Part shown: piece after piece, positions 1-64,000 of the stretch | Layout: each line of letters opens with the position of its first letter | Numbering within the stretch: the stretch's first letter is position 1 | Assembly: GCA_964016885.1 (NCBI GenBank) | Contig: OZ024743.1 | Span: forward strand, 293,074,001 to 293,138,000 | Reading direction: 5' to 3' | Length of the DNA: 64,000 nucleotides | From: Eledone cirrhosa | Lineage: Eukaryota | Made by a program: the position numbers and the translations under genes | Notes under the pieces: model-generated | Databases searched by the model: none | Told to the model about the DNA's origin: nothing | What the model saw: the letters and a program-made list of their open reading frames with translations, nothing else

Positions 1-1273
<1,273 letters not shown>

Positions 1274-1445
1274 AGGTGCAATACTGGTTGTGTAAAATGG
1301 TCCAATAACTTAATGTTAACATATTAAGTTCTCCACGCTTTTGTATATCTCCAATTTCATTCGAGGGAACAGCTAGATGATGTAAAACGGAATATAAGTA
1401 TCAAAATGAAAATCTGAAGGCAAAGGTAAAATTCCAATCACTTAA

Positions 1446-1519
1446 TCACGACACATGTTTCAATAAGAGACATATCGATTGTGAAGCCATGATCGATTAT
1501 CACTGATCTCATCAGGTGA
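1446..1519 (-). ncRNA. Type I hammerhead in the 3' pLTR of family A copy 1
   Basis: tcac-CTGATGA-47 nt stem II-GAAA-c atgt g-TC-gtga on minus strand. Confidence 0.75.
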
Positions 1520-3105
1520 AAATGAATTGTCTTCAAATTTTTGATATGAGGGAGAAAAAATAACGATCTTTCTTCATATAATTCATTCCCTCATATGGAG
1601 ACACACCAGTCAGTCAGAGACAAGGCAACTGCTATTAGCTTTAGTTGAGGTCATAAAAGTTTTCAGACTTCTATCGCTGCAAAAGACGCTGGACATCAAA
1701 CAATTCCGTAGGGATACAGTCAGTCACAGTTAGAAGTGAGTGGGTACACACACACTCCACACCCGCATACATCGGCTCGAGGTCAAAGAAAAATAAAAAT
1801 AAAAATAAAAATAAAAATAAATACTTATATATACACACATTAACACAGTATTAAACCCGCAGAATTAGCGTGGGTGGGTACACACACACTTCCACACACA
1901 CCGAAGCGATATCCGAGAAAAAGCACATATAAGAATGTACCAACACAGCAATCACCGATAAGTTAGTTCGCAAAGCAACAGAAGTTATGTCGGTCAAATC
2001 TCAATTTGACGATGTAAATTGGAAATATTGGGTTAACCAACGCTACACATACATACACACACACACGCGCGTGCGTGCAAGTAAGTTCAGTTCAGTGTTC
2101 TGCTATACGTGTATAGATCCAATTATAACATCCATATCTTCAAGTGTGTGTTATGGTAAATGGTATATACACATCCGAATCGTCCAAAACATGGGGGGGG
2201 GGGGAGGGGTCCGGGTATGTACACATCCATGTGAAGAGCTCAATTTGACGATGTAAATTGGAAATATTGGGTTAACCAACGCTGCACACATACACACACG
2301 CGCGCGCGCGTGCGCGCAAGTAAGCTCGGTTCAATGTTCTGCTATACGTGTATAGATCCAATTGTAACATTCATATCTACAAGTGTGTGTTATGGTAAAA
2401 GGTATATACACATCCGAATCGTCCAAAAAATGGGGTGGGGATGTCCGGGTATATACACATCCATATGAAGAGCAAGCAATCAGCTCATGTCGAACTCCTT
2501 GTGTACCGCTGTCCAGTTGAAAATCAGAATCACCAAATCCGTGCGTACAAGCAACTGCAATGTGGGCCGGCAAAGGGCTCTATGTAGGGTTGGGTATAGG
2601 GTAAATGAGTCCGCAAGTGCGATCTCCCGCCACATGGGCCAATGAGCTTTTAAGATAGTTGTTAAAGTGGTGGAGGTGTGTTATTCAGCATAGAAGGTGA
2701 AGTAAGAAAATACAGGATAGTGAAAACCAGAGGATGTGTGTAGGCCCATTAATGGTGTGTCAGTATCGTTGTTCAATCCGTAACAGTGAGTCCTCCATGG
2801 TTAGATGATCACGCATCAAAACCTGGTGTAGTGTTCAGTCGGTAGGAACGTGACATTCGTAAATGTGGGAGCTCAATGTCTAAAGGAAGCGGGTAATGTG
2901 TGTAGAGCTATGTATAGGGAGCGTAATCGGTCCTAAGTGTGTAATCAATCTAACTATTTACTAGCTGTGAGAACTCCGTGGAAACAGGCCGAGTATCTTT
3001 GCAAGTGCGCAAACAATCTTCGCCGTCTAACTACCTAAGTGTGTGACTGTCCGTTTATTGAGAGAACTCTATGGCTAAAGTAGAGAGGGAGGAGTTATTG
3101 GTAGG

Positions 3106-3849
3106 TTACCTTCCAAAAATCCTGCGGAAGGTTTTTGAGGTTCTATGTTGACAGTTGCTGAAAAAATCTGCTCTTCTATTAATTAATAGGGGGCCGCCTC
3201 TAATAATAATGAAAGTTTCAGCTATACATAAATTGCAGACGCCAGTGCTACCGTTATAAGGTTGGGCTGAACAAACTATGGACCAGGATAAGGAGTGCTC
3301 TATATTCTGAAGTTTAAGCTTCCAGACTAATTCCGAAAGTGCCATGCTATTTTTCTTGTCTAATCTATTAAAGGTATGGCGGTGATTATACCATCTATCC
3401 TTAAATTCCGTGGCAGTTGCCCCAACATATCTAAAGGTTCTATCAGGAGTGGAGACCTTACAGTCGTAGATTATGTTTTTGGTAAGGCATTTCCCAGCCA
3501 AGGGGCAGGTGGTGGTACTTCTGCAGTTGCATTTTTTGCTATCGATCTGGGTGGTTCGGGATTGACTACGGTACCTTTGGGGTCGGGTCTCAGTTCTAGT
3601 TTGCTCTATGGGTAAATTCCCTGGGGTAGGGGCGACCCGACTCACCTCACGTGTATGAGTCAGTTCCTCAATAGAGCTGCCATTGTTCCTGCCATGCCTA
3701 ATTCCCTCATTGGCTGTCTTAAGTCTACTATAATTCATCTTAGCTATATTCTGAGCTATGTTACTAGTTGTGGAGTAGGACAGCTTGATAGTATTTCTAT
3801 TGAATATTTTATAATATCTGTGCGATCTGGGGAAGCATTTGTTTAAGGC
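3106..3849 (-). pseudogene. PLE ORF C-terminal fragment: RT thumb/linker, CNC-CP-C zinc motif and GIY-YIG endonuclease
   Basis: FPRSHRYYKIFNRNTIKLSYS; CNCRSTTTCPLAGKC; IIY...YVG...FKDRWYNH; CNLC. The first ~10 residues of the listed ORF come from the inverted pLTR. Confidence 0.9.
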
Positions 3850-3869
3850 ATCAAAAATTTGAAGACAAT

Positions 3870-3957
3870 TCATTTTCACCTGATGAGATCAGTGATAATC
3901 GATCATGGCTTCACAATCGATCTATCTCTTATTGAAACATGTGTCGTGATTAAATGA
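3870..3957 (+). ncRNA. Type I hammerhead in the inverted pLTR
   Basis: CTGATGA 3880-3886, GAAA 3934-3937, GTC 3943-3945; stem I tcac/gtga plus tcattt/aaatga. Confidence 0.75.
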
Positions 3958-3990
3958 TTGGAATTTCACCTTGCCTTCGGATTTTCATTT

Positions 3991-4215
<225 letters not shown>

Positions 4216-4313
4216 GGAGGTGAGTTTTATTGTAGTACAATAAAGCAATGCAGATATCGGATAAGAAGCACTCTACAGTTTGTGGGACTGGAGTATGCAT
4301 ATATATATATATA

Positions 4314-4870
4314 TATGAGGGTCTGCTGAGTATGCATATATATATATGAGGGTCTGCTGAAAAGTTGATGGGCTGACCAAGATACTCTCATGGAATATAA
4401 CCAAAATGAGTTTTATTTTTCAACATAGATAGACCCCTTGCAGTCAACACACATCTTCCATCGGTGTTGTAGTGGTTAGATACAATTGGTGAAGAAGCTT
4501 TCATCCTGTTGGTCAAAACTGTCATCAACAGCAGATATAACGTCGTTACGACTGCGATACTGATTGCCAGCCAAGTGCTTGTTCATGTTGCCGAACTGAT
4601 TATTCTGGGAATATGGTGATGAACCAATTCAAATCCACAGTCACGTACAGCCGCCATTGAAACTAAGAACTTGTGTGCTGGGGCATTGTCCTGGTGAAAC
4701 AAGACCCCTTTCGTCAGTTTCCTGGGCATTTTGGTATTGATATCCTTTCGGAACTGCCTTGGTAAGTTGGCTTAGTTCTCTCCATAAATGGTAAGACCCT
4801 TTTGAAGATAGTCAAACAATGCCTTTTGCATCACAAAAATTTGAGGCCAGCACCTTCCCTGTAGAAACGA
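4314..4870 (-). mobile_element. Mariner transposase 3' remnant with terminal repeat
   Basis: Minus strand reads GKLTKGVLFHQDNAPAHK...QHRWKMCVDCKG..YVEK; starts with a TATGAGGG TIR-like end, locally duplicated. Confidence 0.85.
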
Positions 4871-5321
4871 CCAACATAGTATATACTATGTTATTTATTA
4901 TATATTATTTACAATATGCATGTAGGCAGATCTTTCTGGAAATAGGAGTGGTGTGTTGAGGGTATTGCGTGGCCATGAGAAGGGAAGGTGGCCCAAAATG
5001 TTTGAGAACATCTGCCTTAGGCGAAGTTTTCAGCACTGCGGTTGATATAACCGAAGAATGGGTCTTTGGATTAGATGGAGGTCAATCCTGGTAAGAACAT
5101 CTGTTAATCATTTTTTTTTATTCTTGTTTTCAAGTCGTTAGAATATCGAATAGAATGTTTTGCAATATTGATTCCGGTTTTCTCTAATCTGAGTTCAAAT
5201 ATTTTCGAGGTCAATAAAAATAATATTAGTTTTGTACTGGGATCGATTCTTTATATCTCTTTCTCACTTTCCCTATACCACTCTCTCTATCTCTCTCTAT
5301 CTATTCCTCTCTCTCTCTGTA

Positions 5322-5380
<59 letters not shown>

Positions 5381-5527
5381 ACTAGAAATAGATTGACATA
5401 TATATATATAAAATAAACATGGAACAATCACAGGGAATAATTTGTAAAGTGTGTAAGCACACATAGCTATGTAGGTAACTAATTAAAGTTTAACTAGAAC
5501 TTCAAATATACCTTTTAAAATGATTAA

Positions 5528-5621
5528 TCTCCTTTGTATATATTTCTTTAAATAAAAAATATATTTCACCAATTAATCAGTAAATCACAGTAGTCAAATC
5601 TCGGATGGTCACCAAAGGAGA
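5528..5621 (-). ncRNA. Type I hammerhead fold with G3-C8 swapped core (GUGACCA)
   Basis: tctcctttg-GTGACCA-t ccga..ttgg t-GAAA-tatattt..aaatata-TA-caaaggaga; 9-bp stem I, 7-bp stem III. Confidence 0.75.
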
Positions 5622-6070
5622 AGATCCAACCATCTGTGTTTACACAGCAAATGCAAATCTGTGAATGACTCGTACCATGTTTTGCATTTTCTTTTAAATA
5701 CACACATCGCACAGCGTCATCCCAGTGGCGTGAATAGGATTATCGACAGCTAGAAATAACAGCCGAGTCCATTCAACTGAGTTTGCTCTACAATTAATGG
5801 GCCGTATATATATCCAAAATTAAATTGAGAGTTGTCATATCTGAGAGACATGCGCCATATCCACTGCAGAATAAGCTCAAAGATTCCAATGAATAGATCC
5901 GAGCATTTTATATCAACTAGAAATAGATTGACATATATATATATATATATAAAATAAACATATGGAACAATCACAGGGAATAATTTGTAAAGTGTGTAAG
6001 CACATATAGCTAGGTAGGTAACCAATTAAAGTTTAACTAGAACTTCAAATATACCTTTTAAAATGATTAA

Positions 6071-6164
6071 TCTCCTTTGTATATATTTCTTTAAATAAAA
6101 AATATATTTCACCAATTAATCAGTAAATCACAGTAGTCAAATCCCGGATGGTCACCAAAGGAGA
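6071..6164 (-). ncRNA. Second copy of the G3-C8 hammerhead fold
   Basis: Same core and stems as 5528-5621. Confidence 0.75.
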
Positions 6165-6439
6165 TTAATCATTTTAAAAGGTATCTATATTTGAAGTGGT
6201 AATTAAACTTTAATTAGTTACCTACCTAGCTATGTGTGCTTACACACTTTACAAATTATTCCCTGTGATTGTTCCATATGTTTATTTTATATATATATAT
6301 ATATATATATATGTCAATCTATTTCTAGTTGATATAAAATGCTCGGATCTATTCATTGGAATCTTCGAGCTTATTCTGCAGTGGATATGGCGCATGTCTC
6401 TCAGACATGACAACCCTTAATTTAATTTTGTATATATAT

Positions 6440-7438
6440 ATATTAGAAAGATCGAGTATCGAAAAATCGGCGCACGAGTTCACGATAAACGAGATTCGAC
6501 ATGAGCGGCAGAGGGCTCAATAATTCAGATGAATCAGAGCTATAACTATCGTTAAAATACCGTCACATATAGAACAAGTCTACAATCAACCATACGATTT
6601 AAAATCGATAAACGAAGATTCGGGACAAACAGATAAAAAATATCAATAAAACAATACGTCAATAATTTAAATGAATGTAATATCATACCCGGACCCACTA
6701 GACAGGTGTTAAATCTAGCTTCATGGGTTTCTGTAAATCCTTAGACTGTACTCTATCAGCTCACATATAAATATAAAAGCCTACTAGAGCAAGCGGAACG
6801 GAGTTTTACTTTCTCAACGAGTTTTTTTCCTGGCGGTAGAGGAGCCAACTACCAGTGAAAAACGCACATGGCATTAGACAAGGGAGATAACCCCTATATC
6901 CGCGAAAACAATTCGAGTGAATGTGGAAATACACATATCGAATTAGAGTGCTCAATAGACATGTTAAAATAAAACAAAAGCTATTCATCACTCAATAGAA
7001 TCGACAAAAAATGAGCAATAAAATTAACTGGTGGATAGCTATGTCCAGAGCTAAATATATTAGAAAGATCGAATATCGAAAAATCGGCGCACGAGTTCAC
7101 GATAAACGAGATTCGACATGAGCGGCAGAGGGCTCAATAATTCAGATGAATCAGAGCTATAACTATCGTTAAAATACCGTCACATATAGAACAAGTCTAC
7201 AATCAACCATACGATTTAAAATCGATAAAGGAAGATTCGGGACAAACAGATAAAAAATATCAATAAAACAATACGTCAATAATTTAAATGAATGTAATAT
7301 CATACCCGGACCCACTAGACAGGTGTTAAATCTAGCTTCATGGGTTTCTGTAAATCCTTAGACTGTACTCTATCAGCTCACATATATATATAAAAGCCTA
7401 CTAGAGCAAGCGGAACGGAGTTTTACTTTCTCAACGAG

Positions 7439-7443
<5 letters not shown>
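6440..7443. repeat. Partial tandem repeat (~617 bp period, ~390 bp direct repeats), probable non-autonomous PLE derivative
   Basis: ~6440-6825 nearly identical to ~7057-7443; TA-rich/(TA)n flanks; no ORF. Confidence 0.75.
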
Positions 7444-7502
<59 letters not shown>

Positions 7503-8386
7503 GAAGAAATCGACTGCGTTCAGACTTGGAGTGGAGATGGGTTACGCCAGCTTTAAAGTGGTCAACCCACGCCATATGGCACTACGACATTCCTACAACT
7601 CCATTAGGAGTTACGTGTCCATATATTTGCCTATGCGCGAATGCATATCTAAGATCGCCTATCTACACTGGTTTGAATGAAAAGGTTGTAGGTACGAAGC
7701 TCCAGGCGCTTGAATCACTTGCGTAGCTTCAAAGCTGTAACAAAATTTACATGGCTCTTCTGTTGTGTTACTTTCTCTCGTTTGTGCAACCAAGCGTATG
7801 CATATGTATGTGTGTATGTGTGTGTATATAAAAACATATTAACGAGTGTCTCTCTCTCTCTATATATATATTTATTTATAAATATATATATATATTTCTC
7901 TCTCTCTCTCCCTCTTTCTCTCTCTAGCTCTGTAATATATTTTATGTAGATATATAATATCAGGTATATAATGGATGTGCTTAAGTTTGTATATGTTAAT
8001 CTAGCTGGTACTGGCCTAGATTTTATATCCATCTGTCATGTATATTCAAATTTTAGATTAATCTCTTCGAAACGGAGACATAACTAACGGTGGGGGGGGG
8101 GTCGATTACTAACAAAAAGATGAGTAGTAGTTAGAGTGAGATTCGAATTATGTTGCGTGTATACATTGTTTATATAAATATATATGTATGTGTGTGATTA
8201 AGCATATAATAATTTTCAAGTCTCTCACCCTGTCGTACACACATATTTCTACATAAATGTATGTGTATGTATATATGTATCTATATATGTGTGTATGTAT
8301 GTATGTATGTATGTGTGTATGTATATATGTGTGTATGTATATATGTATGTGTGTATGTGTGTATGTATATATGTGTGTATGTATGT

Positions 8387-8708
8387 TTTAACAAAATTTT
8401 TTGTGGAGCGAGAGACTCCTCGTCTTAATAAAGACATATCTCTAGAAGGTCACTCTGATGTAAAACCTGCAACTTCGTTTGCATCCAATGATGTAGACCA
8501 GTTCTTCTTTTGAGGCAAATGCATTCGATGTTCAGAGAGTGGCATTGGCCCCGTGCACAGTATTTCCTTACTTAAAAAGCTTCAAGCACAGGCTTTGCTT
8601 GATATGTGACATTTTTGGCGATGCATGGTATTGCTGACCATAGCAGGACTAAAAAACCATATCCATAATACTCATATGCCATTACTCGAAATCGAGTTGC
8701 AGCCTTCG
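8387..8708. repeat. Interspersed repeat remnant in (TATG)n, related in inverted orientation to 48553-48960
   Basis: Shared segments acctgcaac..atccaatgatgt.gac..gttcttctttt and cgagttg(g)cagcc. Confidence 0.55.
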
Positions 8709-8959
8709 TGTATGTATGTATGTATGTATGAATGTATGTATGTATGTATGTATGTATGTATGTATGTATGTATGTATGTATGTATGTATGTATGTATGTA
8801 TGTATGTATGTATGTGCTATCAGAAGTTCCACCCATCGTGCAGTTTTCTGCTAGTGTAAGACAGTGTTTCGTAATGAATCTCTCAATGTATACAAATGCA
8901 AATGACACGAATTCACACGAACATGTCTATTCTCTACAAAATATCGACTCGTAACTGAG

Positions 8960-9100
8960 TAACTGAGATTCGAACCCGTACCGATTTTTTAATAAAAGAT
9001 TTTTATCTACTATCGGATACTGCAGTAGACAGAGGCGCCAGCGTGAAATTGAACACCTCATTTCTTAGGTATCGGGTGAGTGCGTAAACCATATGATAAG
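8960..9100 (-). repeat. Degenerate tRNA-like (Pol III A/B box) segments
   Basis: Minus-strand B boxes GGTTCGAATCTC and GTTCAATTTC; degenerate A box TATCATATGG. Confidence 0.5.
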
Positions 9101-9136
9101 GGGTTCTCGGTCATCAATTGAGGCATTTTAGAAGAT

Positions 9137-10273
9137 ACTAGCAATGTATCCCGGCGTTGCACGGGTAAGAAGATTGGTAATAGCACCTCCAATAAGAAAT
9201 GTTTATTTGTGAGTGCCTGTGAAATCTCACGAAAACATACCGACAGGAAACTTGTTTTATTTAGAGAAAATTAAGAAGTTGAAAGTATAGTTTAGCTGTC
9301 TACGTGCATTGTTAATAGAAATATTGTTGAGTCCCTTCTTTTCATACTCCTCTGTTTTGGCCTTTTGGAGTAAATGTGAAAGAGAAAGTCACAGGTTAAG
9401 TTGGCAGAAGGTTCCAGTGTCATAGCAGGCTACTTACCTCAAAAGTTCATTCGCACTCTTTCCACTAAGTCACTCTATCTCTCTATCCCTCTCGGTGCAG
9501 TCCCTTGCGAATTTCTCGCGTAGGCCTGGTGTAGATTTGCACCCGATCCATCTGCCCGATGCACATGTCCGCTTTGTACGACTTTTGGAGTGAGTATTGA
9601 CCAGCAGTACGTTGTTCGGTATTATTACGAAAAGATGTAGCAGATAATCCTGCGTAAACTAACAGCTCGGGGGGAAATTGCTTACCTCGAAGATTCATTT
9701 GCCATCGTTCTTGTCAATGCTCCGTTTAGTTGGTATTTGTTGGTCTACAGTTAGATGAATGGCGCACAAAGGGTTAATGTTTATTGGCAAGAAGTGCAAC
9801 TGGGCTGGCTTGCCTCGCTTTTATATTAAAACAACAGATTAAAGTTTAAGCAAAGAATCGCTGATTTCACCCTTAACGGGATCTTCTGAAACTAAAAAAA
9901 TCAATCTGTAAATATTTCGAAAAACGTTGCAACCGAAGGAAAATAGGAAGACGATACTTTGGTTCGAGAAGACGTTCCCTGAACTGAAAATAGCGAACAT
10001 AATACGTCATCAATGTTTGTCAGAATGTCGTAATGCAGACAGCCAGGCATACAGACAAATATTATAAGAGCGCGACGGAGATGGATAACCGGCGCCTAAC
10101 ACCCCTTTAACAACAGAAAATTGAAAAATAAAAGCTGCAGTTAATATCTTTAGATAGCAAGGAATATATAAATGCAAGTGTGAAGTCAATCGGAGTAGAA
10201 ATCTGGATTTGTATGGATTTTGCAAAAATGAGGGGACACACAGACAACTACAGCTTTATATATATGTATAGAT
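9137..10273 (+). mobile_element. Non-autonomous Helitron/Helentron-like (Lep1/HINE-type) element
   Basis: 5' TACTAGC...CCCGGCGTTGCACGGG hairpin; 3' ACACAGACA...GCTTTATATATATGTATAGAT, resembling Lep1/HINE termini. Confidence 0.6.
9834..9909 (-). ncRNA. CAGAAGA-core hammerhead fold within a family B 3'-end fragment (~9826-10010)
   Basis: Homologous to 23669-23743 and 40822-40897; stem III partly mutated. Confidence 0.55.
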
Positions 10274-10417
10274 ACATTGACCTGTAGCTAGAGGTGTAAA
10301 TATCCGGTTAAAAACATTGGAAAAAGTTTAAATGTAGTCGTCCAATGTAAGTGACTATAAATAATAGTTGATAATATCGGGTAAAATACCTGCGGAGACG
10401 GAAAGAATTAGACGGAG

Positions 10418-10490
10418 GAGACTAGGAGGAATTGAACTTCACATCTCTCAGAAGCCGGGCAAATGCATTAACCATTACGCTAAAAGTTCT
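10418..10490 (-). repeat. tRNA-derived segment with Pol III A and B boxes
   Basis: Minus strand TAGCGTAATGGTTAATGC...GTTCAATTCC. Confidence 0.65.
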
Positions 10491-10623
10491 CTGGGGTACT
10501 TTAGCCGATTTTCTCAGCTATTATCAATATGCAAATGAGGCTAACCAGCCCATGTACATAGGTTTCAAAACTATATGTTTTCGCCTATATTGAGTTCCAC
10601 CACAGAGCAAGGTAAGGGCACAC

Positions 10624-10668
10624 TGTCTTGATAACGACTAGAGTCAGAAACAATGATCGACGTAGACA
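10624..10668 (+). ncRNA. Type I hammerhead fold with U3-A8 core (UUGAUAA)
   Basis: tgtc-TTGATAA-c gact ag agtc a-GAAA-c..g-TA-gaca. Confidence 0.6.
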
Positions 10669-11679
10669 TTTACCCACTTTTGCTTTTGCTAGATGGCGCT
10701 ACGTTACCAGTTTCCAAACGTCATAGCTAAGGGCTTTCAAATGTCACTCATAAGCATACACTATATCGCTATATATACAAAATGCTCATGTTTATATGTT
10801 TACAGCAATGTTCGAGCGAATAACCTCATTATATATATATTTTTTTTTGTTAACCTGTTTGGCTTGCTTCGTCTTTTTGGCTCCGGTGGCTGATGGCTTC
10901 ACGACCACTGTTTTCATTTTATCTGACCTTTATAACGTATGTTAATTGCTCTGGTCTTATTTTAGTCCATTGAGCGCTTGCCGCATATCTGGAGGATTGC
11001 GTTTCGTTTTGTTTTTGGCCCCCACCGAAATACAATCTCACTGAAATTGTATTTATATATATATATATATATATATATACCTTATACATAAAGCTTTTAA
11101 AAATGTCATATTAATCTTTAATAATGGGTGGTTGTTTCTAATAAAACCGGAGAATTTCCACGAAATCCAGCTTCAATATATAATCTAATTATACACATTT
11201 ATAAGAAAACTGATTATTTATTTAAGTTTCAGTAATGGAACCCATATCTGCGCCATTGACCGCAGCCTAGTCGTCTTTAATGGTACTACCGGCTCTGCTC
11301 AAATGTATTATCGTTACCTCGGCAGTTGTAAAGAACGTGGTTCTTATTCCTAAAATGATTTGTTTTCTTTTGTTTTATTTTTTTAATCTCAAATTCGTGC
11401 TTAGTAAGGTATAGTGTTTGCTATTGTTTACATCTAGGTCGATTGTATGTGTGTGTGTGTATGTGTGTGCGATATTAAAGAGAAAATGAAATAGATGAAA
11501 GTGAGAACCACAAACACACACACACACACACATACATACATACACAGATACATTGTTACGATATAAACAGTTAAGATTTATGTAATGTATCCATGACTAT
11601 GTATCATTATATATATATATGTATGTATGTATCATTTATATATATCATCTATATGTATCATTTTATATATATATATATA

Positions 11680-11734
<55 letters not shown>

Positions 11735-11910
11735 ATCCCGGGTTCAATCGAGGGGTAACCACAGTAAGTAAGGTACTTAATACAGAGTATAGATATTTAA
11801 TATAGAAATGGCTTCTACAGGACTAGAACTGTTTCATTCGGTGGAAATCATCAGGAATCCCCTGACGATTTCTCCCGAATGAAACAGTTCTAGTCTTGTA
11901 GAAGCCATCT
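11735..11910. mobile_element. Palindromic mini-PLE remnant with two divergent hammerheads
   Basis: Inverted arms across 11808-11908; minus CTGATGA (11848-11854) and plus CTGACGA (11862-11868), each followed by GAAA-cag..(c/t)tg-TA-gaa. Confidence 0.75.
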
Positions 11911-12329
11911 ATGTATATATGTGTCAATATATAAATTATTAATACAATAACAGAGATAGTTTAAAGCTAATCTCTGACTGGTAACCATCTCACTCAACAA
12001 ACATTAGGTTATATTTTAATATAAACCCAATTTAAGTGTTTGGGGTGCTAACAATATGTATTATGTGGAAAAGCCAGTTGTATTATTTTATGAGATATAA
12101 TTAAAGTTAAAGTATATCTCTCTTTCCAAACAATTGTTTCATTATAAGTTTTCTACAAATTCGGAGAATATTTCCAGTTTATGTAGAAGCCTAATCTACA
12201 TTCATGTAAGAATATATTTAGGTGGGCGTTTATAAATCATCAGTGGAAGCCCATTAAACTTTGATATAAGAAAACCAATTCTTACCACAGTTAAAAATCG
12301 TGTCTGTTAAGTTGCTCCTTCCCGCATGT

Positions 12330-13010
<681 letters not shown>

Positions 13011-13148
13011 ATCCTATGGTTGGCGCAGGAACAGAATTAAATATTTATTTAAAACAACAGAAGGCCAGGTTAGAGATAACCATTTAAAGTTTTTTTGCAA
13101 CAATAAAACTTTAAAAGGATATCTCCAGCATAGCCTTCTGTTGTTTAC

Positions 13149-13179
<31 letters not shown>

Positions 13180-13230
13180 AGTGTGTGTGTGTGTATGCGT
13201 GTGTGTGCGTGTGTGTGTGTGTGTGTGTGC

Positions 13231-13372
<142 letters not shown>

Positions 13373-14164
13373 ATGTGTGTGTGTATTGTATATGGGCGAG
13401 ATGGTTGAGTTATATAGGGGTGTATAGTGTAATGGTTCATATGTATACAAACAGATATCTTATATATACGTGTGCTGATGTCTGTCTATTCGCTCATACA
13501 CCCAAACCATTGAGTGAAAATGTATGCGAGGGAAAGGGATGAATATAGAAAATATAGTGTCCCGGTGTGTATGAATACATGGTTTTGTGAGTGTGTTGAA
13601 ACATGCGGAAGAGAAAGAATTGCTTTATCTCTATATATGTATTTTATGGAGATAAGGATGAAAAGATAGACATCTTATGTCTATAACCTTCGCAAAACCC
13701 GTCGGTTTCGAAGATGTACATTCAATTATCCTATTAATTAAACATCTAACTAGTGAATTAGCGTGTTAATGACTGAGTATTCTACAGACATTTGTGGTCT
13801 TAACATAATTGCCTAGTTGAATTAGCATGATCTGTTGGATTCTCTACAGTTCCTGTCAAACCAATTTCACTCGTAATGTTAGGATTGACCCGAGGCGTTT
13901 GAATAAATGTCACTCAGTCATGCCTGAGTATGCAGGCCCGCTTCATAAATGATTAGATTGATTCAGTTTGTGTTCAGTTTGGTCTGTAGTTCGTCATAAC
14001 TGAGATAAAAATTAGGCGAGAAAGAGCATTACAGATGGATGACATTAAAAAAGGAAACATTGGGTGAAGAGGCTGCTCTGTGTTCCAGTGTGCAAGATTC
14101 TCTATGTGTGACGACAGGAAGAAAAACGAATATGTTAGGTGAGCTTGGGTGGAAATTGTATGTA

Positions 14165-14290
14165 ACTATATGTGAATTGGCAGACTCGTTTAAATTTGCA
14201 GTGTTCGTTCCGTCTCTTTGCTCTGTGAATTCAAATTCTGCCAATGTCAGTTTTGCTTTTCATCTATTTGCGGTCAATAAAATAATGTGC
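14165..14290 (+). mobile_element. Decayed tRNA-derived SINE
   Basis: ttcaaattctgcc...tttgcttttcatc...ggtcaataaaataa, matching the 29.7 kb SINEs. Confidence 0.6.
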
Positions 14291-15286
14291 CTGTCCATAA
14301 GTGTCGAATTAGAGGCGATTTTTGTTCCGGTACTTTGCATTCTGAATTCATATCTAACTGTGGCCTACTTGAGAAATAAAGTTAATGCGTCTCTCAATTT
14401 AATACCACCTTGGGCCTTCGGGTAACTTGATGGTGTTCCTATTTCTGGTTTCAGGATACATTCCTCCCTCTCACCCACCTGTCTTGGAGACTCTGTAATG
14501 AGTCATTGGTACTGTCCTTTCATCCTTGACAACCTTAATAAATAGCTAATTCTAACATATAGGGACAGCAATGGTAATGGTAGAAAGGCAGAGTAAGAAG
14601 ACAGTAGGTCATTGGGTTAACTAGTGAAGTGTATTGGGTAAAGAGCCTTTACCAAACAGTTGGTTGGATTTTCCTTGAATGAGGACTATTATGGTTGTTT
14701 GTGTCGCAAAATCGCCGTCTATAATTGTTTATAGTTTGAATATTTTCTGCTTCTAAAGTAAAAAACACTAATGTTTGTGACACCGTTTTTGTTGTTATGA
14801 ATGTGATACTGCCAGAAGGGTTCGTCAGTGATTCTAAGGGTTAGCACTTCTAACGACTTTTGCGGTCTCAATTTTGTATTATTTAACACTAGTGAGGACA
14901 AGATAACAAGCTGTTTCCTTGATATTCGTAAGTAATTATATCTTCAGGTCACTGAAAGCAATAATATTGTAATTTTTTCCTTTTGAAGAATGTTTTAGCG
15001 ATCTTTGTTCGTGAAGGTGTATGTTTGATGTAAGGTGTATAGGTTATATATCCATGACATTGACATATCAATAGATTTTTATAAAAACATTAAAATGCAG
15101 AGGTTTTCCAAGAAAGACAAACACAGGCTAATTCGCATCCTCCAAGTTTAACCGATTAGAAAATCAGTTAAGATTTGTAAAACATTTGAGTTTCCTTCAA
15201 TGTACACCCGTACAAAATCATATATGTGCATATGACATAGCAATACACATATATAAATCGGAATATCTCTCTCACACACACACAAC

Positions 15287-15321
<35 letters not shown>

Positions 15322-15598
15322 GCACACGCACACGCACACACACACACACACAACACTCGTTTACGTAAGTGCCAGTATTCTATCTATCTCCGGGATGGAC
15401 ACACGCGTGAAACTTGCTGAGTAAGTTCTGCTTAAATTTCTATAGAAATTATTGACTGTAAACTTTCATTTTTGTACCATTTTGTAGAGGGACTGCCAGG
15501 TCAAATTTTGATCTGGCCAGTCTCTCAAAATATTCTACGCCTTTAGGCGAAATAGTAAACAAAAGGTTTTTTTTTTGAAAAGCTAACATTTTTTTTAA

Positions 15599-17392
15599 AT
15601 GGCTGAAGCTTCTACACAAAAATTCGAAGGAGGAAAGGGGAAGATATGCTTACAGCTTCCCCCTGCCACTGTCATAGTAGCAGATGTCAAGTACAAAGGT
15701 CAGCCAGAGGAAGGATTTTCTCCACCTGCTGACCGATAACTTGATGTTGCCATGGCAACAAACCAAAAGTGTGAAACAATGAACAAAAACAACACAACCA
15801 ACGGCACCAGCAACAACAACAACAACAATGCTACGAACGAAAACAACACCAACAACAATAACAATAACAACAACAACAAGACCAATAACTGTGATAACAA
15901 CAACAATGATAACAACAACATCACCAACAACAACACAAACAAGGAAAAGGTTCCTTCGCCCAGGCGGCAAGGAAAATCCTCGACTATCTGCCAGTAGATA
16001 TAAGCAAAGCGAAGGAGCTACTGGCAGATGCCAAAAAATACATAATGTACGGGGAAAATGGATCGTTTTCGATCCCCCCCCCCTGGAACTAAAAAGCCAG
16101 AGACTCCTAAACACTGCCATGTTTAGGACAGTCTCAAACAAAAGCAAAAAACCAGCTTAACCATCACAGAGTGAGATAGAGCTGGTTTTAAAAGATGTCA
16201 GGAAAGACATCATACTCATTCAGAAGGATAGACTCTACGGGAGTCTATCCATTCTCATGAAGGACAGGGACACAGCAGTGAAACTGTCCATAAAACCAAT
16301 CACATCCACCGCATACACCTTCTACCCTACGTACATGGGTAGAAGGACACAAAAAATAAAAATTCACACCATCCTTCCGATTATGGACATATGGTGGGTA
16401 TTGACAGCTTTCCTGAACCTAGACGATGACACACTAATATCCATGGGAAAGGCATCGAGTGACGCGTTCAGTGGAACGAGCCTCGAACTTGTAGTTCAAA
16501 TGAGGCCCGAAAGGATCGCCCAGATCGCTGAACGCGTCATACTGGATGATCATATTTTATCAACATTACCATTAAGGGTAGGCGGCCCTTGTGTTTACTC
16601 TGTGGAGTCAGAGGTCACCTGAGGGCTGTCTGTCCTCAACTTAATAAGAAAACCCCAATCCTGCCTACACCACCAACAACTGCACAACCAACACAAAATC
16701 AACAACCACAGCTCAAACCAAAACAAAACAATGTCCAACCCATCCCCCCCCCCACTAAAAAAAAACAATTTCCAAAACACCCGCACCGCAAACACAACCA
16801 GAAAATCTACCCCTCCCCTCCAACGCGGAAGATGACCCTCGTTCGTCGTCAGACGAGGAGGAGCACTTCCACACAATCAAAAGAAAAAAAAGAAAACACA
16901 CCTCTGACACACAAATGAAAACAACCCCTCCCCAAAACATAACACAGACACCAACACAAAAGACCACACAACAACAGCAAACAAAAAACACCACACAAAA
17001 ACAAAAACATGCATACACGTACATAAACACAAGAAATAAAAAACTGCTAAACATTGTGTACAACAATTTAGTAAAAACCCAAGGGCCTAACTTCACCCAG
17101 GCAGGGGATTTCCCCCTCCTCAAAATGATTAAGGCCCCAGAGGACACATATAAAACACGAAAAAACAACTTTCAATAGGACGTGCCCCCCCCCCCCCTGC
17201 GTCGGGCCCATTAACCGCGACCTCCAAAAAAACTTCCACACCCCCTCCCCAAACACCCACGCAACTCCAAACACCCCAACCACACAACACACTGATGCCC
17301 CCACACTTCCACAAACCACCACCCCACCCAACAACCCATCCCCCACCCTCATGGAAATTGTGCAGCCCGTTACCCGGGACGCAGAGAGGTAA
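15599..17392 (+). pseudogene. ORF1 (gag-like), frameshifted
   Basis: CCHC knuckle CLLCGVRGHLRAVC; Asn-rich and Pro/Thr-rich low-complexity tracts. Confidence 0.7.
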
Positions 17393-17416
17393 CTGCTTTT
17401 TCTCTTCACCACCAAC

Positions 17417-19822
17417 ATGGCTATGCTGAGAGTAGGCTGTCTAAATGCGCGTGGCCTGGGCTCAACTTGGAAGCAAGCAATGCTTCTAAATGACCTCAGG
17501 TCACAACGTATAGATGTGATGGTTATTTGCGAGGCCCGGATCAGCAACATGCGACAGCTGGCCCCCACCTTTGATAACTTTGAGATGCACGCATCTCTCT
17601 GTCAGCCCGGAGGTGGGGGTGGGGTTGTCGTTCTGCTGCAAAAACATCTGGGTCTCGCAACACAGACGGTACATTTGGACCCGGAGGGTCGACTAGTGGT
17701 TCTGGACCTTGGCAGTGGTGAAGGCGGAGCGTTTAGGTTGGTAGCCGTCTACGGCCCTTTCGGGTCAATGCGGCCGGACTTCTTCCATCGTCTGGAGATT
17801 TTTCTAGGGACGTCCCGCTCCTTGCTATTAGTGGGGAACTGGAATGGTATCCTAGATGCACGTTGGGACTACGTAGGGGCCTGTCCCGATAGAGAGGGGT
17901 GTAATAGCCTCAAAGAGTTAATCAGTCGTTTTGACCTGGCCGATAGATATCGACTAGATTTTCCGACTGCGCCAACCTGGACTTTGGCAAACCGTAGCGG
18001 ATCATCTAGGTCGTACCTAGATAGGATTTTTGTAAAAAATAAGGATAAGGACTTTTTAAGTTGTCCAAAGATGCGCATGGTTGGCTATTCAGACCACAAG
18101 TTAGTGACTTGCATGGTCAACCTTGACAGAACGCATAGACAGCGACCCGATTACTGGAAGCTCAACTTGTCCTTACCGGCAAGTAAGGCTTACAGGGACC
18201 GGATTAGCACTTTAGTTAAGGAGCGGTTGACGGGCGCCATCGTCAACAGCAGGTGGTGGGGATCTCTCAAAAGAGAGATTAGAGTAGTCTCTATAGAATT
18301 TAGTAAGGAGTTAGCCTCAAATAGAAATAGGAAGGAAAGGGAGTTGGTAGATAGTGTAGAAGAGGCAATTAGAAGCGACGACGTGGCCAGAGTGCTAGCG
18401 TCGAGAACGGCCCTGGGCCAGATCTTCGACGCGAAACACGAAGGCTGCATCGTCCGAAGCAAAATACGTGCTCTGGGAAACGAGGGGACCAAAGCTGTTA
18501 GCTGGGCCCGTGTGACAGATGCCAAAAGAGGGAGTAGATCCACTATCCGGTCTTTGTAAGACCAGGATGGACGGGTGATCCTTGAACCTAATCAGATGTG
18601 CGAGGCTTTTCAAAAGCATTTTGCCAGATTGTTCGGAAGGGGCGGGGAGCTGGTTGGGGAATTGCACTTCGGTCCATACCTCGACGGCCTGTCGCGTCTC
18701 TCGGACAGGGAGGCGAAGTCCTGCGAGGAGCCGATTTCAGCCGCTGAGATAGAGGACGTGCTGAGCCAATGCGGCAAACGCAAATCCCCGGGTCTCGATG
18801 GTCTTCCATACGAACTATATTTAGCTATGCCGGACTTGTTCCCCGATTTCCTCGAAGCGGTCTACTGCAACTGACAACAGAAAGGGAGAATTCCCTGTGC
18901 TGTGACCAAGGGTGTAGTCACGCTAGTGAGGAAGGACGAGAACAAGGGGGACGATATAAATAATTTCAGGCCCATAACTCTGCTAAATGCAGAGTTACAG
19001 ATTTTAGCCAAGGTGCTAGCAAAGAGGTTGGCGCTTGTCGTGGGCAACCTGGTGGGAGATGCGGAGACGTGCTATCCCGTCCAGGTCCATCCACGACAAC
19101 CTCCACCTCATGCGATACATCATAGAGAGGTTTGGGAACGAACCCGGCTTTGGTGGGGCCCTGATCAACTTGGATCAATCTAAAGCGTTCGATAGGGTCG
19201 ACCATGGTTACCTGGATGCGGTGCTAGTGGCGGCAGGCTTCGGACCCGTTGTCAGGGGCTGGATCACTGCCATGCACAGCAGCCGCATCTGCTCTAGGGT
19301 CAAGGTGAACGGCTACCGCTCGGAGCCGTTCGAAATCGCGCGGTCCATCCGACAAGGGTGCCCTCTCTCCTCCCTTCTGTATGTAATGACTCTAGAGCCA
19401 CTGCTGCGGAAGTTGGAGTTGTTGCAGGGCATCCCGTTGGAACCGGGATTGCATTGGTACACTGCTCGGATATTGCCGATCTGTGGGGCTATGTCGAAAA
19501 ACTGCTGTCAAGGGTGGGACCGATCCGGTTGACCACCGAGTCTCTTGTAACGATCAAGCCGCCTCCCCTCTTCAAAAACGAAGGAGGGGCGGTGTTTCTG
19601 TGCGTAATAGCCATGGCGAAAGAGGTTGTATGGCGAACGCGTCTGACTGAGGTCAGACACCTTTCTCTCTGGTCAACAACTGGTCCGTTTCTTCCGATAT
19701 CATTTCAGAAGAAGGATCAGGATGGAGAGAGAGGTGCTGCACCCCAGCCGTTTTTATGAAAGATGGGTGAAAGTCCGAGAATCGCCCGTGTGAATCGGCC
19801 TTCACTCTACATCAGACTATAG
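17417..19822 (+). pseudogene. ORF2 APE endonuclease-reverse transcriptase with stops and frameshifts
   Basis: CLNARGL, YLDRIF, SDH, YWKLN (APE); KSPGLDGLPYE, FRPITLLN, LDQSKAFDRVDH, RQGCPLS (RT). Confidence 0.92.
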
Positions 19823-20985
19823 GTGAGGAAGATGAAAGATCAAGTGCTCCTGAGGAGAAGGGTTGCACACTTTTTTCGGGGGTGTGTGCGACCCCCCAAA
19901 GCGCCTCCTCCCTATTGAGGATTTTGTTATTAAATTTATTTTTGTTATATTTTATTTTATTTTTATATCTTGTTATTGCCTCCTCCTTATGGAGGACGCC
20001 TTTTCGTGTAAACTCCCCCCATTGTACTTCTCCCATATTTTGATGCCCTGGTGGCAAATAAAAAGAAAATTATCTAATATATAAATCTTCATATATGCAC
20101 ACATTAACTCACTCACATATTCCCTTTACATTGACCCTTTGTTATTCACAGGCTTGGATTTGGCGAAGATATATAGGCATCTACATATAAATACATATCT
20201 ACACACCTACATATGTACATAATATGTACGAAGTAGAACGATCTAGAGAGACTGGACGAGAAAGAAACTGGGATACCGTTAGATCGATGTTTGTATGAAC
20301 ATGTATTTATCTATAGGTATGTGTTTGTATAAATATGTATATGAATGTGTGAAAGTTTATATATATGTGCATCTATATGTGTATGAAACACAGAGAAAGA
20401 AAAATATGTGAAAGACTAACAAAATGAAAACAAACAAGCGTTTGGTAGACACCATTAACATGAAAAAGTTAACATAAAAGACAACAAAAATAAGCAAATA
20501 TAAAAGACAAGCCGAGCAAACAGTAGAGAAAAGCAAAACTGTAGAAAGAAAATGGCTAGAACAAGGTAAAGCCCAGGTACTAACTAGCAAATAAAACTCA
20601 GAGATGGCAAGAGACTCGTAATATATAGGCGTGTATATATGGAGGTGTATCATATTCAACATGGCGTGATCTGTATAACTGTACGAAAGCAAGAGTTTTC
20701 TTACCTAGATTCTACTTTTTTTTCTATTCTTTTTCTCGTTCAATTTTTCTGAATAGAGCTTATGCTTGAAACGTCTATTTCTATAGCATCAACCTAATGA
20801 CTATGTTTTCCTAACATTGTCTTTCATGTTTCTTTTCTTGTCGACAATTTTGTCTCTCTTTCCATTTGCTAATACTATCTATCGGTCGAAACTCCAGGTA
20901 GAAGGAGCAACGTGAAATAAAGAGTCTTGCTCAAGGACATAACGCATATATATGTCCTTATATATATATATATATATATACATAT

Positions 20986-21090
<105 letters not shown>

Positions 21091-21124
21091 TACATAGATA
21101 TATATATACATATATATATATGCA

Positions 21125-21269
21125 TTCTACAGAACTATAACTGTTTCATTCGTATGAAATCATTAGGAATCTCTTAGTGATTTCATGCGTATGAAACAGT
21201 TCTAGTTCTGTAGAAGTCATTTCTATATATTATAAAGAGGCCTAAAATCTACCAACGTATTGAGTACCT

Positions 21270-21275
<6 letters not shown>
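21125..21275. mobile_element. Second, more decayed palindromic mini-PLE of the 11.8 kb family
   Basis: Inverted arms 21125-21215 with gaaacagtt(c/a)tagttctgtagaa; cores mutated; (TA)n flanks. Confidence 0.7.
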
Positions 21276-21303
<28 letters not shown>

Positions 21304-22589
21304 TGAGAGAGAGGGGGAGGGGGATTCTATTCTTACTAAATGACCAAATGTTTCCAATCACGTCTCGTAAAAGAGTACGCGGTGATGTTACAAATGACAT
21401 CTCATTTAAATCGCTCACCAAATATAAAAGTTGAAGGATACGTTAAACAGTGTGATCCATGGTATGCGTAAAGAAAGTTTGAATAGTCATGGCTAATGTA
21501 TTTAGTCAATGTTGACCAAGGGCTAAACAATAACAATTATTAACAGATAAGATCGTTCGACCTGCTAGAAATAGTAGCAATATACCCTTCAAATCACAAC
21601 CTACCGTCTTAAAAACAAGGATGCATTGATGACAAAAACAAGAAAAAAAAAGACATGCCCATTGCAGGAAAACCTTAAAGTATACGAGGATAGGCTGACA
21701 TTCATGCTAGAGCTATGAAATCTTGCATGCATTAATTTCAACTCTTATTAATAACTGCATTGTTTATTTCAAAGGATGTTGAAACATAAACCTCAGTTGG
21801 TCATTCCATGAGGGTATCATGCTCAGCCTATGAACTTTTCAGCCAACCATGGTATGTCTGCTTCATATGATAGATCTGGGTTTAAATGACAACATCGACG
21901 ATGATGACGACGAGGGCTATTAAGACAAAACAACACATCTTAAAATTCTCCCACCATCGAAACTAAAGCTATCCCAACTCATCACCCTGGCCTTGTGTAA
22001 TTTGTCTTACCTGACATACAAGACGGGTGAAGATGTAAGGTGAGGAAAAACATTGGTGGGAGGCAGTGAATTGAAAAGAAGTTATGTGCTGACACAGGAA
22101 CAAGTGAAAGAAGAGGAGGGGGTCATAATGGTGGCAGTAATGGCGAGCTGGAAGGGGGTGTTGAACTAATAAATTTCTTTACCTGTCATGAAAACTATAT
22201 CGAGGTATCCAATAGCAATCCCGGCTGGTGCGTCATATTTGTGGATATGTGTATGTCAATGTGTGCAATAAATACACACACACAAACACGAATTTATATA
22301 TATATATATATATGTATACATATATGTATACATATATGTATATATACACATACATCATCATCATCATTTTACGTCCAATTTTCCCTGCTTGTAAGGGTGG
22401 GACGGGAACTGATTCTGGCTTGATTTCTACAGCTGGATGCCCTTCCTAACACCAACCTCATTTTACAGTGAGTGCTGGGTGCTTTTTTGCCGTGGTACTT
22501 ACACGTCCACTTTACAGTGTGGGCTGGGTGCTTTTTTGCGGTGACACCTCCACAACCACTTTGCAGCGGTATTATAGGGACCCCAGTCT

Positions 22590-22720
22590 TTTCTACAGCT
22601 GAGTAAACTGGAGCAATGTGAAATAAAGTGTCTTGCTCAAGGAAACAACACATCATCCGATCTGAGAATTGAACTCACAACCTTTCGATTGCAAGGCCAA
22701 TGCTCTAACCACTAAGCCAT
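22590..22720 (-). mobile_element. tRNA-derived SINE with CORE-like domain
   Basis: GGCTTAGTGGTTAGAGC...GAGTTCAATTC followed by ccttgagcaagacactttatttcac; partial copy near 20900-20945. Confidence 0.75.
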
Positions 22721-22721
22721 G

Positions 22722-22870
<149 letters not shown>

Positions 22871-23626
22871 GTGCCTCCATATATATATATGTGTGCCTCC
22901 ATATATATATATATATGTGCCTCAATATATATATATATATATATATATAAAGTTATGAAATGAAAGGAGCTGTGTGTTTACTAAAAACAAGGTTTAGGGT
23001 GGTGGTTAGGACGGAATAGGAGGAGAAAGGAAGAAAGGAGTTTCCATCGTCAGCTGTAAATGTTTCCCGAACCGATGTTTCGGCGCTGAATTACAGGACA
23101 CCGGTGTAGTTCGGGTGCGCCCGAGGCCTTTTATTAATCAAAAGGCCAGGTGGAAAAGGAGAGAGAAAGGGAGAAAAAAGGGGAGAAAAAGGAGAGAGAA
23201 AAGGAAAGAGAGGGAAAGGAGGAAGAACAGGGGGGGGGGGAGAAAGGGGGAAGGGAAAAGGGGAAAAAAATAGGAAAGGAATAGGAGAAAAGGTGCACAG
23301 GTCCTATCGTGGGAAGACACAGGTGAAAGAAACATGCAAAAATAACCGTGGAAAAATAGGGAAAGTAAGTTATGGCCAACCTGGGAGACTTTAGCCTCGT
23401 GGTCAGCTACGACTCAGAGCTGGTATAATCGTGCTGCCTCTCACATACACAGGAGAAAGTGAGAGAGAGACACGTGCAACCAAATGCGGGGATGAGAAGG
23501 GAAAAGGAGATAATCCAGAAGTTTTTTTTTTTTACGACGGTGGTGAAAACGTGCCGCAAAGATTGCGGACAGCTAGGCCACCACGGCACGTGTAAACATG
23601 TCAACAATCAAAACCGAGCGGATGGA

Positions 23627-23649
<23 letters not shown>

Positions 23650-23657
<8 letters not shown>

Positions 23658-24574
23658 TTATTAAAATAACAGATAAAGTTTAAGCAAAGAATCGCTGCTT
23701 TCACCCTTAACGGGATCTTCTGAAACTAACAAAGTCAATCTGTAAACGCAGAAGTGGATATTTCAAAAAACGTTGCAACCGGAGGAAGACAGGAAGACGA
23801 TAGTTTGGTTCGTGGAAACGTTCCCTGGCAAAGAACGGGAAAAAACGAATATAATACGTCATTAATAGGAGCGGTGAAAAACAATTACGCGCAAAGCCAG
23901 AACCACGTTTATGGTATAAAAGAAGTCGTAGACTAATGTTCTCTTAGGTGGTTCATAGAGACGTTCTCTGGCAATGAACGGAAAAAACGAAGATAATACG
24001 TCATATGTGGAGCATGGAGAACAATTGCACGCAAAGACAAAACCACGTAAATTGTATAGCTGAAATCGTAGACTAAAATTCTAACTAGGAAACCGAATGA
24101 ATCTCCGCTTCAGAGTTAAGAATAAAGTAAATAAAATACAATACAGAGGTAAAATAAATACTTACCTATGCAAATAAGTAATGGTATAAACAAAACATAT
24201 ACTTAGCTATCATATCAATACGTAAAATATCCCCGTATAGATCGTACTATCCGTTAGGGTATAACGTGGGGCTGTAATACAGGAAAGTTTTGTGCAATTT
24301 ATGTTTACAAGCCGAAATTGCCTCAGATTTTTTGTTTAAGATGTGGTCTGTGGCGTAGAGTATTTCCAGGGCCTCAGCGGCGCAGAGGTCACATGGTCTT
24401 TTATTTCCGTTATACGATCTAGCCCTAGCTAGGATCTCCCAGTGTAACTTATATTGGGTGTGGTTCTCTTTTAGACTCCAGATATAAGCTGAAAGTGACG
24501 TCATATTCCTTCTTAGAGGGTAACGAAAAGAATGGGTATGCATGTAAAGACGCTGCTTGAATCTATTGGCGGTT

Positions 24575-24577
<3 letters not shown>
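23650..24577 (-). mobile_element. Naiad-type PLE family B, 5'-truncated 3' fragment
   Basis: ORF end (RFKQRLYMH...PCDLC...YPNG*) and 3' UTR near-identical to ~39560-40910, lacking ~39990-40400; TA flanks. Confidence 0.92.
23669..23743 (-). ncRNA. Type I hammerhead fold, core CAGAAGA (U4A)
   Basis: agttt-CAGAAGA-t ccc gtta aggg t-GAAA-gca..tgc-TT-aaact; distal acagat/atctgt pairing. Confidence 0.65.
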
Positions 24578-24671
<94 letters not shown>

Positions 24672-24781
24672 ATATATACACACACATACACATATATACA
24701 TATATACATACATATATCAATATACATACATACATACATACATACATACATACATACATACATACATACATACATACACAC

Positions 24782-24876
<95 letters not shown>

Positions 24877-24892
24877 CGCGTGTGTCTGTGTC

Positions 24893-25150
24893 TCAGTCTG
24901 TTGGCTTTTTTTCCGGGACGACCTTGCAATATGGCTTATGAAATGTTGAAATTGCGCATTTGGTGTCTTGTGAGATGTTATCGCTCCCGTTTTGCTTCAG
25001 GATCTCTTCCTGAATCCTATTCCAGTTAGCCTTATGAAAATTTAGGGTGGATATATTCCCGGTGCTTCCTGCTGGTTGATCTCTTCTGACTCCCTCGGAC
25101 AATATATCATTAGGTATAGTATGTTATGATCCGAAAAAGTTGTCGAAACT
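24893..25150 (-). mobile_element. CR1-like LINE endonuclease fragment
   Basis: SDHNI motif followed by LNFHKANW. Confidence 0.65.
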
Positions 25151-25310
25151 ACAAGGATACTAAATCGACAACAGAAGACGAACAATTTGGCGTTCATGCC
25201 GGTTTTTTCTGTAATCTTTCGAGTTTTTGTTTTCTCTATTGACTGATTTCAGTTTCTTTGTTCATGTTCTACCGTCTGCTCTTTCAACCTATTGTACAAC
25301 TTCTACCATG

Positions 25311-25402
<92 letters not shown>

Positions 25403-25438
25403 GCACACATATATATATATACATATATACACGCACAC

Positions 25439-25483
<45 letters not shown>

Positions 25484-25544
25484 CATACATATTTATATAT
25501 ACATATGTATTTATATATACATATGTATATATATATATATATAT

Positions 25545-25633
25545 ACATGCATACCCATTCTTTTCGTTACCCTCTAAGAAGGAATATGACGTCACTTTCA
25601 GCTTATATCTGGAGTCTAACCACACCCAATATA
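25545..25633 (+). mobile_element. Short family B PLE fragment
   Basis: [25 protein letters not shown]; inverted copy of ~24450-24547. Confidence 0.85.
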
Positions 25634-25988
25634 TATATTAAAGAAAGAACAATGATGCTTGCAAAGCAAAACACGAGGAAAATAAATAAGATTTTATCAT
25701 TATCACCACCTCCACCACAACCGTCATTTTAATCATAATCATAACCATCATCATCATCATTGTCATCGCATCCACCATCATCATCCCGTCGCCACAACCA
25801 TCACCACTTTGGGGGTGGTTGTTTCTCTGATGTTGTTGGTTATTATTGATGTGGTGCAGGTGTTAGTGGTAATGGTGGTTGTTGAATTCGTTGTGGTGCC
25901 TATGGTAGTTGTGCTTGTGTTTATTGTTGTTGCTGTAAAGTACATAAATGTAACATTCAGAATGTTGTTTATATGTGTATGAATGTTT

Positions 25989-26054
<66 letters not shown>

Positions 26055-26056
26055 CG

Positions 26057-26176
<120 letters not shown>

Positions 26177-26364
26177 ATATGTAATTCTGTTTACGTCAGA
26201 CTATAAAAAAGTGTTGCTTTTTTGTATCTTTTTGAGTGTATTCAGGCGTAAAGATTTCTATAGATGATTAATATTTAGGAGTTTTTTTACCTACCTAGCT
26301 ACCTAGACAGACAGGCAAGCAGACAGGAGAGACAGGCAGACATGCAGATAGATAGATAGATAGA

Positions 26365-28360
26365 TTTCTTATTTGCCACAAGAGCGCACAAGAAATGGGA
26401 CATTACAGGACGTATTGCGAGGATTTTATATTTAAGCATGTAAACAAATGTTTAACATTTATAGAATAATAAATAACAATCGAAATCCCCTATAGGGGGA
26501 ACGTTACAATTGGGTTGTTTTACACCCCGTAGATAGAATAATCCTCAACTCCAGGAGCATGTTTTGTAAGTGCGCTTGTCTTCCTCTTTTGTCTTCTTCA
26601 ACCTACAGGTTTATATACAGAGAAGGCCCTATCACTCTGGCCATTTTCGCCACATTCACCGACCTTTCAACGAATTTACTGGGGTGCAGCACCTCTCTCG
26701 CCACTCTCATTTTCCTTCTAAAGAAAGGAATGAGTTGTTGTCCGGAGAGGAAGGTGTCTCTCCTCAGTCCTTTTAATCTCGTCCACCATATTACCTCTTT
26801 CGCCATAGCCACCAGACAGAGGAAAAATCGCCTCTCATTTTTAAATGAAGGCGGTGGCGTGATCCTCACGATGGACCCGTTTGTCAACTGGATTTGTCCA
26901 ACACGTGACAATAGTTGTTCGACAGTTCCATAGGTCGTCTACGCCTAGGCTCTGTACAATTGCGTGCAGAACGGTTTCAATGTCCTGCTCGCGTCTTGGA
27001 CAGGTCCTTTTGGCAGGATCTCTGCCAGGGCGTCCGTGCCTATAGATCTTGTCTTGAACAAGTAGAGCTTCTCGGTAGCACTGCCAGGCCAGAGACCTCT
27101 GGAAGTTATTCATAGGTCCTGGGCGGAAAGTCCTCCCGAACAGACTTGTCAGTTCGTCCTCTTCGACGCCTAGAGTCACCCCGAGAACGTCGTCGAACTT
27201 ATCCTCCACTAACTCTCTATAGAATGTTGACGTGGAGTCATTGTTGATTGTCGTGTCGGGCTGATAGAGGACTGTGAGCGCCTGAGCTAGCTCGAGATGT
27301 CAGGCGCCCATTTTCGGTCTTCGCTTGACCCAGGACTGCATCTCCGTTAATGAGACGAGTTGCGGAAAAGCTTGACTCACAAACGACGACCACACCGATT
27401 CACCGGTCAGGAATACGTGGAGATGGCGTATCCTCAGCGCGTGTTTGCGCATCAACAGCCACGGATGCCCAGCCCTCCGCTGGAAGTGTGTTGGCAGCAG
27501 ACGGATCTCCTCACCAATAGAGGCTGTTTCTTCCAAAGGAACTTGAAGAGTAGGAGTACCATTTTGGCGATGTGATCTCGGAGACAAGGCATGACCGTCA
27601 AGCGGTAGTAGATGATGGACGCTATGTAAGTGTTCGCCACCTCAGCTCGACCTTTTAAGGAGAGTTTGCACTCAGCCCACTTCTGGGTGAGCGCAAACAA
27701 GGTCATCTTTTCCGTGACCTCGTTCCAGTTTTTCTCCACGTGGAGGTCTGGACCGAGCAATTTCACCAGTCCTTCCGTCCAGCGTCAAACAACGCTGTCG
27801 GACGGCATCGGTTTGCCTCGCCACGTGCCGAGCTGCAAACCGACAGACTTGTCCGGGTTCAGTTTTGCTCCCGTCAGCGTTTCGTATTCCAGTATTAAGT
27901 TGCCGATCACTCCGATTTTCAAGGTTTTCGACACCATTACGCAGTCCTGGTTCCATCGGAATGCCCTGCAATAGCTCCAACTTCCGCAGTAGTGGCTCGA
28001 GTGTCAGTACATACAGAATGGAGGAGAGATGCCATTCCTGGCGGGTGGAATGCGTAATTTGGAATGGCTCTGATAGGTAGCCTTTCACCTTGACTGCCGA
28101 GCGATGTTGCTGTGCATGGCAGTGATCCAGCCTCTGAAGATGGTTCCGAAACCGGCCACCTTGAGAACCGCTTCCAATTATTGATGGTCGACCCTATCGA
28201 ATGACTTAGATTGATCTAATTCGATCAGAACCCCACCGAACCCAGGTTTACACCCTACCCTCTCTATTAAGTATCACATGAAGTGGAGGTTGTCGTGTGT
28301 GGTCCTGGTTGGGATTGCACACGTTTGTGCTTCCCCTACTAGGCTCTCGACGACAAGCGT
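26365..28360 (-). mobile_element. Tx1/L1-like element, 5'-truncated
   Basis: RT and C-terminal ORF2 pieces (LSLKGRAEVAN, GGLG, LAWQCYREAL); (GATA)n on both sides. Confidence 0.9.
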
Positions 28361-28384
28361 CAGATAGATAGATAGATAGATATA

Positions 28385-29460
28385 TTTCTTTATTAGCCAC
28401 AGGGGCACAAAAGAAGGGGACAAATACAAAGGGGGAAGTTTACATACAATAAAAACGTGTAAAATGTTATCACAAATGGAATTTAAAAAGTTAGTCGATT
28501 TTCCCCAATAGAGGGAGACAGTTTATATGGGTAACACATACCCCCGAAAAAAAATGTGCAACCCTCATCTCCAGGAGTACGAAGAGCTTGTACTCCTTTC
28601 CTCTCCTCCTCCTTTTCCTCAACCTACAGGCTGATATAGAGAGAAGGCCCATTCACTCGGGCCATTCTCGCCACTTTCACCCACCTTTCATAAAACTTGC
28701 TGGGGTACAGCACCTCTCTCTCCATCCTGATTCTTCTTCCAAAGTGGTATTTGAAAAAAAAAATCAGTTGTTGGCCGGAGAGAAAGGTGTCTGACCTCAG
28801 CCCTTTCAACCTTGTCCACCATACAACCTCTTTCGCCATAGCTATCACACAAAGGAAAACCGCCTCTCCTTCGTTTTTGAAGGAGGGTGGCGGTTTGATC
28901 ATGACAATGGACTTGGTGGTCAACTGGATTGGTCCCACCCGCGACAATAGTCGTTCTACATAGCCCCACAGGTCAGTGACGCCCGGGCAGTGTATGAATG
29001 CGTGCGCGACGGTTTCTTCGTCTCGCACGCACCTCGGACAGATCTTTTTTGCAGGGTCCCTGCCCGGGCGCCCATGTCTGTAGAGCTTGTCTCGAACTGG
29101 TAGAGCTCCTCGGTAGCACTGCCAGGCCAGGGACTTTTGGAAGTTGTCCATCGGTCCCGGGCGGAAGGTCCTACCGAACAGACTGGCCAGTTCATCTTCC
29201 TCTACGCCTAGAGTTTCACCGAGCGCGTCGTCGCACTTGCTGCGGACCAACCCTCTATAGAATGACGAAGTGGAGTCTCCACTGATCGCCGGGTCCGCCT
29301 GCCAGAGAGCTGTGAGCGCCTGAGCACATTCGATGTGCCAGTCGCCCATTTTCCTCGGTCTTTGCTTGACCCAGGACTGCAGCTCGGTCAGTGAGACGAG
29401 TCGTGGGAAGGCTCGCCTCACGAACGGGGCCCACACCGGTTGTCCGGTGAGGAATACGTA
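28385..29460 (-). mobile_element. Tx1/L1-like element, 5'-truncated, open ORF2 C-terminus 28624-29436
   Basis: CPRC..ETVAHAFIHC zinc knuckle; (GATA)n on both sides. Confidence 0.9.
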
Positions 29461-29461
29461 G

Positions 29462-29532
<71 letters not shown>

Positions 29533-29676
29533 GAGATATTTTAAGGTTCAGTCTCAAAGCCCTGTGAGTGGAATTTGGTAAGCCAAAAGCAGGTCGTATT
29601 TATACGTATGTGCGTGACGGGATAGGTGAGTGTATCGGTATCTGTGTACATGTTTACTTCTTCTTATTATTATTAT

Positions 29677-30075
29677 TATGGCGGTGGATTGGCAGTATTG
29701 GTAGAGGGTCGGACACCATGCTTTGTAGCATAGAGTTACCTCCCTTTATGATCTGAGTTCAAATCCCGCCGAGGTTAACTTTACCTTTCATCCTTACGGG
29801 GTCGATAAAATAAAGTACCAGTAATGCACTGGGTAATTTATGGCCTTGTGCCAAAAGTAGAAACAATTATTATTATGGCGGTGGATTGGCATAATCGGTA
29901 GAGGGTCGAACGTCATGCTTTCCAGCATAGAGTTGCACCCATTTACGGTCTGATTTCAAATCCCGCCAAGGTTAACTTTGCCTTTCATCTTTACGGGGTC
30001 GATAAAATAAAGTACTAGTAATGGACTGGGATAATTGCTGGCCTTGTGCCAAAAGTAGAAACAATCATTATTATT
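29677..30075 (+). mobile_element. Two tandem tRNA-derived SINEs
   Basis: Two ~200 bp units ggcggtggattggca...ttcaaatcccgcc...cctttcatc(c/t)ttacggggtcgataaa with (TTA)n tails. Confidence 0.85.
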
Positions 30076-30227
30076 ATTATTGGCGGCAGAGTCCTCAGAC
30101 ACTCCTTCCAGTGGGTCCACTCAGAAGCAACAGTTTTCGAGCGATCCAAGTGATCCATCTGGTCCCCAAGCGAGACTAGCTAAGCTCTTAGGTAACCTCG
30201 AGATTCAACAAAAAGAAACCAAAATGT

Positions 30228-30340
30228 GTGCTAGACTGGTGCTAGACTGGTGCCAGACTGGTGCTAGACTGGTGCCAGACTGGTGCCAGACTGGTGCCAG
30301 ACTGGTGCCAGACTGGTGCCAGACTGGAGCCAGACTGGTG
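30228..30340. repeat. 11-bp minisatellite (GTGCYAGACTG), about 10 copies
   Basis: Direct reading. Confidence 0.95.
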
Positions 30341-30564
30341 GCGATATGATTGACAAAATCCTTTCCAGACCATGACCCATTGTTGCTACAATCTAATAAC
30401 TGAAATCAGTAAAATGAAAGAATATATATATATATGTGTGTGTGTCTGTGTGCCTGTCTGTGTGTGTGTGTGTGTTCATTCATTTTAATGATTTCAGTTA
30501 TTAGATTGTGGCTACTGTGGGTCAAGTCCTTGTAAGGATGTTGTCAATCATATCGACACCAGTA

Positions 30565-30601
<37 letters not shown>

Positions 30602-30624
30602 ACTTATATATATATATACATGTA

Positions 30625-30672
<48 letters not shown>

Positions 30673-30778
30673 TATGTACATATATATATATATATATATA
30701 CATATGTACATATATATATATATATGTACATATATATATATATATATATGTGTGTACTTATATATATATATACATGTA

Positions 30779-30878
<100 letters not shown>

Positions 30879-32239
30879 TATGTACATATATATATATATA
30901 TACATATGTACATATATATATATGTACATATATATATATATATATATGTACATATATATATATATGCAGATTCATATTGACACATATACAAAAATACACA
31001 AGCACGTTTCTGTGTGTATGCGTACGTGTATGTCTGTGCTTGTATTTGTGGATGTTAGTGCGCAGTGTTAGTTACTATGTTTGCATAGATATATTTCTGT
31101 AGGAATGTGCATATATGTAAGTATGCGTGTGTGTTTATGTGCATGCGTGTGTGTGTGTGTGTGTGTTCATGTGCGTGCTTGTATGTTTTGTATGTGTGTG
31201 TATGCTTGTGTATGTGTGTGTATGTGTCTGTGTGTGTGTGTGTGTGAAATATCAATTCCGATATGTTTCTTCTACATAATCATAATAGGCTCCCTCTGTG
31301 TTTCTTCTCTTAGTTTAACTTATGAAATAAATAAATAAATAAATAAATATATAAATAGAAAGAAAGCAAAAATGGAACACCAGCAATATAAAGGAAGAAA
31401 GAAGGAAAGTATATAGAAAAGCAAGCAATAAAAGGGGTGAAAGAAAAGTGCATGTTGTTGTGAGAAGTAATATTTGAAAACAGGTTTGTTTTGTGTTGTG
31501 TTTGTTTTCCCCAGTACATGTAAACAAGTTTTGTTGATTTGTCAAAGTTTAGTCAAAAATAGTTATTATTATACACTTTTAAAAATTATATACTTTAAAC
31601 GTTACACTTTTAAATAACGACTCATATCCTATGAACTAATGAACGGTCATTTGTTGTTATGTTGCCACAGAAGAGTTCAATGCGGCACAGTGACTAATAG
31701 ATTTACCCCTGACGGGAATCATATGACTAGCATTTCGAGAAACCAAGCTCATATTTATAGGGAGAAAGTGTGGAGTTTTGTCAGAAATAATTGTTAGAAT
31801 ATGTCACAAAAAGACAGTTTTTTAAACAAAAGGCGAATAGCATATGAACATACAAATAGCGACTCTTCGTTCAGTTGTTGCAGTATTCTATAAAATGTAC
31901 ACACGTCACAGTCCATTAGAATTTAGAACAACGCTGCCATAACAATATGAAAGGTGTTGTTTTGCGAAATGTGTGCACATCGACTTGTCAGCAAATGCCA
32001 AGATCCACACTTTATACAGTAGGTCTCTGCACTTTGGTATCGAAATATGGAAGCAGCAATCAGAATCTTCTCGGATGAAAAAAATACAGGCTTTCACACT
32101 ACACATACATCATTTATTAAACATGCCGCCAGAAAATACAATGAATCAGCTATTTACCTATTTCAGCTCAAATATTATCCAATGGCATTACTGGCTATAT
32201 ATATATATGCAATTAAAATATGCTGCTTCTTGGCAGATC

Positions 32240-33132
32240 TGTTCTGTTAGAGAACGGGTCGCAGGTGGCTGATAGCGATACAGCCACCAGAAAGTATGGT
32301 TAGTAGCGATATAAGCGTTCGGATAAATGGTGCTAAGTCGAAATCCTTCATTGTGGGTGTCGGACCTTTCCTGTTCATAATATTCATGAACTGGATTGAT
32401 ATGCGCAGCCCGGTTGGAAGTGTTATCAAGACTATCGTATGTAGGATCAGTCGGTTTGAATCTGCAGACGACATGGTATTACTTAACTCGTCAGAAGGCG
32501 ATCACCGATATGGTTTGCTGCTAAGTGCTGCACGGCTGGAATGAAAATCAGTGCTACGAGGACTAAGAGACTCGTCTTGGAGTTCCACTTAAATTGTAGG
32601 AGCTAGTACAGCAAAGCGCCAGGTTCAGCATTCGCTGATTCGGGGGAAGTGAGGTAAGTGTAAAAGCCAAACTCGCTATCTTTAATTCGGTATTCGTGCC
32701 GACCCTTACCTAAAGTCAAAAAATCTTGGGTAATGACCGAAAGAATACGATCTCGAAATCAAGCTCCCGAAATGGGTTACCTCTGCTGAGTCTTTGGAGT
32801 AACGTTAGTGGATAAAGTGCGTAGCTCGGAGATCAGCGCGTCGTTCCATGTAGAGCTGCTACTTTTCGAATTGAGAGATTTTAATTCCGATAATATGGAC
32901 ATGTGGTTAGAATGTCTTAGTAAAGAAACGCTGGACAGATTTTACTGGCAAAACCAACAAGCAAACGACCCAGATATAGATCCCGAGCAAGATGGCTGGA
33001 TAACATCCATGAGCTTGGCTGATCTCGCTTGGGCATCCAGCCGAATTCATCGGTGACAGTTGTTTCTGATATGTGTTTGAAGACGCTGCCCCCACCACCC
33101 TCTGAAGGCGAAGACGAAGAACGAAAGAACGA

Positions 33133-33220
<88 letters not shown>

Positions 33221-33240
33221 AGAAGAAGAAGAAGAAGAAT
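32240..33240 (+). mobile_element. Decayed RTE-like LINE 3' part with (AAAG)n/(AAG)n tail
   Basis: SVRINGAKSKSFIVGVG, PFLFIIFMNWI, ADDMVLL, DKVRSSEI. Confidence 0.75.
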
Positions 33241-34599
33241 TTAACAGCTGGAATGTCTGTGATCATTAATCTGCTTCATTACGTTTGACCTGAGGCAAAA
33301 CAGTAGCAGCAGCATAGCAACCATATCGTCCTCGTACTACTTTTTACCGCCTCAAAGAAAGTGAAAGACAGTAAGATATTCAGTCCTGAATATATGCTAT
33401 GCCACACACTTATAAGAAAGTAGAAGGAATTGAAGAATCACTCTTGTTTGTTAATAGTACAGCACAAAATATTCCTAGATAGAAATCTTCCATCTTTTAT
33501 CACTAACTTAATTTCTTTGATATCAAAAATGCAATGAAATATAAAATAATTTTAATGAAATTACTGATGGAGATAATATATATTCATTGTAAAAAAAATC
33601 CCTGATCAACTATAGAAAAACTATTAAGTAAGACATAAATTCTTGCATAATTCCAATGACAACTGGTGTCTATAAGGAAATTTCATTAGTCATTTTTATT
33701 TTTAGTTTGGTGGGAGGAAAGAGAGAGATGGGGGTTTTTATCTCTTCACAAAAAATATTACATTCATAAAGATAATTGATTATTCTTGAAATAACACCCA
33801 CCCTCTGCCCAACGTCTAAACTGTTAACATTTCGTGTGATCAAAAGACTTGGAACTACGAAGACAACAATGTCGACAATTCTATGTAAGAAGATCTACCT
33901 GCTGATATCGCAGACTACTACAATCCCATCAAAGAAATCGCAATCTCGACTACAATTCCCTTAAAGAGCACCATAACAATTAAAACAGAATGGAATTGTC
34001 TTCAATTAACTTTATATTGTGATTAACCACCCAAGCGTGAAGTAGAAGTGGATTTAATTGCTGCTAAGTTAAACGGAGGAATGCAATGAACTGTATTTTG
34101 TTTAAGAGGACAAGAAAGGCTTCTGTAGAGAGAATCTGTTACAAATGTGTATATACACTCCGTTCTGATGTTTTTTAAAAGTAATTTATTAGTTTCAACC
34201 ACCGTTGTCTATTGTGTCACTCAAAATATTAGAAAAAGAAGCAGAATCTTATCCAAAACACAGCCTTGGAACAAAGGAATAAATGACTAGATTATCTAAT
34301 TCATGATCTTCTAGCTGTTGTTGCTGAATATTGTTGATACATGTTTCATAACGCCTTATATAGGAAGCTGATAAGTATGCGGCGTCGTGATAGGTTTTTT
34401 GGTTTTTTTGTTTTTTTTTCAATCCAAGCTATGCATGCATGCATGGTCGCATAGCTCCCGATGTGATCGTAGGATACGCCGTTTCTAGGGCATTTTTAAA
34501 CCTGGGTGGGCCCATCCCCTTGTCAGGTCTGAATACAGCAGATTTCTTCCAGAGTAGGATAGAGGGTGAGAGAATAGAAGCGAGAAAGAGATGTAGAGG

Positions 34600-35625
34600 A
34601 AGAATCGACGCCAGTACTAGAATTCTTTTATCAACCTCGAATGGTTGAAAGGCAAAGTTGAACTCGGTGGGATTTGAACTCAGAGAGGAGAGAACCGAAA
34701 CGAATACTGCAAATTCATTATTGTTTGGCTGTTTTTGCTGAATATCGTTAATACATGTTTGGTAAAGCCTTATAATGGTTCTGATTTAGGCAGACAATTT
34801 TAGGGGAGGGGACAGTCCATTAAATCTACCCAAGTGCATTACTTGTGCTTTATTTTATCGACCCCGTAAGGATGCATAGCAAAGTTAACCTTGGTGGGAT
34901 TTGAAATCAGACCGTAGAGGGGCGTAACTCTATGCTGGAAAGCATGGCTCCGACTATCTACCGATACTGCCAGTCCACTGCCCTTATAATAATGGTTTCT
35001 TATATAGGCACAGAGCCAGCAATATTGGGGTGGGGAAAGTCGATTAAATCGACCCCAGTGCATTACTGATATTTTATCGACCCCGTAAGGATGAAAGGCA
35101 AAGTTAACCTTGGCGGGATTTGAAATCAGACCGTGAAAGACCGTAACACTACGCTGCACACCATGGTATTCGACGCTCTATCTATTCTGCCAATCCACCA
35201 CCCTTATAAAACTGATAGGTATACAACATCGGGATAAGTATTTTTTATTTTTTTATTTTTCTTATTTCTTTTTTACTCAAGCTATGCATACATGATTCCA
35301 TAACTTTTGATGGAATTGTAGAGGCGCCGTATTGACATACGCAGTTTCTATGGCATTTTAAAACCTGGTGGAGCCCATCTCCTCTCCAAGCCTGAATGCA
35401 GCAGTTTTCTTCTAGAGAAGGATGGAATGTGAGAGAATGGAAGTGAAAAAGAGCTGAAGAAGAGGAATACACACCAGAATCGACTGGTACTTTTTTTTTA
35501 TCAACCTCGAATGGGTGAAAGGTAAAGTGGACCATGGCGAGATTTGAACTCAGATAGCAGAGGGGTGGAACGAATACCGCAAAGTATTCTATCGGACGTT
35601 CTAACGATTCTGCCAATTCGCCGTC
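34600..35625 (-). mobile_element. Cluster of about four tRNA-derived SINE copies
   Basis: Reverse complements of the 29.7 kb SINE at ~34620-34720, 34800-34985, 34990-35205 and 35460-35625. Confidence 0.8.
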
Positions 35626-36593
35626 TTACTCAAGTTAGTAATTTTTTTTCACCGTGCAAATAGTGGGAAGTGGCTTTAGATTTGTGTTTAAATTGTCTGA
35701 AAGTACATTTGTCAAACTTTATTAACATTTTCGGAAAGAAATTCAATATCACTACACCTTTGAATATCATATGGTTTACTGAGAATCTGTATAAATTCTA
35801 GAAGATCGATAGACAGACAGAATGGTTGAAATTAATAAATTACTTTTAAAAAACACCAGCTAAACAACGGAGTGGTTACATTTGTAATGAATTCTCTACA
35901 GAAGCGTTTCTTGTCTTCTTATATAAAAACTATATGACGCTTTAATGTAACGTGAAGATAGCTAGGGATATTACAAAAAATTCTAATTCACTTCTTTAGA
36001 GTGTGTATGGGGTGGGGGGATGAATAATTTAAGGTAGCTAAGGGGGAATGAGGAGTCAGTACACCCCGGGAGGCATTTTGGTCACTTTAGATGTGTTTTT
36101 AAAAAGGAAATGGTGCAAATATGACGACTTCCCGGAACGTACTGTATGCGTACCAATGTTTGGTGCCGGACCCTTCTAGTCATGGCTGCGTGATTAAGAA
36201 GCTTGCTTTGCAAACATGACTATGGTAGTTGTTTTGAGCGACCATCTATTATAGCCTTGAGCTGAGTGATGCCTGGTAAGTGAAGTTTGTCATTCAGAAA
36301 CTGCAAAAACAGCCCAACGTATAAGCATGTGAATGTGTGTTTATATGTCGAACCACCAGCAATTTGATAAAAACAGATTGACTAAATACTTTAATGGTTG
36401 TGCCCCCAAAACATGGATGAGTTAAGCTTGCATGTGGCCCTTGGCTGAAATTTTCATTGCGGCGCTTGCGTATTATTTATGTTAGATAAAAACTAATCTT
36501 GAACCCTTGGCTGCACACAGTCAATATCAGCCACCAAAGACACGAGCCAGTCGGCTGGAACAGGTAAAGGAGTAAAAGATGTATATATCTGTT

Positions 36594-36696
<103 letters not shown>

Positions 36697-37006
36697 AGAC
36701 AGACATAGAGAAAGAGACAGACAGAGAGAGAGACAAACAGAAAGAGACAGACAGACAAACATAACGATGGGCAGGCAAGCAATCAGAGAAGCAGACATGG
36801 AGGCAGACACAAATGTTCGAAGCGGAAAATCACTCCGTCGCTACTCCATGTCTGTCGCATGTGTGCGTTCGTTCAAGCGATGAAGACCGAACACACGCAC
36901 ACAAGCGACAAACACAGCAGCGGCGAACTTGATACTCGGCTTCGTGCAATTATATGTATATTTTGTGCGTGTGTATGAGTGTGTGTGTGTGTGTGTGTAT
37001 GTGAGC

Positions 37007-37130
<124 letters not shown>

Positions 37131-37154
37131 TTGTATATACATATATATATATAA

Positions 37155-37215
<61 letters not shown>

Positions 37216-37431
37216 GTATATACATATATATATATAATATATGTATATATATATATATATATAATTAAATACATATGTATATTTATATATACATATAGTA
37301 TATATACATATAAACATATATATATAAACATATACATATATATATATATAAACATATACATATATATATATAAACATATACATATATATAAACATATACA
37401 TATATAAACATATACCTATATATAAATATAC

Positions 37432-37514
<83 letters not shown>

Positions 37515-37757
37515 GTAATAATAATAAATTTGAAGACTAAAATCCAAAGAGGGCTCGATAAGGATAGCGATTCTTTGCTTAAGCTTTAATCTGTTATTTT
37601 AATAAATATATGTATATATATAAATTTTTGCTCTACGGTTCTTATATATTTGATATATATTTATCCTTATCGAGCCCTCTTTGGATTTTAGTCTTCAAAT
37701 TTATTATTATTACTATTTGGCTCCCTCGGTTGAGCACTCTATTGACTTATATTCATC

Positions 37758-39890
37758 ATGCAGAAACAACATCTGAATATTTCTACAAAGAACATACCCG
37801 TACCAAGCAGGAAAACATACCTAAAACTCCTGATACAGAAAACAGACGCGTTCATTAAAAGGTTGCGTTGGCGTGCCTTTTATTTCGATAATCCGCGAAA
37901 AGCAGACAACAAACAGGATAAATTTGGGTTTAAAATCTATAATAACCCCCCGTGTACCCCAGCATTGCTACCCTTCGAAAATGATGTCTTGGAACTCATA
38001 CGGAGTATCAAATTTCGGAATAGGAGCAATTCCTTCCAGCAGGACCTGAAGAATAGAATTCGTTCTATTAAGGATTCTAATGCCGTGCACGTCCATTCCG
38101 ACAAAACTGGCAACCTATATCATGTGGAGCGCAGTACTTACCATCAACTACTACATAATGCTGTAACTAAGGATTACCGTAAAACTAATCGGCGCGTCAT
38201 CAATGAAATCAAAGTTGCTGGGTTTAAAATCACATCTGATCTCAACATCCTGGACCGGACCGAACCTCTGGACCCTATTTCTCCCCACTTTACCCTGAAG
38301 GATCACAAATCCAATTTCCCGAACAACCCCTCTATTCGGCTTATTAACCCTACGAAGTCCGATTTAGGTAGACTTAGTAAAACGATTCTTGATAGAATTT
38401 TACTTGAAATTAGAAGTTTGGCCCCTCTTGCACTGTGGAACAATTCTTTCGCGGTGATTGATTGGTTCAACGGCATATGTAACAAGGAACATTGCCGTTT
38501 TATCCAATTCGACATCAACAATTACTACTCCTCCATCACTTTACCACTTCTCCTTAGAGCTATCAATTTCGCTAAAACACTCACAGTGGTTAAGGATTTC
38601 GAAGTTGATGTCATCCTCAATGCCCGTAAGTCGGTGATTAATTTCGACGACTCTATTTGGATTTTTTAATCCAATAGTACCCCATTCGACGTGAGTATGG
38701 GCGCCAGCGATTCTGCGGAGGTTACTGATCTTATCGGCCTTTTCCTTCTTTTCTCTATCAAGGACGAATTCCCCAACGCGGGCGGTGGTTTGTACCGTGA
38801 TGATGGTCTTTTGACCATGACTAAGTGCGGACCTCGTGCTTGCGGCAGGTTCAGAAAAGAACTCACAGCCTTCTTTAAAGGCTTCAACCTCTCTATACAG
38901 GTTGAGGCCAATCTCTCGGTCGTTAATTACCTCGACGTTAACCTCAATTTATTGAATGGGTTGTATTACCCGTATAGAAAGCCGAATGATAATCTTAATT
39001 ACATAAGTAAGCATTCCAACCATCCTGCCAGCATAACCAAGATCCTGGTAAGAAACATTTCGTTGAGGCTTTCCCGTCTATCTACTAACGAGCATATTTT
39101 CAACGACCATTCCACTTATTACAATGAAGCTCTTGCTCGGAGCGGATTTGTCGATAAGCTAGTATATACAGAGTACGAAAATAGACCTAGAAGAAATAGA
39201 TCCAGTCGCATTTGTTGGTATAACCCACCATATAATATGGAGGTGGCCACACCATTAGCTAAGATCTTTCTTTCCCTTATTACGAAGCATTTTCCGCCTA
39301 CACATAAATATAGTAAAATTTTTAATAGAAATACTATTAAAATATTTTACTCTACGACTCCTAACCTTGCACATAACATCACAGCTTCAAATTTAGCTAA
39401 ACTACCTAGCCGTAGGAACACGTGCAACCCTGTAGTTAGTACTAACTGTAATTGTAGGAATCGGGTTGATTGCCCCCTATCCGGGAAATGCCTCTCTAGT
39501 AACATTGTCTACAAATCTAAGGTTGAAACACCCACGTCCGGTAGGGCCTACATAGGGTTAACCACCAATAGATTGAAGCAGCGTCTTTACATGCATACCC
39601 CTTCTTTTCGTTACCCCCCTCTAAGAAGGTATATGACGTCACTTTCAGCTTATATCTGGAGTCTAAAAGACAGCCACACCCAATATAAGTTACAGTGGGA
39701 GATCCTAGCTAGAGCTAGATCGTATAACGGAAATAAAAGACCATGTGACCTCTGCGCCGCTGGGGCCCTGGAAATACTCTACGCCACAGACTACATCTTA
39801 AACAAAAAATCTGAGGCAATTTCGGCTTGTAAACATAAATTGCACAAAACTTTCCTGTATTACAGCTCCAAGTTATACCCTAACGGATAG
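37758..39890 (+). pseudogene. PLE RT plus C-terminal GIY-YIG ORF (~710 codons) with one in-frame TAA at 38667-38669
   Basis: KNIPVP..RLRWRAF, DKT, QFDI..YY, MGASDSAE, YRDD, YLDV, WYNPPY, CNC..CP..C, IVY..YIG; the two listed ORFs share a frame (offset 933 nt). Confidence 0.92.
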
Positions 39891-40821
39891 TACGATCTAT
39901 ACGTGGATATTTTACGTCTTGATGTGGTAGCTAAGTATATGTTTTGTTTATACCATTACTTATTTGCATAGGTAAGTATATATTACCAGTATGTTTTGTG
40001 AAGGTACGTATACCTTCTCGTACGTATATTTGATTGTATATGTTATGGCGTATAATTTTTTATTTTATATTTTCTGGTACATATGGTTTGTTTATGTGTA
40101 TACGGGTGTTTTGCGTCTGTGTGAGTGTGCAGGTTCGTACGTTGTAGCGTGTGTGTATATGTGTACTTCGTGTTTGGGTTGACTTACGTCTCCGAACATT
40201 TGTGTATTTACATGTAGGTATGTGTGTGCGTTTGTTATATACGTATTTATTTATTTATATACGTTTATTTAATTATTTATTTATTTGTATACACGCATAC
40301 ACACACACACATATTTATATGTGCGTGGTTTTGTATACCTATGGTAAGTGTTTTCGCGTATGCTTGTGTATGTACGTATTTGTATGCGTGTATATATTTA
40401 TTTAATTTCTATTACCTCTGTATTGTATTTATTTACTTTGTTCTTAACTCTGAAGCGGAGATTCATTCGGTCTCCTAGTTAGAATTTTAGTCTACGACTT
40501 CTGCTATACCATTTACGTGGTTTTGTCTTTGCGTGCAATTGTTCTCCACGCTCCACATATGACGTATTATCTTCGTTTTTTTCCCGTTCATTGCCAGAGA
40601 ACGTCTCTATGAACCACCTAAGAGAACATTAGTCTACGACTTCTTTTATACCATAAACGTGGTTCTGGCTTTGCGCGTAATTGTTTTTCACCGCTCCTAT
40701 TAATGACGTATTATATTCGTTTTTTCCCGTTCTTTGCCAGGGAACGTTTCCACGAACCAAACTATCGTCTTCCTGTCTTCCTCCGGTTGCAACGTTTTTT
40801 GAAATATCCACTTCTGCGTTT

Positions 40822-40897
40822 ACAGATTGACTTTGTTAGTTTCAGAAGATCCCGTTAAGGGTGAAAGCTGCGATTATTTGCTTAAACTTCAATCTGT
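40822..40897 (+). ncRNA. Type I hammerhead fold, core CAGAAGA (U4A)
   Basis: Core 40843-40849, GAAA 40863-40866; stem I agttt/aaact plus acagattga/tcaatctgt. Confidence 0.65.
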
Positions 40898-40995
40898 TAT
40901 TTTAATAAATATTTGTTCTACGGTTCTTATATATTTGATATATATTTATCCTTATCGAGCCCTCTTTGGATTTTAGTCTTCAAATTTATTATTAT

Positions 40996-41077
<82 letters not shown>

Positions 41078-41199
41078 GTTAAAAATGTACATCCACATAT
41101 GTATACTGAAATACTAGTATGCATATGAATACACACACGTGTACATATGTAGATGTACCGAGTTTTCACTGGTCACTTATAAACATTTACATATTCTTT

Positions 41200-42231
41200 T
41201 ACTCCTTTACCTGTTCCAGCCATCTGGCTGAGGCCATGCTGGGGCACCGCCGTTGTTGCTACACATTCTATCTCCAGACTGTGTTGGTTGGCCATTGGTG
41301 AAAGAGGGAGTTCGTTGTTACTACCCATAGGTTTCCCTTGTGCCGTGCTGTGGGCTCATCCGGGATCCTGGGTAGCAGGTTGTCGAGATATTTCTTGAAA
41401 ACTTCCACGTCCACACCATGCTGATCTCTCAAATCCCTCAGCAGCTTGTTGAAGAGTTGAGGACCTTTGAACCCCTGACTATTGCAGTATCTGCTCCTTA
41501 TTCTAGATGTGGAAGATGGGACCTTTGGCACCACACAGTAACGTCCTGTTGGGGGGTTGGTCCAGCTCCCAATGCCAGCGTTTGGTGCTAGTCTCTCCAG
41601 GATTTTCCATACGTATATCACTGCGTATCTCTCCCGTCTTCGTTCCAAGGAGAAGAAGTTCAGTTCTTTTAGCCTCACCCAGTAGGTTATCTCCTTCATC
41701 GTGGCAATCCTCTTGGTGTAGCTTCACTGGATTGCCTCAAGCTCCGTGGTTAGTTTGACACTATGTGGTGACCACAGCAGGGACCAATAGTCCAGGCGGC
41801 TTAGGACAAATGTCCTCCATAATATAAACATGGTCTCTCTGTCTCTTGTCTGGAAAGTCCTCAAGATCCAGCCAGTGAGAGGTCTGCACATTATCGCCAC
41901 CTTCATGATGTGTGAGGAAAAAGATGCATCGTCGCTCATGTCTATTCCCAGGTCTCGTATCGATTTCGACATTGGAATTTCGATCCCTCCTGGTCCAGTG
42001 TAGCCGTGTTGTACTGTATTTGAATTTTCAGGTTGGTATTGTAGGGCTTGAAATTTTCCAGCATTAAAATGCATGTTGTTGTGCTGAGCCCATTTGTATA
42101 TGGCATCCAGATCTTGTTGTGGAAGAGCAGCTTCAGTCGGGGTTTTGATTGCCTGTGCTACCTTTGCATCATCAGCGTAACTAGTGAGGGATGTTGTATG
42201 TACTACAGAGGGCATGTCTGACAGAGCCACC
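41200..42231 (-). mobile_element. CR1-like LINE 3' fragment
   Basis: YADDAK, FNAGKFQ, RDLGI, LERRRER, GPQLFN. Confidence 0.88.
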
Positions 42232-44317
42232 AGACGAACTGGGCCTCCTATTTAGACTTACCTACGACACTGACTACCTAGACAGCCATGACCTTAGACA
42301 TTTCTGCCCTAGTAGACCCATAAGAGGTAGACCCCCACCATAACCTCCATGGCAAAAAAGACTCCCAAGGGAAGGTGGATTGGGTGGACCAAAGCTATAC
42401 GGGCCCCCCAAAACAATGATCAGGTAAGAAAAATGATCGCACATGCAATAGGGCTAGTATCAAAACTACCCTAAAGGGCCACATATTCAAGTTCAACGAA
42501 AAGATCTACACCCAAAATGAGGGAGCAGCCATTGGCGTCAGCATAGCTGGTGATGTGCCAACCCTTTTATGGTATGGTGGGAAAGGAGACTTAAAGATCT
42601 CCTTAATGAGAGCTCCATAGACCTCATCATGTACTCTCGTTACGTAGACGATATCAATATAGTTATAAGAACATCCCCACTAGAGAGCACTAACAAGTTT
42701 GATTTAGAACGTAGCACAATGGAAAGCATCCAGCAGATAGCTAATTCCATACACCAGAGTATAACTGTAACTATCGACTACTCTTCCAAACACCCTAACA
42801 ATAGACTACCTGTATTAGATATGGAAGTCTGGATTAACACTATAGACGAGAGAGCCCAAATTCTCCACTCACACTATGCTAAATCCATGGCCTCCAAATA
42901 CCTGATACTCAAAAACTCAGCAATGTCCAGTAGTGCTAAGTTTAATATTCTGATCGCAGATTTGGTACGAGTGATGAAGAATGTGTCCGCATGTGCGACC
43001 CAACAGAAATGGAAAGACACATCCAACACTTCATCAACCGCATGCAGTTCTCTGGCTACAACCAAAGAAACAGAGTCAGAGTATACGAAGAAGTCATGGA
43101 GAAGTATAAGACCCTCATAGAACTGGACATGAAAGGAATTTGCCCATTATACAGGAGCAAATCCTGGAATAGCTTAGATAGGGCTAGACATAAGATAGGG
43201 AAAGCCACCTCATGGTACGACAACCAGAGATACCAGAGTGTCATGTTTGTGGATGCTACCCCTGGAGGGAAATTAGCTAACCAGTGTAGAAAGGCCCTGA
43301 GAATAACCCACTTAAAGATTAAGGTGGTAGAAAAGCCAGGAACCACCATAAAATCCCTGATCAGCAAAACCTACCCTTTTAAGAAAACTCTCTGTACTAA
43401 TAGGAAATGTATCATATGTAAGGTAAACCCCTGGATAAACTGTAAAACTAGAAACGTAGTCTATAGCATAAGATGTACAGAGGGTACTTGCAGAAACATG
43501 ACAACAACATACATAGGCGAAACAGCTCGTAGCATAGGTGAAAGGATAGACCAACACTGGGGGGAACTAAAAGGACGAAAAAACGCGTCAGTACTATACG
43601 AACATGCCAGACAACAACACGACGGTAACATAGACAACATAGAAATTAGAATAATATCTAAACATAGAAATGACCCAGCAGATAGGCAAATCAGAGAGGC
43701 CAGTGAAATAGAACTGAGAAGGTCAAGACTAAACAGAAAGAATGAATCGAATAACAACAACACCCAGACAAACAACACTGACCTAAGAGAAGTATAAATA
43801 AATAAATAGATAAATAAATAAATAAATAAATACATACACAAGCACAATAACAACAAACACATATAAACACATACTAGTAAACATAGAATACATTAACCAA
43901 TACACAGTCACCCGATCACGAACACACATCAAACAAAACACTATACACACACGCAAACGCATGCCACAAAGAAGACAAAATAAAATAAACAAACAAACAA
44001 ATAAATAAATAAATATATAAACAGACTAAATAAAGATGGCGAAGAAATACAATGCAACGGGGGGAATCTATAGCACCACTGACGATGTTGCAGATGTGCA
44101 ACGAAAGAACTTTGATAAACTATATATATGTGTTTGTGTCTATATTGTATCTGTATTATTTGTTACCGTTGGTCAGTCAATGGCAACATTGAGGACCGAA
44201 TAAATTAGATTACCGATATAAAAGACACAGAAGCGAAAAGCGAAAACCAACCAAACAGTGAGTGTGTTCTGTTATTAATTCTGGCAGTATTACACAAATA
44301 TGACCCTCCCCAAGTAT

Positions 44318-44320
<3 letters not shown>
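42232..44320 (+). mobile_element. PLE of a non-Naiad clade (tentatively Nematis-like), 5'-truncated and frameshifted
   Basis: GAAIG, RYVDD, LPVLD, RMQFSGY, C..C..C..C then VVY...YIGETARS (GIY-YIG). Confidence 0.88.
44069..44124 (+). ncRNA. Degenerate minimal hammerhead in the PLE 3' end
   Basis: CTGACGA 44079-44085, stem II gttgca/tgcaac, GAAA 44103-44106; stems I and III imperfect. Confidence 0.55.
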
Positions 44321-44395
<75 letters not shown>

Positions 44396-44837
44396 GAAGA
44401 AAGTTGGTTGATTAAAAATCTGCCGACCTATTCTTTAACAGACGTGAAGCACTCCACGGTTTTTGTTCATCCGGAGTTTTATTACAATAAATAAAAATAA
44501 GAGAGACGGTTTTATTCGTACATCCCTATTTTATTCCTTATACGTATTTCGAAGATGTAAGGTAGTTATATTTTAAATCCCTTACACGATCGCTTCAGAC
44601 AAACATATTTTACATATACAACACACAGTCAACGCGATCAGTCGCATATTTTGGCGTGGTAGACTATTTATTAAATTTAATATAAATACTATCTCAGACA
44701 GTAATGCCACAACTACAGTCATGTTGAATAACTGGTTATTCTTCTAACTATATCTTCTGAAGACACCTTTTATTCGAATTCGTAGAGTTATCCGACTAAA
44801 TATATAATTTATTTTACAAGGATTTGCTACAAACAGC

Positions 44838-47800
44838 ATGGCTGAACACAACATTAAGGAAGTATCGAAGACAACCAACAAGAAAGGTAAACAAACTTTA
44901 TTCAGTTGTAGCTACAGAAGAAACCGAAATTATAAATCGCATTTCTCTTGGAGTTGCGAACTTAATGATGATTTATTTAATTGTTATAAAATGACAAAAA
45001 ACAATCCCTACATTGGCTATATAAACAGATTGAACTACACTGGGAGGAAATGCACTCAGAGCTGAATTATTTCACATCGAAACAACTACGCCAACAAGCG
45101 ACGTTTGTTGAACGTAAAAATAAGATAAATATTATTAATTGTAAGTCCCCCACAACAAACATGGGATCAACACGCGCTACAGGTCGCCATGCTACTAGAC
45201 TTCCTAGCAGCCAGGTCGAACAGTGCCTTGATACAACTATGATTGTAAGAAACTTGACACCACGTGTACCATCTAAGTCTACCTCGAATGCTGAGGAAAA
45301 CACTATCGATAATAATAATAATCGAAGAAATAATAATAATAATCGAAGAAATGTGACACCACGTGTACCATCCGAGTATACCTCGACTACTGTGGAAAAT
45401 ACTATCGATATTGATAATAATCAAAAGTATAAACAATTGAAAATTTCCCTCACGAAATCTTCCAGAGAGAAATTAATTCATTTATAAATATCTCTCTTGC
45501 TGAACGTATTAAACGACAATATTTAATAAAAAAAAACAAAAAAAAACAGATAATAAATATTACGTGTTATTGAGGAAATAGGGGATGAATATTTACGACG
45601 GATAAAAACCCCATCATTTTGACAAATCAACGCCTGTTTATATGCCTTAGCAACCACAGTGATGATAGCAGAGATATTAACAAGAACAAAACACCACCAA
45701 ACATATCATCATATATAACTAAAATAAAAAAAAAGATTGCTGACCTACGAAAAACCATAGGATATGTGACAATGCTCCTTACATGCAAACAAACACAAAA
45801 AACCTCACTCCTCAACAACAAAGAGTGAAAAATAAAATAGAGACGATGCTTCGTAACAGTAGAACCAGAACTCTTCAATACAGGCTGATCACACTCAAAC
45901 AAGAATTGAGAGCTGTTAGCGAAAAACGCCGATAGCTGAAGAAGATAGATGAAAGAAAAGTGCCTAATAAAAGATTCAGACGAAAGCAAACATCCGTCTA
46001 TAGAGATATGAAGGACAAAATAATAAGTGTCACTGAGGCCCCATCCCAGAAAGACATGGATTCCTTCTGGAGAAAAATATGGGGTGAAAAGAAGAATTTC
46101 AACCAAGATGCAGTGTGGCTAAAAGAAATCCGAAAGAACTATTGCTCCTACACTACAACAAAAACATACGAAATAAGTGAGGGTACCCTTGAGACTGTGA
46201 TAGGAAAACTCCAAGATAAGAAAACACCAGGAAGAGACATGATTGTCGGCAACTGGTACAAAAAACTGATATTCCATCGGAGGTATCTTACTGACCTCTA
46301 CCAAAAAGTTCTTAAGGTCCACTTATACCAGAATGGTTGACATTAGCACAAACATTACTGGTCCCCAAGAACAAAGACACCCACTTGGGTAAAAACTACC
46401 GACCCATTGCATGCCAGAATCTGATGTATAAGATGTATACAGCCTGCCTGAACCTCTTCCTCCAATATCATTGTGAAAATAATAACATTATCACAGATGA
46501 ACAAGCAGCTGGCAGGAAGAGGGTTTGGGGATGTGCTGAACAACTCCTAATCAACAAAACTGCGATGTCGGAGGTGCGACAACTTAGGAGGAATATGGCT
46601 ACAGTCTGGTTGAACTACAGGAAAGCTTTCGATTCTGTTCCCCACTCTTGGATGATAGAGGCCCTCCAACTTGGTAAAGTCCCAGAGATTATTATCAGAG
46701 TCATAGAGAAGCTGTCTTCTTCTTGGGCTACTATCCTAAGGTTAAAGACAGAGATGGGGGACTCTATTTTCACTGATAAAATAAAATATCGCAGGGTTAT
46801 ATTTCAGGGAGACAGTCTCTCTATGATATTATTCATCCTGTCATTAAATCCCTTGTCCTTTCTGCTCAAGAAATGTGAAGGATACATCATTGGCTCACAG
46901 GAGGACAGAAATACAAACCTAACCCATAATTTCTTTGTGGATGATCTGAAACTCTATGCCAAGAACATGGATGGGATGAATAAAAATCTTGACCTGGTTA
47001 CAACGTTCCCAAAGGTTATAGGAATGGAGTTTGGCCAAGATAAATGCTCATATATGACTGTAAAGCGGGGAAAAACAACAACCCAATCTAGCAACATTGT
47101 CATCAATGGCCTAACTGTTTCACCGATATCTGATGAGGACTGCTACAGATACCTGGGGATAGATGAGAACATATCCTATAATGGTATCTGTAATAAGGAA
47201 CGCGTAACCAGGGAATACTACAACCGATTAAGAAAGATTTGGTCATCAGAACTCTCTGCGCAAAACAAAGCAGTGGCTCACAATGTGTTTGCTGTGCCTG
47301 TCCTAATACCAACGTTTGGAACACTCAATTGGATGATAGACGAAATCCGAGCAGTTGATGTTGGAACTCGAAAAATACTAAACAACACCGGAAACTTCCA
47401 CATCAACAGTGACATAGACCGACTTTACTTGAAACGTAAGCAGGGAGGCAGAGGCCTAACATCAGTCCGGACAGCATTTGAATGTCGCATCATATACCTC
47501 CGACAACATCTACGAGCCTCGAAGCGTAGGAGCCCGTCTCTCGAACAAGTCTATCTGCATGAAACAGATAAGATTATGAGAGTTGGGAAGGAACTCCTCG
47601 AGAGATATTCCCTGTGTGATAATCAAAAACTCACACCCAGGGAATTCGCTCATCAGTATCGCAGTGAATCCATGGATGAAAAACTACAAGCTTATCAGCA
47701 AAAAATCATACATGGATATGTTGCCAGGAAGCTCCAGAGTGAGAGTAATATAGATAAAGAAAGTAGTCTATCTTGCACCAACAAGCGCTATATTGGCTCC

Positions 47801-48520
47801 CACTTTGAAGGATACGCTTTTGCAATCCAAAAACAGGAAATTAAAACGAAATACCTGATTCACAAAAGAGATAGGGATGCAGGCAAACAACCTAGATATG
47901 ATAACAAGTGTAGACTCTGCAGAATTAACATCGAAGATGTCACCCATGTCATCAGTAGCTATCCAAAGATGTCATCGCGGTACTATCTACCTATGAGGCA
48001 TGATGTAGTGGCCAAAGCACTTTACAATGCAATCCGTAGACAAGATAGCCCCGATAATAAACACATTAAAAGCTACAGCAATGTGGAAGACATCCATGTA
48101 CATAATATGAAAGAGTACTGGTGGAATGTTCCAGTAAAAACCTCAATAACATGCAGGCATAACAGACCAGATATTATATGGGACATGGAGAAGAAAGCAT
48201 GCACAGTAGTGGAAATTAGCTGCCCAATTAGGAAATTACAAGTACAATCCATTAATGGAACAGTAAAAATATGTAAAACACCCCAAAAGTTTTGCATCTA
48301 ATAACTGCATATACACATGTACAGATACAAAACATATACACATGCACACATACAATTCAAAACATACACATCCACACATACAATAACATCCATATCTATG
48401 CATACATACATAATCAACCTAGTTGATGTTGTGTAAATTCCAATGAGAGATTCTTGTGTCTATGTTAGAAACCGACTCTCTGTCTATTGGTAAAAAATTG
48501 TGAAATTATAAAACCAGAAG
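44838..48520 (+). mobile_element. R4/Dong-like non-LTR retrotransposon with restriction-like endonuclease, decayed
   Basis: RT and REL motifs in one long ORF plus frameshifted N-terminal pieces; ends at (CATA)n. Confidence 0.88.
45960..48225 (+). pseudogene. R4-like RT, zinc knuckle and PD-(D/E)xK endonuclease
   Basis: NYRPIAC, KAFDSVPHSW, QGDSLS, FVDDLKLY, YRYLG, GGRGL, CRLC..H, RHD, RPDI..VVEISCP; C-terminus interrupted. Confidence 0.9.
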
Positions 48521-48552
48521 AACATACATACATACATACATACATACATACA

Positions 48553-49110
48553 TGGTGGCTGCCAACTCGTTTTCGAGTACGGCCACTACTTTATATCCAT
48601 GTAGGAGAACCCCTACCGATGCGCTGAACGAGTGTGACATTTTAGTCCAGCCAGCGACTTGAAAACTCTGGTACAAACACTACACTTCTGACAATTATTG
48701 ACACATAGTGCTGGGCCCATGGTACCATGTGACGACAAGTGCAGAGAGATCTCCAGATATAAAGCAATGCATGTGCCGTGATGCTTTTATAGTGAGCAAA
48801 GGCACTGCACAAAGCCAATCCCACTCTCTTAACCAAGATGATATTTACCAAAAAGAAGAACAAGTCAACATCATTGGATACCATCAGGGTTGCAGGTGTT
48901 ATATCAGAGTTTTCCTTCTCCTAGAATTCTGCCTTGACAAAGGCTAAGAGGTCATCTCTCTCGGTGATTTTGGATGGCCATTGACTCTTACGAGCTCCTT
49001 TGCCCTTTGACAGGTTTTGTTTTTAGTCCTGCAGGATGTCCAAAGTCACCCTCCTCACCAAGAAACCTTGGTGGGGTTGCCAGTTTAGACGCCAACGACC
49101 CGACCATGAG
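48553..49110. repeat. Interspersed repeat between (CATA)n tracts, related to 8387-8708
   Basis: Shared segments in inverted orientation. Confidence 0.55.
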
Positions 49111-49543
49111 ACATACATACATACATACATACATACATACATACATACATACATACATACATACATACATACATACATACATACATACATACATACATAC
49201 ATACATACATAAAAAATAACAGAAAGCTGGACTGGAAAATTTCTATAAAATAATTTTTTATATTAGATAACAGGGTTTTGGTGAACACGAACAGAGAATA
49301 GTATATAGAGGACATATTGGATTCGGGTATGATTTGCCGTTACAATAACATCGAATTGGCAGGTCATCCCTGAATCCAATGTGTCCTCTATTTTCTATTC
49401 TCTGTTTGTGTCCGTCGTAATGCTGTCTACCAAATTTCACTCACAAGGCTATACTGGAGAACACTGCCCCAAGATACCATGCAATGGGACTGCACATGAA
49501 ACTACGTGTATGCGTGACGAACGCCTTAACTACACAGCCATGC

Positions 49544-49605
<62 letters not shown>

Positions 49606-49663
49606 CAACCCCCACACCCACAACTCCCTCCCCCATTTCTACTAATAGAATCATCTTCCAATA

Positions 49664-50370
<707 letters not shown>

Positions 50371-50754
50371 TGAAAAAACAACCTGTCACAACCCCCCCCC
50401 CTCTTATTTGAAGAACTATTGTAACGCGAACTGGCGCGAAATTTATTATAATTATTGACAAACCAATCAAATTACTTCTCGAAAAACCTGGCATTTCGAG
50501 CCACTTTTTCCATATAAAACAAGTAACATTCAGAGACCAACCAGATGTGAGAAAAACCACAGACCCTCCATCTCAACTCACCTTTTGAAAAGCAGAAGAA
50601 CTGCGAAACCGGTAAAGGAACCAAATAAATATATATATTTTTTTTAAAAATAAGACTCCAGTTGCATTTTCGATTTCATCTATTTTTCTTTATACTTTCA
50701 CTCGTGTAGGACAGCTCGGTTATTTTTCATTTTGTAAAAAATCCCTCACTTTCT

Positions 50755-50787
<33 letters not shown>

Positions 50788-50954
50788 CGAAGGAGGTGTG
50801 GTAAGGAACCAGATGGACCATAACGCACCAGAGTACTCAATACTTAGCGTAGTAGAGTGGGTAATAGGAAAATGTTTAACCCCGACGGCAGAGCTCAAGT
50901 CCAAGAAATAGCCGTCGAAACGGCTTGAGCTCTGCCGTCGGGGTTAAACATTTT

Positions 50955-50960
<6 letters not shown>
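50788..50960. mobile_element. Palindromic PLE end with the 3' half of a hammerhead
   Basis: Perfect inverted arms 50864-50899 and 50924-50959; GAAA-cggc..gccg-TC-gggg; (TA)n both sides. Confidence 0.7.
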
Positions 50961-51011
<51 letters not shown>

Positions 51012-52321
51012 TCAGCGAGAATCGTATTTCGGCGGGTAGAAATAAGCGAAACGCAATTTCCAATTCGTGTTGGCAAGCGCTCCATGGATCAAAAGAGACC
51101 AGAGCAATAAACATATGTTATAAAGGCCATACAAACTGAGACGGCGGTTAAGAAGCTATCAACCACCTAAACCAATAAAAACGAAGCAAGCTAAACGGGT
51201 CAAACAAAATAAATGAATGAAATATTTAACCGGACCCCGGAAATGATGGTATAATCCAGTACATGGTTTCTGCGACACCTAAATCAAAAAATACTGACTG
51301 CTTAAAAAAATAAGCTTTTGGTATAATGATCGAACAAGGATATCACTTCCTCAACAGGTATTTTGTTCTGCGCCAGCAGAGTGGATGAGTGAGAGTCTAC
51401 GTATGGATGTGTGGGTTTGTGTGGGTGTGTATGTGTTTTTTAAGAAAAATGAAATATATTTTAGCAGAACGCTGGTATCGATTAAACGTATGTCTTAATT
51501 ATGCCAGAATAGGGATATTCAAGAATGGCTATAAAATGGGTGCCACCAGGCGGCAAGAGAAAGCAAGAAGAGTCAAAGCTCATCTAACGAAGATCATTTA
51601 TGACCTATCTCAAAGATATTAGAATTAACGAAAATGATGTCGGACATGTGTCATTGGATCGAAAAATTCTTAAACAGCTCTTTGCAGCACTATACGCCAA
51701 TGAGGTTAATTACCTAATCCTGATCCTATTTCGAGGTCAGTTTCTTTGTCCTGATAAGTAAATATTTTCGAATAGCCAGCAATTACTCCAATGCTGAAGA
51801 AAACCAGCATGAAAATAAGTAAGTTTGCATGCAGAATATTTTACGTTTCTTTATATTCAACTAAACCGGGGACGAATTTTGCTGCTATGGAGCTCTGGTC
51901 CTAAAAGCAAATATATAGAAAAAGTAATCTATACTATGTTGACGTTTCTTTTTACATAGCACTCATTCGGAATCTACTGCACCAATACAATAGCACATTC
52001 TGTCACCGTCAACTGAAAAATATGATGCTGCTTTCTAAATATATTTGGAAATGAAGAGATAAAGAAGAAATCAACAAGATAAAATGTACTGGCGTTTCTG
52101 TGCAATGTAAAATGCACGCAGAGAGCTCTTATTCAAAAGTTGCCTACACCAACACAATAGCACTCTTTGTCAGTAGTTTTTAAAATTATTTAAAAATGAA
52201 GAAATAAAAGCTGCAGGTAGGAAATATACAACATATCCGCATTACGGAATGAATTTAAGAACTGTAAATATTTTTTCATTTTTCCGCCCATTTCGGTGAT
52301 AATGAAAACAAATGAATACAT

Positions 52322-52590
52322 TTCTTCTTCTTCTTCTTCTTCTTCTTCTTCTTCTTCTTGAGAGAGTCGATAAAGAAAAGTTCTGAAATACGCCTTCCGG
52401 ATCCCCAAACAAGACCTACTGAGCTTATGGATGTTATCCCAACATTTAGTGTGTGGTATACCTCTGGGTCTCTTTTCGATTGGCATTGCCCGTAAAATCT
52501 GGCCAGCGATTATTTCCATAGACATTCTAACCACATGTCCGTAATACCAGAACTGTGATCTCTCGATACGGATCTGCTCCATCCGAAATA
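52322..52590 (-). mobile_element. RTE-like LINE 3' fragment with (GAA)n tail
   Basis: IERSQFWYYGHVVRM...KRPRG...WDNI. Confidence 0.7.
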
Positions 52591-53239
52591 TTCAAAATGT
52601 AAAAAAATTCATGAATAGTATTGTAATACTATATTATTTACTATATGTGGAATTTAAGGCGTGAGTAACTATATATCTTAGATATAGATATAGGCAAAAT
52701 ATATGCAAAACATTAACAAACTAACGATCGATGAGAGTAGATTCTTAAAGTAAATTCATATTTATTGTCTGTACATTAATCATGGAAATACTTACACACA
52801 AAAATGTTTGCAGGGCGTTAAAATTTAAAAAGCAACTTCTCCAGGCATTCGGTATTTTGAGCAACCCAAAGCATATATGTAAATAAATTTACTGTGCAAG
52901 ACACATTCCATGTCCTGGCTAATGATAGTACGATACAATGTAAAATCCTTGTGTACGAAACATAAAAGAAATGCTTATATTTATGTCATATTAGCATATG
53001 TTATGACTGTTTATTTTAGTACTGGGCAGTGATTAGTACTGCTTCGTTTGCTGGAATAGATCCTATGCTGTTCTGAGAATAGATTTTAACACTTACATTT
53101 TCAATCCATCTGTAGCCTCTGAATTTCAGATTGAATTGTACAGGCTCGACACTTTGCATTACTTGGGCATTAGAACCTGGTGGAATTCATTTCCCCTCCA
53201 CGACTAAGCAGACATGATTTCTTCCAGAAAGATGGAATG

Positions 53240-53395
53240 GGAGAGAGTGGAAAAATCAACCCCAGTAGTTAGCTGGTTCTTTATATATCTATCGCGAATT
53301 GATGAAAGGCAGAGACGACTTCGACAGGATTTGAGCTCAGAGTGCAGATAGCTTGAACGAATAATATAAGCATTATATTCGACATTCGCCGCCTA
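53240..53395 (-). mobile_element. Decayed tRNA-derived SINE
   Basis: ctgagctcaaatcctgtcgaagtcg..gcctttcatc on minus strand. Confidence 0.65.
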
Positions 53396-55632
53396 CTACC
53401 ATCTTGTATATGTATCTATATTCACTCCTTCCATTTAAGTGCAAGCATTTGTGGTTTTATGTATACGGACGTGATATATCTGTTATTTTCTATCAGAATA
53501 TCTTTGTCTACATTTGAGTTATTGTATTACTAGTATTTTTATTTCGGTTGTTCTTGATATTGAATTTTAGCTCAGAGATGGTTTCCCTGTCTTCTTTTAA
53601 TCTTTCGACATCACATTGCGTCTAGATATTAAAGGAAGATCTAGAACATAATTTTCTACTAAAACTGAATATCCAGGGTAGTGGTGAAATCTTTATTTAG
53701 AAAAGCATTTAGATTCTCCTCGAAAAATGAAGCCTCCTACAAAGAAATATATAAAAAAAAATAAACACAAACCAAAGATCAGTATACTAACAAAATATAA
53801 GGAAAAGCCATAGAACATTGCAGGCACATATACAATGTAATAAATATGCCAGACATTGCATCTATTAAAAATAAAGAATCTGCACTATATATATAAATCA
53901 TATGCACAGTAACTACAGAATAGATAAACACATTTTCACAAAATGTATAAAACAAAACACAAAACACATCAATTGTTCCCCACGTTTTTGTCCTGTTTAC
54001 CCTGTGGTGAATTTACTTTGGTAAAGTTGCCATCGCCTTGTTTTGTTCAATAATTTTAGTTTAAATTTCTACCACAATACAGCAACAGATAGCAGATATT
54101 TTTTTTTTTTTTTTTGTAAATACAGACAAATAGAGAGAATGGCTGAGAATAGTGCAGTCATTTCGAGAATTTCTTTCTACTGTGTCATATGTTTCTTGAA
54201 ATAGTTAGTTTCCTCTTAATTAAACTACTATATTGGTAAGCTGGTAATTAAAAAGCCTAAAATACAGTTAGTTATGTCAAAAATGGTAGATAGAAAACAA
54301 ATTAGCGATTTACTGAAAAAAAATATGCCTACTTCAATTTCTTTACACAAATTCAGACTGTTTTTAATTATAATTAAAAAGAAAATATGTACATATCCAG
54401 AATCATCAAAATTTACCCTCCGAGTACGCAAACTATAGCCTGAGAAGTAAATTTATCCTCGATTGGGAAACCCTGTATTATCTTAAATGTAAGTTAACCT
54501 CAACATTAAACTAGTTCAATCGTTAATATATAATAATAATAATAATGATAATCTAAGTACAATTATGTAAACCCACGCATTTACCCGCTTCACCAGGAAC
54601 ATTAGAAATATAGAGTCATCGATATTATTTAACAACCTAAACACTCACTAGAGCAGTGGTTCCGAGATAAAGTTTTCTTAAAGTTAAACTGCATAAGCAT
54701 TTATATATTTAAAACAATAATGTGTCTGATCGAGACGAAGCGAGAGTGTATTTGATTGAATACATATAAAAATGAGAGAACTCATCGCTAGAATAGCTGT
54801 TAAAACAGCTAAATGCTGTCAAAGACAGCAATGGGCAAAAATACCTCAGAGAACAGAGACCAGCAACCAGTGGTCCACAGAGAGATAATCCACAAGGTGG
54901 GTGACAGGCAGATGAAATATAGAAAAGATTAATATGAATAAATGCTCTCGTTAAAACAATATTAGTTACATAGTTATTAGAATTGGAGTGATGAGAAAAT
55001 TACTGGTATGGGTGTTACGGTATTTTTGGAAACTCGTATATAGGTACCACGATAAAATAGCTTTCGACAATATTGCCCCAGGATATAATTTACTAGATAA
55101 CATATCACGTTGTGGTAAATGAAAATCAATGCATGGTCCCTTACATGGTCCCTTACAGCGTGACTCTTGGTATATATCAATAAGCATTTCATTTTTTTTT
55201 TTTATTGTTACCGGAACATTCGCATTGAGCAAGAAACTACGAGTAGAAACAAAATTAATAAATGGTCTTATATTCATGAATGGGAAATGACATAATCAAG
55301 TTATTATATCAACATCTGTGAATTATAGCAATTTACATTGTCTCAAATCAAATGGGGAGTTCCAGGGTCTCATTGTCATTGAACCCCGTCCGGTCAATGT
55401 GAGCAAAAGACACACACAAAAAGTTTACTTTGCAACCAAGACATCCAAGGTTCGATCTGACTGCGTAGCTTAGCGTGTATGAATCAAGCTTTAATTGTGA
55501 AATCTTGTTACATCTTGCTACAATTGTTACAAGTTGTGCCGCTGTTCAACTTGAAAATTACACTACACTTACACGAGTCTTTGGGATGCCCAAACAGACA
55601 GAGAGATACACACACATTTATATATAAATTCG

Positions 55633-55671
<39 letters not shown>

Positions 55672-56085
55672 ATCATCATCATCATCATCATCATCAACGT
55701 TTAACGTCCGTGTTCCACGCTTGCATGGGTTTGGACGGGGGTTTTCCCACCTGAGGCAAGAGTGATTGTCTTGCTCGCATATGACTGTCTGGCGGGTTTT
55801 CTACAGCTGGATGCCCTTCCTAACACCAACCACATTTACAGTCTGGGGCTGGGAGGTTTTTACCGTGTTGCCTACACGGCCACATTACAGCGTGGACTGT
55901 GTGTTTTTTTGTCGTGACACCTACACGATCTCATTTGTTTCGGCCTGGATGTTGTGGCACCAACATAACTTTACATTGAAAGGGGCGGTGTGGATGGGGT
56001 GGGGAGGTGGGAAAACTATCCAAGGAAAACTTCAACCGTTAAGGTATGTTCCTTGGCTATGTCAAAATTTATAAAACACACTTTG

Positions 56086-56147
56086 TATTTTATCTGATGA
56101 AAGCGTACCAAAGTTTTTGGTACTCTTGAAATATATATAATAGAATA
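56086..56147 (+). ncRNA. Canonical minimal type I hammerhead in an orphan PLE tail (~56040-56287)
   Basis: tattttat-CTGATGA-aag gtacca..tggtac ctt-GAAA-t atat a-TA-atagaata; 8-bp stem I. Confidence 0.8.
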
Positions 56148-56283
56148 AATATGGTTTTATAAATATAGTTTCCGTTTATTTAATATCATTGAATATTCTA
56201 CTCCAGAAAATCTGTCGAGTGCTCTGAATCAGTTATAAATATTTATATTTGTTGAATTACCAACAACTTGAATATTCCTTCTG

Positions 56284-56329
<46 letters not shown>

Positions 56330-56334
56330 CATAC

Positions 56335-56383
<49 letters not shown>

Positions 56384-56393
56384 TATATATATA

Positions 56394-56446
<53 letters not shown>

Positions 56447-56464
56447 CACACACATCATATATAT

Positions 56465-56520
<56 letters not shown>

Positions 56521-56562
56521 AAGAATAAATAATAACGGGTAGACATCATAAAAAGGTAATTT

Positions 56563-56686
56563 ATTCTGTGTGCTTACAAATGTTTCCACGGTGGTTATAC
56601 AGCCTAGTTATGTTATGTGCAAATTTATAACTATTTGCAAAACTCAATTATCAAATGCAGTTACCACTGTTTCCTCGGAGCAGAAT
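56563..56686 (-). ncRNA. Type I hammerhead fold, core CCGAGGA, 85-nt stem II region
   Basis: tgct-CCGAGGA-(gtggt/accac; tgcaaat/atttgca)-GAAA-c attt g-TA-agca. Confidence 0.6.
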
Positions 56687-57236
56687 GGTTAAAATGTAAA
56701 ATGTAAAATGTAAATACCCTTAAGTGAGGTTATTGGGGAAGATAGAGTAGAAAAGGAAGAGAGAAAGAAGGGGGGAGGGAGAGAGAGAGATATGCAGGGG
56801 CTGGAGAAATGGGAGAGAGTGGTTTGTAGAGTACACATATCTTAATCAAAATGCGTGGTAGGGGTTTTATTATACTGGTTACTCTTAAAGCGACAACCTT
56901 AAGCGATGCGTTGATAGTTAAGGTTGGAATTATTTATTGCCACAGAGGGCAGGTTCATAGATGTGGAGAGGGAGGGAGGTGGACCGAGGCCGAGAGAGAA
57001 AGAGATAGAGGGGGGATGGAGAGAGAGGGAGAGATAGAGTGGGGACAGACGAAAGCTATGGGATGGGTGTACATTGAGTTCATAGTTGTAGGCTACAAAT
57101 TGCACTAAGTATCCATTTATAGTGATAAGCAGGGTATTGTCTTGTAGTGTGGGGATATAGTTAAGAAGTTGTTATTGAGAGAAAGTAGTTAGCTAGAAAG
57201 CAATGTTATAGTTACGGGTTCGAATGTTAAGTTATT

Positions 57237-59543
57237 TTATAGTGAGAGAATTTGGCCTTTCAGTTTGTGGTTGCAGTATAATGATCGTTCGATTCTGTCA
57301 TTTAGTAATTTATTTTTGGATTTTAAGATGTAAAAGAGTTCAAGGTTACATAACCTGCAGTACTTCAATCCACTAGCTTTGGAAAATATATTCCATTTCA
57401 AGGTGAACTGTTGGTTGCGTTCACGGAGTTACCAGGTCTTGTTGGCGAGCGTGGTCACAAAACGGTGATTAGGATGTTTAATTGAGAATCGATGACGATA
57501 CCAGCGAGATTTAAAGGAGGTAGTGGTAGACCCGATGTAATACCATTTCTGGTCGTTCGATTCAACAGTGCATTGATAAACAATGTTGGACTTTAGGCAT
57601 TTATTCTTCAATGGACATCTTTCAGGTAGGTGGCAGTTACAGTTTTTATTGTGGGTAGCGGGTATACCATGGATAGGTTGGGATAGCAGTACAGGTGGGT
57701 TGTGTAATACCCGTCTCCCATTTAGTGGTTGGAAGGCCGATACTACGTTATGCTCATCTGTTATTAAAATATTTTGTTTTGTAGTGTTGTTTAATTGCTT
57801 TAAATTAAATTTTTTTATGTATGCTTCAAGGTTTGGTGCAGTGGAGTATGATAGCTTAATAGTCTTAGAGTTCTGAATGTTACTGTATTTATGGGAATTA
57901 GGGAAATGCTTGTTGATTAACTTAAAGAATGAAAGAGATAGTTTTGTACTAATTGAAGCATTAAAAATGGGATTATACCAGATATACTTTCTACAATGTG
58001 ATTTATTTGGTGATGATTTTCTATTATTAGTATGTCTGGTGGTTCTGCGTGTGTGCGCTTGTATTGCTGAACCCCGGTTACGTATTCTTTAATTTCGTGT
58101 AGAGCTATGTGTGTTATGGAGATTCTTATCAATGTATTCTATTGTATCCCAGTGGTCGGCATTCCTTAATGCATTATTATAGTATTCAGCATGTTCACTG
58201 AAAATCTCAGAGTTAAACGATAGGCGAGAGATTCTAAGAGAAATACTACGGGGAACCGATTTGATCATGGAAAGTGGGTGGTTTGAGTTAAAATTGATAT
58301 AGGTAAGGTTCTCATTTATCTTGTGAAGGGTCGTATCAGTCCGGTATTTAAATTAAGAGTTACGTCTAGAAAATTTACTACTTTAAGATTGTATTCGTAC
58401 GTTATTTTTAGACCCAGTTCACTAAAAGATTTTCTAATGTTTTTCGGTAGCCTTTCAAGATTTTGGTTATTTTAAGTCATTAACTAATAAGAGCCCGTCA
58501 TCTCTATATATTCCCCCCTGTAGATTACTAAATTTTCCATGTAGTATGTGGGCTATGTAAATTCCCACAAGATCGGTGACCTTCGCTGAGTCGTGGGGGC
58601 CCATGGGAATGTCAAAGTTTGTGGGTCTGTCCTTACATTCCCAGTAGCAGTTATCAAACTTGATAATAGATTTTCTAGCCTCTAGAATAATATTAATTTC
58701 GTCCTCCGTTAGGTGGGAATTGACTTTGGCAAACGATAGGGCCTTACGTAAAGTGCTGGGTGAGATTGAAGAGTAGTATTTGTCTATGTCAAATTGTATA
58801 AACTTAGATTTATTCTTGTTCTTAACGTTATTAAACCAGCGAATTGCTTCGCTAGTGTTGCCCCATAATTTAATTTCTATTTTCTTTTTCAATTGAGTTA
58901 TTACTCTGTCAAGTATATGTTTGCTAATTTTTCCTATGTCTGATTTAGAAGGGCATATAAGTCTAATCTTAGGGTTAGAGTCAAAATTTACCTTATGCTC
59001 CTTCAGGTTAAAGGTGGGGGTTGCGGGTATAATCGGCTCGGTTCTATCGTCTATCTTGAGATTCTTCACCATCTTGTATGCCTCGTTGTTAATGTTTGCT
59101 AGCGTAGTTTCACTTGTTTTTCTATATTTCTTGTGTAGTTCTTTGCGTATGAAGCTGTTGTATGTATCGATATCCATGGTATACACGTTAGAGGTCTTAT
59201 CAGCTTTCACAACAATTCTATTGGTATTTTGCAGTCTTCAGAGTAGTGCTTTCATGTTGCTCTGCAGCTCATTACTCCTATGTTTGGTAAATTTAATATT
59301 CACGGTCATATTCATTAAGTCTTCTTCGAAAGCATCAAGATGGGGGTTTGTGGGTGGGTTTTTACATGATTTAAAACCATATGGTTCAGACGAGTGACTG
59401 GCGTGTCCCTTATCGAAATGGAAAGCCTTCCATCGTACACGCCGAATGAAGTCATTATTGCGTTGTATCATACCAAGAATGTATTCCCTTTTGTGAGGTA
59501 TAGGTATGTTTTTAAGTGACATACCAATATGATGTCTTTCCAT
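57237..59543 (-). pseudogene. PLE RT-GIY-YIG ORF with several stops and frameshifts
   Basis: SLKNIPIP..RVRWKAF, ADKT, QFDI, YRDD, FLDV, NIVYQC..YIGST..FKSRW, CRLC. Confidence 0.9.
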
Positions 59544-59850
59544 ATTACTGCCGTATGTCGGTGTGGTTGCTCAACTGTGCAGGAGGCGATTATTAGGTAT
59601 AGGAGTATCCTGGATGGAGTAATGGTTAATTACTACACTGGATAGAGTTGACGTACGGTGAGAGGTTGCTCAACGAGTTATGGAAGAATTGTTGAAGAAA
59701 CTTAGTTCCCGATCCTTCTGTATTCCGGAGTGTAGATAAAGAATGAATAATAACAGGTAGACATCATAAAAAGTTAATTTATTCTGTGTGCTTACAAATG
59801 TTTCCACGGTGGTTATACAGCCTAGTTATGGTATGTGCAAATTTAAAACA

Positions 59851-59978
<128 letters not shown>

Positions 59979-60374
59979 GTATATACATATAAACGTAAGG
60001 CAAGAAAAAATGGAGAACAAAGTTCTTTTGTATAGAAAATAATTGAAATCTGTTCACACAGTTGGCACATAGATGAAAGTGCTTCAGTGAAAATAGCAAG
60101 ACATCAAATAAAGGAACAAGAAATGCTAACAATACAAAAACTATAAGTATCAGAACATTAGTAACAATAAAGAATAATGTAAAAAGTATATCCTGTTGAG
60201 CTAATGTAGAGTTGGAATTGTCACAAATGTGACTTTGATTTCCTTCAGATATTGTTGGAGACATTCATATGTATGTATGTTCTGTATATGTTATATGTTG
60301 GTGTATATATATATATATGTAAGTATGTGTATATATATATATATATATGTATGTATATATATATATATATATAT

Positions 60375-63525
<3,151 letters not shown>

Positions 63526-63590
63526 TATAACAACTATATATATATATATATAATAATAAAATGTGGAGAGGAAGCACACGAGTTAGGATA

Positions 63591-63680
<90 letters not shown>

Positions 63681-64000
63681 ATAGGGAGAAAGAGACGATT
63701 ATTAGGAAGAAAAATATATTTTTTTTCCTTTTTAGTTTCTCTCTCTCTTTTATCTGGGTTAGAAAATGATTAAAACGAAATGTTTTACATTGTGTGAAGT
63801 GTTAAGGTATTAGATGATTTATTTATTATTTAACAATGGGATTTATTTATTTATTTATATATTTAATTATTGTCTATTACCGGTTTCAGCATTTTTATAC
63901 ATTATCAAATAATAGTGAAATGTATTAGTGTGGTGTCGCACATGTTAAACAGAAGGTGCAGAAAGAATAATATATATATATATATATAAATATATATATA

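What the first reader, a model, noticed from the sequence alone, without database searches (positions are those of the whole stretch)
5528..5621. Hammerhead with an inverted G3-C8 tertiary pair in a non-coding tandem element
Seen: minus-strand GUGACCA core framed by a perfect 9-bp stem I, a 7-bp stem III and an AUA triplet, present in both repeats ~543 bp apart. Known: the compensatory C3G/G8C double mutant restores hammerhead activity in vitro; natural examples appear uncommon. Inference: a retrozyme-like non-autonomous element whose two ribozymes could release a ~543 nt monomer, possibly circular.
Basis: partly seen in the sequence, partly recalled or inferred. Interest (0 to 1): 0.75.

Follow-up and report, generated by a model that had tools for sequence, protein, structure and literature searches.

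The report
Retrozyme hammerhead with thrice-swapped core pair
This is one copy of a 543-base non-coding jumping repeat in an animal genome whose predicted self-cutting RNA has its central base pair reversed (G3-C8), while sister lineages of the same repeat keep that pair as C-G or U-A, which suggests the reversed form works in nature, although cutting and RNA circles are untested.

Summary
Confirmed. Both minus-strand motifs (5528-5621, 6071-6164) have stem I (9 bp), a G3-C8 core, stem III and an AUA site; stem II is weak (U·U, then 4 pairs).

The family covaries at 3-8. Of 489 genome-wide copies with one stem-I context, 387 are G3-C8, 50 C3-G8, 7 U3-A8 and 45 mismatched; a wider pattern finds 1,541 U3-A8 copies. 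G3-C8 copies form one clade, and a C3-G8 reversion sits inside the U3-A8 clade: at least three double changes.

The unit is a 543-nt ORF-less repeat. Of 100 copies, 86 end at three internal TA-rich sites, mostly beside (TA)n; 5′ ends are ragged, often inverted, and 94 read through the predicted cut. This fits Penelope-type copying of a circular or uncut RNA.

Not shown: cleavage, expression, circles, partner enzyme. 5′ ends do not clearly pile up at the cut. Natural G3-C8 was not found in my paper searches (three key papers unavailable); this scan noted G3-C8 hammerheads earlier in other genomes. New variant of a known kind.

The parts
5528..5621 (-). Type I hammerhead motif, copy 1, with G3-C8 core (G3 5612, C8 5607), weak stem II (5605-5601 with 5568-5572), G12-A15.1 at 5567-5564, stem III (5564-5556 with 5538-5546); predicted cut between 5537 and 5536
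6071..6164 (-). Type I hammerhead motif, copy 2 (G3 6155, C8 6150; predicted cut between 6080 and 6079); its 5' flank is replaced by the inverted arm, which extends stem I to 29 bp
5623..5643 (-). 5' strand of the long flank/loop II helix (P0), abutting stem I
5580..5600 (-). 3' strand of P0, inside loop II, starting right after the 5' strand of stem II
5537..6079 (-). 543-nt monomer from one predicted cut to the next; 33% GC, no ORF, folds better as a circle than shuffles (z -4.9)
5374..6164 (-). Direct arm of the insertion, about 1.45 units; its 3' end (monomer position about +171) abuts (TA)n; both units lack the same 4 bases that 106 of 108 other copies have
6156..6443 (+). Inverted, 5'-truncated arm (monomer about +1 to +275), joined through the 9-bp stem I microhomology; keeps the 4 bases that the direct units lack
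5320..5378 (.). (TA)n microsatellite at the insertion's 3' end, the likely target

Best explanation
This is a copy of a non-autonomous retrozyme, likely pasted in by a Penelope-like reverse transcriptase/endonuclease, whose type I hammerhead has a G3-C8 core pair that is likely functional because sister lineages keep the same pair as C3-G8 or U3-A8. Proposed cycle. (1) A more-than-unit transcript of the minus strand is made (inferred). (2) The hammerhead cuts after AUA, probably slowly or with help, since stem II is weak and G3-C8 rescues only partly; the long flank/loop II helix likely replaces the usual loop-loop contact or gates folding (inferred). (3) The 543-nt monomer is likely ligated into a circle (inferred). 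(4) A Penelope-type enzyme nicks (TA)n and starts copying at one of three internal UA-rich sites of the RNA (fixed 3' ends shown; enzyme inferred). (5) Copying runs across the cut site and stops at scattered places, often with a second, inverted copy (shown).
For: 3-8 pair. Exact counts on one stem-I context, n=489: G3-C8 387, C3-G8 50, U3-A8 7, mismatched 45, no mismatch class above 12. U3-A8 has 1,541 matches on a wider stem-I pattern; on its main stem-I context only 17 copies have another base at 3 and 16 another base at 8. Position 7 varies (C 91, A 72, U 7 of 171) while the other 11 core positions are kept in 164-168 of 171 (many loci were picked by patterns that fix part of the core). 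Tree with the core masked, 98 rows: a clade at 99/93 holds 29 of 30 sampled G3-C8 rows; a clade at 99/93 holds 24 of 26 U3-A8 rows, with two C3-G8 rows nested in it at 100/99. Stem I has compensatory changes (U-A to C-G in 14 of 52 rows). P0: 89-93% of cells paired over 20 pairs; flank-loop duplex -16.6 to -18.8 kcal/mol against -7.3 to -9.9 for shuffled loops, and about -10 to -12 when the main U3-A8 lineage is crossed with the others. Insertion anatomy: 86 of 100 anchored copies end at +142-147, +169-173 or +272-276, mostly running into (TA)n; 5' ends are scattered, 94 of 100 pass the cut, 7 extend more than one unit upstream. The fixed ends make the hammerhead strand the template RNA (inference). 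Literature: inverted 5'-truncated copies and (TA)n bias in PLEs (PMC8557442), internal initiation at AT-rich targets (PMC11167929), natural U3-A8, U10.1·U11.1 and stem I-II pseudoknots (PMC3088659).
Against: No cleavage or expression data. The hammerhead fold is 6.6-9.3 kcal/mol above the minimum-energy fold, in which a short hairpin sequesters G12-A14; that hairpin shows no covariation. 5' ends do not clearly pile up at the cut: 6 of 100 within -1..+6 against 2.5 expected (P about 0.04), but other 8-nt windows also reach 6. The counts are pseudo-replicated: they rest on about three double changes, roughly 1 in 27 by chance if each were random (my estimate). Hammerhead cutting was not needed for PLE insertion in vitro (PMC11167929). 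G3-C8 rescue is only partial (PMC11167929, PMC8495972). A full 20-bp P0 leaves about 7 nt to return to stem II, which seems too short, so P0 and the active fold may not wholly coexist (my estimate). No partner element was identified: the neighbouring Penelope-like family shares only one 36-nt TA-rich match with the unit. The 100% pairing at 3-8 is by construction.
Confidence: 0.72

Rival explanations
1. The motif is a real hammerhead under selection, but the mobile RNA is a long uncut or slowly cut multimer, not a circle; the ribozyme only trims transcripts or serves as a fold recognised by the Penelope-like protein.
For: Read-through in 94 of 100 copies is equally expected from uncut RNA. In a lizard PLE, unprocessed RNA was the dominant substrate and no reads ended at the cut site (PMC11167929).
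Against: Constant 539-546-nt period in 7 of 11 neighbour pairs; circularly permuted copies; both direct units here share a rare 4-base loss absent from the inverted arm, as a circle read more than once would give, although a parent dimer or later duplication would too.
Confidence: 0.15
2. The G3-C8 lineage descends from a working hammerhead but has itself lost catalysis; the reversed pair was fixed by chance or for folding, and the element spreads without cutting.
For: Weak stem II and a competing hairpin; part of the G3-C8 clade has lost the P0 pairs nearest stem I; few independent events; earlier unchecked note of a mismatched family.
Against: No amplified mismatch class among 489 copies; three G3-U8 copies that cluster are one segmental duplication; the rest of the core, stem I and stem III are paired in most G3-C8 copies; three separate switches each kept Watson-Crick pairing.
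Confidence: 0.1
3. A fold-back DNA element or satellite whose inverted repeats mimic a hammerhead by chance.
For: 250-290-nt inverted arms at this locus; AT-rich stems arise easily.
Against: Canonical C3-G8 cores in 50 homologous copies; inversion points differ between copies while 3' ends are fixed; 0 comparable hits in shuffles; 119 pattern matches in metagenomes lack the joint stems I and III and show no homology.
Confidence: 0.03

Closest known systems
Metazoan non-LTR retrozymes (Cervera and de la Pena 2020, PMC7229834; Li et al. bioRxiv 10.64898/2026.07.22.740005)
   Same: Non-coding, low-GC head-to-tail unit with one type I hammerhead per unit, thousands of genomic copies, self-paired predicted circle, coexistence with Penelope-like elements.
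   Different: Unit of 543 nt against about 170-400 nt; G3-C8 and U3-A8 cores; stable 9-bp stem III; U·U-opened stem II with a 28-nt loop and a long flank/loop II helix; mostly sub-unit to 2.4-unit insertions with inverted arms; no RNA or circle shown here.
Hammerheads of Penelope-like element pseudo-LTRs, including the U3-A8 variant of Schistosoma Cercyon elements (PMC4209133)
   Same: Type I order; natural covariation at 3-8; copies in opposite orientation 100-700 bp apart.
   Different: Not minimal (stem I 9 bp, stem III 9 bp); no ORF-bearing parent found; G3-C8 is not reported in the parts read.
Natural core variants and pseudoknotted hammerheads (Perreault et al. 2011, PMC3088659)
   Same: U3-A8 covariation, U10.1·U11.1 opening of stem II, very short stem II and a stem I-II pseudoknot are each described.
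   Different: G3-C8 is not mentioned in the sections read; P0 here is about 20 bp against six pairs in the one tested pseudoknot; three pair states occur within one family.
Engineered C3G/G8C rescue mutant (PMC11167929; review PMC8495972)
   Same: Same reversed core pair; partial rescue in vitro, also in a PLE hammerhead.
   Different: Here it is natural and amplified to at least 387 copies; activity untested.
Penelope-like elements with microsatellite bias (Neptune, Naiad) and non-autonomous Chlamys/MRC1 (PMC8557442)
   Same: 5' truncation, partial tandems, adjacent inverted 5'-truncated copy, (TA)n targets.
   Different: No ORF; no clear 3'-end similarity to the one autonomous family examined; three alternative 3' ends.

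Membership tests
Type I hammerhead ribozyme | Three stems around the core in type I order, stem I open | tested here: met
   Stem I 94%, stem II (3 pairs counted) 97%, stem III 96% of cells paired in 52 copies; stem II is weak.
Type I hammerhead ribozyme | Conserved U4 G5 A6 A9 G12 A13 A14 A15.1 U16.1 H17 | tested here: met
   164-168 of 171 copies at each position; sample partly fixed by the search patterns.
Type I hammerhead ribozyme | Canonical C3-G8 identity | tested here: not met
   G3-C8 in this copy and 387 of 489; C3-G8 in 50.
Type I hammerhead ribozyme | Watson-Crick pair between positions 3 and 8 | tested here: met
   444 of 489 copies; 1,541 U3-A8 matches.
Type I hammerhead ribozyme | G10.1-C11.1 closing pair | tested here: not met
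   U·U in 128 of 134 scored copies of the three lineages; a known natural variant (PMC3088659 section 8).
Type I hammerhead ribozyme | [quoted passage not shown] | tested here: inconclusive
   Covarying flank/loop II helix abutting both stems; it could equally be an inhibitory helix.
Type I hammerhead ribozyme | Site-specific self-cleavage | not testable with these tools
   Needs in vitro assay; 5'-end mapping gave no clear pile-up at the cut.
Type I hammerhead ribozyme | Match to an Rfam hammerhead model | tested here: not met
   No hit at E<=5 in window 1-15000, nor at E<=10 in 4 loci with C3-G8 or U3-A8 copies, so the miss is not specific to G3-C8.
Non-LTR retrozyme | Non-coding head-to-tail unit with one type I hammerhead per unit | tested here: met
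   543-nt unit, longest ATG frame 35 codons; 539-546 period in 7 of 11 neighbour pairs.
Non-LTR retrozyme | Unit size about 170-400 nt | tested here: not met
   543 nt; the range is descriptive (PMC7229834 section 14).
Non-LTR retrozyme | Expressed as abundant circular RNA | not testable with these tools
   No run on record as RNA was offered; see Tried and rejected.
Penelope-like element mobilised non-autonomous repeat | 5' truncation with adjacent inverted copy; fixed 3' ends at AT-rich or microsatellite targets | tested here: met
Penelope-like element mobilised non-autonomous repeat | Sequence shared with an autonomous PLE end | tested here: inconclusive
   Only one PLE family examined (19 loci); one 36-nt TA-rich match, no model hit.

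The most novel reading that the evidence does not exclude
One retrozyme family has passed through all of C3-G8, U3-A8 and G3-C8 (and back to C3-G8) as separately amplifying, catalytically active lineages. It is held in shape by a ~20-bp flank/loop II helix that replaces the usual loop-loop contact and gates cutting, so it is a natural, genome-recorded fitness landscape of the hammerhead core and a class that standard descriptors miss.
Probability: 0.4. Interest if true: 0.72.

Novelty: new variant of a known kind. Interest (0 to 1): 0.55.

Why it matters
Whether hammerheads in Penelope-type elements and retrozymes do anything in vivo is open: PMC8557442 calls their function unclear, and PMC11167929 found cutting dispensable in vitro. 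Repeated compensatory swaps of a catalytic-core tertiary pair in lineages that each multiplied are genomic evidence of selection on the active fold. The three natural versions make a ready matched set for kinetics. Searches that require C3 and G8 (as in PMC3088659 section 13) would discard this lineage, so ribozyme and retrozyme counts are probably too low. The fixed internal 3' ends give a test of internal initiation on a non-autonomous RNA.

Tried and rejected
No RNA holder listed. Runs X1, X2, X4 (kind not on record) and X11 (DNA) show the family's sequence but nothing on expression or circles. Runs labelled as four other organisms gave 8, 2, 1 and 1 short contigs; too thin to claim presence in other species.

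Pile-up of 5′ ends at the cut: not clear. The inverted arm here starts within the first 9 nt after the predicted cut, but stem I microhomology explains that equally well.

A second register using the CUGAUUA word in loop II: rejected by eye, no stem I partner; the descriptor did not report it.

The hairpin over G12-A14 as a selected structure: no covariation. RNAalifold returned only part of P0.

Order of the switches: the quick tree put G3-C8 inside an A8 grade, the careful tree left it open (81/74). C7 shared by basal G3-C8 and C3-G8 copies hints at a direct origin; unresolved. One G3-C8 row fell outside its clade; its upstream flank is an inversion junction.

Partner search: the window's GIY-YIG-like fragment belongs to a large family (61,352 first-look candidates) with no hammerhead word in the 330 nt after its ORF apart from one isolated U3-A8-like word. 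Pfam gave no hit for it; its PLE label rests on recalled motifs and a YxDD motif in related ORFs.

Metagenome pattern scan: 119 matches examined, none homologous.

Papers not held: Przybilski and Hammann 2007, Lünse et al. 2017, Hammann et al. 2012; the DOIs were recalled. Perreault's supplementary alignments could not be searched: the canonical core word was found only in the primer table, so a G3-C8 example there is not excluded.

Full report
Observation. The minus strand at 5621-5528 reads as a type I hammerhead: 9-bp stem I, core G3 U4 G5 A6 C7 C8 A9, G12-A15.1, a stem III of 7 Watson-Crick pairs beyond A15.1-U16.1 plus one U·G, and an AUA triplet. A second copy lies 543 bp away at 6164-6071, within a 224-nt repeat 96% identical. 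A relaxed descriptor found no hit of similar strength in 10 shuffles of the window. The hammerhead fold is 6.6 and 9.3 kcal/mol above the minimum-energy fold. Rfam has no hammerhead hit here or on four loci with C3-G8 or U3-A8 copies.

The family and the 3-8 pair. The window lies in a 3.0-Gb microsatellite-rich genome, taken to be an animal's; a 161-nt query gave 1,473 first-look candidates. An exact pattern with positions 3, 7 and 8 free matched 489 places against 2 for the reversed control. Splitting it gave C3-G8 50; U3-A8 7, C3-C8 7, A3-C8 6, C3-A8 6, C3-U8 4, U3-C8 2; G3-U8 12, G3-A8 6, G3-G8 1; U3-G8 1; and by subtraction G3-C8 387. So 444 of 489 are Watson-Crick. A wider stem-I pattern found 1,541 U3-A8 copies; on their main stem-I context 17 have another base at 3, three of them C3-G8, and 16 another base at 8. 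In 171 aligned copies position 7 is C 91, A 72, U 7, while the other core positions are kept in 164-168; many of these loci were chosen by patterns that fix part of the core.

Trees. With the core masked, the careful tree (98 rows: 30 of 55 G3-C8 rows drawn at random plus all 68 others) has one clade at 99/93 with 29 of the 30 G3-C8 rows. Another at 99/93 holds 24 of 26 U3-A8 rows, with two C3-G8 rows nested at 100/99 (the bootstrap had not fully settled). That needs at least three double changes. The quick tree of 171 rows agrees on a G3-C8 group (SH-aLRT 93) and on deep C3-G8 branches. C3-G8 copies are the most diverse (mean pairwise 0.168 against 0.094 and 0.082; non-random samples). The order of switches is not resolved. 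The counts are inherited, so the real evidence is about three events that each kept the pair, and no amplified mismatch class; three clustered G3-U8 copies are one segmental duplication.

The 21 nt 5′ of stem I (5643-5623) pair with loop II (5600-5580). Over 20 pairs in 52 copies, 89-93% of cells pair; the whole structure has 62 cells with changes on both sides against 19.6 in shuffles, 33 of them from the 3-8 pair, whose rows were selected. Flank-loop duplex energies are -16.6 to -18.8 kcal/mol in four groups (112 copies) against -7.3 to -9.9 for shuffled loops. Crossing the main U3-A8 lineage with the others drops them to about -10 to -12, so both strands changed together; within that lineage own beat swapped in 19 of 29. 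The helix starts next to stem I and stem II: at least 3 abutting pairs in 19 of 22 junction types of the main U3-A8 lineage and 28 of 33 G3-C8 types, but only 8 of 16 C3-G8 and 3 of 6 other U3-A8 types; 16-24% in shuffles. With stems I and II it would be a pseudoknot, a known stabiliser (PMC3088659 section 7). A full-length helix leaves about 7 nt to return to stem II, so only part may coexist with the active fold; an inhibitory role is not excluded (inference).

Element anatomy. The unit from cut to cut is 543 nt, 33% GC, without an ORF, and folds as a circle at -133.5 kcal/mol (z -4.9 against 30 shuffles). Same-strand neighbours lie 539-546 apart in 7 of 11 distinct pairs. I anchored on a 20-mer just 3′ of the cut (752 matches) and examined the first 100 listed, some from the same insertion. 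3′ ends: 8 at +142-147, 39 at +169-173, 39 at +272-276, all TA-rich sites, mostly running into (TA)n. 5′ ends are scattered; 94 pass the predicted cut and 7 extend more than one unit upstream. Six end within -1..+6 against 2.5 expected, but other windows reach 6 too. Many insertions carry an inverted 5′-truncated arm. In the window the direct arm runs 6164->5374 into (TA)n and the inverted arm 6156->6443; both direct units lack 4 bases present in 106 of 108 other copies and in the inverted arm. These features match Penelope-like insertions (PMC8557442) and internal initiation at AT-rich targets (PMC11167929). The fixed ends identify the hammerhead strand as the template (inference). The partner was not found: the one Penelope-like family examined shares only a 36-nt TA-rich match and has no hit to my model.

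Mechanism. Shown: motif, covariation, unit, fixed 3′ ends, read-through, inversions. Inferred: transcription, cleavage after AUA, ligation to a circle, use of a Penelope-type enzyme. I put 0.72 on a functional-hammerhead retrozyme with a likely circular template, 0.15 on an uncut multimer template, 0.10 on a catalytically dead G3-C8 lineage and 0.03 on chance.

Literature seen. PMC3088659: outline, sections 7, 8, 9, 13, 17, two supplement searches; natural U3-A8 and U·U, no G3-C8. PMC4209133: parts 1-2 of 4; U3-A8 in Schistosoma PLEs. PMC7229834: passages and section 14. bioRxiv 10.64898/2026.07.22.740005: part 1 of 5 and passages. PMC11167929: parts 1-2 of 4. PMC8557442, PMC8495972, PMC3884650: passages; the last mentions an engineered G3-C8 variant. 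PMC10085705: one term search. PMC2920678: part 1 of 2. Searches for a natural G3-C8 hammerhead found none; two searches were for context. Three relevant papers were not held, and Perreault's alignment file was not searchable, so absence from print is not established. Earlier AI notes of this scan report G3-C8 hammerheads in other genomes and U3-A8 retrozyme families in this one; none matched this sequence.

Verdict. A real, well-supported natural variant of a known kind. The new parts are the amplified G3-C8 core, three pair states within one family and the long covarying flank/loop II helix. Activity is untested. Interest 0.55.

Noticed in passing
window 56086-56149 (+): A second, unrelated hammerhead with canonical C3-G8 core, 8-bp stem I and a short palindromic stem III; similar sequence in about 20 of the fetched loci, so probably a high-copy family.
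   Followed up: partly
window 6444-7443: Another partial-tandem repeat (617-nt period, 99% over 300 nt) directly abutting the element and ending in (TA)n; found in several other loci, sometimes next to this family; no canonical hammerhead core word.
   Followed up: partly
window 3106-3888 (-): C-terminal fragment of a Penelope-like ORF (Cys-rich linker and GIY-YIG-like motif, recalled; no Pfam hit); very large family, related ORFs up to 699 aa, YxDD seen in some.
   Followed up: partly
window 16161-19759 (+): Broken LINE-like element: endonuclease/exonuclease/phosphatase domain (PF03372, E 4e-08) followed by RT-like frames.
   Followed up: no
window about 4500-4860 (-): Sequence resembling a decayed mariner/Tc1 transposase fragment, by eye from recalled motifs.
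   Followed up: no
L217-L236: The main U3-A8 lineage has rewritten both strands of the flank/loop II helix and changed stem I pairs while keeping the core and the U·U start of stem II.
   Followed up: yes
L032:1421-1549 (-): A much more diverged C3-G8 relative (61 bits against 102-147 for the other copies searched), possibly an older sister family.
   Followed up: no
L256, L257, L275 and similar metagenome loci: A recurring interspersed repeat in some metagenomes matches the search pattern but lacks stems I and III; unrelated by BLAST.
   Followed up: partly
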